From Polyangiales bacterium (GTDB taxonomy: Bacteria > Myxococcota_A > Polyangia > Polyangiales > Ga0077539): a stretch of DNA of 64,000 bases. The translations under genes and the position numbers were made by a program. The DNA lies in the NCBI GenBank assembly GCA_044229975.1, contig JBGARZ010000002.1, forward strand, positions 160,001-224,000, given 5' to 3'. The notes below the pieces were generated by a model. It worked only from the letters and a program-made list of their open reading frames with translations. It was not told where the DNA came from and searched no databases. The number at the start of each line of letters is the position of its first letter. The stretch's first letter is position 1. Below are positions 1 to 64,000 of this stretch, piece after piece.

Positions 1-2865
1 CTCGCGCTCGAAGCGGTACTTGTCCGCCACGGGGCCGAGCGAGAGCAGCACGCCGCGCTTCGGGACCTTGAAGCCCGTCGCGATGAGCGCCTTGAGCAGC
101 GCCTCGGAGAGGTCGTCGCCGAGGCAACCGACCTCACCCGTGGACGCCATCTCGACGCCCAGCGTCGGGTCGGCGCCGGCGAGGCGCGAGAAGGAGAACT
201 GCGCCGCCTTCACCGCGACGTAGTCGAGGTCGAGCGCTTCGACGGAGGTCGGCGTGGCGACCCCGAGCATGCGGCGCGCGGCCTCGCGGATGAAGTTGGT
301 TCCGGTCACCTTCGACACGAAGGGGAAGGAGCGCGACGCCCGCAGGTTGCACTCGATGACCTTCACCACGTTGTCCTTCGCGAGGAACTGCATGTTGAAG
401 GGCCCGGTGATCTGGAGGGCCCGCGCCACGTCGCGCGCGATGCGCTTGATGCGGCGGATGGTCTCCACGTAGAGCTTCTGCGGCGGAAGCACGAGCGTCG
501 CGTCCCCGGAGTGGACGCCGGCGTTTTCGACGTGCTCGCTGATGGCCGAGAGCACCACCTCGCCGCGGTCGGCGACGGCGTCGATCTCGATCTCCTTGGC
601 GTGCGTCTCGAACTTGGTGATGACCACCGGGTGCTCCGGCGACACGGCCGTCGCGCGGTGCAGGTAGTTACGCAGGTGGTGCTGCTCGTGGGCGACGGTC
701 ATCGCCGCGCCGGAGAGCACGTACGACGGGCGCACCAGCAGGGGGAAGCCACCGAGCTCTTCGGTGAGCTTCGTGAGGTGCTCATCGCTCACGTCCGTCG
801 TGGTGGTCCACTTCGGCTGGTCGATCTGGAGCTGGTCGAGGAGGTCACCGAACTTCTGGCGGTCTTCCGCGCGGTCGACCGACTCGGGGCTGGTGCCGAG
901 CACCCGCACGCCCGCTTTGTGGAGCTTGAGCGCGAGGTTGTTGGAGACCTGTCCGCCCATGGAGACGATGACCCCGTAGGGCTGCTCTCGCTCGTAGAGG
1001 TCGAGCACCGTCTCCAGGCTGATCTCGTCGAAGACCAGCTTGTCGCAGACGTCGTAGTCGGTGGAGACCGTCTCCGGGTTGTAGTTGAGCAGGATGGTCT
1101 CGTAGCCGAGCTCCTGCGCCGCGCGCACGGTGTTCACGCTGCACCAGTCGAACTCCACGCTCGACCCGATGCGGTACGCGCCCGACCCGAGCACGATGAC
1201 CTTCTTGCGCCACGAGGCGGCCACGTCGTCGGCCGACGCGTGGTAGGTCATGTAGAGGTAGTTGGTCTCCGCGGGGTACTCGGCGGCCAACGTGTCGATC
1301 TGGCAGAGGTGCGGACGGATGCCGTGTCGCAGGCGCTCGGAGCGAACCTCGGGCTCGCTGTTCTTGCGGATGCGCGCGATGGCCTTGTCCGAGAAGCCTC
1401 GCTGCTTGGCCTCGCGGAGTAGCGGCGCGGGGACGGTTCCGGTGCCCTCCTTCAACGACCGCCGGGTGCGGACGATGGACTCGATCTCGTTGAGGAACCA
1501 ACGGTCGATGCCCGAGAGCCGGTTGATCTCGTCGATGGTCATCCCCTGCTCCATCGCGCGGGCGACGGCGAGGATGCGGCGGGGCGACGGGTTGCGAATC
1601 TCGTTGGCGAGGTCTTCACCCGTGAAGGCGTCGGGGTCGAGCCCGTCGACGCCGATCTCGATCATCCGCAGCGCCTTCTGGAGCACCTCGGGGAAGCTCC
1701 GGCCGATGGCCATCACCTCGCCCACGCTCTTCATCTCGCTGCCGATGCGCGTGTCGACCTGGTTGAACTTCTGGAGGTCCCACCGCGGAAACTTGCAGAC
1801 GATGTAGTCGAGCGCCGGCTCGAAGAACGAGCTGGTGCGCCGCGTGATGGCGTTGGGCAGGTCGGGCAGCGTGTAGCCGAGGGCGATCTTCGCGGCGACG
1901 TACGCGAGCGGATATCCAGTGGCCTTCGACGCGAGCGCGCTCGATCGGCTGAGCCGCGCGTTGACCTCGATGACCCGGTAGTCGTTGCTCTTGGGGTCGA
2001 GCGCGTACTGGATGTTGCACTCACCCACCACGCCGAGGTGGCGGATGGTGCGGATCGCGATGCTGCGGAGGAGCTGGTACTCCTCGTCGTTGAGCGTCTG
2101 CGAAGGACACACCACGATCGACTCCCCGGTGTGGATGCCGAGGGGATCGAGGTTCTCCATGTTGCAGACGGTGATGCAGTTGTCGCGCGCGTCGCGGACG
2201 ACCTCGTACTCGATCTCCTTCCACCCGCGCAGCGACTCTTCGACGAGCACCTGCGCCGTGCCGCCGCCGAAGGCCCGCAAGAGCGCCGCCTCCAGCTGCT
2301 GATCGGTCTCGCAGATGGCCGACCCCTTGCCGCCGAGCGAGTACGCTGCGCGCAGGATCACCGGCAGCCCGAGCATCTTCACCGCCGCGCGCACCTCGTC
2401 GGCGCTGTTGCAGGCGGCCGAGCGCGCGGTCTTCACGCCGATCTCGTCGAGGCGCTGTTTGAAGCGCAGGCGGTCTTCGGTGTCGCGCACCGTCTCGACG
2501 GGGGTGCCGAGCACGCGCACGCCGTACTTGGCGAGGATGCCGGACTCGTCGAGGGCGACGCCGCAGTTGAGCGCGGTCTGCCCACCGAAGGAGATGGTGA
2601 TCGCGTCGACCTCTTCGCGGACGATGACCTCCTCGACGAAGTGTGGGTCGACCGGGAGGAAGTAGACCTTGTCGGCCATCTCCTCGCTGGTCTGGATGGT
2701 GGCGATGTTGGGGTTGACCAGGACGGTCTGGATCCCCTCTTCGCGGATGGCCTTGATGGCCTGCGAGCCGGAGTAGTCGAACTCGCCGGCCTCGCCGATC
2801 TTGAGGGCGCCGGACCCGAGGATGAGGACGCGGCGGGGCTTCTTGGGGAGGTACTGTCCGAACAT
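1..2865 (-). CDS. carB: Carbamoyl-phosphate synthase large subunit (3' end runs off the window)
   Basis: Absent from the ORF track because it has no stop in the window. Read manually from the ATG at 2865: MFGQYLPKKPRRVLILGSGALKIGEAGEFDYSGSQAIKA...VNPNIATIQT. The second half contains GSGAYRIGSSVEFDWC, NYNPETVSTDYD and HVENAGVHSGDA. Starts 2 nt after the carA stop. Confidence 0.97.
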   Translation of the reverse strand, partial: MFGQYLPKKPRRVLILGSGALKIGEAGEFDYSGSQAIKAIREEGIQTVLVNPNIATIQTSEEMADKVYFLPVDPHFVEEVIVREEVDAITISFGGQTALNCGVALDESGILAKYGVRVLGTPVETVRDTEDRLRFKQRLDEIGVKTARSAACNSADEVRAAVKMLGLPVILRAAYSLGGKGSAICETDQQLEAALLRAFGGGTAQVLVEESLRGWKEIEYEVVRDARDNCITVCNMENLDPLGIHTGESIVVCPSQTLNDEEYQLLRSIAIRTIRHLGVVGECNIQYALDPKSNDYRVIEVNARLSRSSALASKATGYPLAYVAAKIALGYTLPDLPNAITRRTSSFFEPALDYIVCKFPRWDLQKFNQVDTRIGSEMKSVGEVMAIGRSFPEVLQKALRMIEIGVDGLDPDAFTGEDLANEIRNPSPRRILAVARAMEQGMTIDEINRLSGIDRWFLNEIESIVRTRRSLKEGTGTVPAPLLREAKQRGFSDKAIARIRKNSEPEVRSERLRHGIRPHLCQIDTLAAEYPAETNYLYMTYHASADDVAASWRKKVIVLGSGAYRIGSSVEFDWCSVNTVRAAQELGYETILLNYNPETVSTDYDVCDKLVFDEISLETVLDLYEREQPYGVIVSMGGQVSNNLALKLHKAGVRVLGTSPESVDRAEDRQKFGDLLDQLQIDQPKWTTTTDVSDEHLTKLTEELGGFPLLVRPSYVLSGAAMTVAHEQHHLRNYLHRATAVSPEHPVVITKFETHAKEIEIDAVADRGEVVLSAISEHVENAGVHSGDATLVLPPQKLYVETIRRIKRIARDVARALQITGPFNMQFLAKDNVVKVIECNLRASRSFPFVSKVTGTNFIREAARRMLGVATPTSVEALDLDYVAVKAAQFSFSRLAGADPTLGVEMASTGEVGCLGDDLSEALLKALIATGFKVPKRGVLLSLGPVADKYRFERE

Positions 2866-2867
2866 TG

Positions 2868-3968
2868 TCAGCGGCCTCGCTTCATCGATCCGCAGAGGCG
2901 GAGGAAGTCGTCAAAGAGGAAGGCCGTGTCCTCCGGACCCGGCGTCGATTCGGGGTGGAACTGCACGCTGGAGAGGGGCATCCCCCGGGCGCGGATGCCC
3001 TCGTTGGTGCCGTCGTTGACGTTGACGAACCACGGCTCCCAGTCCGCCGGCAGCGACTCCTCGCGCACCGCGTACCCGTGGTTCTGCGAGGTGATGTAGC
3101 AGCGGCGGGTGAGGAGATCCTGCACCGGCTGGTTCTGCGATCGGTTGCCGTAGCGGAGCTTGTACGTGTCGCCGCCCGCCGCGAGCGCGAGGAGCTGGTT
3201 GCCCAGGCACACGCCGAACACCGGGATGCCCGCGTGGAAGAGACCGCGCACCTGCTCGACGATGGGCGCGAGGTCTTTCGGGTCGCCGGGGCCATTGGAG
3301 AGCAGCACCCCGTCGACCTTCGGCAGGTAGCTCTTCAGGTCGGTGTGGGCGGGCACGCGCGTCACCGTCGCGCCGCGCTTCACCAGCGAGCGGGCGATGT
3401 TGTCCTTGCAGCCGGTGTCGAGCAGCAGCACCCGCAGGTCGCCGCCCTCGTAGGTCACCGGCTCGGGGATGGTCACCTGCGCCACCACCGTCGACATGTC
3501 GACCGCGTCGGCGCGGCGCTGCCCCTCGGCGACGGGCGTTTCGTCGTGGAGCAGCCAGCCCTTCATCGTCCCGCGCTCGCGCAGCTTGCGGGTGAGCGTG
3601 CGGGTGTCGATGCCCTCGACGGCCGGGACGTTCTCCTCGCGCAGCCACTCGCCGAGGGTGCCCACCGACGCGTGGTGCGACGGGCGCTCGGTGTGGCGCA
3701 CGCAGACGACGCCCTGCACCTGGATGCGGTCGCTCTCGAAGGGCGCCGCGATGCTCCCCTTCGGACGACGCGCGGGAACGCCGTAGTTGCCTTGCAGCGG
3801 ATACGTCGTGACCAGGATCTGGCCGCGGTAACTCGGGTCGGTGAGCGTCTCGACGTAGCCGCTCATCCCGGTGTTGAACACCACCTCCCCCGCAACCTCG
3901 CGGGGGGCGCCGAACGCGCTGCCTCGCAGCTCCGTTCCATCTTCCAGCACCAGCTTCATGAAGTGCAT
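2868..3968 (-). CDS. carA: Carbamoyl-phosphate synthase small subunit (glutaminase)
   Basis: GEVVFNTGMSGYVETLTDPSY, LSNGPGDP, catalytic GVCLGNQ, SQNHG, SVQFHPE. Likely start is MHFMKLVLEDG at 3968 (or 3959), not the ORF-track start at 4229. Confidence 0.97.
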   Translation of the reverse strand: MHFMKLVLEDGTELRGSAFGAPREVAGEVVFNTGMSGYVETLTDPSYRGQILVTTYPLQGNYGVPARRPKGSIAAPFESDRIQVQGVVCVRHTERPSHHASVGTLGEWLREENVPAVEGIDTRTLTRKLRERGTMKGWLLHDETPVAEGQRRADAVDMSTVVAQVTIPEPVTYEGGDLRVLLLDTGCKDNIARSLVKRGATVTRVPAHTDLKSYLPKVDGVLLSNGPGDPKDLAPIVEQVRGLFHAGIPVFGVCLGNQLLALAAGGDTYKLRYGNRSQNQPVQDLLTRRCYITSQNHGYAVREESLPADWEPWFVNVNDGTNEGIRARGMPLSSVQFHPESTPGPEDTAFLFDDFLRLCGSMKRGR

Positions 3969-4128
3969 CGCGAACTCCGTGGACCTCCGTGGGCCTCCCG
4001 GGTGCGGAAGGCGGCGGACCATACCCGAAACCGGGCGCGTGACGAGCCCGTCGTTGCGCTGAATTTTCGTGGCACAAAGCAACGCCAGACCGTTGCGACT
4101 TCGCACGGTATCGGTACACCGGCTCGCC

Positions 4129-5583
4129 GTGCCGCACCCTCCCCGCGCCCTCGCGCTTGCCGTGTTCGTCGCCCTCTCGGGCGGCGGCGTGGCATGGGGG
4201 CAGCGCCCTCTGCGGAGCAGCGACTTCACCCTCGACTACACCCGCGGCCCGGTGATCGGGCCCGGCCGCGCGGTGGGCCTCGGCGGCGCGTACGCCAGCC
4301 TCATCTCGGGCGTGGATGGTGTTCCGTTCAACCCGGCGGGCTACGCGGTGCGTACGGGTAGCGAGCTCGCGTGGTTCGGCTTCGACCCGGTGATCTCGTT
4401 CTTCTTCCCGCAGTCCAACTGGGACAACTCCGGCGCCGGGGGCCGCGACTACGACAGCTTCCGGGTGCTCCAGTTCGGCGCGGGCCTGCACTTCGGCAAC
4501 GTCGGCGCCGGGTACCTCGCGACCTTCCAGACCTACGAGCTCGGCGCGCGCAACGGCTTCGAGCGGCCCGTCACCGTCGACATGAGCTCCCACCACCTCG
4601 GCGGCGGCCTGCTGCTCGGCGACGGCGAGGTCGTGCTCGGCGCCGGGTTGCGCCTCGGCTTCATGAACATCCAGTGGTCGGCCGACCCCGCCAACCCAGG
4701 CTCGGGCAGCGCGCTCCGCTACCTCGGCGCGGCGCCCGAGTTCGGCGCGTTGTGGCGCCCGACGGGCGAGCGCTTTCGACTGGGCATGGCCTTCCGCGCC
4801 GAGGTGAGCGCGGTGCCCATCGACTTCAGCGTCCCGGCGGGCGAGACCGTGCGTCGACCGCGTGGGTGCGTGGAGGACAGCGCCGGCTGCTTCGTGGTTC
4901 CGCGGCGCATCGCGCTGCCGTGGGAGCTGGAGATCGGCGCGTCGGTGATGCTCGGCGAGCGTCGCTTCAACCTCCCCTGGCAGGACGTCACCGCGCTCCG
5001 TCGCGAGCTACGCCGAGAGCACATCGCCGACCGCGCACGACGCGAGCGGGCGCATCGACTGGAGTCCGCGGCCATCGCCGACGAGGTCGAGCGCGCCGAA
5101 GAAGACGCCCGCTGGACCACCGAGGAGCGCGCCCGTCAGGAGCGCGAAGACAGCGAGTACAACAGCTTCTCGTGGCGCTGGCGGGCGAGCCGACGGGCGT
5201 GGCTGCGCGACCAGCCGCGGAGGTTTCTGCTCTTCTCCTTCGGCCTCGTGGCCTTCGGTCCCATCGGGCGCGGTCAGGGGCTCGACGCGTTCATGCGGCA
5301 GGTCGAGCGGCCGTCGGGGCGCGACCTGCTCTTGTCACCGCGCATCGGCATCGAGGGCGAGCCGTGGGACAACCGCCTGCAGCTCCGCGTCGGCAGCTAC
5401 GTCGAGCCGTCGCGCTTCGACGACGTCAACGCGCGCGTGCACCTCACGGGCGGCGTCGAGCTGCGCCTCTTTCGCTGGGACACGTTCAAGATCGCCGACC
5501 CGGTGGACATCAAGCTGACGTTCACCATGGACTACTCGTACAACTACTTCGACTGGGGCTTCGGCGTCGGCTTCTGGCAGTGA
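4129..5583 (+). CDS. Exported, probable outer-membrane beta-barrel protein (FadL/PorV-like N-terminus)
   Basis: Signal-peptide-like N-terminus; RAVGLGGAYASL...PFNPAG motif as in FadL/PorV-type barrels; alternating aromatic strands; ends FDWGFGVGFWQ. Start uncertain (4069 or 4129). Confidence 0.6.
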   Translation: MPHPPRALALAVFVALSGGGVAWGQRPLRSSDFTLDYTRGPVIGPGRAVGLGGAYASLISGVDGVPFNPAGYAVRTGSELAWFGFDPVISFFFPQSNWDNSGAGGRDYDSFRVLQFGAGLHFGNVGAGYLATFQTYELGARNGFERPVTVDMSSHHLGGGLLLGDGEVVLGAGLRLGFMNIQWSADPANPGSGSALRYLGAAPEFGALWRPTGERFRLGMAFRAEVSAVPIDFSVPAGETVRRPRGCVEDSAGCFVVPRRIALPWELEIGASVMLGERRFNLPWQDVTALRRELRREHIADRARRERAHRLESAAIADEVERAEEDARWTTEERARQEREDSEYNSFSWRWRASRRAWLRDQPRRFLLFSFGLVAFGPIGRGQGLDAFMRQVERPSGRDLLLSPRIGIEGEPWDNRLQLRVGSYVEPSRFDDVNARVHLTGGVELRLFRWDTFKIADPVDIKLTFTMDYSYNYFDWGFGVGFWQ

Positions 5584-5597
5584 CCCCGCGCGGTGGG

Positions 5598-5996
5598 TCA
5601 GTCGTCGTCGCCGTTGCGGACCGTGACCACGGGGCAGTGCGCCGCGCGGATGACGGCGTGCGCGACGCTGCCGAGGAAGAAGCGCTGCACCGCGGAAGCG
5701 CCGCGCGTGGCCACCACGACGAGGTCGGCGTTGGACTCTTCGGCGAGGTCGATGAGCGCGCGCGCCACGTCGCTGCCGAGTGCGAGCTGGCTCGTCACCC
5801 GCGGGCCCGCGTCGTCGGCCACCCGCGCGAGGGCGGCGCGGCGCTCGACCACCTTGGGGTCGTGGTCGTCGCTGCTGTCAGCGATGTGGACGACGTTGAT
5901 GGTCGCGTTGAGCGGCTCGGCGAGCTCGATGGCCCAGGTGAGCGCGTCGTCGGCCGCCTCGGTGAAGTCGTAGCCCACGACGATGCGTCGGATCAT
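5598..5996 (-). CDS. Universal stress protein (UspA family)
   Basis: MIRRIVVGYDF...ADLVVVATRGASAVQRFFLGSVAHAVIRAAHCPVVTV; AGGAGG RBS upstream of the ATG at 5996. Confidence 0.93.
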   Translation of the reverse strand: MIRRIVVGYDFTEAADDALTWAIELAEPLNATINVVHIADSSDDHDPKVVERRAALARVADDAGPRVTSQLALGSDVARALIDLAEESNADLVVVATRGASAVQRFFLGSVAHAVIRAAHCPVVTVRNGDDD

Positions 5997-6015
5997 TGGA
6001 TGACGTCCCTCCTGC

Positions 6016-6939
6016 TCAGCGGGGGTTGAGCGCGTCGAGGCAAAGCTCGACCAGCGCCGGGTGGACCTTCGCCCGTCGCGCCACCGCCGCAACGGTCGCG
6101 ACCCGGCCCGCGTCGGTGATCTCCGCCACGGCCTTCGCGATGGGGCGAACCACCGACGCCCGCCGACGCAGCACCTCGCGCGGATCGATGCGCGCCTGCA
6201 CCGTCGCCTGCACCGAGAGCAGCCGCCGCACCTCGGCCTCGGTGATCTCCAGCCGCTCGGCCGCCATCGCGGTGATGCGAGCGCGCGGCACCCGTCGCGT
6301 CGCGAACTCTTCCAACAAGCCGCGCAGAGAGCGGAGCGCGCCGAGGTCGCTCAGCGAGACCTCCACCGCGTTGCCCACGACAAGCTCGACCCAGCGCGCC
6401 GCGGCCCGTTGCCACACGCTCACGTACCGCGGGAAGTCGGCGTCGAAGCCGAGGGCCACCCAGCGGTCGACGGCCTCTTCGAGCGCGAGGCGCGAGGCGA
6501 CGGCGATCCACGGGAGCGTCTCGGCCTGGGCGCCGGCCGAGTACCAGGTGGCGTGTGCGTCGCCGACCGGACCGATGGTCGCGAGCAGCGCGTTGCGCGT
6601 GGTGACGCACGGGTCGACGGCGCCCCGGAGCACCCACCCGGTGGCGTCGCCCTCGTCGAGGGTCGCGCCGAGCCAGGCCGCGAGCGAGGCGCCGAGCCAC
6701 CCGCGGAGGGCGCGGGCGCCGTCACCGGGTCGGGCGTCACGACGCTGGTCGAAGACGGCGCGGGTGGCGCGCAGTCGGGCAGGCCAGTCGGAGACCTCGC
6801 CGTCGAGCGGAACGATGGACTTCCCCGCCGCGAGCGCCTCCGCCACGCGGGCGAAGCGGGGCGGGAGCTCGCCGCAGGTGAGCAGCATCTCGCCCAACGC
6901 TTCGAGGTGGAGTGTCAGCTCCCTCCCCAGCGACGTCAT
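6016..6939 (-). CDS. Hypothetical helical protein
   Basis: Fills the gap co-oriented with the usp gene; AGGAG RBS before MTSLGREL; no recognisable motif. Confidence 0.6.
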   Translation of the reverse strand: MTSLGRELTLHLEALGEMLLTCGELPPRFARVAEALAAGKSIVPLDGEVSDWPARLRATRAVFDQRRDARPGDGARALRGWLGASLAAWLGATLDEGDATGWVLRGAVDPCVTTRNALLATIGPVGDAHATWYSAGAQAETLPWIAVASRLALEEAVDRWVALGFDADFPRYVSVWQRAAARWVELVVGNAVEVSLSDLGALRSLRGLLEEFATRRVPRARITAMAAERLEITEAEVRRLLSVQATVQARIDPREVLRRRASVVRPIAKAVAEITDAGRVATVAAVARRAKVHPALVELCLDALNPR

Positions 6940-7091
6940 GAGCCGCTCCTGCTTCGATCTCGCGCGGGTCACCGTCACGGCAGGCACCATAGACCCGAAC
7001 CCGGGGGTCGGCGAAAGCCCCTCGCGACGTTCTTGGTGTCGATTGTCACGGACTGCCGCACGGGAAGCGTTTGGCGATATCCTCCGTCGCG

Positions 7092-8429
7092 ATGCTTCGA
7101 GCGAGGGTTGGTTTCCGAGGCGGTCCGGGTAGAGCGCTCGTGCTGGTCGCGGCGGCGCTGGCGGTCGACTGCAACCTGGTGGTCGACTTCACCGACTGCG
7201 AGAGCAACACCGACTGCCGCGGGGCGGGCGAGGTCTGCAACCTCCAGCGGCACTACTGCGAGGTGCCCGAGGTCGAGCGCTGCAACGGCGTCGACGACGA
7301 CCACGATGGTGTGCTCGACGACGCCGAGACCTTCGGCGTGTGCGAGCCCACGCCACGCGTCACCGGCATGTGTCGCGACGGCGTGCTGCGCTGCCGCGGC
7401 GGATCGCGGCTGGAGTGCGTACGTCGTGCGGCCCCGGCCACGGGCGAGGTCTGCAACAACGGCCTCGACGACGACTGTGACGGCACCGTCGACAACCAGG
7501 CCGCGTGCGTCCAGAACTTCCCCGCGTCGATGAACCTCCCCGTCGGCAGCGACGACCCCGCGTACGGCGAGGGGGACGACGCCCCGGCCCACAACGTCTG
7601 CCTGGCGGCCTTCACCCTCGACCGCTACGAGGTCTCCACGCAGGCCTTCGCCACGTACCTCTCGGCGCTCGGCGCCGGCGGCGCGCAGCTCCGCGTGGGC
7701 GTCCCCTCGATGCCCATCAACCCGACGGCGACGTACGGCCGGTACATCATCCTCACCGAAGGGGGCGTGGACTTCCCCATCGCCGCGGTGAGCGATCCGG
7801 TGACGCCCGTGACCTTCCAGCAGCGCGGCGCGCAGTGGGCGCCGGTCGATGCATCGACGGGCAACCTCCCGGTGGTCAACGTCACGTGGTTTGGCGCCGA
7901 CCGCTACTGTCGCTGGGCGGGCAAGCACCTGCCCACCGAGGCCGAGTGGCTGCGCGCCGTGAAGGGCGCCACGTTCAACAACACGTACCCCTGGGGCAAC
8001 GAACCGGTGAGCTGCGAACGCGCCAACATCGGGGTCGACGCCGCGGGCAACAACTGCGTCGGTCGGCTGCTGCCCGTCGACTCGCTCCCCATGGGCCGCT
8101 CGCCCGAAGGCGTCTTCCACCTCTACGGCAACGCCAACGAGTGGATGTGGGACTTCCACAACACCGACCCCATGCACATGAGCAACAGCTACTACGCGTC
8201 GCTCGCGCCCAACGCGTGGTGCGCGATGTACCCCGATGGCCCGCTCGGCCCCGCGATGGGCGCGCCCATCAACCAGGCGACCGGTCTGTACTGTCAAAAC
8301 TGCCGGATGCTCCACGGCCGCAACTACACGTCCACCGACCTCCGCGTCGGCATCCGGCGGTGGCGCGACAGCGACCAGGGCGAGAACGTCGGCGGGTTCC
8401 GCTGCTCCACGGGAGGCGCCGCGCGATGA
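7092..8429 (+). CDS. Exported protein with Cys-rich E-x-CNGxDDDCDG repeats and an FGE/SUMF1-like domain
   Basis: ERCNGVDDDHDG and EVCNNGLDDDCDG repeats; FTLDRYEVS, PVVNVTW, LPTEAEW, YPWG, GNANEW and terminal GFRC are FGE-fold hallmarks. Confidence 0.85.
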   Translation: MLRARVGFRGGPGRALVLVAAALAVDCNLVVDFTDCESNTDCRGAGEVCNLQRHYCEVPEVERCNGVDDDHDGVLDDAETFGVCEPTPRVTGMCRDGVLRCRGGSRLECVRRAAPATGEVCNNGLDDDCDGTVDNQAACVQNFPASMNLPVGSDDPAYGEGDDAPAHNVCLAAFTLDRYEVSTQAFATYLSALGAGGAQLRVGVPSMPINPTATYGRYIILTEGGVDFPIAAVSDPVTPVTFQQRGAQWAPVDASTGNLPVVNVTWFGADRYCRWAGKHLPTEAEWLRAVKGATFNNTYPWGNEPVSCERANIGVDAAGNNCVGRLLPVDSLPMGRSPEGVFHLYGNANEWMWDFHNTDPMHMSNSYYASLAPNAWCAMYPDGPLGPAMGAPINQATGLYCQNCRMLHGRNYTSTDLRVGIRRWRDSDQGENVGGFRCSTGGAAR

Positions 8430-9184
8430 GGGCTCATCTTCGTCCCACCCTGTTCGCCGCGGCGATGCTCGGCGCCTCGCTCGCCGTCGCGCAGCCACGC
8501 GAGTCGCGCCGCGAGTTCGACGCGCTCCTCCGCTCGGCGGTGCAGCACTACGAGGCCGGTCAGGCCCGCGAGGCCATCACCGAGCTCGAACGCGCGTACG
8601 CCATCCGCCCCCTGCCCCGGCTGCTCTACAACCTCGGTCGAGCCCACGAGCGGGCCGGTTCGTTCTCGGTGGCGGTCGACTATTACAACCGCTTCCTCCA
8701 GACCAACCCCGACGCCGAAGCGGGAGCGATCGCGCGCGAGGCCCTCGCCGCCGCCCAGCGCCGCGCGGCCGAGGTGCAGTCCGCCGAGCAGGCTCGCCTC
8801 GCCGCCGAGGAGACCGCCCGTCAGCAGGCCCTCGAAGCCGAGCGCGCCCGCGCCGCCGAGGCCGAACGCCAGCGTGCCGAGGAGGAGCGTCGTCGACTGC
8901 TCGCCACCACGACCCGTCGACGGCTCACCACGCCGGTGCTCGTCACGGGCGGCGTCGCGGTGGCTGCCGCGGTCGCTGGCGGCATCCTCGGGGGCCTCGC
9001 GCTCTCGGCCCAGTCCGACTTCAACGGCAGCCGCCAGGGCAACGATCGCGCGACGGCCTACGACAGCGGCAGCGCGACGGCCCTCGGCGCGGACATCTCC
9101 TTCGGCACCGCCCTGGTTGCGGGCGTCGTGGCGGTGGTGCTGTACTTCGTCCAGCCCCCCGCTTCTGACGCCGCCGCGCCGTAA
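8426..9184 (+). CDS. TPR protein with signal peptide, coiled coil and C-terminal hydrophobic hairpin
   Basis: ATGA overlap with the upstream stop; EAITELERAYAIRPLPRLLYNLGRAHE...AVDYYNRFL TPR; hydrophobic C-terminal segments. Confidence 0.85.
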   Translation: MRAHLRPTLFAAAMLGASLAVAQPRESRREFDALLRSAVQHYEAGQAREAITELERAYAIRPLPRLLYNLGRAHERAGSFSVAVDYYNRFLQTNPDAEAGAIAREALAAAQRRAAEVQSAEQARLAAEETARQQALEAERARAAEAERQRAEEERRRLLATTTRRRLTTPVLVTGGVAVAAAVAGGILGGLALSAQSDFNGSRQGNDRATAYDSGSATALGADISFGTALVAGVVAVVLYFVQPPASDAAAP

Positions 9185-9199
9185 CGCCCTCCATCGCCG

Positions 9200-10819
9200 A
9201 TGACCCACCCCTCGCAGGCCAACTACTCTCACTCCATGCGCTCCGAACCAGGCGTGCCGGACATCGACGAGAGCCGCTTCGAGCTGCTGGAGGAGATCGG
9301 CGTCGGGGGCATGGGGTCGGTGTACCGTGCGGTGCAGCGGTCGGTCGGGCGCTACGTCGCGGTGAAGATGCTGCTGCCCGAGCACGCGTCCAACGCGTCG
9401 GGGCTGGCGAGGTTCGTGCGCGAGGCCAACGTCATCGCGCGCCTCACGCACCCCAACATCGTCCAGCTCATCGACTTCGGCCGCGACCGCCAGGGCAACC
9501 TCCTCCTCGTCATGGAACTCCTGGAGGGCGAAGCCCTTCGCACGCTGCTCCGCCGTGAGGGGCGCCTGCCCGCCGACCGCGCTGTCGTCATCGCCGCGCA
9601 GTGCCTGCAAGCGCTCCGGACGGCGCACGCCGCGGGCGTCATCCACCGCGACCTGAAGCCCGAGAACGTCTTCGTCCATCGCACCGACGACGGCGACCAC
9701 GTGAAGGTGCTCGACTTCGGCGTCGCGAAGATCACCGAGGCCGACGTCGGCGACGTCAACGCCAACCACACCGCCCAGGGCTCGATGGTGGGCACGCTCC
9801 GCTACATGGCCCCCGAGCAGGTGGCCGGTGAGGCGCCCGACCAGCGCATCGACGTCTACGCGATGGGCGTGGTGCTCTACGAGATGCTCTCCGGGGGGCT
9901 CCCCTACGACGGGCGCGACCGCTTCGTGCTGCTGCGGCAGATCATCGCCGAGGCGCCGGTTCCGCTGCTCGCGCGGGCGCCCGATGTGCCGGGGCCGCTC
10001 GCCGAGGTGGTGATGCGCGCCATCGCCAAGCAGCCGTCCGAGCGCTTCGCCAACGTGGAGGAGTTTCGCCGCGCGCTGCTCCCGATGCTGGGCCAGGACA
10101 TGGCCCGCTGGATGGTCTCCGGCGAGAGCAGCGGTCGCTTCGGCGGATCGGGCTCGGGCGTGGTTCCGGCGGGAGCCGTGACGACGACGGGGCGGTTGTC
10201 CAACCCGTCGGCCTCGACGCCCATCGCCCACTCCGAAGAGCTGCGCCTGGCCATGCGCGAGGCGACGCACTCCTCGCCGGGGACGCCGCCAGCGTCGTCG
10301 CGCAAGGGGCTGTGGCTCGCGGTGCTGCTCGCTGCAACGGTGGCGCTGGCGCTCTCCGTGGCGGTGCTCATGCGCCCCCCCGCGGCGGCGCCGGTGACCC
10401 CTGGGACGGGGACGACCACGATGACGGCTCCGGTGGTCGTGCCCGTGGCCATCGCTGCCCCGCCGCCGCCCGCGGCGGTCGCGCATCGGATGGTGGTGGT
10501 TCAGACGACGCCGCCGGGCGCGCAGGTGGTGGAGGGCGCCGCGACGGAGCTGTGCGCCGCGACGCCGTGTGCGGTGAGCGTCCCCGTGGGCGGGACGCGC
10601 GCGGTGACCATCGTGTCGGGTGTCCTACGCCTGCCGACGGTGCTCGATGGCAACGCGGCCAACGCCTCCATCGAGCTGCCCGCGGCAGCGGGTGCGGCGG
10701 TCGTCGTTGCGCCGACCCCCGCGGTGCGACCGGGCAATGGTGTCGGCGGTGTGCGGCACCCGCGGCGGCGCGTGGGCGAGGAGCCGGGCGGCGAGATCCC
10801 GATGCTCCTGCCGCACTGA
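9200..10819 (+). CDS. Membrane Ser/Thr protein kinase with C-terminal PEGA-like domain
   Basis: GVGGMGSVY, VAVK, HRDLKPEN, DFG, YMAPE; TM helix LWLAVLLAATVALALSVAVL; TTPPGAQV...TPC PEGA-like segment. Confidence 0.95.
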   Translation: MTHPSQANYSHSMRSEPGVPDIDESRFELLEEIGVGGMGSVYRAVQRSVGRYVAVKMLLPEHASNASGLARFVREANVIARLTHPNIVQLIDFGRDRQGNLLLVMELLEGEALRTLLRREGRLPADRAVVIAAQCLQALRTAHAAGVIHRDLKPENVFVHRTDDGDHVKVLDFGVAKITEADVGDVNANHTAQGSMVGTLRYMAPEQVAGEAPDQRIDVYAMGVVLYEMLSGGLPYDGRDRFVLLRQIIAEAPVPLLARAPDVPGPLAEVVMRAIAKQPSERFANVEEFRRALLPMLGQDMARWMVSGESSGRFGGSGSGVVPAGAVTTTGRLSNPSASTPIAHSEELRLAMREATHSSPGTPPASSRKGLWLAVLLAATVALALSVAVLMRPPAAAPVTPGTGTTTMTAPVVVPVAIAAPPPPAAVAHRMVVVQTTPPGAQVVEGAATELCAATPCAVSVPVGGTRAVTIVSGVLRLPTVLDGNAANASIELPAAAGAAVVVAPTPAVRPGNGVGGVRHPRRRVGEEPGGEIPMLLPH

Positions 10820-10824
10820 CGCGC

Positions 10825-11337
10825 CTACCGGCGAACCACCGACACCCGCGTCTCGTCGCCGTCGGGCGCCCCGATGCGATCGAGCGCGTCGTGCAGCCGC
10901 GCGTCGACCTCGTCCACGATGGTCGGCTCTTCCAGGTCGGGCCATGCCATCGACTCCGCCGCGCAGGTCACCGCCCGCCAGCCGCGCGGACCCACCGCCC
11001 ACGGATCGACCTCCAGCGCCGTGTCGAGCAGCGACGCCACCGCCTCCATCGCCAGCCACGCGCCGCGGTCGTCTTCGCCGTCGGCCCGCGTCGCCGCCGC
11101 CGTGATGTCCGCGCGCATCCACCGCAGCGCATCGCGGGTCACCGAGCCGTTGAGCCACTCGTTGACCCGTTCGACGGCCTGCTCGAAGAGCGCCCGATCG
11201 TTGACCAGCTGATCGAGCGCCAGCCGCGTGAGCATCACCGCGCTCGCGATGGCCTGCCGCGACGACACCCCGGGCGCGCCGTCGAGCAGGCGCCGCACCC
11301 GGCTCGCCGCGCTGCGCCGTCGTGGCCCGTCAGCCAT
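10825..11337 (-). CDS. Hypothetical protein
   Basis: Overlaps the stop of the PilT-family gene by 8 nt; protein-like composition. Confidence 0.65.
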   Translation of the reverse strand: MADGPRRRSAASRVRRLLDGAPGVSSRQAIASAVMLTRLALDQLVNDRALFEQAVERVNEWLNGSVTRDALRWMRADITAAATRADGEDDRGAWLAMEAVASLLDTALEVDPWAVGPRGWRAVTCAAESMAWPDLEEPTIVDEVDARLHDALDRIGAPDGDETRVSVVRR

Positions 11338-13498
11338 CCGCGAGACCCTTGAGGGTCATCGGGTTGCGCATGTAGCGGGCGCCCTCCTCGACCGTCACCT
11401 GCCCCGCCTTCACGAGCTCGAAGACCGCGCGGTCCATCGTCACCATGCCGTCGCGCAGGCCCGTCTCCATGGTGCTGAGGAGCTGGTGCGTCTTGCCCTC
11501 GCGGATGATCGAACGCACCGCCGCCGTGGCCACCATCACCTCGAAGGCTGCCACGCGCCCCTTGCCGTCGGCGCGCGCCAGGAGCCGCTGCGACACCACG
11601 GCCTGGAGCGCCGCGGAGAGCTGCACGCGCGCCTGCGACTGCTGGTGCGGCGGGAAGACGTCCACCATGCGATCGACGGTCTGCGGCGCGTCGTTGGTGT
11701 GCAGCGTGGCGAGGACGAGGTGACCGGTCTCGGCCGCGGTGAGGGCCGCGGAGATGGTCTCGATGTCGCGCAGCTCGCCGATGAGGATGACGTCCGGGTC
11801 CTGCCGCAGGATGAACTTCAGCGCCGCCGCGAAGCTGCGGGTGTCGGGGCCTACCTCGCGCTGCTCCACCGTCGCCATGCGGTTGTAGTGAACGAACTCG
11901 ATCGGGTCTTCGATGGTGATGATGTGGCAGCTGCGCGACGAGTTGACCTGGTCGATGATGGTCGCGAGCGTGGTGCTCTTGCCCGCCCCCGTGGGCCCCG
12001 TGACGAGCACGAGCCCGTGGGGCCGCGTGGCGAACTCGCGCACCACCGGAGGCAGCCCGAGGGTGGCGGCGTCGGGGATGCTGTTGGGGATGAGTCGCAG
12101 CGCCACGGCCACGGTGCCGCGCTGGAAGTGGGCGTTGACGCGGAAGCGGTGCTTGCCGGTGACGGTGAGGGCGAAGTCGAGCTCGCGGTCGATCTCGAAG
12201 CTCTCGCGCTGGCCATGGGAGAGCAGCGAGAAGAGCAGGCGCCGCACGTCGCCCGGCGAGAGCGAGTCGACCTCCAGGCGCCGCAGCTTGCCGTGGATGC
12301 GGAAGATGGGAGCGGAGCCCGTCACGAGGTGGATGTCGCTCGCCCCGTAGCGCAGCGCGATGTTGAGCAGCGTGCGCATGTCGACGCTGCCGACGGCGGG
12401 CAGGGCGTCGTGCTCGGCCACGAAGGCCGCCGAGCCGCGCTCCATGCCCTGCGCGTTCATGCGGAACTCATCCGGGTTGCTCGCGTACGCCGCGCCCGTC
12501 TCGTAGGTCACGACGCCCTTCTCGTAGAGCTGCACGAGCGAGCGGTTGAAGGTCTGCATGCCGTCGCCGGCCTGCACCATGAGGTCTTCGATCTCGTCGA
12601 CGCGCTGCTCGCGGATGAGCTTCTTCACCGGCGGCGTGCCGACCATGACCTCCACCGCGGCCACGCGCCCTTCGCCCTCCGCGCGCGGCACGAGCCGCTG
12701 CGACACGATGCCCTGGAGGCAGATGGAGAGGTCCATCGCGACCTGCTCGCGCAGGTGCTCGGGGTAATAGCCGAGGATGCGCTGGAGCGTCTGGAGCGAG
12801 TCGATGGTGTGCACGCTGCTCAGCACGAGGTGACCCGTGAGCGCCGCGGAGAGCGCGACGTTCATGGTCTCCGCGTCGCGCATCTCGCCGATGAGGATGA
12901 CGTCGGGGCTCTCGCGCACCACGTGGCGGAGCGCGAGCGTGAAGTCGCGCGTGTCGCTGCCCACCTCGCGCTGCGTGACCACCGCCTTCATGTCCTCGTG
13001 CACGAACTCGATGGGGTCTTCGAGCGTCACGATGTGCCGCGCGTAGCGGGCGTTGATGTGGTGCACCATCGCCGCCAGCGTCGTGCTCTTGCCCGACCCG
13101 GTGCTCCCGGTGACGAGCACGAGCCCACGCGTGCACTCGGCCAGCGTCCCGCACACCGCCGGCAGGCCGAGCACCTCGAAGTCGAGCTGCCCGCCGGGCA
13201 CGAGGCGGATGACGGCGCCGAGCAACCCCCGCTGGAGATGGAAGTGCGCGCGAAAGCGACCGAGGCCCGGTCGGCTCAGGCCCACGTCGACGTCGCCGAG
13301 ACGATCGAAGGCATCGCGCTGCGTCGGCCGCAGCACCACGCCCATGAAGTCCTTCAGGATCTCGTGTTCGAGCGGCGGCATCTTCAGCGCGACGAGCGCG
13401 CCGTTGACGCGCATCGCAGGCGCGCGACCTTCCGCGAGGAAGAGGTCAGAGGCCCGGTCGTCCACCATCCGCCTGAGGAGATCTTCTACGTCGGCCAT
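11330..13498 (-). CDS. pilT: Tandem double-domain PilT/PilU family type IV pilus retraction ATPase
   Basis: Two full repeats: ASDLFL...GSTGSGKST...TLEDPIEF...QREVG...PDVILIGEMRD...TGHLV, then ASDIHL...GPTGAGKST...TIEDPIEF...RQDPDVILIGELRD...AETGHLVLATLHT. Confidence 0.93.
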   Translation of the reverse strand: MADVEDLLRRMVDDRASDLFLAEGRAPAMRVNGALVALKMPPLEHEILKDFMGVVLRPTQRDAFDRLGDVDVGLSRPGLGRFRAHFHLQRGLLGAVIRLVPGGQLDFEVLGLPAVCGTLAECTRGLVLVTGSTGSGKSTTLAAMVHHINARYARHIVTLEDPIEFVHEDMKAVVTQREVGSDTRDFTLALRHVVRESPDVILIGEMRDAETMNVALSAALTGHLVLSSVHTIDSLQTLQRILGYYPEHLREQVAMDLSICLQGIVSQRLVPRAEGEGRVAAVEVMVGTPPVKKLIREQRVDEIEDLMVQAGDGMQTFNRSLVQLYEKGVVTYETGAAYASNPDEFRMNAQGMERGSAAFVAEHDALPAVGSVDMRTLLNIALRYGASDIHLVTGSAPIFRIHGKLRRLEVDSLSPGDVRRLLFSLLSHGQRESFEIDRELDFALTVTGKHRFRVNAHFQRGTVAVALRLIPNSIPDAATLGLPPVVREFATRPHGLVLVTGPTGAGKSTTLATIIDQVNSSRSCHIITIEDPIEFVHYNRMATVEQREVGPDTRSFAAALKFILRQDPDVILIGELRDIETISAALTAAETGHLVLATLHTNDAPQTVDRMVDVFPPHQQSQARVQLSAALQAVVSQRLLARADGKGRVAAFEVMVATAAVRSIIREGKTHQLLSTMETGLRDGMVTMDRAVFELVKAGQVTVEEGARYMRNPMTLKGLADG

Positions 13499-13532
13499 CG
13501 CACAGCGACGATGCCCGTTTCGCCCCGCAGCA

Positions 13533-14900
13533 TCAACGATTGCGTAGGCCGAGCTGCTCGGCGAGGTTCATCGGGCCGAACTTCTCCCGCAGCTCCTTGA
13601 GCGACGCGTGCGTGGGGTCGAGCCGCATCACCGCTTCGATGGACGCGCGCGCGCTCGCCTTCAGCCCCGCCTTCAAGAACACCGTCGCCAGCAGCACGTG
13701 CGCCTTCACGTTGTTGGGCTCGGCCATCACCACGCGCTGCGCGAGGTCGGTCGCCCGCTTGTGCTCGCGCGTGTACTTGCCCACCACCTCGGCCGCGTTG
13801 AGGAGGAGCTGGAAGTCCGTCGGCCTTCCCTCCCACGCGCGCTCCCAGTGCTGCGCCGCGACCTGCGCCTGACCCTCGCGCATCGCGTCGCGCGCCTGGT
13901 TGATGTGCGTGTCGACCTGCTGCGTCACGACGAGCTTGCGCATCGCCTCGTAGCGGAGGCGCAGCGCCTCGTCGTCCTTCTTCATCGCGAGGGCGCTCTT
14001 CAGCGCCTCGGCCGCCGCGGTGAAGTCGCCCTTCTTCTGCGCCTCTTCGGCGGTGGCGATGAACTGCGCGACCGACGCGGCGCGATCGACCTGCGCCACC
14101 TGCCCATGCGACCCGGGCGGCCCGGGCATGTGAACCTGGTTGGGGGACGACGGTCGGGGCGCGGGCCCGCCGGGCGGTCGCGGACCACCGGGCATCGCCG
14201 AGCTCAGGCGTCGGGCCATGGACTCCCGTGCGCGCCGCAGCGTCTCGGGGTCGAGCGGCTGGAGCGGGAGCGCCGGGGTCATCTTGGCCGACGGGTTTGG
14301 TGCGGCGACTGGTGCCGCAACCGGTGCGACGGGCGCGTGAGGCACCACCGCGCTGCCCAGCGGCGGCATCACGGGGCGCGGGGCGGTACGCATCGGCGGT
14401 GGCGGGTTGGGCGCGGGCGGCGCAGAGCTCACGTGAGGTGCGGGCGGCGTGCTGAGCGTGACCACCGAGCGGATACGCGGGGCGCCGTCGACCGTCGGGA
14501 CGTTGGGCTGCGTGGCGGCGGCCCTGCGGGCCGCGGTCGCGAGGATGTCCTGCACCTCAGGCACCGCCGGCGGCGGGCGCGACGGCGACTCCAGCGAGGC
14601 GATGTGGAGGTCGTACCCGGCGCGCTGCCTGGCGTTGCCGAGCACGTCGTAGGCGCGGGTGAGCACGCGGAAGAGCTCGTCGATGCGGGCGCGATACGGC
14701 CCGAGGGAGCGCTTGAAGAACACGTCGGGGTGGAAGCGCTGCGACAGGGCGAAGTAGGCGTCGCGGATGGTGCGCCGGTCGGCGTCGCGGGCCACGCCGA
14801 GGATCTCGTAGTGAGTCGAGGTCAACCGACGCTCGTAGATGGCGTCGATGGTCTGACGCTCCTCTTCGCTCAACTCGACCAGGTCGCCTGCGTCGCTCAT
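13533..14900 (-). CDS. DnaJ-domain protein with Pro-rich linker and C-terminal TPRs
   Basis: HYEILGV...IRDAYFALSQRFHPD (HPD motif)...AYDVL...RAGYD; TPR-like C-terminal helices. Confidence 0.88.
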   Translation of the reverse strand: MSDAGDLVELSEEERQTIDAIYERRLTSTHYEILGVARDADRRTIRDAYFALSQRFHPDVFFKRSLGPYRARIDELFRVLTRAYDVLGNARQRAGYDLHIASLESPSRPPPAVPEVQDILATAARRAAATQPNVPTVDGAPRIRSVVTLSTPPAPHVSSAPPAPNPPPPMRTAPRPVMPPLGSAVVPHAPVAPVAAPVAAPNPSAKMTPALPLQPLDPETLRRARESMARRLSSAMPGGPRPPGGPAPRPSSPNQVHMPGPPGSHGQVAQVDRAASVAQFIATAEEAQKKGDFTAAAEALKSALAMKKDDEALRLRYEAMRKLVVTQQVDTHINQARDAMREGQAQVAAQHWERAWEGRPTDFQLLLNAAEVVGKYTREHKRATDLAQRVVMAEPNNVKAHVLLATVFLKAGLKASARASIEAVMRLDPTHASLKELREKFGPMNLAEQLGLRNR

Positions 14901-15020
14901 GGGCTCCGTTGTACCTCACGCGGGGGAATTGGGATCTGCGGCCCCCGACGATATCCGACCGCTCCGTCCGGTGCACGGTCACCCGCACCATCAGGTGGGT
15001 TGGCGGTACAACCTCCGCCG

Positions 15021-16205
15021 ATGCGCATCGCCCACCTCGCCGACCTCCACATCGGGCGGGTCTTCCACGGCCAGTCGCTCATCCCCGACCAGCGCCACAT
15101 CCTGGAGCAGATCACCGCCCGGCTGCGCGCCGCCGAGGTCGATGTGCTCGTGCTCGCGGGCGATCTCTACGACCGCGCGCTGCCGAGCCGCGACGCGGTG
15201 CGCCTCGTCGATGACTTCCTCCACGAGGCCCGCGCGAGCCTGGGGCTTCCTGTCATCGCGATCGCTGGAAATCACGACAGCGGCGAGCACCTCGGCTTCG
15301 GTGCCTGGATGTTCGCGCAGGGCGACCTGCACCTCCGCGGTCGCATCGACGGACCCCTGCGCCCCGTCACCCTCGAAGACCGCCACGGCGAGGTGACGTT
15401 TTACCCGGTTCCGTATGTCGAGCCCGAGGGCGCCGCCGCGCTCTTCGTTCCTCCCGGGGCCGAGGCGCCCGTCATCGGCGGCACGCTCACCCACGGCGAG
15501 ACCGTCGAAGCGCTGCTCGCGCCCGCGCACGAGCACCGCGTGGCGCACGGCGTCCGCCGCTCGGTGGTCATCGCCCACGCCTTCGTGCGGGGCGCCGTGG
15601 CACCGATCGAGTCGCCGCGCTCGGAGCGGAGCCTCTACCTGGGCAACGTGGGCGCGGTGCCCGCGTCGCACTTCGACGGGTTCTCCTACGTGGCCCTCGG
15701 GCACCTGCACCGCCCGCAGTGGATCGGCGACGACCGAAGGCTGCGCTACGCGGGCGCTCCCCTGCGCTACGCCTTCGAGGAGACCGACGACCCGCGCACC
15801 CTCTCGGTGGTGACCGTCGACGCGGACGGTGCGTGCACGCTCGAAGAAGAGACGCTCTCCCCGCGACGCGCGCTCGGTCGGGTGCGCGGTGACCTCGCGA
15901 CCCTGCTCGGCGACCCGGCGCTGGAGCCATACACGACCCGGTATGTGCAGGCCGTGCTGACGGACCCGTTGGTCCCACAGCAAGCGATGGACCGACTGCG
16001 CGAGCGCTTTCCACACCTGCTCGAACTTCGCCGCGCACCCTCGCCTGGCGAGCCGCTGGTCGTCGCGGCGCAAGGCACCACGGAGCACCGCGGCCCGGCG
16101 GAGGTCTTCGAGGACTTCTTCCGGCGGCATGGCTCGGGAGAAGTGACCGCCGCCGACCGTGCGGTCTTCGCCGAAGCGCTTCGGGCCACCGAGGAACCCG
16201 CGTGA
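15021..16205 (+). CDS. sbcD: Exonuclease SbcCD subunit D (Mre11 family)
   Basis: HLADLHIG, AGDLYD, AGNHD, YVALGHLH phosphoesterase motifs; GTGA overlap with sbcC. Confidence 0.95.
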   Translation: MRIAHLADLHIGRVFHGQSLIPDQRHILEQITARLRAAEVDVLVLAGDLYDRALPSRDAVRLVDDFLHEARASLGLPVIAIAGNHDSGEHLGFGAWMFAQGDLHLRGRIDGPLRPVTLEDRHGEVTFYPVPYVEPEGAAALFVPPGAEAPVIGGTLTHGETVEALLAPAHEHRVAHGVRRSVVIAHAFVRGAVAPIESPRSERSLYLGNVGAVPASHFDGFSYVALGHLHRPQWIGDDRRLRYAGAPLRYAFEETDDPRTLSVVTVDADGACTLEEETLSPRRALGRVRGDLATLLGDPALEPYTTRYVQAVLTDPLVPQQAMDRLRERFPHLLELRRAPSPGEPLVVAAQGTTEHRGPAEVFEDFFRRHGSGEVTAADRAVFAEALRATEEPA

Positions 16206-19200
16206 AGCCCCACTCCCTCACGCTGCGGCAGTTTGGTCCCTACGCCGACCACACCGTCGACATCGAACCCTTCCACGGCGCCGGGCTCTTCCTCATCCAC
16301 GGCGACACGGGCTCGGGCAAGAGCACGCTGCTCGACGCCATGTCGTGGGCGCTCTATGGCCGCGGCCTCGGCGACCGCACCACCGACGAGATGATCCGCA
16401 ACGTCGGCGCACCGCCCGAGCTCCCCACCGAGGCGTCGCTGGAGTTCTCGCTCGGCCCGCGTCGCTACCGGGTCACGCGCACGCTGGAGCCCGAGCGCAC
16501 CTCCCGCCGCGGAACCGTCAAGCGCGCCCGCACCACCGCCTCGCTCCAGTGCCTCGCGGGCGATCCGCAGTTCGCGGTGGTGGGCGGAGCGAAGGAGGTC
16601 ACCCAGGCGATCGCCAACCTATTGCAGCTCCCGCACGAGCAGTTCTCGCGGGTGATCGTGCTCCCGCAGGGTGAGTTTCGCGACCTGCTCCTGGCGTCGG
16701 CGAAGCAGCGCGAGCAGCTGCTGGAGCACCTCTTCGGCACCGAGCGCTACGCCCGCATCGAGGAGCACCTCCGCACGCTCGATCAGGCCGCGCGCGCCAC
16801 CCTCGACCGCGCCGACGCCGCCATCGCGGCGGTCTTCGCTGCGGTCGGAGCCGTCGACCTTCCCGACCTCGACGCCAAGGCCGCCGACGCCCGCCGACGC
16901 CTCGCCGAGGGAGACATCGCCATCGCCGAGGCGCGCGCCGCGGCCGACGCCACCCTCGCGGCGAAGTCGTCCGCGCGCGAGCAGGAGCGCCGCAACGAGC
17001 GCCGCCGCGCTCACCTCGCCGCGCTGCGCGAGATCTCCGACGCCGAAGCGACGATCGGGCAGGTCCGCGCGCGCCTCGACCGGGCCGTCGCTGCGGGCCG
17101 TTGTCTCGACCACGTCACTCGTTGGCGTGCCGCAACGGCCGCCCGCGAGCGACGACGCATGCAGCTCGACGAGGCCCGCGCGGCGTGCAGGCGCCTCGGG
17201 GTCGAGCTCACTGCGGACGAGTTCGACCCCGCCGGCCTCGAAGCGCGGGAGGCGTCGCTGCGGGACAACGCGGGTCGGGCCGCTGCGATGCGGGTGTTGG
17301 CCGACGACGCACTCCGCATCGCCGCCCTGGAGCGCGACATTCGAGAGGGCCACGACACCATCGAACGCCTCGTGGCCTCGCTCGCATCGCGCGAGCTGGC
17401 TGTCGCCGACGCGGCCGCGCGGCGGGACGAACTCGACGCCCTGGTGGCCGCCCACGACGCCGCGCTCTCCGACGAAGCTTCCCTGCGCGCTCGCCTCGAC
17501 AACCTCGTCGCGCGGCTGCAGCGCGCCGTCGATCGACGGTCGCAGGAGGACGCCTTGCGTGGGCTCGAGCGCGCGCTCCGCAACGCTCGCTCGCTCGAAC
17601 GCGACGCCGACGAGGCCTGGCGCGAGGCGTCGGCCGCCGACGAGCGCACCCGACGAGCGCACCTGCACGCGGAGGCCGTGAGCCTGGCCGCGAGGCTCGT
17701 CGCGGGAGAGCCGTGCGTGGTCTGCGGTTCGCGCGAGCATCCCGCTCCCGCGGTCGCTCTGGAAGTACCGCCGTCCGCTCCCGCGGGTGATGCCGCTCGG
17801 GTGGAGGAGCTGGCGGCGAAGCGCGAGAAGGCTCGGCGTGAGGTGCTGACGCTGGAGGTGCGAGTCGAGGAGGCGACCGCGGCGCTGCGCTCGGGCGGAG
17901 ACGCGGAACCCACGGACGAGGAGGCACTGACCGCGGAGGTGGCGTTGGGTCGCGACGCGCTCGCGACGCTGAGGCGCCGACGCCTCGACCTGGACGCCCT
18001 GCGACGGAAGCGGTCGACGCTGGTCGAGGAGTACGACCGCAACTCCGCTGCGATCGGCCCCGAACGCGCGAACCTCATCGGCCTGCGAGCGCGCGTGGCG
18101 ACGATGGAGGAGACGGCGGCCCGTGGCCGAGCGCGCCTGTCCGACGCAGGAGTGGACCCGGCGCGCCTCGAAGAGACGCTCACGGCGCTCGACGATGCCA
18201 TCGCGCGGGAGACCGAGTCGCTCCGCGCGGCGAAGTCGCGTCGTGACGATGCGACCCGACGGCTCGCGGCGGCGGAAGGAGCGACGCCAGCGTTGGAGGC
18301 CGCGCTCGACCGCGCGTCGGCCCTGGTGGATGAGGCACAGGAGCACCTTCGCGTGGCGATGCGGGAGGGAGCCTTCGACGATGAAGCCGCGGTGGAGTCG
18401 GCGGTGCTCACGGCCGAGGAGAGCGCCCGGCTGCGCCACCAGGTGGAGTCTCACGTCCGGTCCGGGGCGATGCATCGCGAGGCGATCGACGTGTTGGGGC
18501 CCGAGGAGTCCGACGCTTCGGCGCTGGTGCGCTCCCTCGCGGAGGCTGAAGCGGGGCAACGGACGCGGCTCGACGCGCTCCAACGCGAGGCGGGCGTCGC
18601 GCAGTCGCTGCTCGCAGCCCTCGAACGCCATCGGCATACGCTCGCGACGGCGAGCGCGGCGAGGGAGACGGCGGCGGCCCGCTCCCGCGAGGTGCGCCGC
18701 GTGTCCGAGGCGGCCAACGGCAAGGGTCCGACGAAGGTACGCCTTAGCCGCTATGTGCTGCTCGACCTCTTCGACCGCGTGGTCGCGAGCGCCAGCGCGA
18801 GCCTGGAGGCGGTGAGCGATGGGCGATATCGCCTCCGTCGGCAGGAGCGCGCGTTGACGGGTCACGAGTTCGATCTGGTCGTCGACGATGCGTACGTCGG
18901 CGGAGCGCCGCGACCGGCGGCGAGCCTCTCGGGGGGCGAGGTGTTTCTCGCGTCGTTGGCGATGGCGCTCGGGCTGGGCGAGGTGCTCCAGGCGTGGTCG
19001 GGCGGCATCCGCGTGGAGTCGCTCTTCGTCGACGAGGGCTTCGGCGCGCTCGACGAGGACACCATCGAGCGCGCCATCGAGCTGCTCGAACGCCTCCCCT
19101 GCGGCGCCCGTATGGTGGGCGTCGTGTCGCACGTGCCCGAGCTCCGCAAGCGCATCCCCGCGCGTCTGGAGGTGCTCCGTGGCGACCGCGGTACGCACAC

Positions 19201-19234
19201 CCGGTGTTCACTGCGTCATCGCGGTGGCCGTTGA
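16202..19234 (+). CDS. sbcC: Exonuclease SbcCD subunit C (Rad50/SMC ATPase)
   Basis: FGPY, Walker A GDTGSGKS, LPQGEF Q-loop, long coiled coils, zinc hook PCVVCGSREHP, LSGGE signature, FVDEGFGALD, VVSHV. Confidence 0.96.
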   Translation: MKPHSLTLRQFGPYADHTVDIEPFHGAGLFLIHGDTGSGKSTLLDAMSWALYGRGLGDRTTDEMIRNVGAPPELPTEASLEFSLGPRRYRVTRTLEPERTSRRGTVKRARTTASLQCLAGDPQFAVVGGAKEVTQAIANLLQLPHEQFSRVIVLPQGEFRDLLLASAKQREQLLEHLFGTERYARIEEHLRTLDQAARATLDRADAAIAAVFAAVGAVDLPDLDAKAADARRRLAEGDIAIAEARAAADATLAAKSSAREQERRNERRRAHLAALREISDAEATIGQVRARLDRAVAAGRCLDHVTRWRAATAARERRRMQLDEARAACRRLGVELTADEFDPAGLEAREASLRDNAGRAAAMRVLADDALRIAALERDIREGHDTIERLVASLASRELAVADAAARRDELDALVAAHDAALSDEASLRARLDNLVARLQRAVDRRSQEDALRGLERALRNARSLERDADEAWREASAADERTRRAHLHAEAVSLAARLVAGEPCVVCGSREHPAPAVALEVPPSAPAGDAARVEELAAKREKARREVLTLEVRVEEATAALRSGGDAEPTDEEALTAEVALGRDALATLRRRRLDLDALRRKRSTLVEEYDRNSAAIGPERANLIGLRARVATMEETAARGRARLSDAGVDPARLEETLTALDDAIARETESLRAAKSRRDDATRRLAAAEGATPALEAALDRASALVDEAQEHLRVAMREGAFDDEAAVESAVLTAEESARLRHQVESHVRSGAMHREAIDVLGPEESDASALVRSLAEAEAGQRTRLDALQREAGVAQSLLAALERHRHTLATASAARETAAARSREVRRVSEAANGKGPTKVRLSRYVLLDLFDRVVASASASLEAVSDGRYRLRRQERALTGHEFDLVVDDAYVGGAPRPAASLSGGEVFLASLAMALGLGEVLQAWSGGIRVESLFVDEGFGALDEDTIERAIELLERLPCGARMVGVVSHVPELRKRIPARLEVLRGDRGTHTRCSLRHRGGR

Positions 19235-19266
19235 CGGATCGACCTTCCTCAAGCAGACCGCTGGGC

Positions 19267-20268
19267 ATGCGTCGAACCGCGATCCTGGGTGTTGGTCACT
19301 ACGTTCCGACCCGCGTCGTCACCAACGACGACCTGGCGAAGCTCTTCAACACGAGCGACGAATGGATCGTGCAGCGCTCCGGCATCCGCGAGCGCCGCTA
19401 CATCGAGGGCGACGGCGTGTTCGCCAGCGACCTCGCGGTGCCCGCGTGCAAGATGGCCTGCGAGCGGGCCGGCGTGGCGCTCTCCGAGATCGACGCGATC
19501 ATCTTCGCGACGCTCTCGCCCGACGCCTTCTTCCCAGGCACCGGGTGCTTCCTGCAAGCGAAGCTCGGCCTGCCGGGCATCCCCGCGCTCGACATCCGCA
19601 ACCAGTGCTCTGGCTTCCTCTACGGGCTCTCCATCGCGGATGCGTGGATCCGTGCTGGTGTCTACCGCCGCGTCCTCCTCGTGGGCGCCGAGGTGCACTC
19701 CACCGGACTCGACTTCTCCGACGCGGGCCGCGATGTGACCGTGCTCTTCGGCGACGGCGCCGGCGCCGTGGTGCTCGGTCCGACCGAGGAGGAGGGCCGT
19801 GGCCTGTTGAGCCTCACCCTCGGCGCCGACGGCCGCGGCGCCACCGACCTCTGGATCGAGGCGCCCTCCTCGGGCCGCTCGCCCGACCGCATCACCAAGG
19901 AGATGATCGACGAGCGCCGCCACTTCACCCGGATGAACGGCAAGCAGGTCTTCCGCTGGGCCACCGAGAAGATGCCCGAGGCGTCGCGCGCGGTGCTCGC
20001 CGAGGCGGGGCAGACCACCGCCGACATCGACCTCTTCGTCCCGCACCAGGCCAACCTCCGCATCAACGAGCTCGTCGCCCGCAAGCTCGAACTCCCCATG
20101 GACAAGGTCGTCACGACCATCGACCGCTACGGCAACACGACGGCCGCCTCGATCCCGCTGTCGCTCTCCGAGGCGCTCATCGCCAACCGCGCGGGTCCCG
20201 GCTCGCTCGTGCTCTTCGCCGCCTTCGGCAGCGGCTACACCTGGGGCGCCGGTATCGTCCGACTCTGA
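19267..20268 (+). CDS. fabH: 3-oxoacyl-ACP synthase III
   Basis: TSDEWIVQRSGIRERR, catalytic NQCSGF, FGDGAGA, PHQAN, YGNT, AFGSGYTWG. Confidence 0.95.
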   Translation: MRRTAILGVGHYVPTRVVTNDDLAKLFNTSDEWIVQRSGIRERRYIEGDGVFASDLAVPACKMACERAGVALSEIDAIIFATLSPDAFFPGTGCFLQAKLGLPGIPALDIRNQCSGFLYGLSIADAWIRAGVYRRVLLVGAEVHSTGLDFSDAGRDVTVLFGDGAGAVVLGPTEEEGRGLLSLTLGADGRGATDLWIEAPSSGRSPDRITKEMIDERRHFTRMNGKQVFRWATEKMPEASRAVLAEAGQTTADIDLFVPHQANLRINELVARKLELPMDKVVTTIDRYGNTTAASIPLSLSEALIANRAGPGSLVLFAAFGSGYTWGAGIVRL

Positions 20269-20269
20269 G

Positions 20270-21379
20270 CTACTGACGCCGTGTCGACGGTTGCACGACG
20301 TGCGTCACGCCGAAGCGCCCCTGGGTGCGGCGCACGGCGTAGCGACCGTCGGGCGGGGCCTTCGACACCGGGCACAGCGCCGCCGCATTGAAGGGGCACG
20401 CCCGGCACTTGCCGCGCGCCACGGTGCCTTCGGGGGAGCGCTCGCCGGTCCAGTACGAGGTCGCCCAGTGGAGGTCGCGCTCGACCCGCTGGCGCGAGTG
20501 GCGGAAGACCCACAGCCCGTACGCCTCGTCGTCGACGCGCCGCACCGTCAGCCCTGAGAGCGGGTCAGGCAATCCGCTCGGGGGTCGCGCGTCGGTGGCG
20601 CTCAAGCCCGCGCGCGCCACCTCGAAGGCCGCTTCGGCGATGGTGTGTGCGAGCGCGTCGTTGACCCGTCGACCGCGCGGCAGCACCGCCACTCCGTAGA
20701 GCAGTCGATCGGTCTGGAACCCCATGGACTCCAGCATCCGGCCGTACGCCTCGACCTGCACCACGTGCGACGGAAACAGCTCGCGTCGCCCCGAGAATTT
20801 GAACTCCAGCACCAGCCGCGCGCGCCGCCCTTCGAGGTGGATGCGGTCGGCCCGACCCACGAGGCGCACCCCGTGTATCTCCGCCGTCACGGGCATCTCT
20901 ACCAGCTCCAGCGGCTCGCCCGCGGTGATGGCTTCGCTGATCTCCTGCTGCGAGATCTCCTCGGCCTCGGCCTCGAAGGCAGCGTGCCCGGCGGCGCCCG
21001 CTGCGAGCTCGGCGCTCTCGGTGCGAAGCGTGTGCGTCCGCGCGAGGTGCACCTGCATCTCGCAATAGAACTGGTTGGCCAGCGTGCTCACCGACACCCG
21101 GGGAGGGCCCGCCATGCGCGGCCCTTCGACGAAGCGACGAATCGCGGGCAGGCGCTCGGCGGTGAAGAGCGCGTCGAGGGTGGTCTCCATCCCGAAGCGG
21201 CGGAGCGAGGCGTAGTAGCGACCGACGGGTTCGGGGAAGATCCCCGCGCCGTGCAGGGCCTCCCACACGGCCCGAGGCGACCCGAGCGCGCCGACGATCT
21301 CGTAGAACCGCGGCGCGAGCGTGGCCCGCGCGTGTGCGATTTCGAGGAGATGGGGCAGGTCGAGGAGCGGGGGGTTCAT
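20270..21379 (-). CDS. Cas4/Exo5-like PD-(D/E)XK nuclease with Fe-S staple cysteines
   Basis: VSVSTLANQFYCE (Cys1), GAAGH, E-MPV, GRAD, LEFK, QVEAY (QxxxY), C-terminal CRACPF...LC (three Cys). Confidence 0.85.
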   Translation of the reverse strand: MNPPLLDLPHLLEIAHARATLAPRFYEIVGALGSPRAVWEALHGAGIFPEPVGRYYASLRRFGMETTLDALFTAERLPAIRRFVEGPRMAGPPRVSVSTLANQFYCEMQVHLARTHTLRTESAELAAGAAGHAAFEAEAEEISQQEISEAITAGEPLELVEMPVTAEIHGVRLVGRADRIHLEGRRARLVLEFKFSGRRELFPSHVVQVEAYGRMLESMGFQTDRLLYGVAVLPRGRRVNDALAHTIAEAAFEVARAGLSATDARPPSGLPDPLSGLTVRRVDDEAYGLWVFRHSRQRVERDLHWATSYWTGERSPEGTVARGKCRACPFNAAALCPVSKAPPDGRYAVRRTQGRFGVTHVVQPSTRRQ

Positions 21380-21451
21380 CGTCGAGGGAGGACGGGCGCA
21401 GTGTATCCCGACTCCCCCGACGGGAGCGCCGAACATCCCGAGGTCGGGCGT

Positions 21452-22354
21452 TCAGGCAGCTTGCGAGTCGGCGGCACCGTTGGTGCTACCGCGCCGCGTG
21501 TCTTCCTCGGCGATGGCCTTCTTGAGCCACACCTTGGCGTTCTTCATGCGGCCTACTTCCTCGGTTCGCTTGCAGAGCGCCCGCCACGCGGCCTCGCGGT
21601 CAGCCACCGGCAGGGGTGCCAGCTCGGCGCGGAACTTCATCCACACCGCCACCGACTCCCCGGGCAACTCGATCTCGTTGAGCCGCGCGTAGAAGCCACC
21701 GAGCGCCGGGTGGGCCGTCGTGGGGTCGGGCGTCGGGTCGTTGGCCGGCGTCTCGTCCGCGGCTTCGGCCAGAGGGTTGACCTGGCTGAAGTCCACGCGC
21801 CCACCGGGCTCCTGCGCGCCCGCCGGGATGGTCTCGATCTCCATCTCGTCGAGCACCCCGAGGCCCAGGATGGACAACGTCGCGCGCCGCTTGGCCTTAG
21901 TTTCAGCCTTCATCAGCATGTTGACCGGGTCGATGACCGGCAGCGTCGCCGTCGCCGTCTCGACGCGCCCGTTGGGCAGCGACGCCTCGCACACCGCGTA
22001 GACCAGCTTGGTGCCCGCGAGGTCGATGACCTTCGGGCCGTCGATGATCCGGCGCGTGACCCGGTGCATCGCCGCGAGCTGATCGGTCGCGCCGCGCGTC
22101 GCGTAGAGAACCTCCTTCCCGTTGAGCCGCAGAAACGCGAAGGGCTGCGCATGGGGGTTGAGCCCGAGGCCCTCGCACATCTGCACGTAGAAGCGCGTCC
22201 GCTCCGCCGGCCCCAGGCCCGACAGGTCGCCGCGCAGCACGATGGAGTCGATGACCTTCGCACCCGTGCGCTCGTCCACCGCGTAGTCCACGCGCTCGGG
22301 CGTCGCGGTCGCCTTCGTCGCCTTGCTCTTTGTCTCGTTCTTTTCAGTAGTCAT
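21452..22354 (-). CDS. Phage-type single-strand annealing protein (RecT/Red-beta/Rad52 superfamily-like)
   Basis: GDLSGLGPAERTRFY..MCEGLGLNP..QPF..LRLNGK..LYA..GATDQL and MLMKAETKAKRRA.L...GLG.LDE.E; the core resembles Bet/RecT-type recombinases, followed by an acidic/Pro linker and a helical C-terminal domain. Confidence 0.7.
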   Translation of the reverse strand: MTTEKNETKSKATKATATPERVDYAVDERTGAKVIDSIVLRGDLSGLGPAERTRFYVQMCEGLGLNPHAQPFAFLRLNGKEVLYATRGATDQLAAMHRVTRRIIDGPKVIDLAGTKLVYAVCEASLPNGRVETATATLPVIDPVNMLMKAETKAKRRATLSILGLGVLDEMEIETIPAGAQEPGGRVDFSQVNPLAEAADETPANDPTPDPTTAHPALGGFYARLNEIELPGESVAVWMKFRAELAPLPVADREAAWRALCKRTEEVGRMKNAKVWLKKAIAEEDTRRGSTNGAADSQAA

Positions 22355-22372
22355 GGCTCGTCCTCTTCCCTT

Positions 22373-22768
22373 TCACTCCACATCCGTCGCGGGGTCGAAA
22401 CCCGCCTCATCCGCGGTCTCAGCGTCGGGCTCGTCCATCGTCTCCAGCGCGGCGACGAAGGCCTCCGAGCGCTCATTGCAAAACGCCTCGAACTCCATGT
22501 CGCCCGCCAGCGCCGCCTCCGGGTCGGCGGGCAGCACGTCGTTGGCGGGCAGCAGCTCCGACCAGAACAGCGCCTCCACCGCCGGAACCCCCCAGCGCCG
22601 TTGGGCCTCGCGCAGCACCCGCTCCTTCTTGAAGCGGGGGTGGGCCTTCCAGTCGGCGTAGCTGAGCTCGGCCCGCAGGCGCACCAGCTCGTCGAGCTCA
22701 TGCTGCGACTCCACCCGCCGCTCGTCGTAGATCGGGGTCGTGGGGTGGCGGTCTGCAATATTGCTCAT
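22373..22768 (-). CDS. Small acidic hypothetical protein, first gene of the SSAP operon
   Basis: GAAGGGA RBS before MSNIADRH; very acidic C-terminus (DEPDAETADEAGFDPATDVE); 18 nt gap with GGAAGAGG RBS before the SSAP gene. Confidence 0.75.
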   Translation of the reverse strand: MSNIADRHPTTPIYDERRVESQHELDELVRLRAELSYADWKAHPRFKKERVLREAQRRWGVPAVEALFWSELLPANDVLPADPEAALAGDMEFEAFCNERSEAFVAALETMDEPDAETADEAGFDPATDVE

Positions 22769-22902
22769 GGTCGTCGTCCCTTCGTTGGGGATGGTCGCCG
22801 CGGGGGTCGGAGCGCCATTGCCTGCGCGCTTGCTTCGCTCGTCCATCACGAGGAACAAGATAGGTCGACCCCCTCCCCCGCGCCGCACCACGCAAGGGTC
22901 GT

Positions 22903-22991
22903 GTGACGTAGTCTGTCCTCGTTACGGATGCGCGGGAAAGCCAGAGCTCTCAACCGATACGAGCACCGAGGGTCGTGACAGATTACGTCAC
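22903..22991. promoter_or_regulatory. Pair of operator-like sites in inverted orientation
   Basis: GTGACGTAGTCTGTC (22903-22917) and GACAGATTACGTCAC (22977-22991) are reverse complements at 14/15 positions. The second lies within the palindrome CGTGAC-N7-GTCACG (22974-22992). Confidence 0.55.
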
Positions 22992-22992
22992 G

Positions 22993-23613
22993 TCAGGGTT
23001 GCGGGACGACCTTCGGGCGCGTGGTCGCACCGACCGGTCGCAGCACGCCCGGGCGGTCGGCCCGACGTGGCGTGGCGAGGGCGCGGTCGTACCACTCGAC
23101 CAGCGTCCCCCGCTCGTGGGCGCTCTGGGCTCCGACCGCCAGGCGCAGCCACTCGCCCGTCGCCCGTTCGCCCGCCGCGCGCGCCACCGCTCGCAGCGCG
23201 ACGGCCACCGCGTGGTCGGGACGCAACGCCTCCAAGGCCTCTTCCAGCGCGTCGTCCCCGTCTCGGTTGACCTTGGCGGTGGGCTGCGTCGTCGCCGCCC
23301 TCCGACCACCGCCCACCAGGTCTGGGACGGCCCCCACCACCGCCCTCGCGAAGGGCCGCGGGTCGGGCTTCGCCGGTGCGTCGAAATAGTCCGCGGGCAG
23401 CCCGTACGCCTGCACCACCGCCATCATCACGTCGCCGCCGAGCGCACGGTGCCCGCCCAGGATGGCTGCCACGGTGCCCTGCTCGCGGCCGATGGACGCC
23501 GCGAAGGCCCGCTGCGTGAGCTTCGTCCCGCGCGCCGCCCCCAGCGCGTCGAACAGCTCCGCGAGCCGCTCGCGCCTCCTGCGGCTGAGCTCCTTCGACA
23601 CCGGACGCGGCAC
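22993..23613 (-). CDS. XRE/Cro-C1-type HTH regulator with unknown C-terminal domain
   Basis: RERLAELF...LTQRAFAASIGREQGTVAAILGGHRALG...VVQAYGLPADYF fits an XRE HTH. Start uncertain (GTG 23613 or TTG 23649). Confidence 0.75.
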   Translation of the reverse strand: MPRPVSKELSRRRRERLAELFDALGAARGTKLTQRAFAASIGREQGTVAAILGGHRALGGDVMMAVVQAYGLPADYFDAPAKPDPRPFARAVVGAVPDLVGGGRRAATTQPTAKVNRDGDDALEEALEALRPDHAVAVALRAVARAAGERATGEWLRLAVGAQSAHERGTLVEWYDRALATPRRADRPGVLRPVGATTRPKVVPQP

Positions 23614-23640
23614 GCCATCGGATCTACCAGGAACTCCAGC

Positions 23641-23690
23641 GTTTAGCAATCATTGCTTGACTGCTGTTGATATCTTGCGCAATACATCGG
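23641..23690. promoter_or_regulatory. AT-rich divergent promoter region with palindromes
   Basis: AGCAAT-C-ATTGCT (23645-23657) directly abuts TTGACT (23657-23662); TTGCGCAA at 23675-23682; lies between the divergent XRE gene and a small ORF. Confidence 0.55.
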
Positions 23691-23693
23691 GGC

Positions 23694-24041
23694 ATGAATG
23701 GCGATGCTCCCAACCCGCTGCGACCGCGGCTCCAGGTGCTCGACGGCGGGGCCCAGGGCCGTCGGCGCAAGCCCGTTCGGCTGACGCTCCTGCGCGACCC
23801 GGCTCGCGCCCACGCCGTCGACACGGACGACCTGCCCAACCCCGGTGAGCCCATGACGCACCTCGAGCACGCCATCGCGGCGCTGCGCGAGGCCGCCCAG
23901 GCCGAGACCGTCACCGGCCGCAGCGACGGGGTCATCGACGCGCTCGATCACCTCACCCGCGAGCTGAGCGTGCTCTTCGACGACGAGGTCGCTCGCACCG
24001 CCCTGCTCCGCATCTCCGGCCAGCTCCGCCGCCCACGCTGA
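23694..24041 (+). CDS. Hypothetical protein divergent from the XRE regulator
   Basis: 115-aa ORF with host-like codon usage, an LQVLDGG motif and a helical C-terminus. Confidence 0.6.
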   Translation: MNGDAPNPLRPRLQVLDGGAQGRRRKPVRLTLLRDPARAHAVDTDDLPNPGEPMTHLEHAIAALREAAQAETVTGRSDGVIDALDHLTRELSVLFDDEVARTALLRISGQLRRPR

Positions 24042-24093
24042 ACGTCACCTGTTCTTGCGCAAGCCGCGGGGCCGACGGTACACCGCGCGCCCA

Positions 24094-25242
24094 ATGGTTG
24101 CCGCCAAGCGCTCGAAGCCCCCTCCCCCGCTCACCCTCACGACGCCGACCCCGGTGCTCCGCCGGGCGCACTTCCTGATGCGCCTGTCGCGCGCCTGGGA
24201 CTGGCGCTTCGAGGCCATGGCCCGCGTCGGCCGCATCGGCCGCTGGTACAGCGCCGTCGGCAACGAGTGCACCACCGTGGGCACCGCCGTCGCGCTCGGC
24301 GCCAACGACGCGCTCTCGACGGTGCACCGCGACCTCGGCGCCGTGCTCACCACGTACCTCGACCCGACGCGCCTCGCGCCGTCCCTCTTCGAGGCCGCCG
24401 ATCGCACCGAGTGGGACGCGCTGCGTCCTCCGCCGCAGGCGCTGCTCGATCAGCTCGCGAGCCAGGTGTTCGGCCGTCGCGGCGGGTTCACCCGCGGGGT
24501 CGATCGCTCGTTTCACTACGGCCTGGTGAAGCCCGGGTGGGGCATCCGGCACGTCGGGATGATCTCGCACCTGGGGTCGATGATCCCGGTCGCCGCGGGG
24601 CTCGCGCTCGCCAACGTGCAGGACGGCAACGACCGCGCGGTGCTCGGCTTCATCGGCGAGGGAGCCACGTCACAGGGCGACTTCCACGAGGCGCTCAACC
24701 TCGCGGGCGTCATGAAGCTGCCGCTCATCCTGGTGGTGGAGAACAACCGCTACGCCTTCAGCACGCCGCTCTCGGAGCAGTTCGCGTGCGAGAAGCTCAG
24801 CGATCGCGCGGTGGGCTACGGCATCGCGGGCGAGACCATCGACGGCCTCGACTTCGACGCCGTCCACGGGGCGATGGAGCGCGCGATGAAGAGGGCGCGC
24901 TCGGGCGAAGGGGCGACGCTGCTGGAGTGCATGCTGCCGCGGATGCGAGGGCACGCAGAGGGCGACGGGAGCTATGAGCTCATCCCGCAGGCCGAGCGCG
25001 AGGACTACCTGAAGCAGGACCCGCTGGTGCGCTTCGAGGCGTCGCTCATCGCACGCGGCGCCGCCACCGAGGAGCGCGTGAAGGAGGTCACCGAGGTCAC
25101 GCGCGCCATCATCGAAGATGCGGTGGAGCGGGCCATGGCGACGGAGGAGCCCGAGCTGTCCGAGGCGACGCGTCCGGTGTTTGCGGCGGGTGAGGTCGCG
25201 ACGGCGTTTGCGCGCCAGTCGACGGAGGTGACCGGTGGCTGA
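24094..25242 (+). CDS. TPP-dependent 2-oxoacid dehydrogenase E1 alpha subunit (branched-chain type likely)
   Basis: ISHLGSMIP, TPP motif FIGEGATSQGDFHEALN...VENNRYA, RMRGHAEGD, DPL. Confidence 0.92.
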   Translation: MVAAKRSKPPPPLTLTTPTPVLRRAHFLMRLSRAWDWRFEAMARVGRIGRWYSAVGNECTTVGTAVALGANDALSTVHRDLGAVLTTYLDPTRLAPSLFEAADRTEWDALRPPPQALLDQLASQVFGRRGGFTRGVDRSFHYGLVKPGWGIRHVGMISHLGSMIPVAAGLALANVQDGNDRAVLGFIGEGATSQGDFHEALNLAGVMKLPLILVVENNRYAFSTPLSEQFACEKLSDRAVGYGIAGETIDGLDFDAVHGAMERAMKRARSGEGATLLECMLPRMRGHAEGDGSYELIPQAEREDYLKQDPLVRFEASLIARGAATEERVKEVTEVTRAIIEDAVERAMATEEPELSEATRPVFAAGEVATAFARQSTEVTGG

Positions 25243-26209
25243 TACGACGTACATCGACGCGATCCGACGGGGTCTGGGCGAGGAGATGGAGCGCGACGGC
25301 AACGTGTTCCTGATGGGGCAGGACATCGCGGCGTTTGGCGGGGCCTTCCGCGCCTCCAAGGGGCTCTTCGAGAAGTACGGTCGGCTGCGGGTCATCAACA
25401 CGCCGCTGATGGAGTCCGGCGCCATCGGGGCGGCCCTGGGCGCGGCGCTCTCGGGCAAGCGCCCGGTGCTGGAGATGCAGTTCGCGGACTTCGTGTCCTG
25501 CGGCTTCAACCAGATCGTCAACAACGTCGCCAAGACCTACTACCGCTGGGAGGCGCCCGTTCCGATGGTCATCCGCCTGCCCTTCGGCGGCGGCGCGGGC
25601 GCCGGGCCCTTCCACTCGCAGTCACCCGAAGCGTGGTTCGCCCACACCCCGGGGCTGTGCGTCATCGCGCCGTCCACTCCGCGAGATGCGCTCGGGATGC
25701 TCAAGGCCGCGATCCGTGATCCCAACCCGGTGATCTACCTGGAGCATCGCTTCCTCTACCGCCGCGAGAAGGAAGACCTCCCCGACGGCGATCTCCTCAC
25801 GCCGCTCGGCAAGGCGCGCGTCGCCCGCGAGGGAAAGAACATCACCGTGCTCTCCTGGTCGTGGACGATGCACGAGTCGCTCGCCGCCGCCGAGGAGCTC
25901 GCCAAGGAGGGAGTCTCCGTCGAGGTCATCGACCTGCGAACCCTCTCGCCGCTCGACGAGGAGACCATCTTCGCGTCGGTGAAGAAGACCTCGAAGGTGC
26001 TCATCGTGCACGAGGCCACGCTCACCGCGGGCTTCGGCGCCGAGCTCGCAGCGCGGGTCGCCGATCGCTGCTTCGAGTGGCTCGACGGCCCCGTCCGTCG
26101 CGTCGCCTACGCCGACCGCCCGTCGCCCTACAACAAGAAGCTCGAACTGAGCCTGCTCCCAGGGCGCGAGCGCATCGTCGCCGAGCTGCGTCGCCTCGCG
26201 AAGTACTGA
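25235..26209 (+). CDS. 2-oxoacid dehydrogenase E1 beta subunit
   Basis: GQDIAAFGGAF, NTPLME, EMQFADF, GPFHSQSPE, EVIDLRTL; overlaps the alpha gene. Confidence 0.95.
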   Translation: MADTTYIDAIRRGLGEEMERDGNVFLMGQDIAAFGGAFRASKGLFEKYGRLRVINTPLMESGAIGAALGAALSGKRPVLEMQFADFVSCGFNQIVNNVAKTYYRWEAPVPMVIRLPFGGGAGAGPFHSQSPEAWFAHTPGLCVIAPSTPRDALGMLKAAIRDPNPVIYLEHRFLYRREKEDLPDGDLLTPLGKARVAREGKNITVLSWSWTMHESLAAAEELAKEGVSVEVIDLRTLSPLDEETIFASVKKTSKVLIVHEATLTAGFGAELAARVADRCFEWLDGPVRRVAYADRPSPYNKKLELSLLPGRERIVAELRRLAKY

Positions 26210-26250
26210 CCCCCTTGCGCTCGGGCCCGTCCCGGCCCGACGCTCGGCGG

Positions 26251-27465
26251 ATGCGAAGACTCATCATCCCGACCGTCGCCACGCTCTCGCTCACCCTCTT
26301 CGACTGTGGAGTGACCCCGGAGTCGCTGCGCGATCCGACCTGTTCGACCACGACCTTCAACGTCGAAGGCGGAACCTTCACCACCTTCGGCACCTCCGCC
26401 GACGCCCGGAAGGTCGACGCCTTCCTCCGCGCGACGCTCGATCTCAACTCTGCGACCAACGAAATCGCCGAGGGCCTGCGCGCGACCTGCGCCGCCATCG
26501 GCACCGACCTCGGCCTCGCCGCGTCGACCTACCAGCCCGCGACCGCGGGTGAGCTCCCGGTGGTCTACACCTGTCGGCGCGTCGGTCAGGAGATCCGCAC
26601 CATCCTCCAGGCGGGCCTCTCGGCCAACGGGCGCCTCACCCTCGACCTCACCCCGCCTCGCTGCGAGATCGACATCAACGTCGCCGCGCAGTGTGCCGCG
26701 CAGTGTTCGGGGTCGGCGATGGTGCAGGTTCCGACCTGTCGCGGTGAGGTGATCGCTGACTGCTCGGCGAGCTGTACGGGCTCCTGCTCGGGCTCCTGCT
26801 CGGCGGCCTGTACGGGCACGTGCCGCGGGCAGTGCAGCGGCCAGGCGAACGGCATCTGTAACGGCACCTGCACCGGAACGTGCAGCGCCATGGACTCCAT
26901 GGGCCGCTGTGTCGGCACCTGCGAAGGAACGTGCACCGGCACCTTCTCGGGCACCTGCATGGGCTCGTGCATGGGCACCTGCGAGGCGGGCTGCACGGGC
27001 ACCTGCACCGGTCAGTGCCGCGGCATGTGCACGGGAGGCGTCAACGTCCGCTGCGAGGGCGAATACGACGTCCAGGCCGACGTGCAGTGCACGGCCGCCT
27101 GCCGCGCGCAGGCGAGTGCTCGCGCGACCTGCACCGACCCGCGGCTCGCCATCACCGTCACGGGCAACGTCACCGCTGCCCAGCGCGCGCGCGTCGAGGC
27201 GCTCATCGCCTCGCTCCAGCGCAACTATCCGCGGTTCCAGGCCAACGCCAACCGCATCCAGCGCGTCGTCCAGATGACCGCGCCCAACTTCGTGTCGAGC
27301 CTCAACGGCCTCGGCAGCGCCGCGACCAACGTCGGCCTGAGCGCCAGCGCCTGCGTCGTGCGCGCGGGCGTCGTTGCCGCCGACATCACCAACCGCGTGC
27401 AGGCGTCGGCCACCGTGACCGTGGAGTTCTCCGCGTCGGTCAACGTCATGGGTACCGCCCAGTAG
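26251..27465 (+). CDS. Cys-rich exported (lipo)protein with periodic CxGx repeats
   Basis: Signal peptide ending LFDC; central block of about 20 Cys at 4-residue spacing (CTGSCSGSC...CTGTCTGQCRGMC). Confidence 0.85.
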   Translation: MRRLIIPTVATLSLTLFDCGVTPESLRDPTCSTTTFNVEGGTFTTFGTSADARKVDAFLRATLDLNSATNEIAEGLRATCAAIGTDLGLAASTYQPATAGELPVVYTCRRVGQEIRTILQAGLSANGRLTLDLTPPRCEIDINVAAQCAAQCSGSAMVQVPTCRGEVIADCSASCTGSCSGSCSAACTGTCRGQCSGQANGICNGTCTGTCSAMDSMGRCVGTCEGTCTGTFSGTCMGSCMGTCEAGCTGTCTGQCRGMCTGGVNVRCEGEYDVQADVQCTAACRAQASARATCTDPRLAITVTGNVTAAQRARVEALIASLQRNYPRFQANANRIQRVVQMTAPNFVSSLNGLGSAATNVGLSASACVVRAGVVAADITNRVQASATVTVEFSASVNVMGTAQ

Positions 27466-27538
27466 GTCAGGGTCCCCCCAACGTCGCGCCGGGGATGGGT
27501 CTTTACCCAGACGCCCCACTGGCCTAAACCCCGGCGCG

Positions 27539-28129
27539 ATGTACCTCAAGACCTTCCTCGAACCGAAAGTCGACCTCGAACGCCTGGCCGCGATGCTCGA
27601 CACCTGCGGCCACTGGGCGCGGGTCAACGCCGTGCGCTCGCTCTCCAACGCGCAGATGAAGGTCCTCTTCGAGGCTTGTGCTGAGACGGGCGCCCTCACG
27701 CTCGACTACATGGTTCCGACGACCGAGCCGCTCGTGGAGGTGATCCATCACGGGAAAAACGGCCTGCCCGCGTTCAACCATTTCCAGAAGCGGTTCTGTC
27801 GGCCCGACGGGGAAGACTCGGCCGACCAGCTCTGGGGCTACAACCACAACCCCGACTTCCAGATGGCCGTGACGGGCCCCGGCTACTACGTGTCGACGCT
27901 CACCGAGAAGAGCGAGGTGCTCGTCGACTACGCGCGCATCCCGCCCCGCAAGCCCGCCGCCTGGCCCGCCATCATGGGCCCCAAGGCGCGCGCTGGATTC
28001 CTCGTGTGGGACGGGATGACCGACGTGCTGCGCAAGGTTTCCGAGCACGTCACCATCGGCGCCGCCTCCAAGAACGGCAAGCTCATGGGGCAGTACTTCG
28101 CCCTCTGCCGCGAAGACCCGAAGGCCTGA
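27539..28129 (+). CDS. Hypothetical protein
   Basis: Clean 196-aa ORF with typical codon bias; function not recognised. Confidence 0.8.
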   Translation: MYLKTFLEPKVDLERLAAMLDTCGHWARVNAVRSLSNAQMKVLFEACAETGALTLDYMVPTTEPLVEVIHHGKNGLPAFNHFQKRFCRPDGEDSADQLWGYNHNPDFQMAVTGPGYYVSTLTEKSEVLVDYARIPPRKPAAWPAIMGPKARAGFLVWDGMTDVLRKVSEHVTIGAASKNGKLMGQYFALCREDPKA

Positions 28130-28177
28130 CCTGCGCGGCACTGGCGTCGCGCCTCGCTCTTGCGTAGCGTCGGCGGC

Positions 28178-30256
28178 GTGGTGGCTGATCCGAACGACCC
28201 AGGAGACCTGTCTGCGGGCGCCGAGCTGCCCGGCGCGTACACCATCGAGCTGCCGCTGCTCCAAGGCCGCACGCGGGTGATCTACAGCGCCCGCTCGCAG
28301 GACGGCACCCGCGTGGCGGTGCACCTCCTCGACCCGGGTCTCGACGAAGGTCTCGGCGAGTGGTTTCTCCAGGGAGCCCGCGGTCGCGAAGAGGTGGAGA
28401 TCCAGGGGCTCCCGCGCACCATGGAGTCCGGTCGACTCGACGACGGTCGACCCTTCGAGGTCACCGAACTCCTCGAAGGCACCTCCATGCGCGAGGCGCT
28501 CGACACCTCGCCCGAGGGCCTCGACCCGCTCGCCGTCGTGCACGTCATCAACGAGGTCGCCGCGGTGCTCGACGCGCTCCACCAGCGCAAGCCGCCGATC
28601 ATCCACCGCACCGTCTGCCCCGAGCACATGGTGGTCCTGCGCGACACCCACGAGGTGCGCCTGCTGGGGCTCTTCTACGCCGACCGGCCGCAGTTCGAGA
28701 GCGTGCGCCCCGGCTACCGCTCGCCCGAAGAGCTCGCGGGCGTCACCTCGCTCGGGCCGCGCGCGGACGTGTTCAGCCTCGCGACCGTTGCCTACGAGCT
28801 CCTCACCGGGCGCATGGCCTGGCAGCACGTCCCAGAGCTCGCGCTCGACAACATGCGGGTGGGCGTTCGCGACCGGGTGAGCGTGCTCAAGCCGACGCTT
28901 CCGACGGCGCTCGACGCCGTCTTCGAGCGGGCCTGGTCGCTCTCGCCCGACGCGCGACACTCCTCCGCGGGGAGCTTCGCGCGCGCGCTCCGTAAGGCCA
29001 TCGACCCGCTCGACCTCGCGACCGCCATGGCCTCCAACGTCTTCGACGATCGGCCCACCGCGCAGGTCCCGGAGCTGTCCTCGCGCCCGCGCCACAACAC
29101 CCTGCTCAACGCGGGCGCGGTCGCCCAGGCGATCGTTCCGCGGGCGATGCTGGGCGTGCCGCGTGCGTCGAGCGACGAGGGCGTGTCCTCTCGGCCGCCG
29201 CCCCCGCGCAAGCTGCGCGCGCCCGCCCCCACGGGCATCCGACCGACGCGCGAAAACGAGCCCGAGACCACGCCGAAGATCGCGGTGCCGCGACCCGAGG
29301 ACATCCTCGGGCCGGCCGAAACGCCCGACGAGGACGAGCCCAGGAAGACCCCCGACGCGGCCGCCCTCATGACGGCCGAGACGCCCGCGGGCACGGCGCT
29401 GCTCACGCCGGAGGTGACCGCACCCAACGATGTCGCGGCGCTGGTCGAGACCCCCACCAACGACACGGACTTCGACCGCGCCCTGCCCACGCCGACGGCT
29501 CTCTCGTCCGTCGCGCCTCCCTCGATGGAGGCCGAGACACCCGCGGCGACGGCGCAGCCGCCCGACGAGCCCACGCCGCTCGCGACGAGCGTGGCCGCCC
29601 CGGAGCCCGAGGCCGCGTCGGCCCTCGACACCGTCGTCGAACGCCCAGAGACGCCTCCCGCGCAGCCCTCGTATCGACAGAACTTCCACGACCTCCCGCC
29701 GCTCGACGAACCCACGCCGCTGCCCAACGCGCCGTCGTCGTTTCTGCCGGTGCCGTTCGCGCCGGTGGTGCCCGCGGCCCCTCCCTACGCTGCTCCGACT
29801 CCGCCGCCCGCCGAGGTCGTCGCGCCTCCTCCCCAAGTCGTTGCGCCTCCTCCCCAGGTCGTCGCGCCGGTCGCACCCGCCGAGCCTCCGATCGAGCCGC
29901 GGCCCCAGGCGTACGACCAGCGGATGCTCGCCGCGGAGCCCACGGTGGTCATCAACACTCCGCGGCCCGAGGCCGTCCCGTGGGTGCGTTCGCCCGTCGC
30001 GCTCGCGGGGCTCTTCATCGCCCATGCGCTGCTCGTCGTCGGCATCGCCCACGCGATCGCCTACGCCATGGTTCATCGGCAATCGCCGACGATCGTCACC
30101 GTCCCGGTGCCGCCGCCGGTGTGCGCTCCGTGTGCGGCCTGCGCGGTGTCGGCCGTTGCTACTCCAGCGCCACCGGTGGCTCCCCCCGTACGGGTGGCGC
30201 CTCCTGCCCGTCCGGCAGCGCGGCCTCAGATCATTCGGCGGCCGCCGCAGTTCTGA
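28178..30256 (+). CDS. Ser/Thr pseudokinase with long Pro/Thr/Glu-rich linker and TM helix
   Basis: Kinase C-lobe motifs retained (GYRSPE, RADVFSLATVAYELLTG) but VAIK>VAVH, HRDLKPEN>HRTVCPEH and DFG lost; TM helix near the C-terminus. Confidence 0.8.
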   Translation: MVADPNDPGDLSAGAELPGAYTIELPLLQGRTRVIYSARSQDGTRVAVHLLDPGLDEGLGEWFLQGARGREEVEIQGLPRTMESGRLDDGRPFEVTELLEGTSMREALDTSPEGLDPLAVVHVINEVAAVLDALHQRKPPIIHRTVCPEHMVVLRDTHEVRLLGLFYADRPQFESVRPGYRSPEELAGVTSLGPRADVFSLATVAYELLTGRMAWQHVPELALDNMRVGVRDRVSVLKPTLPTALDAVFERAWSLSPDARHSSAGSFARALRKAIDPLDLATAMASNVFDDRPTAQVPELSSRPRHNTLLNAGAVAQAIVPRAMLGVPRASSDEGVSSRPPPPRKLRAPAPTGIRPTRENEPETTPKIAVPRPEDILGPAETPDEDEPRKTPDAAALMTAETPAGTALLTPEVTAPNDVAALVETPTNDTDFDRALPTPTALSSVAPPSMEAETPAATAQPPDEPTPLATSVAAPEPEAASALDTVVERPETPPAQPSYRQNFHDLPPLDEPTPLPNAPSSFLPVPFAPVVPAAPPYAAPTPPPAEVVAPPPQVVAPPPQVVAPVAPAEPPIEPRPQAYDQRMLAAEPTVVINTPRPEAVPWVRSPVALAGLFIAHALLVVGIAHAIAYAMVHRQSPTIVTVPVPPPVCAPCAACAVSAVATPAPPVAPPVRVAPPARPAARPQIIRRPPQF
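29816..29868 (+). repeat. In-frame 21-bp tandem repeat (about 2.5 copies, VVAPPPQ)
   Basis: GTCGTCGCGCCTCCTCCCCAA / GTCGTTGCGCCTCCTCCCCAG / GTCGTCGCGCC. Confidence 0.85.
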
Positions 30257-31655
30257 CCGGCGCGGCGGCGGGCGGAAGCACGTCGAGCACGATGCGGTTG
30301 GCGGGCAGCAGGTACTGCGCGGCCACGCGGCGCACGTCTGCCAGGGTCACGGCCTCGTAGCGGGCGAGCTCACCGTTCACGACCGACGCGTCACCATCGT
30401 AGAGCTCGGACATCCCGAGAAACTCCGCGCGCTCCAGTGGTCGTTGGAGTCCGAAGACGAAGGCCGCGCGGATGTTGTTGCGGGCCTTCTCCAGCTCGCG
30501 CGCGGTGATGCCGCGGGCGACCACGTCGCGCACGATGACGTCGAAGGCGCGGCGCACCTCGGCGGGCGTGTGCCCCTGCGAGCAGATGGCCCACACCGCG
30601 AACAGATCGGGCCCGCGTCGGTCTTCGGTGTCGACGGAGATCTCGGACAGGAGCTCCCGGTCATGGACGAGCGTTCGGTAGAAGCGCGAGGACTGGCCAC
30701 CGCCCAGGACGGTCGCGAGCACTTCGAGCGCGTAGTGGTCGGGCGTGCGCCGCGGCGGGATGTGCCACGCGACGTGGAAGCCGGGCACCTCGGCGTGCGG
30801 GTCGGTCATGGACTCGGTCCGCTCGCCCGGACGTGGTTGGAAGCCAGGGTCCTGCCAGGGCTCTCCGCGGCGCGTGTGGATGTCGCCGAAGTGCCGCTGC
30901 ACCAGCGCGAGCGCCTCGGCCGGCTCGAAGTCCCCGGCGATGGCGATGACCGCGTTGTCGGGGGCGTAGAAGCGCGTATGGAAGGCGCGCACGCGGGCGA
31001 TCTGTTCGGCGGGCGCGACGCCGGGCATCTCCAGGTCGCGGACGTCGCCGATGGTGCTGTGCGAGTAGGGGAAATAGCCGTCGTAGAAGAGCTCGTCGCG
31101 CCGCAAGAACGACAGCATGTACGGGCGGTTTTCGTAGGACTGGCGACGCTCCTCCATCACCGTGAGGCGCTGGTTTTCGAAGGCCTCGGAGGTGATGGCG
31201 AGCGCGCGCATGCGGTCGGCTTCGAGCCACAACCCGAGCTCGAGCGCGTGCGCCGGGAGCTGCTCGAAGTAGTTGGTGCGGTCTTCGGACGTGGTGGCGT
31301 TGGAGTCGGCACCGACACGGGACAGGAGCCGGTCGAACTCTCCCTTGGGCAGTCCTTCGGTACCCTCGAACATCAGGTGCTCGAAGAGGTGCGCGAAGCC
31401 CGTCTGCCCCTGTGGCTCCACCCGCGCGCCGACGTCGTAGTAGAGCGCGATCGCCACGGTGGGCACCGAGTGGTCGGGCGACAGCACCACCCGCAAGCCG
31501 TTGTCGAGGCGCTCGCGCTGCACCGGGATCTGCAACGCCGCCGGCGCGGCGGGCGTCGGAGTCGTCGCGGGCGCCTGCTGGGACACCGCTGCCCCCGTGA
31601 GCAACGAACACACCGCGAACACCACAGCCCCCAGCCGACGCGCCGAACGATTCAT
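30231..31655 (-). CDS. M16 family (pitrilysin/insulinase) zinc peptidase, exported
   Basis: Signal peptide; LDNGLRV, GFAHLFEHLMF (HxxEH), NATTSEDRTNY, LEADRM, VMEERR, FYAPDNA. Confidence 0.95.
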   Translation of the reverse strand: MNRSARRLGAVVFAVCSLLTGAAVSQQAPATTPTPAAPAALQIPVQRERLDNGLRVVLSPDHSVPTVAIALYYDVGARVEPQGQTGFAHLFEHLMFEGTEGLPKGEFDRLLSRVGADSNATTSEDRTNYFEQLPAHALELGLWLEADRMRALAITSEAFENQRLTVMEERRQSYENRPYMLSFLRRDELFYDGYFPYSHSTIGDVRDLEMPGVAPAEQIARVRAFHTRFYAPDNAVIAIAGDFEPAEALALVQRHFGDIHTRRGEPWQDPGFQPRPGERTESMTDPHAEVPGFHVAWHIPPRRTPDHYALEVLATVLGGGQSSRFYRTLVHDRELLSEISVDTEDRRGPDLFAVWAICSQGHTPAEVRRAFDVIVRDVVARGITARELEKARNNIRAAFVFGLQRPLERAEFLGMSELYDGDASVVNGELARYEAVTLADVRRVAAQYLLPANRIVLDVLPPAAAPVRTAAAAE

Positions 31656-31732
31656 CGCGCGCGAAGGTACGGCAGCCTCGGCCCGCCGCCAACGCCTCCG
31701 CAGCGGCGAGCGAGCGTGGTAGTCCAGCCGAG

Positions 31733-32362
31733 GTGAAGCCCTCGCGCCGCCTTGCCCTCCTGCCGGTCGCCCTCATCACGGCGTGCGTCTCGCCAGGGCC
31801 TTCGCAGCCCGCGCGCGCTCACGACGCAGCGCCGCCCGCCCGCGCCGCCGAGAGGCCGACCCTGCCGCAGATGGTGCCCGATGACCCTGCCGCCCATGCC
31901 TGTTTCCCCGCGGACTTCGCGACCACCCGGGCCCGTGTTCGCGGCGACTACCTGGAGCTTTGCGGGCTCACCCGCGGTCGTCCCCGCTGCTACTCCGTCG
32001 ACCCGATCACGACCTTCGTGCGGGTCATCGAGGTGGCCGACGCGCCCACCGAGCTCGCGGCGCAACCAGTGTTGGAGCCACCGCTGACACGCTCCGAGCT
32101 CTCCTCCCGCGGCGCCCGCCTCGACGCGCGCGGCGGAACCCTCTCCATGATCTCCGCCTCGGGTCCGTTTCGGCCCATCGAGGCGCGCACGCTCGGGCTC
32201 ACCTCCATCGCCAACGGCGTCATGAGCCCGTGGAACGACGGGTGGTTCATCGCGGTCTTCGGCATCCGCGCGCCCGACCTCGGCGCTTCGGCCATCATCG
32301 AGACCGGCAAGATTCGACTGCGCGGTCGCGCTGCCTACAACCCCTGCCCCGCCGGAACGTGA
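31733..32362 (+). CDS. Putative lipoprotein
   Basis: Lipobox-like ALITAC after a hydrophobic stretch. Confidence 0.6.
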   Translation: MKPSRRLALLPVALITACVSPGPSQPARAHDAAPPARAAERPTLPQMVPDDPAAHACFPADFATTRARVRGDYLELCGLTRGRPRCYSVDPITTFVRVIEVADAPTELAAQPVLEPPLTRSELSSRGARLDARGGTLSMISASGPFRPIEARTLGLTSIANGVMSPWNDGWFIAVFGIRAPDLGASAIIETGKIRLRGRAAYNPCPAGT

Positions 32363-32419
32363 CGCGTCGACTGTAAGCCCCTCCGATCACCGGGCGTTCG
32401 TTGCCCAGAGGTGATCGAC

Positions 32420-33337
32420 ATGACGCGCTACTCCGCCCTGTTTCCGATGATGGTCGTGACGGCCCTGGGTTGCAGCTCCCAAGGGGCGATGTCAGCTCCC
32501 ACGGCCTACCGCTCCGGCTACGGCACCACCGCCACCGCGCAGAGCGGCGCGCGCGAGGTCACCGTCGCGAGCGTCTCGACGACGACCGCCGTGGGCGAGG
32601 ACATCTCGCCCAACGGCACCTGGGTCGACGGCTCGCGCGCCGAACCGCAGCCGTCGTCTCCTCCTGCGACGCAGGTGCCGTCGTCGCTCCGTCCCGGCCT
32701 CGCGACGCACTGGGGCGAGGACCGCTACTCCTCCGTCCGCACGACCCCCTTCGAGCGCGCCTCGGGGCGGCCCTTCGACGTCGCGACGCTCCACTACAAC
32801 GACGCCCGCCTCGCGGCGATGCAGGCGCGGCGCGAGGGCTTCCGCTGGCTCTCGATGCACCGCGACGGCATCCGCATCTCGCTGCGTGGCGAAGGGGGCG
32901 AGGTGCTCCCGGGCTTCCTCACGGGCGGCGACGCGTTCGTCATCGGGCAGCCCGGCCAGCGCTACGCCATCGTGCTGGAGAACCTCACCAACGCCCGCGT
33001 CGAGGCGGTGCTCACCGTCGACGGCCTCGACGTCATCAACGGTCAGCCGGGCAGCACCGAGAACCGCGGCTACCTCGTTCGCCCGCACGGGACCATCGTG
33101 GTCGACGGCTTCCGGCGAAGCACCACGACGGTGGCGGCGTTCAGGTTTGGTGGAGTGGAGGGGTCGTACGCCGAAGACCGGGGCTCGGCGCGCAACGTCG
33201 GGGTCATCGGTGTGGCGCTCTTCGCGGAGCGCGGCGCCGAGCTCGACCTCGAGAGCAACGAGGTCGAGCTGCGACGTCAGGCCGACCCGTTTCCGGGTGG
33301 GTTCGCGCCGCCGCCGTCGCAGCGCATCGCCGACTGA
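32420..33337 (+). CDS. Hypothetical lipoprotein
   Basis: Lipobox ALGC; globular domain GQRYAIVLEN...VLTVDGLDVING...GY...DGFRRS...AAFRF...NVGVIGVALF. Confidence 0.8.
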   Translation: MTRYSALFPMMVVTALGCSSQGAMSAPTAYRSGYGTTATAQSGAREVTVASVSTTTAVGEDISPNGTWVDGSRAEPQPSSPPATQVPSSLRPGLATHWGEDRYSSVRTTPFERASGRPFDVATLHYNDARLAAMQARREGFRWLSMHRDGIRISLRGEGGEVLPGFLTGGDAFVIGQPGQRYAIVLENLTNARVEAVLTVDGLDVINGQPGSTENRGYLVRPHGTIVVDGFRRSTTTVAAFRFGGVEGSYAEDRGSARNVGVIGVALFAERGAELDLESNEVELRRQADPFPGGFAPPPSQRIAD

Positions 33338-33340
33338 GCG

Positions 33341-33814
33341 TCAGCTCTCGCTGATCTGCTGGGCGAGGTAGTTGGCCTCGCCGATCTGCGCGATGAGACC
33401 GAGCTGCGTCTCCAGCCAGTCGGCGTGCTCTTCCTCGCTCACGAGGATGTCCCGCAGCAGCGCCTCGGAGCCGTGGTCGTTGTGGTCGCGGCAGAGCTTG
33501 AGGCCGTCGTTGAGCCGGGCGAGCGCCTCGGTCTCCAGCGCGAGGTCGAGGCGAAACTGCTCGCCCACCGACTCGCCCACGTTGACCTTGTTGAGCCGCT
33601 GAAGGTTCGGCACGCCTTCGAGGTACAGGATCCGCTCGATGATCCGGTCGGCGTGCTTCATCTCGTCGATGGACTCCTTCTTCACGTAGTCCGCCAGCCG
33701 GAGATAACCCCAGTTGCGGCACATCTTCGCGTGGATGAAGTACTCGTTGATGGCAGTGAGCTCGGCCGTCAAGACGGCGTTGAGCAGGTCGAGAATCGCA
33801 GCGTGACCCTTCAT
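33341..33814 (-). CDS. bfr: Bacterioferritin
   Basis: MKG...[21 protein letters not shown] (heme Met), [23 protein letters not shown]. Confidence 0.97.
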
Positions 33815-33893
33815 GGCAACCTCCGACGAGACGCCTACCAGAGCACCGCGCGCCCGGCTCGGAAATAGCTCTTTCTGTCGGTGATTCGCGTTC

Positions 33894-34103
33894 TCAGCCG
33901 GTCATCAACATCGGCAGCCGCACACCCCCGCGTGCAGTCACTGGCGACTCCTCTTCGATCATCTCCTCGATCATGTCGCGACACGAACCGCAGTCAGTGC
34001 CCGCGCCGCACGCGCGCCCCACGGCCTCGACGGTCTCGGCCCCGTCGGCGATCACCGATCGAATCCTGCTGCATCGCACGCCATGACAGACACACACGAT
34101 CAT
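33894..34103 (-). CDS. bfd: Bacterioferritin-associated [2Fe-2S] ferredoxin
   Basis: MIVCVCHGV...GAGTDCGSC; directly upstream of bfr. Confidence 0.93.
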
Positions 34104-34141
34104 CGGGAGCGCATCTCCGGTTGAGGTGCTCCGAGATATAC

Positions 34142-34163
34142 TGAGACCAGTTCTCGTTTTCAA
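34142..34163. promoter_or_regulatory. Putative Fur-box-like operator
   Basis: Minus strand reads TTGAAAACGAGAACTGGTCTCA, an AT-rich site about 40 nt upstream of bfd. By my count it matches the classic GATAATGATAATCATTATC box at 11/19; bfd is commonly Fur-repressed. Confidence 0.5.
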
Positions 34164-34266
34164 GCCCGGTGTGGGCGATGGTCATTCGCTCCCGTGCTGG
34201 AGTAGGCTGCGTCGGTGATTCGGGCGGAACCAACCATCGACCCCAACCGGGATCGGTAGCGCTCTC

Positions 34267-35664
34267 ATGGCCGCGTCGGAGCGAAACAACCGGATCGTGC
34301 GCGACGGCCCGGACCCCCTCATCGGGGTCGAGGTCAACGGGAAGTTTCGGGTCATCGAGGAGGTCGCCGCCGGGGGGATGGGCAAGATCTACCGGGCCGA
34401 GCAGCTCCCGCTGGGGCGCGTCGTCGCGGTGAAGGTCCTGCACTCGCGCTTCACCGAGTCGCCGGACGACCCGGCCTTCCGCAAGCGCTTCTTCCTGGAG
34501 GCGAGCATCCTCTCGAAGCTCCAGCACCCCAACATCGTGACGGTGTTTGACTACGGTCGCATCGAGACCGTCGCCGACGAGGCGTACTTCATGGCGATGG
34601 AGTACCTCCCCGGCGAGACGCTCCATAGGCGCCTGAAGCGCGAGGGCGCGTTGCCTACCGAGACCACCATCTCGGTGATTCGTCAGATCGCCAAGGGCCT
34701 GCGGGAGGCCCACCGACACGACGTCGTGCATCGCGACCTCAAGCCCGCCAACGTGATGCTCTCGCCCGACGAGGCCGGCGACGAGTCGGTGAAGATCCTC
34801 GACTTCGGCCTCGTGAAGGTGCTCCGCGACGACTCCGAGGAGCTCACCAAGGAGGGGTCGTTTCTGGGGTCGCCCCGGTACATGTCACCCGAGCAGATCG
34901 CTCACGGGCGCGTCGATCTTCGCGCCGACATCTACTCGCTCGGCGTGATCCTCTACCAGTGCCTCTGCGGCAAGGCGCCGTTCGAGGCCGAGCACTCGGT
35001 GCACATCCTCATGGCGCACCTCCACGCGCCGGTTCCGCCCTTCGCCGAGCGCAGCCCCGGTGTGGTGGTCCCCGAGCCGCTCGGGGCGCTGGCGATGCGG
35101 TGCCTCGCCAAACAACCCGACGGCAGACCCGCGAGCATGGATGAGTTTCTCCACGTGCTGCGGGAGTGCGAGGTCGCGCTCGGCATCGAGACGCGACCGT
35201 CGGCGCTCACCGATCGCTCGCTCGCGGCGGCGCGTACGCCATCACTCGCCGCGCCGCGCATGCCGTCGCCCGCCCCAGCGGTCGTCGCGCCCGCCCTCCC
35301 CACGGCCACGAATCCCGACGGCCAACCCGTTGCTCCGAAGCGCCGCTCCGCGGCCATCGTCCTTGGCCTCGTCGCGCTGTGCCTGCTCGGCGTCGCGCTT
35401 GGTCTGCTGCTTCGTTCACGCCTGACCGATGTGCCCGTCGCGTCCGCACCGATCGCCCCTCCGACGCAGCCCCCGACGTCGCGGCCGGCGATCGATCCCG
35501 CTCCGCCGATGGCGCCCGCGGCACCGGAGCTCGTGCCCGCCCCGGTCGCCGAACCGACGCCCGTCATCGCGCGACCCGCTCCGATCGACCCGCCGCGCCG
35601 TCGCCCTCCGCGACCTCCGCGCTCGACCAACCCGGTGGACCAAGACATCAGACTGCATCGGTGA
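34267..35664 (+). CDS. Membrane Ser/Thr protein kinase
   Basis: AAGGMGKIY, VAVK, HRDLKPAN, DFG, YMSPE; TM helix AAIVLGLVALCLLGVALGLLL; Pro-rich tail. Confidence 0.96.
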   Translation: MAASERNNRIVRDGPDPLIGVEVNGKFRVIEEVAAGGMGKIYRAEQLPLGRVVAVKVLHSRFTESPDDPAFRKRFFLEASILSKLQHPNIVTVFDYGRIETVADEAYFMAMEYLPGETLHRRLKREGALPTETTISVIRQIAKGLREAHRHDVVHRDLKPANVMLSPDEAGDESVKILDFGLVKVLRDDSEELTKEGSFLGSPRYMSPEQIAHGRVDLRADIYSLGVILYQCLCGKAPFEAEHSVHILMAHLHAPVPPFAERSPGVVVPEPLGALAMRCLAKQPDGRPASMDEFLHVLRECEVALGIETRPSALTDRSLAAARTPSLAAPRMPSPAPAVVAPALPTATNPDGQPVAPKRRSAAIVLGLVALCLLGVALGLLLRSRLTDVPVASAPIAPPTQPPTSRPAIDPAPPMAPAAPELVPAPVAEPTPVIARPAPIDPPRRRPPRPPRSTNPVDQDIRLHR

Positions 35665-35673
35665 AGCAACCCC

Positions 35674-38604
35674 ATGACCCGCTCTCCCCTCCGTCGCTCA
35701 CTCCGCTGGGCGCTCGCGCTCGTCCTCGCTGCCTCCGTTCCCGCCGCCGCGGATGACCTCGCCGACGAGGCCGACCTCCAGTTCGAGCTCGGCGCCGACC
35801 GCTACCGTCGCGGCGATTTTCGCGAGGCGCTGGAGCACTTCCTCGCGTCCAACCGCCTCGTCCCCAACCGCAACGTTCTCTACAACATCGCGCGCAGCTA
35901 CGAGCAGCTCAACCGCTACCCCGACGCGCACCGCTACTACCTCCAGGCGCTCGACGGCGAGACCGACGCGGCCGCCCGCGCCAACATCGAAGGCGCCCTG
36001 CGCCGCGTGGGCCCCTACGTCGCCGCACTGCGCATCGTCACCGAGCCGCCCGGCGCGACCATCTACATCGACCGCCGCGACCTCGGTCCGCGTGGGGTGA
36101 GCCCGAGGGTTCTGGCGTTTCAGCCTGGGCGCGTGCGCGTCATCGCCGAGCTCGATGGCTACGAGCCTGCCACCGTCGACAACGTCTCCATCCAGCTCGG
36201 AACCGAGTCGCCCGTCATCATCCCGCTACGGCGCATCCTCGGTCGCCTGCACGTCGAGGGCAGCGTGCGCGGCGCCTCCGTGCGCGTCGACGATGAGCAC
36301 GGCCCGGTGGCGTGCACCGTCCCCTGCGACGTCGACCTGCCGCCCGGGCGACGCACGCTGCACGTCTCAGCGGACGGCTATCGCACCCGCGCCGAGTCGG
36401 TCGACGTCGTGGCGCGCGAGACACGATCGACGACGGTGGCGCTCACTCCGGTGACTGGCGGACTCGTGGTGAGCGCCGACGAACGCGACGCGCTGGTCGA
36501 GGTCGACGGGCGCCCGGTCGGCTTCACGCCAGCGGTGGTCGACGTGCAGGTGGGACCGCGTCGTGTCCGGGTGTCGCGCCCGGGCTTCCGCGCCATCGAG
36601 CAGACGGTGCGCGTGACGGAGGGCGCGCAGTCGCGGCTCGACCTCTCGCTGCGGCAGGTGGAGGAGGTGACGGCGGCGTCGCGCGCGGCAGAGAACGTCG
36701 AGGACGCGCCGAGCTCCGTGAGCATCATCACCCGGCAGGAACTCCAGGCCATGGCCTACCCCACCGTTGCCGAGGCGCTGCGTGGGACGCGCGGGGTGTT
36801 TCTCTCCGACGACCGCAACTACCCCACGGTGGGCTTCCGCGGGTACGGGCGGCCCGGTGACTACGGCAACCGCGTGCTCGTGCTGCTCGACGGCACGCCG
36901 CTCAACGACAACTGGGTCAACTCGTCGTACCTCGGGTACGACCTCCGCACCGACCTCGAAGACCTGTCCCGCATCGAGGTGGTGCGCGGCCCAGGGTCGG
37001 TGCTCTACGGGACGGGCGCGTTTTCGGGCGTGGTCAACCTCGTGAGCCGCGGCCGCGACGAGCCCAGCGGCGTCGAGGGGAGTGTGTCCACCAACCAGGA
37101 GGGCGTGGCCCGCGCGCGGGTGATGGGCCGCTACCGACCCAACGCCCACACCGGACTGTGGTTGTCGGTCGCCGGTGCACACAGCCCGGGCCGCGACATT
37201 GCCCTCCCAGAGCTCACGGGTGCTGGCTTCGATGGCACCGCGCGGGGCGTCGACGGCTTCGACGCGGGCACCGTGCTCGGACGAGCGTGGTACCGCGCGC
37301 TCTCGGTCCAGTGGTCGCTGCACTCGCGGCGCAAGGATCTCCCGGGCGGCGCCTATGACGTCGTTCCGGGTCTTGAGGGCAGCTACCTCGCGGACACGCG
37401 CGGGCTCTTCGAGCTGCGCTTCGAGCCTCGGCTCTCCGAGAGCGCCCAGCTCTTCGCGCGGACGGCGCTGCACCACTACGAGTATCGCAGCCAGCTCCGA
37501 CAGTCCGACGACCCTGCCAACCCGACGCGCGAGACCTTCAACGGAACCTGGCTCGACGGCGAGCTCCGCGGCGCCTTCGACGTCGCGCGGGGATTGCGCC
37601 TCAACGTCGGCGCCCAGGGTCAGTACCACCTCGACGCCACGCAGACCTCCGCGCTCGTGCGGCCCGACCGCGCACGGTTGCCCACCGACTTCCGCGATGC
37701 GCGCGCCTTCGGCATCGCAGCGGGCTACCTCACGGCCGAGTGGGGGCCGAGCGAGGTCGTGCGGGTCTCCGGCGCCATCCGCGGCGAGTACTTCAGCACC
37801 ATCGGGCGAGCGCTCCCTGCGCCTCGCGTCGCGCTCATCGTGCGCCCGTACGCGCGCGGCAACCTCAAGCTCATGGGCGGTCGGGCGTTCCGCGTCCCGA
37901 GCATCTACGAGCTCTATTACAACGACGGCGGGGTCACCCAGCAGGCCGCGCCCGGCCTCTCGCCCGAGACCGTGTGGACCGCCGAGGTCGAGTTCTCCCA
38001 CCGCATCGGCACCACCTGGACGGCGCTCGTCAGCTCCTACGTGAACTACCTCGAGAACCTCATCGCGCTGCGGGAGTCACCCGGCAGTCCTGGAGTCGTT
38101 CGCTACGAGAACACCCTCGCGCCCGTCTTCACCATCGGCGCCGAGGCCGAGCTCCGACGCGAGTGGCGGCAGGGCTGGATGGTGAGCGCGAGCTACTCGT
38201 TTCAACGATCGCGCTACGTCACCGACACCAACGCCCGCGCGCAGGATGCGCTGCGCCAGGTCCCCAACGCCCCCGAGCACCTCTTCTCGGTGCGCGCGGC
38301 GGTGCCGGTCGTCCCCGAGCTCGTCACGCTGATGTCCCGCCTCACCGTCGAGGGCCCGCGCTGGGATCGCTTCGATCGCGGCACCGACACCGTCCAGCAG
38401 CAGCGCACCGACCCGAGCGTCATGTGGGACGTCGTGCTCTCCGGGCGCGCCGAGCGCTGGGGCGTTCGGTACGCCGTCGGCGTCTACAACCTCTTCGACT
38501 GGCGCTACGCCACGCCCGTGAGCGGTGAGTTCGACGACCGGCTGCGCTCGATGCCGCAGCTCGGTCGGAGCTTCCTCTTCAGCGCCACCGTCGCGACGCG
38601 CTGA
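35674..38604 (+). CDS. TPR-PEGA-TonB-dependent receptor fusion
   Basis: Signal peptide; TPR (ALEHFLAS...VLYNIARSYEQL); about 3 PEGA repeats (TEPPGATIYID, GASVRVD, ALVEVDGRPVGFTP); plug motifs APSSVSII, AEALRG, RVLVLLDG, RIEVVRGPGSVLYGTGAFSGVVNL; barrel with GRAFRVPS and VYNLFD. Confidence 0.92.
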   Translation: MTRSPLRRSLRWALALVLAASVPAAADDLADEADLQFELGADRYRRGDFREALEHFLASNRLVPNRNVLYNIARSYEQLNRYPDAHRYYLQALDGETDAAARANIEGALRRVGPYVAALRIVTEPPGATIYIDRRDLGPRGVSPRVLAFQPGRVRVIAELDGYEPATVDNVSIQLGTESPVIIPLRRILGRLHVEGSVRGASVRVDDEHGPVACTVPCDVDLPPGRRTLHVSADGYRTRAESVDVVARETRSTTVALTPVTGGLVVSADERDALVEVDGRPVGFTPAVVDVQVGPRRVRVSRPGFRAIEQTVRVTEGAQSRLDLSLRQVEEVTAASRAAENVEDAPSSVSIITRQELQAMAYPTVAEALRGTRGVFLSDDRNYPTVGFRGYGRPGDYGNRVLVLLDGTPLNDNWVNSSYLGYDLRTDLEDLSRIEVVRGPGSVLYGTGAFSGVVNLVSRGRDEPSGVEGSVSTNQEGVARARVMGRYRPNAHTGLWLSVAGAHSPGRDIALPELTGAGFDGTARGVDGFDAGTVLGRAWYRALSVQWSLHSRRKDLPGGAYDVVPGLEGSYLADTRGLFELRFEPRLSESAQLFARTALHHYEYRSQLRQSDDPANPTRETFNGTWLDGELRGAFDVARGLRLNVGAQGQYHLDATQTSALVRPDRARLPTDFRDARAFGIAAGYLTAEWGPSEVVRVSGAIRGEYFSTIGRALPAPRVALIVRPYARGNLKLMGGRAFRVPSIYELYYNDGGVTQQAAPGLSPETVWTAEVEFSHRIGTTWTALVSSYVNYLENLIALRESPGSPGVVRYENTLAPVFTIGAEAELRREWRQGWMVSASYSFQRSRYVTDTNARAQDALRQVPNAPEHLFSVRAAVPVVPELVTLMSRLTVEGPRWDRFDRGTDTVQQQRTDPSVMWDVVLSGRAERWGVRYAVGVYNLFDWRYATPVSGEFDDRLRSMPQLGRSFLFSATVATR

Positions 38605-38610
38605 CCCGCC

Positions 38611-41451
38611 TCACGGCCGGGTGATGGCCACCGAGAACGACCCCGTGTTCGACAAGAAGCCATCCACCGTGAAGACGTGGATGCCGGCGCCGGCGGGGAT
38701 GCTGCTGCTGATGGTCGACTGCAACCCGCACGCGTCGTCGTTGCAAGCGTCGCCCCCACCCGCCGGGTTGCGCAGGTAGATGAGCGTGTCCCAGGACGCG
38801 CGGGAGCACGTCGTCGCCGTAAAGCCGCCGCCGCCGAAGTCCGGGCAGGAGCGCCACCACCACGTCGCCTCGCCCGCGCCGCCGCCGCACGTGCTGCCCA
38901 TCAGACCGGAGCCCGACGTCGCGCCCGACTGGGTGGTGCTCCCCTGGGGGAGCAGGTTGACGGCGCCGCTGCCGACCGCCATGTGCTGCACCCGCAAGTT
39001 GAAGTTGCCGGTCTGCCCGTAATAGCCGGCCACCATCAGGTACCAGGTGCCGGGGCTGAGCAGCGCCACGACCTGCGACTGGACCCCTCCTCCGCCGCAC
39101 CCGGCGCCGCCCATGTCGTCGTTGCAGAGAACCTCTCCCGCGACGCTCGTGGTCGTCAGGGCGGTGCCGCAGTCGCGCGCGAAGTAGAGCACCGTGTCGA
39201 AGGCGCTGCCCTGCGAGTCGGCGTAGACCAGCTCGCGGGAAGGCCCGGGGACGTCGATGCGGTAGTACACGTCGGCGCCGACGTTGAACCCACAGCCCGC
39301 CGGGGCGGCGACCGAGAGCCCGGCGCCCACGTTGGTGCCGGTGAGGTTGATGTTGGCCGACGCGAAGGAGATCGCCTGCGCGCCGCCGCAGGTGTCGTTG
39401 GGCGGGCCCGCCGCGACGCACGACCCCGAGGTGCACACCTGGCTGCTCGCGCACGAGTTGCCGCACCCGCCGCAGTTGCGCGCGTCGTTGGAGAGGTTGA
39501 CGCAGCTCCCGCCGCAGAAGGTCGTGCCCGGGGCGCAGACGCTCGCACAGCTCCCACCGGAGCACGCCGTGCCCGGACCGCAGCTCCGGCCGCACGTCCC
39601 GCAGTTGCCGTTGTTGTTGGCAAGGTTCGTCTCGCACCCGCTCGCCGCCGATCCGTCGCAGTCGCCGAAGCCCGCGACGCACGCTGCGATGGCGCACCCG
39701 CCCGACGCGCACATCGCCGTCGCGAAGGGCAGCGCGCACGACTGGCCGCAGGCCCCGCAGTGCGCGGTGCTCGCCTGGAGGTTGGTCTCGCAGCCGTCGG
39801 CCTCGCTGCCGTTGCAGTTGCCGAAACCGCCGTTGCATCCCGCGAGCGCGCAGCCGCCGCCCGCGCACGCCGCCGTCGCGTTGGGCCGCGAGCACACCAT
39901 CCCGCAGGCGCCGCAGTGCATCACGCTCTCGCGCAGGTTGGTCTCGCACCCGTCGGCCGCGCTCCCGTTGCAGTCGCCGAAGCCCACGCCGCACGTGAGC
40001 CCGCACGCGCCGCCCGCGCACGCCGGCGTGGCGTTGGAGGCGCCGTCGCAACGCCGTCCGCACGCGCCGCAATGCTCCACGTCGGACTCCAGCCGCGCGC
40101 AGCGGTCGGCGCAAAACGTCGTCCCGGTCATGCACACGCTGGTGCAGGTTCCGCCCGCGCAGGCCGTGCCCGCCTCGCACCGGTGCTCGCACGCGCCGCA
40201 GTGAGCGCTCTCGTTGGTGAGGTCGACCTCGCAGCCGTTGGCCGCGTTGCCGTCGCAGTCGGCCCACCCCCGCTCGCAGGTGGCGATCACGCAGCGCGAC
40301 GCCGCGCACGCCACGCTCGCGTGCGAGATCGCGCAGGTCACGCCGCAGCCGCCGCAGTGGGCCGCGCTCGTCGCCACGAAGACCTCGCAGCCGTTGGCCG
40401 CGTTGCCGTCGCAGTCGCTGAAGCCCGCCTCACAGGTGATGCCGCACATGGCCATGGTGCAGGTCGCCGTGGCGTTGAGGCCCGCGGGGCAGCGGGTCGC
40501 GCACGCGCCGCAGTGCTCGGGGCTCCCGGCGAGGGCGGTCTCGCAGCCGTTGGTCGCGTCGCCGTCGCAGTCGCCGAAGCCCGCCTCGCACTCGACCACG
40601 CAGGCGCCCGCCATGCACCGCGTCGCCGCGTTGACGCCCCGCGGGCACGCGCGCCCACAGCCGCCGCAGTTGGCCGGGTCGGTCGCCAGCTCGGACTCGC
40701 AGCCGTTGGCCGCGGCCCGGTCGCAGTCGCCGAAGCCCGCGTTGCAGGCGCCCACTGCGCAGGCCGCCGCCGCGCAGGTCGCCGTGCCGTTGGTGGCGTT
40801 GCACGCCGCGCCGCAGCGGCCGCAGTTCATCGGGTCGCTGTCGGGCGTCGCGCAGCGGCCGAGGCAGCACGCGCCGCCGGTGCCACACGCGTTGCCGCAG
40901 GCGCCGCAGTGGGCCTCGCTGGCGTTGACGTCGACGCACTGGTCGCCGCAGCAGGTGTTGCCCACGCCGCACGGGTGGGCCTCGTTGCAACCGGGCACGC
41001 ACACCGTGTCGACGCAGAGCGTCCCGGGCACGCAGTCGTTGTCGACGGCGCAGCCCGTGCAGCGGTGCGACGCGAGGTCGCAGCGGGTGACGCCGCCGCC
41101 GCAGTCGTCGTCGTCGTCGCAGCCCACCTGACACGCCCGCGCCGTAGGGTCGCAGTAGCTCCCGAGCAGGCAGGTGTTGCCGCCGACGACACAGCCCACG
41201 CAGCGCCCGCGCGCGGTGTCACAGATCGCGCCGCCCGGGGCCGACCGGCAGTCGTCATTGCTGGCGCAGGAGGTGCCGCCGTCGTCCGGGGCCTTGGGCC
41301 CATCGTCGGTCGCGTCGGCGACCACGGAACCGTCCGCGGCGGGGAGGCGCGGGTCGACCATGCCGCCCCGGGCGCACCCGGCTGCGACGATCGAACAGAG
41401 CGCCGCGATGAGCATCGACAGGCGCAGGACAGGACTCGACGGACAGGGCAT
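38611..41451 (-). CDS. Large Cys-rich repeat surface lipoprotein
   Basis: Lipobox-like VAAGC; seven G(F/W)x(D/N)C...GCE units and many (H/N)CGxC motifs; two C-terminal beta domains, each with DTxxY...CNDD. Start uncertain (41451 or 41415). Confidence 0.88.
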   Translation of the reverse strand: MPCPSSPVLRLSMLIAALCSIVAAGCARGGMVDPRLPAADGSVVADATDDGPKAPDDGGTSCASNDDCRSAPGGAICDTARGRCVGCVVGGNTCLLGSYCDPTARACQVGCDDDDDCGGGVTRCDLASHRCTGCAVDNDCVPGTLCVDTVCVPGCNEAHPCGVGNTCCGDQCVDVNASEAHCGACGNACGTGGACCLGRCATPDSDPMNCGRCGAACNATNGTATCAAAACAVGACNAGFGDCDRAAANGCESELATDPANCGGCGRACPRGVNAATRCMAGACVVECEAGFGDCDGDATNGCETALAGSPEHCGACATRCPAGLNATATCTMAMCGITCEAGFSDCDGNAANGCEVFVATSAAHCGGCGVTCAISHASVACAASRCVIATCERGWADCDGNAANGCEVDLTNESAHCGACEHRCEAGTACAGGTCTSVCMTGTTFCADRCARLESDVEHCGACGRRCDGASNATPACAGGACGLTCGVGFGDCNGSAADGCETNLRESVMHCGACGMVCSRPNATAACAGGGCALAGCNGGFGNCNGSEADGCETNLQASTAHCGACGQSCALPFATAMCASGGCAIAACVAGFGDCDGSAASGCETNLANNNGNCGTCGRSCGPGTACSGGSCASVCAPGTTFCGGSCVNLSNDARNCGGCGNSCASSQVCTSGSCVAAGPPNDTCGGAQAISFASANINLTGTNVGAGLSVAAPAGCGFNVGADVYYRIDVPGPSRELVYADSQGSAFDTVLYFARDCGTALTTTSVAGEVLCNDDMGGAGCGGGGVQSQVVALLSPGTWYLMVAGYYGQTGNFNLRVQHMAVGSGAVNLLPQGSTTQSGATSGSGLMGSTCGGGAGEATWWWRSCPDFGGGGFTATTCSRASWDTLIYLRNPAGGGDACNDDACGLQSTISSSIPAGAGIHVFTVDGFLSNTGSFSVAITRP

Positions 41452-41588
41452 GGGACAGCTCCACTGGAGGCCTTTCGGTTCGCGCGGGGCGAAGGGCCGC
41501 GCCCAGCATATCAGAGCCCCCTGTGCGCTCGCCCCCTGCGTCAATCTGTCCACTAGCGCCGCGATCGCGGGGCCGTACCATCGCGCCC

Positions 41589-42242
41589 ATGAGCGATGAG
41601 CGCGCGCCGGGTGGTCGGGTCTTCGGGTGCTTCATCGTCGCCGCGGCGATCACCGTCAGCGGCTGCACCCACGACGACGGGGTGGTGTCGGCCGCGTGCG
41701 GCGATCCGCTCCAATTGAGCCTGCCCGACTGCACCAGCGGCGCCGATCGCTTCTCCGACGAGGCGTGCACCGTGCTCGACGACGCCATCACCACCCGCGT
41801 GTCGACGGTGGACGCGCGCGCCGCCACCATCACGGCTCCGGCCGAGGGTGAGCGTGTCCCTTCTGCAACGCCATACGCCTTCACGTGGACGGCGCCCGTC
41901 GCGTGGCGCCCGCGGCCCCGCGCGCCGCGCGCGTTCACCTTCGCGGACGATCTGCGGCGCTGGACGACGCTCATCCCAGAGGCCGAGGCCCACTGCGAGC
42001 CCTTCACGGGTCGCGCCTACGAGCTGCGCTTCACCGCGGGCGGCACCACGGTCTTCCGCCGCCAGACCTCGGCGCTCTCGTGGACGCCCTCCGCGCGCGA
42101 CTGGGGACTCATCACAGGCGGCGCTGGCAGTAGCCGCGCCATCGAGCTCACCATCTATACGGCGCTGTTCAACGGTGGGACCGTCGGCACGGGCTCGGGG
42201 CCGTTTCGACCGACGGCGGTGCGTCGCTTCACGGTGCAGTGA
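41589..42242 (+). CDS. Putative lipoprotein
   Basis: Hydrophobic stretch ending TVSGC; beta-rich domain. Confidence 0.65.
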   Translation: MSDERAPGGRVFGCFIVAAAITVSGCTHDDGVVSAACGDPLQLSLPDCTSGADRFSDEACTVLDDAITTRVSTVDARAATITAPAEGERVPSATPYAFTWTAPVAWRPRPRAPRAFTFADDLRRWTTLIPEAEAHCEPFTGRAYELRFTAGGTTVFRRQTSALSWTPSARDWGLITGGAGSSRAIELTIYTALFNGGTVGTGSGPFRPTAVRRFTVQ

Positions 42243-43101
42243 CGCGCGTGTCCTCCAGCCATCGCACGAGGTGCGCGTTGACGATCTCGGGCTGCTCCTG
42301 TTGGAGGAAGTGACCGCAGCGCGGCACGCGCTGGATGCGTAGATCACGGGCGAAGCGCGAGTGCGGCGCGAGCAGGTCGATGCCGAGCACCCGGTCTTCC
42401 TCCGCCCAGAGCAGGAGCCCGGGCTGCTCGATGACGGGGTACGGCGCGACGTCGAGCGCGCCGCGAAGCACCGCGCGGTAGTAGGCCAGCATCGGGGCCA
42501 CGGCCTCCGGGGTGGAGGCGCTCTCGCGAAACGGCGCGACGGCCTCCGGGGTGAAACGCGAGGGGTCGACGGCCATCCCGCGAAAGGTGCGCTCGACCGC
42601 CACGCCGTGGTCGCGCGACAGCAGACGCTCGGGCAGCCACGGCAGGTTGAACATGAACATGTACCAGCTCCGACGGAGCTGCCCCGGCGAGCGCAGGAGG
42701 GCGTTGCGCAGGACGGCGGGGTGCGGGCAGTTGAGCGCCGCGTAGCGCGACACCTTCGCGGGGTGACGGCTCACCACCTCCCAGGTGAGCGCCGCGCCCC
42801 AGTCGTGTCCGATGACGGTCGCGGTGTCCTCGCCGAGCGCGCCGATGAGCTCCGCGAGGTCGCGCCCGAGGTTGGCGATCTCGTAGCCGTCGGTGGGCTT
42901 GTCGCTCAGGCCATAGCCGCGCAGGTCTGGGGCGACCACGCGGTAGCCCGCGGCGGCGATGGCCGGAATCTGCGCGCGCCACGAAAACCACCGCTCGGGA
43001 AACCCGTGCACCAGCAGCACCAGCGGACCGTTGCCCTGGGTCGCGTAGTGAAACCGCACTCCGTTGGCCACCACGCTCGACTCGATCAGCGCACCACTCA
43101 T
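42229..43101 (-). CDS. Alpha/beta hydrolase, epoxide hydrolase-like
   Basis: LVHGFPE..FSWR, APDLRGYGLS, GHDWG nucleophile, SWY, GHFLQQEQP. Confidence 0.93.
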   Translation of the reverse strand: MSGALIESSVVANGVRFHYATQGNGPLVLLVHGFPERWFSWRAQIPAIAAAGYRVVAPDLRGYGLSDKPTDGYEIANLGRDLAELIGALGEDTATVIGHDWGAALTWEVVSRHPAKVSRYAALNCPHPAVLRNALLRSPGQLRRSWYMFMFNLPWLPERLLSRDHGVAVERTFRGMAVDPSRFTPEAVAPFRESASTPEAVAPMLAYYRAVLRGALDVAPYPVIEQPGLLLWAEEDRVLGIDLLAPHSRFARDLRIQRVPRCGHFLQQEQPEIVNAHLVRWLEDTRVTAP

Positions 43102-43179
43102 TCGTCGCTTCCCTGCTCCTTCGCGCGCACGGTACAACGGCGCCGCAAACGTCGACGCGCCAAGAGGAGTTCCCACGCC

Positions 43180-43938
<759 letters not shown>

Positions 43939-43951
43939 AACCGCGACCCTC

Positions 43952-44713
43952 ATGGACCCCAACCGGCTGCGCGAGCTGCTCGAACAGGTAGGCACCGGGG
44001 CGCTCTCCGTCGACGCAGCGATGACGGGGCTGCGCGACCTGCCCTTCGTCGACCTCGGATACGCCACCGTCGACCATCACCGGGCGTTGCGGCAGGGCAT
44101 CCCCGAGGTGATCCTCGGTGAGGGCAAGACAGCCGCGCAGATCGTCGGCATCACCGAAGAACTCTCGCGCCGCTCGGCCAACGTCCTCATCACCCGCATC
44201 GACCCCGAGAAGGCCGCGGCGGTGCGCGCCCATCTCCCCGCGGTGCAACATCACGCGGTCGCCCGCATCGCGACGCTGGAGACGCATGCGATCCCTCCGC
44301 TCGGCGCCAACCCCGTGGCGGTGATCTGCGCGGGCACCTCCGACGCGCCCGTCGCCGAAGAGGCGTGCGAGACGCTGCGGATGTTCGGCGTCTCGGTCGA
44401 GCGCGTGTACGACGTGGGCGTCGCGGGCATCCATCGCCTGCTCGCGCGCCGCGCGGTGTTCGACCGCTGCTCGGTGGCCATCGTGGTCGCGGGCATGGAG
44501 GGCGCGCTCCCGAGCGCGGTCGGCGGGATGGTATCCATCCCGGTGATCGCCGTGCCGACCTCGGTGGGCTACGGCGCGGCGCTCGGTGGCCTCGCGGCGC
44601 TCGCGTCGATGCTCACGAGCTGCGCGTCGGGCGTGACCGTCTGCAACATCGACAACGGCTTCGGTGCGGCCTTCGCGGCCGCTCGCATCCTCCAGAGCGC
44701 CGCGCGCTACTGA
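43952..44713 (+). CDS. larB: Nickel pincer cofactor biosynthesis protein LarB (AIR carboxylase family)
   Basis: DHHRALRQGIPEVILGEGKT, AGTSD, DVGVAGIHRL, VAGMEGALPS, PTSVGYG, CASG...NIDNGFGA. Confidence 0.93.
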   Translation: MDPNRLRELLEQVGTGALSVDAAMTGLRDLPFVDLGYATVDHHRALRQGIPEVILGEGKTAAQIVGITEELSRRSANVLITRIDPEKAAAVRAHLPAVQHHAVARIATLETHAIPPLGANPVAVICAGTSDAPVAEEACETLRMFGVSVERVYDVGVAGIHRLLARRAVFDRCSVAIVVAGMEGALPSAVGGMVSIPVIAVPTSVGYGAALGGLAALASMLTSCASGVTVCNIDNGFGAAFAAARILQSAARY

Positions 44714-44761
44714 GCGCCGGCGAGCGCGCGAAGGGCGCCGTCTACCGACGCTGAAATGAAG

Positions 44762-44796
44762 ACAGCCGGTGTGACCTTGAGGGGTCCACCGGCTGT
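44762..44796. terminator. Hairpin between convergent larB and tRNA-Val
   Basis: Perfect 10-bp stem ACAGCCGGTG / CACCGGCTGT plus inner GACC/GGTC; followed by CTTCATTTC on the minus strand. Confidence 0.7.
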
Positions 44797-44804
44797 GGTT
44801 CTTG

Positions 44805-44876
44805 TACGGGCAGTAGGATTTGAACCTACGACTTCGACCGTGTGAAGGTCGCACTCTACCGCTGAGTTATGCCCGC
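44805..44876 (-). tRNA. tRNA-Val (anticodon CAC)
   Basis: GCGGGCATAACTCAGCGGTAGAGTGCGACCTTCACACGGTCGAAGTCGTAGGTTCAAATCCTACTGCCCGTA folds as a cloverleaf; anticodon arm CGACC-TTCACAC-GGTCG. Confidence 0.96.
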
Positions 44877-44944
44877 GGAGGGACCGGATGGATACTCCCG
44901 GCCCCGTTGATCTGTCAACGAAGAATCATCGCGCCGAAGCGCGC

Positions 44945-45385
44945 TCAGTCTTCGGGACGGTTGTGCACGAGCACGCGACTCGCGCCGTCGAAGTGCACCT
45001 CGATCTTGTCGTCGGCGAGCACGGTGGTGACCACGCCGGTGCCGAAGACCTTGTGGGAGACCCACTGGTCCTTGGCGAACTTCTCCGTCATCCGGTAGCT
45101 GTGGATGCGGGCGCCCGGCGGCGGAGCGATGGTGATGTGCTCCTCCGGGTCGCTCTTCTTCGGCTTCGCCGGCCGCGGAACATTCACTGCCCCCGTCGCC
45201 TTCGCCGTCTTGTCGGCGGGCACCGCGCTCGACTTGGGCGCGCGGTAGTTGTGGGTGCCGTAGCAGGTACGGCACTCCACCTTGACGGGCTTGTTGCCCA
45301 CCACCGCTATGATGCGGTGCGTGAGGTCCATACGGCAGCGCGTGCAGTACGCGTCGATCTCGATCCCAGCCTTCAGCAGGGCCAT
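44945..45385 (-). CDS. Zinc-ribbon protein with C-terminal Tudor/SH3-like domain
   Basis: YCTRC...VECRTC (two CxxC); C-terminal WVSHKVFGTGVV...KIEVHF resembles the UvrD/PcrA C-terminal Tudor motif. Confidence 0.8.
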   Translation of the reverse strand: MALLKAGIEIDAYCTRCRMDLTHRIIAVVGNKPVKVECRTCYGTHNYRAPKSSAVPADKTAKATGAVNVPRPAKPKKSDPEEHITIAPPPGARIHSYRMTEKFAKDQWVSHKVFGTGVVTTVLADDKIEVHFDGASRVLVHNRPED

Positions 45386-45459
45386 TTCGGTGTCGCTCCA
45401 ACGGGGGCACCGCGCGCTGCTGGTGCGCCCTCGCGCCGTCGTGCTAGCAGCCTCGGGGC

Positions 45460-46320
45460 ATGACCGTAAAGCCCTCATCGACATCGCCCGTCGCGCGCCT
45501 CGTGTCGGTGATGCAGCGCCTGCTCGCATCCGACGGCTGTCCGTGGGATCGCGAGCAGACCCTGAGCTCCCTCAAGCGCTACTCCGTCGAGGAGGCTTTC
45601 GAGGTCTGCGACGCCATCGACGGCCTCGGCGACGACGCGAAGCGGGCGATTACACAGTCGGGTGAAATCACCCACGGCGCCGACGACCCCGCCGTCGCGC
45701 ACCACCGCGAAGAGCTCGGCGACCTCCTGCTCCAGGTGGTGTTTCAGAGCGAGCTCGCGCGCGCCTTCGGGTGGTTCACGCTGGAGCACGTGGTGCACGA
45801 CATCTGCGAGAAGATGGAGCGGCGGCACCCGCACGTGTTCGGCGACGAGAAGGTCGACGGCTCGGCCGAGGTGCTCTCGAACTGGGAGAAGCTGAAGCTC
45901 GCCGAGAAGAAGGGTCGCGGGCTGTTGGAGGGCATTCCCCGTGGAATGCCAGCGCTGCTCTTCGCGCTGCGCATGGGCGACAAGGCGTCGCGGGTGGGCT
46001 TCGACTGGCCCGACGCCACGGGGCCGCGCGCGCGCATCGACGAGGAGCTCGCCGAGTTCGACGCGGCGGTGGCGTCGGGCGACCGCGAGGCGATGACCGA
46101 CGAGCTCGGCGACGTGCTCTTCTCGGTGGTCAACACGGCGCGCAAGCAGGGCATCGACCCGGAGGACGCCCTCACCCGCTGCAACCGTCGCTTCGCGTCG
46201 CGCTTCGCCCGCGTCGAGGCGCTCGCGAAGGCCGACGGTCGCGCCATCGACGCGCACAGCGAGGCGGAGCTCGAAGCGTACTGGCAGCAGGCCAAGGCCG
46301 ACGAGCGCGCGGGCCGCTGA
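45460..46320 (+). CDS. mazG: Nucleoside triphosphate pyrophosphohydrolase MazG (two-domain)
   Basis: GCPWDREQT, EEAFEV, EELGDLLLQVVF, RRHPHVF, VGFDW, ELGDVLFS, PEDAL. Confidence 0.96.
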   Translation: MTVKPSSTSPVARLVSVMQRLLASDGCPWDREQTLSSLKRYSVEEAFEVCDAIDGLGDDAKRAITQSGEITHGADDPAVAHHREELGDLLLQVVFQSELARAFGWFTLEHVVHDICEKMERRHPHVFGDEKVDGSAEVLSNWEKLKLAEKKGRGLLEGIPRGMPALLFALRMGDKASRVGFDWPDATGPRARIDEELAEFDAAVASGDREAMTDELGDVLFSVVNTARKQGIDPEDALTRCNRRFASRFARVEALAKADGRAIDAHSEAELEAYWQQAKADERAGR

Positions 46321-47273
46321 TGCGCGCGCGGTGGGGTCTCGTCGCGGCGCTGGGGCTTGCGCTCGGGTGTGACCTCGACGAGCTGCTCGGGCCCTTCATC
46401 GAGCGTCGACCGGGCCTGCCGACGGCCGCTCCGACGGTCGGACCTGCACCCGCGCCCGGAGTGATGCCGGGGCCCGCGGTGCCGGCGGGGTCGAGCGTTC
46501 ATCTGTTGTTGGGTGCGCCGACGGACGCGTCGCCGCAGGACGAGATCGTGCTGGTGAAGCCGCAGTACGTCGTCTCGTACAACCGCTTCCGCAACGACCC
46601 CAACTGGGTCGCGTGGCACCTGACGGCGGGCGACATCGGCAACGTCGGTCGAACGCGGCGCACCTTCTCGCCCGACCCGCAGCTACCCGCCGGCGTCTAT
46701 CAGGTGCACCACGGCGACTACTCGGGGAGCGGCTACGACCACGGTCACCTGTGTCCCTCGCACGAGCGCACGGCGACGGTGGAGGACAACGCCGCGACCT
46801 TCCTCACGACCAACATCGTCCCGCAGCGGCACGCCATCAACGCGGGCGCGTGGGAGGCGCTGGAGCGCTGGTCGGTCGACAAGGTGCGCGAGGGCTGGGA
46901 CCTCTTCATCGTGGCGGGCGGCGTATGGGACGCGGCGTGCGCGACGGACCGGACGCCGACAGGCAACGTCCCGACGGAGGGTTGCCCGTCGGTCGGGCGG
47001 AGCTTCGACGTGGCGCGGCGGGTCGCGATCCCGACGGCGACGTGGAAGGTGATCGTGGTGGTTCCGCAGGGGCAGGGGTTGGCGGCGGTGACGGCGGCGA
47101 CCCAGGTGGTGGCGGTGGAGATGCCCAACGAGGGAGAGGGCGGCGGCCGCGACTGGCAGCGCTACGTGACCACCGTCGACGCGCTGGAGGCGCGCACGGG
47201 ATACGACCTCCTCACGAGCGTGTTGCCGCAGGTGCAGCAGGCCATCGAAGCACGCGCGTACACGGGACCGTGA
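46320..47273 (+). CDS. DNA/RNA non-specific endonuclease (NucA family), lipoprotein
   Basis: Lipobox ALGC; YVVSYN...PNWVAWHL, GYDHGHLCPS, TFLTTNIVPQ, NAGAW..LE; TGA/ATG overlap with mazG. Confidence 0.92.
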   Translation: MRARWGLVAALGLALGCDLDELLGPFIERRPGLPTAAPTVGPAPAPGVMPGPAVPAGSSVHLLLGAPTDASPQDEIVLVKPQYVVSYNRFRNDPNWVAWHLTAGDIGNVGRTRRTFSPDPQLPAGVYQVHHGDYSGSGYDHGHLCPSHERTATVEDNAATFLTTNIVPQRHAINAGAWEALERWSVDKVREGWDLFIVAGGVWDAACATDRTPTGNVPTEGCPSVGRSFDVARRVAIPTATWKVIVVVPQGQGLAAVTAATQVVAVEMPNEGEGGGRDWQRYVTTVDALEARTGYDLLTSVLPQVQQAIEARAYTGP

Positions 47274-47376
47274 GGCAGCGCCTTCGACGACGGAGTCGGC
47301 GGAAGTCGTTGACGGTTTTCGGCGGTTGCAGAGAGCATCGCGCGTCGCAAACGGTGCGACGGAGGGATGGAGATCC

Positions 47377-47766
47377 ATGAGCAACTGGGCCGGGCTTCAA
47401 GAGTGGGCGCGCGAGAACTACACCCTCGAAAACGACGAGGACGACTGGTTCGCGCTCACGGTCGAGTACGAGGACGGGCGATCGCAGAAGGTCGTGGTCT
47501 CGCACTTCTCGTACCTCGACAGCGACTGGGCGGAGATCCGCTCGGCCATCTGCGAGGAGAGCGAGATGAGCCCCAAGCTCGCCCTCAAGAAGAACGCCGA
47601 GTTCGCCATCGGCGGCATCGGCCTGAAGGACGGTCGGTACTACCTGTTCTACAGCGTGCCGCTCGACGACCTGAGCGAGGACGAGTTCACGGTGCCGCTC
47701 AACGCCATCGCGGCGTCGGCCGACCGGCTGGAGTCATCTCACTCGGGCGGCGACGACGACTTCTGA
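47377..47766 (+). CDS. Small acidic protein, YbjN/T3SS-chaperone-like fold
   Basis: GRSQKVVV...AEIRSAI...ALKKN..FAIGG...IAASADRLE..GGDDDF pattern; GGAG RBS. Confidence 0.7.
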   Translation: MSNWAGLQEWARENYTLENDEDDWFALTVEYEDGRSQKVVVSHFSYLDSDWAEIRSAICEESEMSPKLALKKNAEFAIGGIGLKDGRYYLFYSVPLDDLSEDEFTVPLNAIAASADRLESSHSGGDDDF

Positions 47767-47773
47767 TCTCTTC

Positions 47774-47812
47774 CGCTGCACCGGCACCCCCAGGAAAGGT
47801 GCCGATGCAGCG
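47774..47812. terminator. Hairpin between the convergent ORF and tRNA-Glu
   Basis: CGCTGCA-C-CGGCACC ... GGTGCCG-A-TGCAGCG inverted repeat. Confidence 0.6.
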
Positions 47813-47822
47813 TGGAGATGGT

Positions 47823-47898
47823 TGGTGTCCCCAAGGGGAGTCGAACCCCTGTTCGCGACGTGAAAAGCCGCTGTCCTGGGCCTCTAGACGATGGGGAC
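47823..47898 (-). tRNA. tRNA-Glu (anticodon TTC), CCA encoded
   Basis: GTCCCCATCGTCTAGAGGCCCAGGACAGCGGCTTTTCACGTCGCGAACAGGGGTTCGACTCCCCTTGGGGACACCA. Confidence 0.97.
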
Positions 47899-48020
47899 AG
47901 AGCGCGGCGCAAGCTACCCGAACGCCGTTCGATTGCAACCACTTCCTACGCACTCGCGACGTTCTTCCATTCCCCTCCCGCCTTGACGGTGATGCGCCCG
48001 GCGTGATGCACCGTCGGGCG

Positions 48021-48785
48021 ATGCCACAGCCGCCGCACCGCCCTCCCCCGCAGCGCCAACGCTTCGAGCGACCGCCCGTCAAGGTGCACACCACCACGCT
48101 CTGGGACTACCCCTCGCAGCAGCACGGCGACGGCGACCAAGGGGACAAGAACTACGTCGGCGCCACGCCCTCGCACGTCATCTGGAACGTCCTCCGCCGC
48201 TACTCCCAGGAGGGCGACGTCGTCATCGATCCCTTCTGCGGGAGCGGCACCACCCTCGACGTCGCGACCGAGCTCAAGCGCCAGGGCCTCGGCTTCGACC
48301 TCAACCCCACGCGCCCCGAGATCACCCGCGCCGACGCGCGCAAGCTGCCCGTCGAGTCCGAGTCCGCTCAGGTGGTCTTCATGGACCCGCCGTACGGCGA
48401 TCACATCGACTACTCCGACGACCCGCGCTGCATCGGTAAGCTGTCGGCTTACGATCCCAGGTATTTCCAGGCCATGGGCGCGGCCTTCGACGAAGCCTTT
48501 CGCGTGCTCAAGCCGGGCGGCGTGCTCGCGGTCTACGTGTGCGACTACTTCGAGACCAAGAAGGGCCTCGCCCCGGTCGGCTTCGGCCTCTTCTCGCTCT
48601 TCACGATGCGCTTCGTGCCCATCGACATCGTGTCCGTCGTGCGGCGCAACAAGAGCCTGCTCAAGGGCAACTTCCACCAGGCCGCCGAGCGGGACAACTT
48701 CTTCCTCCGCGGGTTCAACTACCTCTTCCTCGCGCGCAAGCCCGACGAGGCGCCGCGCCGCCGCGATCGACGCTCAGCGCGATAG
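48021..48785 (+). CDS. Amino-methyltransferase (N6-A/N4-C DNA methylase or Trm11-like)
   Basis: DPFCGSGTT (motif I) followed by FMDPPY (motif IV), RVLKPGG. Confidence 0.85.
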   Translation: MPQPPHRPPPQRQRFERPPVKVHTTTLWDYPSQQHGDGDQGDKNYVGATPSHVIWNVLRRYSQEGDVVIDPFCGSGTTLDVATELKRQGLGFDLNPTRPEITRADARKLPVESESAQVVFMDPPYGDHIDYSDDPRCIGKLSAYDPRYFQAMGAAFDEAFRVLKPGGVLAVYVCDYFETKKGLAPVGFGLFSLFTMRFVPIDIVSVVRRNKSLLKGNFHQAAERDNFFLRGFNYLFLARKPDEAPRRRDRRSAR

Positions 48786-49643
48786 CCGCGGCAGCGGTTC
48801 GATGCCCAGCACGTCGGCCCGCTCGCGCAGCATCACCGCCACCACCCGCGCCATCGCCAGCGGGAAGAACACCAGCACGGCATCCGCCACCATCTGCAGG
48901 GTCTTGCCCGCCGCCCACAGCACGGACGTGAGCGCGCCGCTGACCCGCACCGCGAACCACCACGACGCAAACCAGGTGAAGGTCAGGAGCGCCAGCACGC
49001 CCACCGTGGTCGCGTACTCGCGCGGGATGCGCGTCACCAGCGCCACCATCGGCATCGGGTTGACCGCCCGCACGAAGGACCCCTCGAAGGCCACCGAGGC
49101 GATCGCCGCGGGCGCCAGCGCGACCGCCCACAGGGCGCTCAACAGGAGCGCGAAGAGCTGCACCGCGCCGCTCAGGTAGACGACGGAGAGCACCATCGGC
49201 AGCAGCGGGATGAACAGCGCGGCGGCGCTCTGGAGCAGCGGGATCACCAGCGACCACCAGTTGACGAAGTCGGCCATGGCGGGCGCGTCCTCCTCGCCCC
49301 GCGAGCCGCGCTGGATCACCACGAACAGGTAGCTCCACAGGGCGCCCGACGACAGCAGGCCGCCCACCACGGGCACCTTGCTGAAGAGCGTCACGCCGAC
49401 GCCGAGCGCCGCCCAGGTGATCCAGTTGTCGCCCATCGCGGGCCACTTCACCGCCTCGGTGAGCTGGTCGGTGAGAGAGCGTTCGACCTTCGTGACGACC
49501 TCGCGCGTCACCATCCCGCAGGCGGGGCACACGAGCAGCGTTCCGGAGCCCGCGGTGACGGAGCGGCACTCGCTCGACGGGCGCTCCGCCTCGCAGCGGC
49601 GGCAGTAGCGAAGGGGCACATCGATGACGGCTGGGCTGTTCAT
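48774..49643 (-). CDS. Integral membrane protein with N-terminal zinc ribbon (DUF4013-like)
   Basis: CRRC...CPACG followed by about 6 hydrophobic helices. Confidence 0.75.
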   Translation of the reverse strand: MNSPAVIDVPLRYCRRCEAERPSSECRSVTAGSGTLLVCPACGMVTREVVTKVERSLTDQLTEAVKWPAMGDNWITWAALGVGVTLFSKVPVVGGLLSSGALWSYLFVVIQRGSRGEEDAPAMADFVNWWSLVIPLLQSAAALFIPLLPMVLSVVYLSGAVQLFALLLSALWAVALAPAAIASVAFEGSFVRAVNPMPMVALVTRIPREYATTVGVLALLTFTWFASWWFAVRVSGALTSVLWAAGKTLQMVADAVLVFFPLAMARVVAVMLRERADVLGIEPLPRLSR

Positions 49644-49685
49644 GGCTTCGGGCTCCAGAGCCTCCTACGGATCGCCGCGCCGCGC

Positions 49686-49730
49686 TTGACGCCTTCACCA
49701 TCGACGAGTAGTTCATCCGTTCATCTGGAT
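49686..49730 (+). promoter_or_regulatory. Sigma70-like promoter with downstream palindromic operator
   Basis: TTGACG-N17-TAGTTC (49686-49714), immediately followed by ATCC-N8-GGAT (49715-49730), 10 nt before the ATG. Confidence 0.55.
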
Positions 49731-49740
49731 AGGCGAATAG

Positions 49741-50700
49741 ATGTCTCTCCCCCGCTATGTTGGCGCGCTCAACCTGCTCGGAGACGAGAGCCGCATCCGG
49801 CTGTGCGCGCTCTTGCGCGAGCGGGAGCTCAGCGTGACCGACCTCGTGCGCGTGACGGGCATCTCGCAGTCGCGGGTCTCGACGCACCTCGCTCGGCTCC
49901 GCGAGGGCGGCTTCGTGCGCGACCGGCGCGAGGGGCAGCACGCGTTCTATGCGCTGGCCGTGGACGCGCTGCCGACGACGGTGCGGGCGGTGCTCGACGA
50001 GGCCATCGGCGCGGGCGATCCGACGCTCGAAGGCGACCAGAAGAGACTGCACACGCTCGACTCCGAGCGGCGCGGCGGACTGCCCGAGTCCTTCGCGGGC
50101 GAGATGGAGCGGCACTACTCACCGGGTCGCACGTGGCAATCGCTGGCGGTGGGCTTCGCGGCGCTCTCGCGCCTCGGCGACGTGCTCGACGTGGGCTCCG
50201 GCGACGGCGCTGCGGCCAGTTCGCTCGCGCCCCACTGCCGCACGCTCACCTGCGTCGATACGAGCCCGCGCATGATCGACGCCGCCCGCGAGCGCCTCAC
50301 CCGCTGCGCCCACGTCCGCGCGGTGGTGGCCGACGCGCAGGCGCTCCCCTTCGCGGCGGAGTCCTTCGACGCCGCGCTGCTCTTCCACACGCTGACCTAC
50401 GCCGAGCGCCCCGAGGCCGTGCTCGCCGAGTGCGCGCGTGTGCTGCGCCCCGGCGGCCGCGTGGTGGTGCTCTGCCTCGACGCGCACCGGCAGCGGGAGG
50501 TCACGGCGCCCTTCGGCGAGCGTCACCCGGGCTTCTCTCCCGAGGCGGTGCGCGCGCTGCTCTCGGGCGCGGGGCTCGCGGTGGTGTCGTCCGAGGTGAC
50601 GTGCCGCGAGTCCAAGAAGCCTCACTTCCAGGTGGTGCTCGCCATCGCCGACAAGCCCGTTCCGTCTCCCACGAAACCCCATCGCACCCGCGCAGGTTGA
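49741..50700 (+). CDS. ArsR HTH plus SAM-methyltransferase-fold regulator (SahR/SamR type)
   Basis: RIRL...ELSVTDL...SQSRVSTHLARLREGG...RREG; HYSPGRTW; DVGSGDG; RVLRPGG; 3 nt upstream of metH. Confidence 0.92.
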   Translation: MSLPRYVGALNLLGDESRIRLCALLRERELSVTDLVRVTGISQSRVSTHLARLREGGFVRDRREGQHAFYALAVDALPTTVRAVLDEAIGAGDPTLEGDQKRLHTLDSERRGGLPESFAGEMERHYSPGRTWQSLAVGFAALSRLGDVLDVGSGDGAAASSLAPHCRTLTCVDTSPRMIDAARERLTRCAHVRAVVADAQALPFAAESFDAALLFHTLTYAERPEAVLAECARVLRPGGRVVVLCLDAHRQREVTAPFGERHPGFSPEAVRALLSGAGLAVVSSEVTCRESKKPHFQVVLAIADKPVPSPTKPHRTRAG

Positions 50701-50703
50701 TCC

Positions 50704-54522
<3,819 letters not shown>

Positions 54523-54657
54523 CGCTGCGAAGGGGGCGACGCAGCCGTTGCGACCGATGTGCAGCGGCCTTCGCACGGTGACAGCCCTTCGGGCCGTCGG
54601 TATGGTCCGCGCCCTTCCGACGACCCTTCACCCGTTCTTCATAGGACACGACACCCG

Positions 54658-56508
54658 ATGAGCGCACCCAACCTCGCCGCCACGGTCGCCGACGCGATTC
54701 GCGGGGCCGCCGCCGCGCGCGGTGATCGCGGAGGCTTCACCTTCGCCGACCCCCGCACCGCCGACAAGCACTACACCTGGAACGAACTCCTCGAAGCCGC
54801 CCGCGCGCGCGCCGCGGCCTTCTATGCCGAGGGTCTCCGCAAGGGTGATCGCCTCGCGATGGTGCTCCCGGGCCCCGAGGACTTCATCCTCAACTTCCTG
54901 GGCGCAACCCTCGGCGGCATCATCGCCGTCCCGATGTATCCGCCCGTCGCGCTGGGCAAGGTCGAGAGCTACGTCAAGAACGTCGAGCACATCGTCCACT
55001 CGTCGGGCGCCAAGGCGCTGCTCATCAGCAAGCAGGTGCGCCCCATCCTCGGGTCGGTGCTCGACACCGGCGCGGTGAAGAAGCTCATCCTCACCGAGTC
55101 GCTCAACCTCGACGCGCCCCGCGGCGACACCGAGCCCAACGTCTCGCCCGAGGACGTCTGCTTCCTCCAGTACACCTCCGGGAGCACCGCCTCGCCCAAG
55201 GGCGTCATCGTCACGCACGCCAACCTCGCCGCCAACTGCGGCGTCATCGCGGCCAACGGCCTCGGCTCCAACCCCGACACCGACCACGGCGTCTCCTGGC
55301 TGCCGCTCTATCACGACATGGGCCTCATCGGCTTCGTGATGGTGCCGCTCTTCGGATACCTGAACATCACGTTCCTCCCGACGATGGAGTTCGTGAAGCG
55401 GCCGGCCTACTGGCTGGAGATGATCGACAAGTATCGCGCGACCATCACCTTCGCGCCCAACTTCGCCTACGCCCTCGCCACGCGCCGCGTGAAGGACGCC
55501 GACCTCGCGAAGTGGGACCTCTCCACCATGAAGCACCTCGGCTGCGGCGCCGAGCCGATCCAGCCCGCGACGCTGCGCGAGTTCGTCGACCGCTTCTCCA
55601 AGGCAGGCCTGTCGGGCACTTCGCTCCTCCCCTGCTACGGCATGGCCGAGAGCACGCTCGCCATCTCCTTCGCGCGCCACAAGACCGACTCGCTGCGCGT
55701 CGACACCGTGGACGTCGAGGCCTTCCGCAACGGCGAGGCGAAGCCCGTCGACCCCACCACGGCAGCGCCGGGATCATTCGTCGAGGTGGTGTGCTGCGGC
55801 GAGCCCTTCCCCAACCACGAGGTCTCCGTGCGCGACCCGGAGGGCAACGTGCTGCCCGAGCGCACCATCGGCGAGCTCTGCATGAAGGGCCCGAGCGTGT
55901 GCTCTGGCTATTACGACAACCCTGAAGCCACGGCCGCCGCCTTCAAGGACGGATGGCTCTACTCAGGCGACAAGGGATACGTCGCCGACGGCGCGGTCTA
56001 CGTGTGCGGTCGCATCAAGGACATGATCATCGTCCACGGTCGCAACTACTACCCGACGGACATCGAGTGGGTGGTCAACGACGTGGAGGGCATCCGCCGC
56101 GGCAGCGCGGTGGCCTTCGCGTGCCTCCCGGCGTCGGCGTCGAGCGAGCAGCTCGCGGTCGTCGCCGAGTGGGCCGGCAAGGAGCGCCCCTCCGACGAAG
56201 CCCTCGACGCGACGAAGCGGAAGGTCACCGAGGTGGTGCAGGGTGCCCTCGGGCTCAACGCGTGGCAGGTGGTGCTCATCCCGCCGGGGACTGTTCCGAA
56301 GACCTCGTCGGGCAAGCTCCAGCGCCGCCGCACCAAGCAGCAGTTCGAGGACGGCACGCTTGGTCAGGAAGGCCCGACCACGGAGAAGCTCGACGCCAAG
56401 GTGGCCGTCGCGAAGCAGATGGCGCGCTCGTACGTCAACCTCGCCCGCAACGAGGTAGTCTCGCGGCTGCCCGACCCGGTGCGCGCGTTTTTCGGGAAGA
56501 AGAAGTAG
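54658..56508 (+). CDS. Fatty acyl-AMP ligase
   Basis: FLQYTSGST..PKG, SWLPLYHDMGLIG, PNFAY, GAEP, PCYGMAE, SGD, GRIKD, GRNYYP.DIE, PKTSSGK. Confidence 0.93.
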   Translation: MSAPNLAATVADAIRGAAAARGDRGGFTFADPRTADKHYTWNELLEAARARAAAFYAEGLRKGDRLAMVLPGPEDFILNFLGATLGGIIAVPMYPPVALGKVESYVKNVEHIVHSSGAKALLISKQVRPILGSVLDTGAVKKLILTESLNLDAPRGDTEPNVSPEDVCFLQYTSGSTASPKGVIVTHANLAANCGVIAANGLGSNPDTDHGVSWLPLYHDMGLIGFVMVPLFGYLNITFLPTMEFVKRPAYWLEMIDKYRATITFAPNFAYALATRRVKDADLAKWDLSTMKHLGCGAEPIQPATLREFVDRFSKAGLSGTSLLPCYGMAESTLAISFARHKTDSLRVDTVDVEAFRNGEAKPVDPTTAAPGSFVEVVCCGEPFPNHEVSVRDPEGNVLPERTIGELCMKGPSVCSGYYDNPEATAAAFKDGWLYSGDKGYVADGAVYVCGRIKDMIIVHGRNYYPTDIEWVVNDVEGIRRGSAVAFACLPASASSEQLAVVAEWAGKERPSDEALDATKRKVTEVVQGALGLNAWQVVLIPPGTVPKTSSGKLQRRRTKQQFEDGTLGQEGPTTEKLDAKVAVAKQMARSYVNLARNEVVSRLPDPVRAFFGKKK

Positions 56509-56510
56509 CG

Positions 56511-57248
56511 CTACCGACCGATGGCGAACTCACCCGATGCCCGGCCCTCTTCAGGGTCGGGCTCGGTGAGACCGCGGATGGCGTCGCGCACCGCGTCCAC
56601 CGCGTGCGGGTCGTAGAGGACGCCGTGGTGCCCGACGCCTGGGACGCGGACCACCCGCGAGCCAGGGAGCGCGGCGCTCTCGGGGTCGACGAGGAGATCC
56701 TGCTCCGCCACCACGGAGGTGATCGAAGTGCGCTGAAGGCGGTGGGCCGTCGCGCCGAGGGAGGTGATGGCCACGCTGCCGGGCGAGAGCTCTTGCGCGA
56801 GGCGCCACGGCCACGGGCGCGCGAGGGAGGTACCCAGGTGGGGCGTGCCCATGGTGACGAGGGCGTCGACGCGCAGGCCGAGGTGCTGCACCGCGTGGCG
56901 CGCGATGAGCCCGCCGAGCGAGTGGGCCACGACCACCACCGGGCCCGGAACCCGCGCGTCACCGATGACCGTCGCGAGCCGTCGCGCGTGCTTCTCGATG
57001 CTGCCGACGGGGGTGTAGTCGAAGTGCACCTGCCGGGGCGCGAGGCCCTCCTTGGCGAGCGCAAAGGCCATCGGGCGAAACACCCCCGACGAGGCGAAGA
57101 TGCCGTGCACGAACACCACGAGGTGCCGCGCGTCGCCGTGCTGCTTCAGGGTTCGCGAGGGTTGTGGGATGAGCCAGCCCTGACGGGCGACGGCGGCCAT
57201 CTCCTTGAGCACCTCGACCTCTCGTTGCCAGCGGGCGCGGCGTTTCAT
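56511..57248 (-). CDS. Lipase/esterase family alpha/beta hydrolase
   Basis: VVFVHG, AHSLGG nucleophile elbow, GTPH, catalytic D (QDLLV) and H (VGH). Confidence 0.88.
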   Translation of the reverse strand: MKRRARWQREVEVLKEMAAVARQGWLIPQPSRTLKQHGDARHLVVFVHGIFASSGVFRPMAFALAKEGLAPRQVHFDYTPVGSIEKHARRLATVIGDARVPGPVVVVAHSLGGLIARHAVQHLGLRVDALVTMGTPHLGTSLARPWPWRLAQELSPGSVAITSLGATAHRLQRTSITSVVAEQDLLVDPESAALPGSRVVRVPGVGHHGVLYDPHAVDAVRDAIRGLTEPDPEEGRASGEFAIGR

Positions 57249-57344
57249 CGCAGTCACCCGAGTAGCACGCAGCGTCACGAGAGCGAAATAGCGGGTGCAT
57301 GTCCGATGAGAGTGCGACCCGCTTCCCGCACCCCGCGCAGCACC

Positions 57345-58373
57345 CTACGCGCCTTCGGGGTCTTCGACGTTGGACGCGATGACCCATCGATCGAGGGTCT
57401 GTCGCGCGCGCCCCGAGTCGATGGCAGCCGCCGCGATGGTGGCCGCCTCGCGGAGGTCGGAGGTCACCTCGGCGACGACGAGCCCCGCGGCGGCGTTGAG
57501 CACCGCGGCGGTGCGACGCGGGCCCGGCTCACCGTCGAGGATGCTGCGCGCGATGCGGGCGTTGGTGGTCGGGTCGCCGCCCGCGAGCGCTTCGCACGGC
57601 ACCGGGTCGAGCCCGAAGTCGTTGGGGGTGACGGTGCTCTCGATGAGGACGCCCTGGCGCACGCTCACCACCTGGGTCGGGCCCGACGGGCTGACCTCGT
57701 CCATGCCTCCGGCGCCGTGGAGCACCCACGCGCGGCGGGTGCCGAGGCGAGAGAGCACCTCGGCCATCTTGCGGAGGTAGCCCGGCGAATGGACCCCGAG
57801 GAGCTGGTGCGTCGCGCCCGCGGGGTTGGCCAGCGGACCGATGAGGTCGAAGATGGTGCGGAAGCCGAGCTCTTGCCGGACGACGCCGGCGTTGGCGAGC
57901 GCGACGTGGAAGCTCGGCGCGTACAGGAAGGTGATGCCCACCTCGCGCAGGGCCTGGCGCACCACCGAGCGCGTGGCGTCGATGCGCACCCCGAGCGCTT
58001 CGACCACGTCGGCGCTGCCCGTGCGCGAAGTGACCGCGCGGAGCCCGTGCTTGGCAACGGCGACCCCGCACGAGGCCACGATGATGGCCGCGACGGTGCT
58101 CACGTTGAAGGTCGACGCGGGCCCGCCGCCCGTCCCGCAGGTGTCGAGCAGGATGCCGGGGAAGCCCTCGATGGGCTCGCACCGTCGGCGCAGCGCGCGC
58201 GCGGCGGACTTGATCTCGGTGACGGTCTCGCCCTTCATGCGCAGGGCGGTGGCGAGGGCCGCGATCTGCGCCGCGGACGCCTCGCCCGAGAGCACCTCTT
58301 CGATCGCCGCCGTGGCCTCGTCCTCGTCGAGGTCGCGGCCTCCGATGAGCGCTCGCAGCGCGCTGTGGATCAT
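57345..58373 (-). CDS. trpD: Anthranilate phosphoribosyltransferase (or close paralog)
   Basis: LRMKGET, DTCGTGG, TFNVST, KHG, GSADV.EALG, GPLANP, GMDE, LNAAA. Confidence 0.88.
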   Translation of the reverse strand: MIHSALRALIGGRDLDEDEATAAIEEVLSGEASAAQIAALATALRMKGETVTEIKSAARALRRRCEPIEGFPGILLDTCGTGGGPASTFNVSTVAAIIVASCGVAVAKHGLRAVTSRTGSADVVEALGVRIDATRSVVRQALREVGITFLYAPSFHVALANAGVVRQELGFRTIFDLIGPLANPAGATHQLLGVHSPGYLRKMAEVLSRLGTRRAWVLHGAGGMDEVSPSGPTQVVSVRQGVLIESTVTPNDFGLDPVPCEALAGGDPTTNARIARSILDGEPGPRRTAAVLNAAAGLVVAEVTSDLREAATIAAAAIDSGRARQTLDRWVIASNVEDPEGA

Positions 58374-58520
58374 CCGCGCACCGTATCACCGAACGTGCTC
58401 CCGATGCGGCGCCGAGGGCGCGCCGTGAAGTCGTCTTGACAGTGCGAGAAGCGCGACGATAGCGTCCGCCCGCGATAGCGGCGTAGAGGTCGTGACGACG
58501 CGAAGGAGCAGTGATCCCCG

Positions 58521-59810
58521 ATGGCCGACGAGAAGAAGAAGCCCGATTTGAAGGCGCGCCTCAACCGCACCGTGGTGGGCCCCGCCCCCGGTGTGGGCGC
58601 GGGCCCGGACGCCGGCGCGCCCGGCGGGGGAACCCCCTCGGCGGGCGTCGATCCGGTGGGCGACTTCGGCATCGCGAGCGCGAGCTCGGACATCGCGGTC
58701 CCCGAGTTCATCAAGCAGCAGCAGGCCGAGAAGGCGGCGGCCGAGGCGCGGGCCGCGGAAGAAGCTCGCGTCGCCGGTGAGCGCGCGGCGCGAGCCGCCG
58801 CCGAGCGCGCAGCGCAGGAGCGGGCGCAAGAGCGGGCACGCGCGATGGCGGCCGATCCCTTCGCGGCGTCGTCGGCCTCCGAGGCCCCGCAGGAGATTCG
58901 CCTCGTCATCGACGACAAGGCCGTGAGCGACGCCGAGGTCGGCCGCAAGAACACCGGCGCCGTGCTCGGCTTCGTCATCGTGGGCGCCGTCGCCCTCGCG
59001 GCGGGCTTCGGCATCGGCGGTCTCATGGAGACGCGCAAGCAGGGCGCGCGCACCGTCGAGGCCATCGCGGAGATCCGCACGAGCGTCGACGCCGCGGGCG
59101 CGATCATCGCGACCATGAAGAACAAGGTCGACCACGCGGCCACCGCCGCGGGCATTCCCGCGCAGGGCGAAGAGGCCCCCGGGCAGCCCGCCGCCGCGCC
59201 GGCGACCGCGACCATCGACGAGGAGCTCGGCACCTGGTTTGGCGCGCAGGCGGCCGACCCGCCGCTCATGCCCAACGTCTACGCGGGTCGCGTGGGTCGA
59301 CTCCGCGGCGACCTCGTCGAGAAGCTGATGAAGGTGCAGTTCGAGCTCGCCCAGGCGTGGGGCGATCTGCGTCGCCACCAGAGCGGCACGCAGGGCAACA
59401 ACCTCCGCCTGCTCCAGACCTCGCTGCAAGACCTCCAGCGGGTGCGCGGTGAGTACCAGCGCCTCGGCGTGGTCTTCGCGGCCGGCCCCCAGGACGGCCC
59501 GCGCGTCATCGGCACCCTGGTCTCGCTCGGCGCCCCCGACCCGGCCGGCGCGCTCCCCATTCCGCTGCTCGGCGCCAACCAGACGCGGCAGTTCTACACC
59601 GGCGGTGACCTCTCGGCTCCGGCGACCGTGGGCACCGTGACCATCCCCGTCTCGGTGAGCGGCGGACTCGGCGCCGTCGCCATGGGTGGCCTCACCCGTC
59701 CGTGGTCGGAGTACGTCGGTCGCGTCCGGAGCCTCCGCACGCTGGTCGACGCCCTCGCGCGCGACCACCGCCAGCTCGCCGACGCGCTCAGCCGCAACCC
59801 CTCTCCCTGA
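58521..59810 (+). CDS. Hypothetical single-pass membrane protein with coiled coils
   Basis: AAGGAG RBS; Ala/Glu/Arg coiled coil; TM helix AVLGFVIVGAVALAAGFGIGG. Confidence 0.8.
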   Translation: MADEKKKPDLKARLNRTVVGPAPGVGAGPDAGAPGGGTPSAGVDPVGDFGIASASSDIAVPEFIKQQQAEKAAAEARAAEEARVAGERAARAAAERAAQERAQERARAMAADPFAASSASEAPQEIRLVIDDKAVSDAEVGRKNTGAVLGFVIVGAVALAAGFGIGGLMETRKQGARTVEAIAEIRTSVDAAGAIIATMKNKVDHAATAAGIPAQGEEAPGQPAAAPATATIDEELGTWFGAQAADPPLMPNVYAGRVGRLRGDLVEKLMKVQFELAQAWGDLRRHQSGTQGNNLRLLQTSLQDLQRVRGEYQRLGVVFAAGPQDGPRVIGTLVSLGAPDPAGALPIPLLGANQTRQFYTGGDLSAPATVGTVTIPVSVSGGLGAVAMGGLTRPWSEYVGRVRSLRTLVDALARDHRQLADALSRNPSP

Positions 59811-59819
59811 GTCGCGTTA

Positions 59820-60743
59820 CTACCGGACGGCCGGGTCTTCGGTGGTCGGTGCCACCGGAGACCGGGACGCCGCGCTCTCGGCGAGCATCTCCAGCGCCGC
59901 GAGCTGCGGAGCATCGTCTTCGGACACGGGCGCCGAGTCGCCGCTCCACACCGCAAGCAATCGATTGAGCGCCTCGACGAAGCCCGCGAGGTCGCTCACC
60001 CCTTCGAGGGCCGTCACCGTCGCTGCCGACGGGATCTTCTTCGCGCGCCGGTAGGCGTCGAGCACCCACGACACCCACTGCGGGTCGCGCTTGAGCAGCG
60101 CGAGCTTGAGCGCGTACTCCGTGATGCGCGCGAGGTACGCGGGGTCGATCTCCCCCGCCGCGATGCGCTCTTCGGCCTCTTCGGCCGCGCGGCGCAGGAT
60201 GCGGTCGGCCTCGGCGTACTTCCCCTGCGGGAGCGCGCGATCCATGAAGTCGCCGAACATCTGCGCGATCCACGCGCGACGCACCGGCATGCTGATGCCC
60301 GGAACGGTCTCCTCTTCGCGCACCGCCGTCACCGCGTGGCCGCAGTGCGGGCACACGAGCGGCCCCTCCGGAAACGGCGTCTTGCACCGCGCGCAGAGCC
60401 GCATCGCGCCCGTCGACCGCGGCGCAAACTGGGACGTCTCCATCCGGAAGAACACCAGCTCCTGCGCGCCGAGGCGCAGCCGGTCTTGATCGACGAGCAC
60501 CTGCGACCCGGTCATGGGGCGGCCGTTGATGCGCGAGCCGTTGCGGCTGCCGAGGTCGTGGAAGGTCACCACGCCCTGCTCGACGACGATGCGCGCGTGC
60601 TGCCGCGAGATGAGCGGGTCTTCGATGGTGATGTGACAGTCTGGGCTACGACCCAGCACCGTCTCACCCGGCGGGAGGTCGTGCTCCTGAAGCAGGAACC
60701 TGAGACGGAATCTCACCACGATGGCGATCCTATTCGGGTCCAA
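59820..60743 (-). CDS. FHA-domain protein with zinc ribbon
   Basis: LGRS..C...DPLISRQHA...DLGSRNG..ING; CARC...CPHCG. Confidence 0.9.
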   Translation of the reverse strand: MDPNRIAIVVRFRLRFLLQEHDLPPGETVLGRSPDCHITIEDPLISRQHARIVVEQGVVTFHDLGSRNGSRINGRPMTGSQVLVDQDRLRLGAQELVFFRMETSQFAPRSTGAMRLCARCKTPFPEGPLVCPHCGHAVTAVREEETVPGISMPVRRAWIAQMFGDFMDRALPQGKYAEADRILRRAAEEAEERIAAGEIDPAYLARITEYALKLALLKRDPQWVSWVLDAYRRAKKIPSAATVTALEGVSDLAGFVEALNRLLAVWSGDSAPVSEDDAPQLAALEMLAESAASRSPVAPTTEDPAVR

Positions 60744-60789
60744 CTGACGGGGTCAACGCGAGAATGCTCATGGTAGGTTGCGCTCCGGA

Positions 60790-61056
60790 ATGACCGTCGT
60801 AGCTGCCAGCGGTGGGGTGCGTGCGCTGCACGCCGTGATGGACTCAGTGCTCGCGCCGATGGTGGCGCGTGACGGCGGAGAGCTGCGGTGGGTTCAGCGC
60901 GTGGGTGACGTGGTGGAGGTCTCCCTTACCGGCGCCTGCATCGGTTGCCCGGGGCAGCGCGACACCGTCGAGGGTGTGTTGCTCCCGACGCTTCGCAGCG
61001 TCGACCCGACGGTGTCCTCCGTGCGGGTCGTCGCTCCGTTGCTCCGCCGCGCCTGA
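60790..61056 (+). CDS. NifU/NfuA C-terminal domain protein
   Basis: PMVARDGG...V.LTGACIGCP (CxxC). Confidence 0.8.
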   Translation: MTVVAASGGVRALHAVMDSVLAPMVARDGGELRWVQRVGDVVEVSLTGACIGCPGQRDTVEGVLLPTLRSVDPTVSSVRVVAPLLRRA

Positions 61057-61065
61057 CCGTGCAGG

Positions 61066-62040
61066 TCAGAAGCCGAGGCCGCCCAAGGGGTCCTCGTCGG
61101 GCGGCGGTCGGCCCGGTCCGGCGTCGTTGCCGGGGCGAACGCCCGTGCCCGAGGGGGCCGGGATGTTGGCGCTCGCGGCGGCGCCTGCGTCGGACGTCTG
61201 TACGCGACGGATCTTGCCCGTGATGCGATCGACGATGTCGGCGTTGGCGTCGCCCGTGGTGTTGCCCGTCTCGGGGAGCGCGTTGTTGGAAACGGTGGCC
61301 GTGCGGGTGGTGCGTACGGGCACGTTGCGGCGCAGCGTCGTGAGCTGTGCCACCGTCGCCGACTCCTCGTAGACGAGACAGAACGCGTTGTAGAAGGTCG
61401 TCGCGTCGACGATGTGGAGGCGGGAGGTGTCGTCGCGCCACTCGATCGTGCGCAGGCGCGGGCCGTCGTTGACCCGCCGGCCTGAGCCGAAGATGGTCTC
61501 GAGCTGCGTCGCGAAATCGTCGAAGTTGATGCGCGCGCCCGCGGTGTTGCGCGCCTGCACGCGCTTCCACAGCCGGTCGTTGATGAAGAAGAAGAACTCG
61601 CGGTTGCCGCGCGTGTCCTCGTAGACCAGCATCGACTCGTTGTTGTTGTGCGTGTACTCCTCGCCGATAAACGACGTGTCCCACCGTCGGTGCGGCGTCG
61701 TCCCGTCGAACTCCACGTAGGTGCGCTCGATCGCCCTGATCTCGGCGTCGCGCTGTTCGACCATGCGGTACTGCTCGACGGTGCCGAGGTTGCGCATGCG
61801 CGGCGCGTAGCTCGCCCGGATGCTCTGGCGGAACGACTCCAGCACCTGCTCGTGGTTGATGCCCCAGCGCAGCGCACCGAGCTCCTGCGCGATGCGCGGA
61901 GACACGGGTGGCTCGGCCGGCGCCACGACGGCGGGCGGGCGTCGCGGGCCGCGCTGCGGGCGTCGCGGTTGCGACGCTCCGGTGAGGGCGACCGCCGACG
62001 TGAGGAACGACACCAATCCGATGGCGAGCAGCTTTCGCAT
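61066..62040 (-). CDS. Exported hypothetical protein
   Basis: Signal peptide MRKLLAIGLVSFLTSAVALTGA; globular core with FFFINDRLWK; ends DPLGGLGF. Confidence 0.8.
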   Translation of the reverse strand: MRKLLAIGLVSFLTSAVALTGASQPRRPQRGPRRPPAVVAPAEPPVSPRIAQELGALRWGINHEQVLESFRQSIRASYAPRMRNLGTVEQYRMVEQRDAEIRAIERTYVEFDGTTPHRRWDTSFIGEEYTHNNNESMLVYEDTRGNREFFFFINDRLWKRVQARNTAGARINFDDFATQLETIFGSGRRVNDGPRLRTIEWRDDTSRLHIVDATTFYNAFCLVYEESATVAQLTTLRRNVPVRTTRTATVSNNALPETGNTTGDANADIVDRITGKIRRVQTSDAGAAASANIPAPSGTGVRPGNDAGPGRPPPDEDPLGGLGF

Positions 62041-62231
62041 GAAACCTCTGTTTCCCTTCCGCGGAGCGGACCATACCTCATCGCGCGCCGGGGGATTCAA
62101 CGCCCTTCTGACACCCGACGTCGAAGCGGTTTGGTGGACGCCCCCGTCGGGTGGATGATTCACCCTGCGGCGGTTGCGCCGCCGACCCCGCGCAGCCATT
62201 GATGCCGCCGCTCCCGCGAAAGGTCCTCCGA

Positions 62232-63530
62232 ATGCGCCCCGCCCGACTGCTCTCTGGCCTCCCCGTCGCCCTGCTCGCCGCCGCGCTCGTGGCCGTGCCG
62301 TCGACCGCCCACGCGGCCGACCTCTTCTCCACCGCCCTGCAACGCTATGGGCTCGTCGCCGCCCTCGGCTCGGCCTTCCTCGTGGGCCTCATGACCGCCG
62401 CGACGCCGTGCGTCTATCCGATGATCGCCATCACCGTGTCGGTCTTCGGCGCGCGTCGCGAGACCCGCGGGCGCGCCATGTGGCTCTCCACGGCCTTCGT
62501 GCTCGGGCTCGCGGCGCTGTTCGTCCCGCTCGGTCTCTTCGCGGGGCTCACCGGCACCGTCGCCGGTCGCCTCGCGGGCTCTCCCTGGGTGCAGGGCTTC
62601 GAGGCCTTCCTCATGCTCGGCATGGCCCTCAACATGTTCGGGCTCTTCGAGATCTCGCTCCCATCCTCGCTGCAAGATCGCCTCTCCCTCGTCGGCGGCC
62701 TCGGCGCGCGCGGGGCCTTCCTCGTGGGCTTCGCGACGGGCCCCATCGCCGCGCCCTGCGCCACCGCCGGCCTCGTCGGCATACTCGACTACGTATTCCA
62801 GCAGCGCGACGTCGCGGGCGGCGGCCTCGCCCTCTTCTCATACTCGCTCGGCCTCGGGCTGCCCTTCTGGCTCGTCGGCTCCCTCTCCCTCGGGCTCCCC
62901 AAGCCGGGCCTCTGGATGGACCGCGTGAAGAGCGTCTTCGGCGTCGTCCTGGTCGTGCTCGGGCTCTACTACCTGCGCCACATCGTCCCGGTCATCGCGG
63001 TGCCCCCGCGCGGCCTGCCCACGAGCCGGTGGTTCTTCCTCGCCCTCCTCGCCGCGGGCCTCGCCGTCGGCGCCGTGCACCTCTCCCTCAAGGAGGGCAC
63101 CGCCGCGCAGCGCGCCCGCAAGGTCGTCGGCGTCGCCCTCGCGGCCATCGGCGGCCTCTGGCTCGTCGCGTACGAGCCGCCCGCACCCACCATCGCCTGG
63201 GTCGCCCCCTCCGCCGACCTCGCCGCAGTGGCGCGGCAGCGGCACCAGCCCGTTCTCGTGGACTTCGGCGCGACCTGGTGCGCCGCCTGCGAAGAGCTGC
63301 TTCGTCACACCTTCTCCGACGAGGCCGTGCGCCGCGAAGCCGCTCGCTTCGTCACGGTGCGCGTTGACGCGACGGAGAGCACGCCCGCCATCGACGCGCT
63401 CCAGGCGCGTCACCACGTGCGCGGACTCCCGACGGTGCTGCTCTTCGATTCGTCGGGACGCGAGGTCGCGCGGGTCTCGGAGTTCATCCCGGCGCCGCGC
63501 ATGCTCCAGCTCATGCGAGGCGTGAACTGA
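62232..63530 (+). CDS. dsbD: DsbD/CcdA-type disulfide reductase with thioredoxin domain
   Basis: TPCVYPMI and APC membrane cysteines, multiple TM helices, VDFGATWCAAC, GLPT; no N-terminal alpha domain evident. Confidence 0.88.
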   Translation: MRPARLLSGLPVALLAAALVAVPSTAHAADLFSTALQRYGLVAALGSAFLVGLMTAATPCVYPMIAITVSVFGARRETRGRAMWLSTAFVLGLAALFVPLGLFAGLTGTVAGRLAGSPWVQGFEAFLMLGMALNMFGLFEISLPSSLQDRLSLVGGLGARGAFLVGFATGPIAAPCATAGLVGILDYVFQQRDVAGGGLALFSYSLGLGLPFWLVGSLSLGLPKPGLWMDRVKSVFGVVLVVLGLYYLRHIVPVIAVPPRGLPTSRWFFLALLAAGLAVGAVHLSLKEGTAAQRARKVVGVALAAIGGLWLVAYEPPAPTIAWVAPSADLAAVARQRHQPVLVDFGATWCAACEELLRHTFSDEAVRREAARFVTVRVDATESTPAIDALQARHHVRGLPTVLLFDSSGREVARVSEFIPAPRMLQLMRGVN

Positions 63531-63533
63531 CCC

Positions 63534-64000
63534 ATGCGATCCGTCGCCGTCCTCGCTGCCGTCGTCCTGCTGTCGTCGTGCGTCGACGAACCGGTCGCGA
63601 TGGACGGCGGGCCGATGGACGCCGGTCAGTGCAACGTCGGCGCTCCGTCGCTGCTGGAGATCGGAACCAGCACCGACAGCTCGCTGCGCACCTACCGCAC
63701 GCTCACGGACAACGACCCGGTGGTGCTCGTCCCGGGTCCGCAGGGCGGCCAGCACATCTGGATCGGCGTGCGCGGTCGCGGCTTCGACCCGGCCCTTCCC
63801 CGCTTCGAGATGCGCGCCTATCGCCCCTCCGACAACGCCCTCGTGGGCAGGCTCCGCATCCGCCTGCCGATGAGCCCGGCGCCCGAAGACCCGACGCTCC
63901 TCGCCCTCCCCTCGCAGACCCTCGTCATCGACGACTCGGCCTACTGCACCCTCCTCGGAGGCGACGTGCGCGTCGAGCTCGACTTCAACGACCTCGCCGG
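63534..64000 (+). CDS. Putative lipoprotein (truncated by the window end)
   Basis: MRSVAVLAAVVLLSSC lipobox; GPQGGQHIW motif; frame open to the edge. Confidence 0.75.
   Translation, partial: MRSVAVLAAVVLLSSCVDEPVAMDGGPMDAGQCNVGAPSLLEIGTSTDSSLRTYRTLTDNDPVVLVPGPQGGQHIWIGVRGRGFDPALPRFEMRAYRPSDNALVGRLRIRLPMSPAPEDPTLLALPSQTLVIDDSAYCTLLGGDVRVELDFNDLA

Follow-up and report, generated by a model that had tools for sequence, protein, structure and literature searches.

A putative damage-induced annealing operon, combining a predicted phage-type annealase with an Exo5-like Fe-S nuclease, in a family of Polyangiales

We found that a predicted annealase and an Exo5-like Fe-S nuclease, encoded side by side in a Polyangiales genome, belong to a block that is real, old, phage-free and vertically inherited; on the best reading, the module joins an annealase captured from phages to a nuclease that is not found in them. 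A new observation is that the palindrome in front of the operon also precedes recA, ssb and the gene of a conserved DriD-like WYL regulator, and that it persists where the nearby XRE gene is missing. Because the pair is intact in nearly all genomes of the family and has a promoter motif in common with recA and ssb, a host-run, damage-induced role in break repair is likely; we lean, somewhat beyond an even chance, towards an operon for single-strand-annealing repair that is activated by the WYL protein together with recA and ssb. No description of the locus was found in the main text of the open-access literature; members of the annealase family might be among the entries in the SSAP tables of PMC8093625 and PMC12054835.

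The locus and its inheritance

The window, as we call the whole stretch of 64,000 nucleotides analyzed, holds five open reading frames, verified at the positions and on the strands given by an earlier sequence-only reading, with starts refined through conservation in relatives: on the minus strand the nuclease (20270–21379, 369 aa), the annealase-like protein (21452–22354, 300 aa), an acidic protein (22373–22846, 157 aa) and an XRE HTH protein (22993–23613, 206 aa), and on the plus strand a divergent ORF (23694–24041, 115 aa). The block is flanked by fabH (PF08541/PF08545), which sbcD-sbcC immediately precedes, and by the E1 alpha gene (PF00676). Integrase, terminase, capsid and Cas families were absent from the 44 window ORFs scanned (8 plus 36, from a simple gene caller that may have missed some genes), no att-like direct repeats or CRISPR-like array were found bounding the block, and the two tRNAs of the window both lie more than 20 kb away. 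GC3 is 0.88–0.91 in the five block genes versus 0.87–0.94 in four neighbors. The sequence-only reading was thus right about the missing mobile-element genes and the host-like codon usage, and the block lacks what marks prophages and integrative elements: an integrase, att repeats, structural genes and a patchy distribution. Neither the window nor three other loci scanned provides the setting of a CRISPR-associated Cas4; the neighbors are host metabolic genes and not cas1, cas2 or an array, and a role in Cas adaptation was rejected. In a search of sequencing runs, the 17 that came up were all of DNA, each with a small share, and none was of RNA; this result was given no weight.

Within the family, the annealase occurs in 28 of 31 genomes and the nuclease in 29. 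In 27 of those 28 genomes the two genes adjoin, as in two-component (Red/RecET) systems, and point the same way; the remaining genome (G019) is cut by contig ends. The annealase is never found where the nuclease is missing, and the two stay together in three chromosomal settings and 9 genera. Elsewhere in the order the annealase was found in 1/227 genomes and the nuclease in 0/227, in class and order searches that scored 6–15 candidates per genome, so that distant homologues may be missed. Values of dN/dS are 0.035–0.081 for the nuclease, about as low as for fabH, and 0.075–0.19 for the annealase, whose frames are intact at 58–88% identity across the 9 genera; dS of both genes is similar to that of the neighbors. 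The annealase and nuclease trees each need 8 genus changes, the minimum for the 25 genomes. Two outcomes named beforehand as counting against the module, that the genes would be unlinked in relatives or the block a strain-specific decaying fragment, thus did not materialize, and long-term chromosomal retention, one of the two options then offered, agrees with presence in 28–29 of 31 genomes under purifying selection. Losses do occur: G029 has an intact nuclease and a deleted annealase, the nuclease is spread over two frames in G024 and G006, and G027 (91% complete) has neither annealase nor nuclease nor Ku and can thus dispense with the module. In a tree of the annealing domain, copies from phages and prophages are intermingled with those from chromosomes (7 changes, of which strong branches force at least 4, with 33 of 64 distinct viral rows dropped beforehand), and a single capture is therefore not established.

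The encoded proteins

The nuclease is a PD-(D/E)XK protein of Exo5/Cas4-like type (Pfam Exo5, PF09810, 33.3 bits against a cut-off of 25), as had been proposed from the sequence alone. One N-terminal and three C-terminal cysteines form a predicted 4Fe-4S staple (C106, C325, C328, C336), the catalytic residues fall in RecB-type motifs (D178, E192, K194, Q208, Y212), and all of these are invariant in 36/36 aligned proteins; an extra helical domain occupies residues ~1–90. Its best Foldseek match is human EXO5 (E 4.9e-6), and VIA scores Cas4 (Z 13.2) and EXO5 (11.6) above RecE (8.7) and lambda Exo (6.5), which argues against a partner of lambda-Exo/RecE type. Searched with two patterns, the family was absent from viral contigs, and all 44 matches of a profile search were close relatives of the query. 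The only PADLOC matches were of the nuclease to generic Cas4 models, and a known defense system was rejected on this ground. The ESM Atlas pointed to archaeal Exo5/PDDEXK_1 clusters (score 0.87), which is a lead only.

The 300-aa protein is predicted to be a single-strand annealing protein of the Rad52 superfamily, in an unnamed phage family with 132 viral matches. Its model (pLDDT 83), with the annealing domain at residues ~25–185, contains the beta-hairpin, helix, three-stranded sheet and helix core of the Rad52/RecT/Erf/Sak superfamily; Foldseek ranks 1–14 are all RAD52, followed by Mgm101, Sak and RecT (best E 1e-3), and VIA gives Z 8.3 to RAD52 (111 residues, rmsd 4.8), tied with ribosomal uS5 over ~60 residues. 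We regard the structural support for an annealase fold as moderate. Among 18 viral relatives, 8 match PF04098 at E ≤ 0.1, 3 of them over the cut-off, while the protein itself has no Pfam match at E ≤ 1, RecT/Red-beta (PF03837) included, and no PHROG match at E ≤ 0.1; a PDB sequence-profile search with its alignment also gave no match. The earlier label "RecT/Bet-like" is thus apt as to a predicted annealase of Rad52-superfamily fold and not as to RecT, and the lack of any RecT/Rad52 fold, which was to have told against the proposal, is not what Foldseek and VIA returned.

Phage relatives of the annealase occupy a recombination slot, with an exonuclease or SSB gene beside them. In a Campylobacter phage the order is RecE-like exonuclease, annealase relative, SSB; an exonuclease PHROG is among the sampled neighbors at 4/27 viral loci and also at locus L043, and prophage L047 has a PDDEXK_1 gene. 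The order of acidic ORF, annealase and nuclease here is as in lambda Red, gam-bet-exo, and as in Red/RecET the annealase carries a helical C-terminal domain (PMC11611040), but it lacks a RecT Pfam match and its partner is an Exo5/Cas4-like nuclease with an Fe-S motif, not found in phages. The suggestion that a Red/RecET-like pair was captured whole is therefore not supported, since the nuclease family was absent from the viral contigs and EXO5 and Cas4 are closest to it in fold, and phage relatives of the annealase adjoin RecE-like exonucleases.

The C-terminal domain of the annealase, three helices at residues ~212–294 (21473–21721, minus strand), recurs on RecT/Bet, Sak/Rad52 and Sak4 proteins encoded by mobile elements of this bacterial family, and is likely an adaptor to a host factor (SSB). 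A wide VIA search with it had no Red-beta C-terminal domain among the 50 matches listed, which does not exclude that domain. The protein ends in Ala-Ala, as do 19/24 chromosomal copies versus 1.7% of 6369 genome ORFs. A complex prediction of the nuclease with annealase residues 20–296 scored 0.00 and was weighed neither for nor against binding. The acidic protein, whose gene leads the boxed operon in the genome studied, has a conserved C-terminal acidic helix and no Pfam or PHROG match, and is a candidate accessory or DNA-mimic protein; its dN/dS is 0.27–0.35 (6 pairs), homologues precede the annealase in genera g4, g8 and g9 too, and partial homologues were found at one prophage-like locus and on one viral contig.

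Promoter boxes and a candidate WYL regulon

Two copies of a 17-bp palindromic box, a putative site for a DriD-like WYL activator recognized by its conservation, lie in front of the operon (proximal, 22903–22919; distal, 22975–22991). Judged by eye and with no chance rate, the box stands before the operon at 12/12, 5/5 and 4/4 further loci, and likewise ahead of recA, of ssb and of the gene for the WYL protein in 5/5 genomes each; G007 has an extra copy between the annealase and nuclease genes. By eye it precedes lexA in 0/5 genomes, and LexA was rejected as the regulator that binds it. The WYL gene is present in 30/31 family genomes and encodes an HTH-WYL-WCX protein that, among relatives with solved structures, comes closest to DriD (E 2.7e-17) and keeps equivalents of both arginines, Arg37 and Arg41, with which DriD reads bases (PMC10853764). 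The box has the inner half-sites and 7-base spacer of DriD's (compared with PMC12392091), and DriD binds its own promoter and that of recA (PMC9186387). The family regulator thus resembles Caulobacter DriD and Moraxellaceae DdaA in architecture, in both arginines and, as judged by eye, in having a palindrome with identical core and spacer ahead of both recA and the regulator's own gene. It differs in that DriD Glu40 is Arg here and in an outer base of the box, and the DriD/DdaA regulons, as far as the cited accounts describe them, include no annealase target, whereas one is a candidate here. Going by these motifs, the DriD-like WYL protein of the host probably activates the operon along with recA and ssb.

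The sequence-only reading had the adjacent XRE protein regulate the module, and this did not hold up. The XRE gene (HTH_3 match at E 0.027, below the cut-off) was found in 22/31 family genomes, not in g3, g4, g8 or g9, and in 0/177 other genomes of the order, and both boxes are kept before the operon in g4 and g9; the XRE protein was accordingly rejected as the box-binding regulator. A second, unrelated set of palindromes, a putative XRE operator, lies in the gap that separates the XRE gene from the divergent ORF (23646–23683) and is conserved in 15 loci and in 5 loci, including G027, so the palindromes noted earlier are real and fall into two sets. The divergent ORF (dN/dS 0.04–0.35) accompanies the XRE gene, and they remain a pair in G027, which has lost the module, and in G004, where it has moved. 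With the boxes kept where the XRE gene is not found, the two genes are a separate neighboring switch and not the module's controller.

The four minus-strand genes, co-oriented as claimed, are not one unit to judge from conserved -10-like elements, of which one lies near the start of the acidic ORF and another near the start of the nuclease gene. That of the acidic ORF (22857–22862, minus strand, by eye) is ~10 nt before the start, so that its transcript may be near-leaderless; that of the nuclease (21400–21405, minus strand), seen by eye in an intergenic alignment of 18 loci, marks a putative promoter and is still present in G029 after loss of the annealase. A sigma-70 consensus scan returned 0 promoters, 1 chance-level terminator and no promoter site in the block.

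Possible functions and significance

In the repair reading that we favor, single-stranded DNA arising from damage would activate the WYL protein, which would bind the boxes and induce the acidic ORF along with the annealase. The nuclease would trim 5' strands at breaks and expose 3' tails, the C-terminal domain would give the annealase access to tails coated with SSB, and complementary tails would be paired without RecA; the Ala-Ala end could then allow removal by ClpXP. The host has RecA (two copies), RecO, RecJ and several long PDDEXK_1 proteins, so the module fills no standard recombination gap except that of Ku, and replacement of RecA, RecO or RecJ was rejected. Ku occurs in 1/31 family genomes, one that is without the module and only 82% complete, and in 120/227 genomes elsewhere in the order, although it is often missing in module-free families too (f3, 20/73; f45, 10/27). 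One could envision, as a tentative and less probable extension, that the family lost Ku joining and built from a phage annealase a eukaryote-like pathway of Exo5-type Fe-S resection and Rad52-type annealing for double-strand breaks, placed under an ssDNA-sensing WYL regulon and with capture of a second paralogue, while annealase alleles and the SSB-docking domain are still traded with phages. In fold, the two proteins come out closest to EXO5 and to RAD52/yeast Mgm101, respectively. In yeast, Exo5 and Mgm101 both serve mitochondrial DNA, but identity is below ~22% and no descent is claimed.

Alternatively, the operon may combine two functions, the acidic ORF and annealase acting in damage-induced end-protection or annealing like Deinococcus DdrA, and the downstream nuclease as an independent EXO5-like fork or flap enzyme. 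The nuclease may indeed not need the annealase, given its own promoter-like element, its stronger constraint (as low as fabH) and its survival in G029, and it was not found in viral contigs, where the annealase family is common. However, the pair has remained adjacent through rearrangements, the extra box of G007 lies between the two genes and the annealase never occurs alone, and we consider this division of labor rather unlikely. DdrA and DdrB are likewise chromosomal, lineage-specific proteins for RecA-independent annealing or end protection, and DdrA is distantly Rad52-like (PMC3834827); they differ in protein family, in being under DdrO/IrrE control (PMC12288472) rather than a WYL activator and, as far as the published descriptions drawn on here go, in having no linked Fe-S nuclease.

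It is improbable, though conceivable, that the module acts under damage control in gene exchange or phage conflict, recombining incoming, prey or prophage DNA or hindering related phage recombinases. The interleaved phage and chromosomal alleles and the C-terminal domain shared by four recombinase families of mobile elements would fit, yet PADLOC offered only generic Cas4 models, and the main locus is stably inherited with a single-copy nuclease, which is not true of most defense genes. WYL activators, for their part, can drive defense genes as well (PMC12392091). A decaying relic of a prophage early region without host function, the other option of the sequence-only reading, would account for the phage-like style of the genes (repressor, divergent ORF, small ORF, annealase, nuclease) and the step-wise loss in G029 and G027, but is very hard to reconcile with intact frames, dN/dS of 0.04–0.19 (well below 1) across 9 genera, trees that follow the genera and a box common to host recA and ssb. 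Rac, by comparison, is a recent defective prophage missing from close relatives (PMC8987985), whereas this locus spans 9 genera without other phage genes.

Use in recombineering is less new than it might have been, as MxRecET of Myxococcus is published (PMC13454183), but the host-adapted C-terminal domain could help to port the technique to Polyangiales. The locus also supplies an unnamed phage annealase family and a candidate DriD-type regulon in this order. Accounts of phage annealases in bacterial chromosomes mostly describe sporadic genes with other phage genes on either side (PMC8987985); an annealase under selection across 9 genera, free of prophage and apparently placed in a host damage regulon is a clear case of lasting domestication.

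Gene order at the locus

The sequence-only reading proposed five open reading frames, all of which are present in the window (positions 160001-224000 of contig C38 in the 10-Mb source genome, G000); each block gene is single-copy in that genome. Close relatives of the proteins carry source names of Polyangiales or Deltaproteobacteria. Conservation in relatives places the starts of the minus-strand genes at 21379 for the nuclease (20270-21379), 22354 for the annealase-like gene (21452-22354), 22846 for the acidic ORF (22373-22846) and 23613 for the XRE gene (22993-23613), and that of the divergent plus-strand ORF (23694-24041) at 23694. The block is flanked by sbcD-sbcC-fabH on one side and E1 alpha/beta on the other; sbcD-sbcC (15021-19234) lies one gene away from the module (acidic ORF, annealase and nuclease) in genera g1, g2 and g7, and sbcCD flank it in g5 too. 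The same reading described a phage-free block of host-like codon usage, and this description holds: no phage or Cas gene was found among the 44 window ORFs scanned, and GC3 of the block genes is like that of their neighbours. There was no att-like repeat around the block and no tRNA close to it in the window, tRNA-Val (44804-44876) and tRNA-Glu (47823-47898) both being far away. Lambda recombination genes are ordered gam-bet-exo, and the acidic ORF stands at the gam position.

A predicted annealase and its neighbouring nuclease

The 300-aa protein had no match in Pfam or PHROG. The ESM Atlas linked it to unnamed viral clusters (0.97) and to one cluster (0.95) that has Rad52_Rad22 on 20% of its members. 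Its structure model (pLDDT 83, 64-row alignment) has an N-terminal hairpin-helix-sheet-helix domain and a three-helix C-terminal domain. RAD52 chains filled Foldseek ranks 1-14, the best at E 1e-3, with Mgm101, Sak and RecT next. In BFVD, uncharacterised proteins of phages led the list (E to 1e-15), and Bet, Erf, RecT and Sak3 came after them. Because the VIA score against RAD52 (Z 8.3 over 111 residues) was equalled by ribosomal uS5 over about 60, the fold by itself is suggestive rather than decisive; sequence and genomic context add weight to it, and together they suggest an annealase. Among viral contigs, 132 of 169 pattern matches were relatives, and 8 of 18 tested against PF04098 matched, 3 above cut-off. 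Exonucleases were among the sampled neighbours at 4/27 viral loci, and in a Campylobacter phage a family member lies between a RecE-like exonuclease and SSB; that gene (L060:5932-6669, PP935708.1) is annotated 'hypothetical protein' and belongs to the unnamed annealase family. At another viral locus (L082:4956-7718) a long insert, intein-like by eye and with no Pfam match at 1e-5, splits the annealase just upstream of its most conserved helix.

The nuclease scored above cut-off for both Exo5 and PDDEXK_1 in Pfam, its four cysteines and catalytic residues are invariant in 36/36 proteins, and its fold matches human EXO5, SSO0001 Cas4 and AdnA. A profile search returned 44 proteins, every one a close relative. 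Two patterns found none in viral contigs, so the nuclease seems not to be a phage partner of the annealase.

The C-terminal domain of the annealase also occurs, at 59-79% identity, on RecT/Bet, Sak/Rad52 and Sak4 (AAA_24) proteins of the family's mobile elements (L053:8328-10352, L054:8407-10044, L055:5306-6415, L056:9119-9589), three of them near integrase genes. Judged from these sequences it is one host-specific module carried by four recombinase families, and may be a host-SSB adaptor. The annealase ends in Ala-Ala (21452-21460) in 19/24 chromosomal copies (background 1.7%), resembling the tmRNA tag of the source genome (tmRNA on contig C14), and a short Ala-Asn-Asp motif, like the start of that tag, is present in the acidic protein (22373-22846) and several annealase linkers. 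We take these to be possible ClpXP/adaptor degrons; a literature search on such a role for them found nothing.

Conservation, loss and competing explanations

The annealase is present in 28 and the nuclease in 29 of 31 family genomes, across 9/10 genera. The sequence-only reading would have been undermined had the two been unlinked in relatives; they are adjacent in 27/28, the remaining genome (G019) being broken at contig ends. Genera g1, g2, g5, g6, g7 and g10 retain, fully or partly, the arrangement sbcCD-fabH, module, XRE, divergent ORF, E1, and in g4/g9 and genome G004 the three module genes are grouped amid different host genes. The XRE gene and divergent ORF, which have palindromes of their own, remain paired where the module is lost or relocated. 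With few candidates scored per genome, the nuclease was found in 0/227 and the annealase in 1/227 genomes in the rest of the order, and neither in 298 class genomes.

Divergent annealase paralogues also lie amid host genes (L051, L052, L057 and L058 in g6 and g7; L050 and L059 in g2), possibly a second domestication; the g6/g7 setting is an HTH gene, an ORF of about 235 aa, the paralogue and an amine oxidase, and the operon's promoter box was seen by eye in 3/4 aligned paralogue loci. A further paralogue, 59% identical (L044:9714-10547, genome G015), is placed 20 kb away from the main locus; the 8 neighbours scanned there showed no phage genes.

We lean towards a domesticated annealing repair module, predicted to be damage-induced, in which nuclease and annealase would cooperate. 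It works like Red/RecET, and like Deinococcus DdrA/DdrB as excerpted from PMC3834827, by analogy and not as a member. An induced annealase beside an independently acting nuclease is a rather unlikely alternative that we nonetheless take seriously: in one genome (G029) the annealase is gone, as is most of the acidic ORF, and the promoter and an intact nuclease are kept, which counts against a simple story. On the other side stands the adjacency of the two genes. Their pairwise identities correlate (rho 0.84 over 300 non-independent pairs), and both trees track genera with the minimum of 8 changes.

A role in gene exchange or phage conflict seems improbable. In the annealing-domain tree, built on 69 rows after 33 viral rows were dropped, chromosomal, prophage and phage copies interleave, which again counts against a simple story; beside it stand the genus-tracking trees. 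That the block is a relic we regard as very improbable: dN/dS is 0.035-0.081 for the nuclease, 0.075-0.19 for the annealase and 0.27-0.35 for the acidic ORF (fabH up to 0.078). Losses also count against a simple story: module genes are all lost in G027, annealase and nuclease are missing from G009, and the nuclease is split in G024 and G006. No published description of the locus was found in the open-access literature searched; Myxococcus recombineering is already served by MxRecET (excerpt of PMC13454183).

Repair background and a DriD-like regulator

All 5 genomes checked had two recA copies, lexA, recO and ssb; recJ was found in 5/5 of a different set, and long PDDEXK_1 proteins in 4/5. Of 31 family genomes, one has Ku: G009, a genome without the module and with an in-frame stop in its WYL gene. 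Elsewhere in the order Ku was found in 120/227 genomes, a tally that takes in unpublished G388, and it is patchy there as well; the contrast reflects a single event at lineage level and is no statistical test.

A 17-bp palindrome occurs twice upstream of the acidic ORF, at 22903-22919 and 22975-22991. In by-eye readings of alignments, to which no chance rate is attached, this box precedes the module operon in 12/12, 5/5 and 4/4 further loci, recA in 5/5 (best-scoring paralogue alone aligned) and ssb in 5/5, with one shifted in each of the latter two, and lies immediately ahead of the start of a WYL-WCX gene in 5/5. Genera g4 and g9, in which no XRE gene was found, keep the box; there (L032-L036) two boxes stand ahead of an additional ORF of about 60 codons, which is followed by the acidic ORF. 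The box is absent before lexA, which carries a different conserved one.

The WYL gene is present in 30/31 family genomes, and its closest solved relative is DriD (E 2.7e-17; structure 8TP8, excerpt of PMC10853764). Arg48 and Arg52 are the aligned counterparts of base-reading Arg37 and Arg41 in DriD. The DriD residue that recognises the outermost base, Glu40, is replaced by Arg, and that box base differs; core and spacer match those of the DriD consensus given in the portions of PMC10853764 and PMC12392091 consulted. DriD is ssDNA-activated and binds the recA promoter and, near the start codon, its own (PMC9186387, in excerpt). In M. xanthus there is a response independent of LexA; WYL homologues are present and not studied further in the corresponding excerpt (PMC12288472). 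The DriD-like regulator gene is family-wide (G000:C38:976008-977009 in the source genome), and the separate conserved lexA box lies upstream of lexA at locus L071; together they would give this uncharacterised family two candidate damage regulons.
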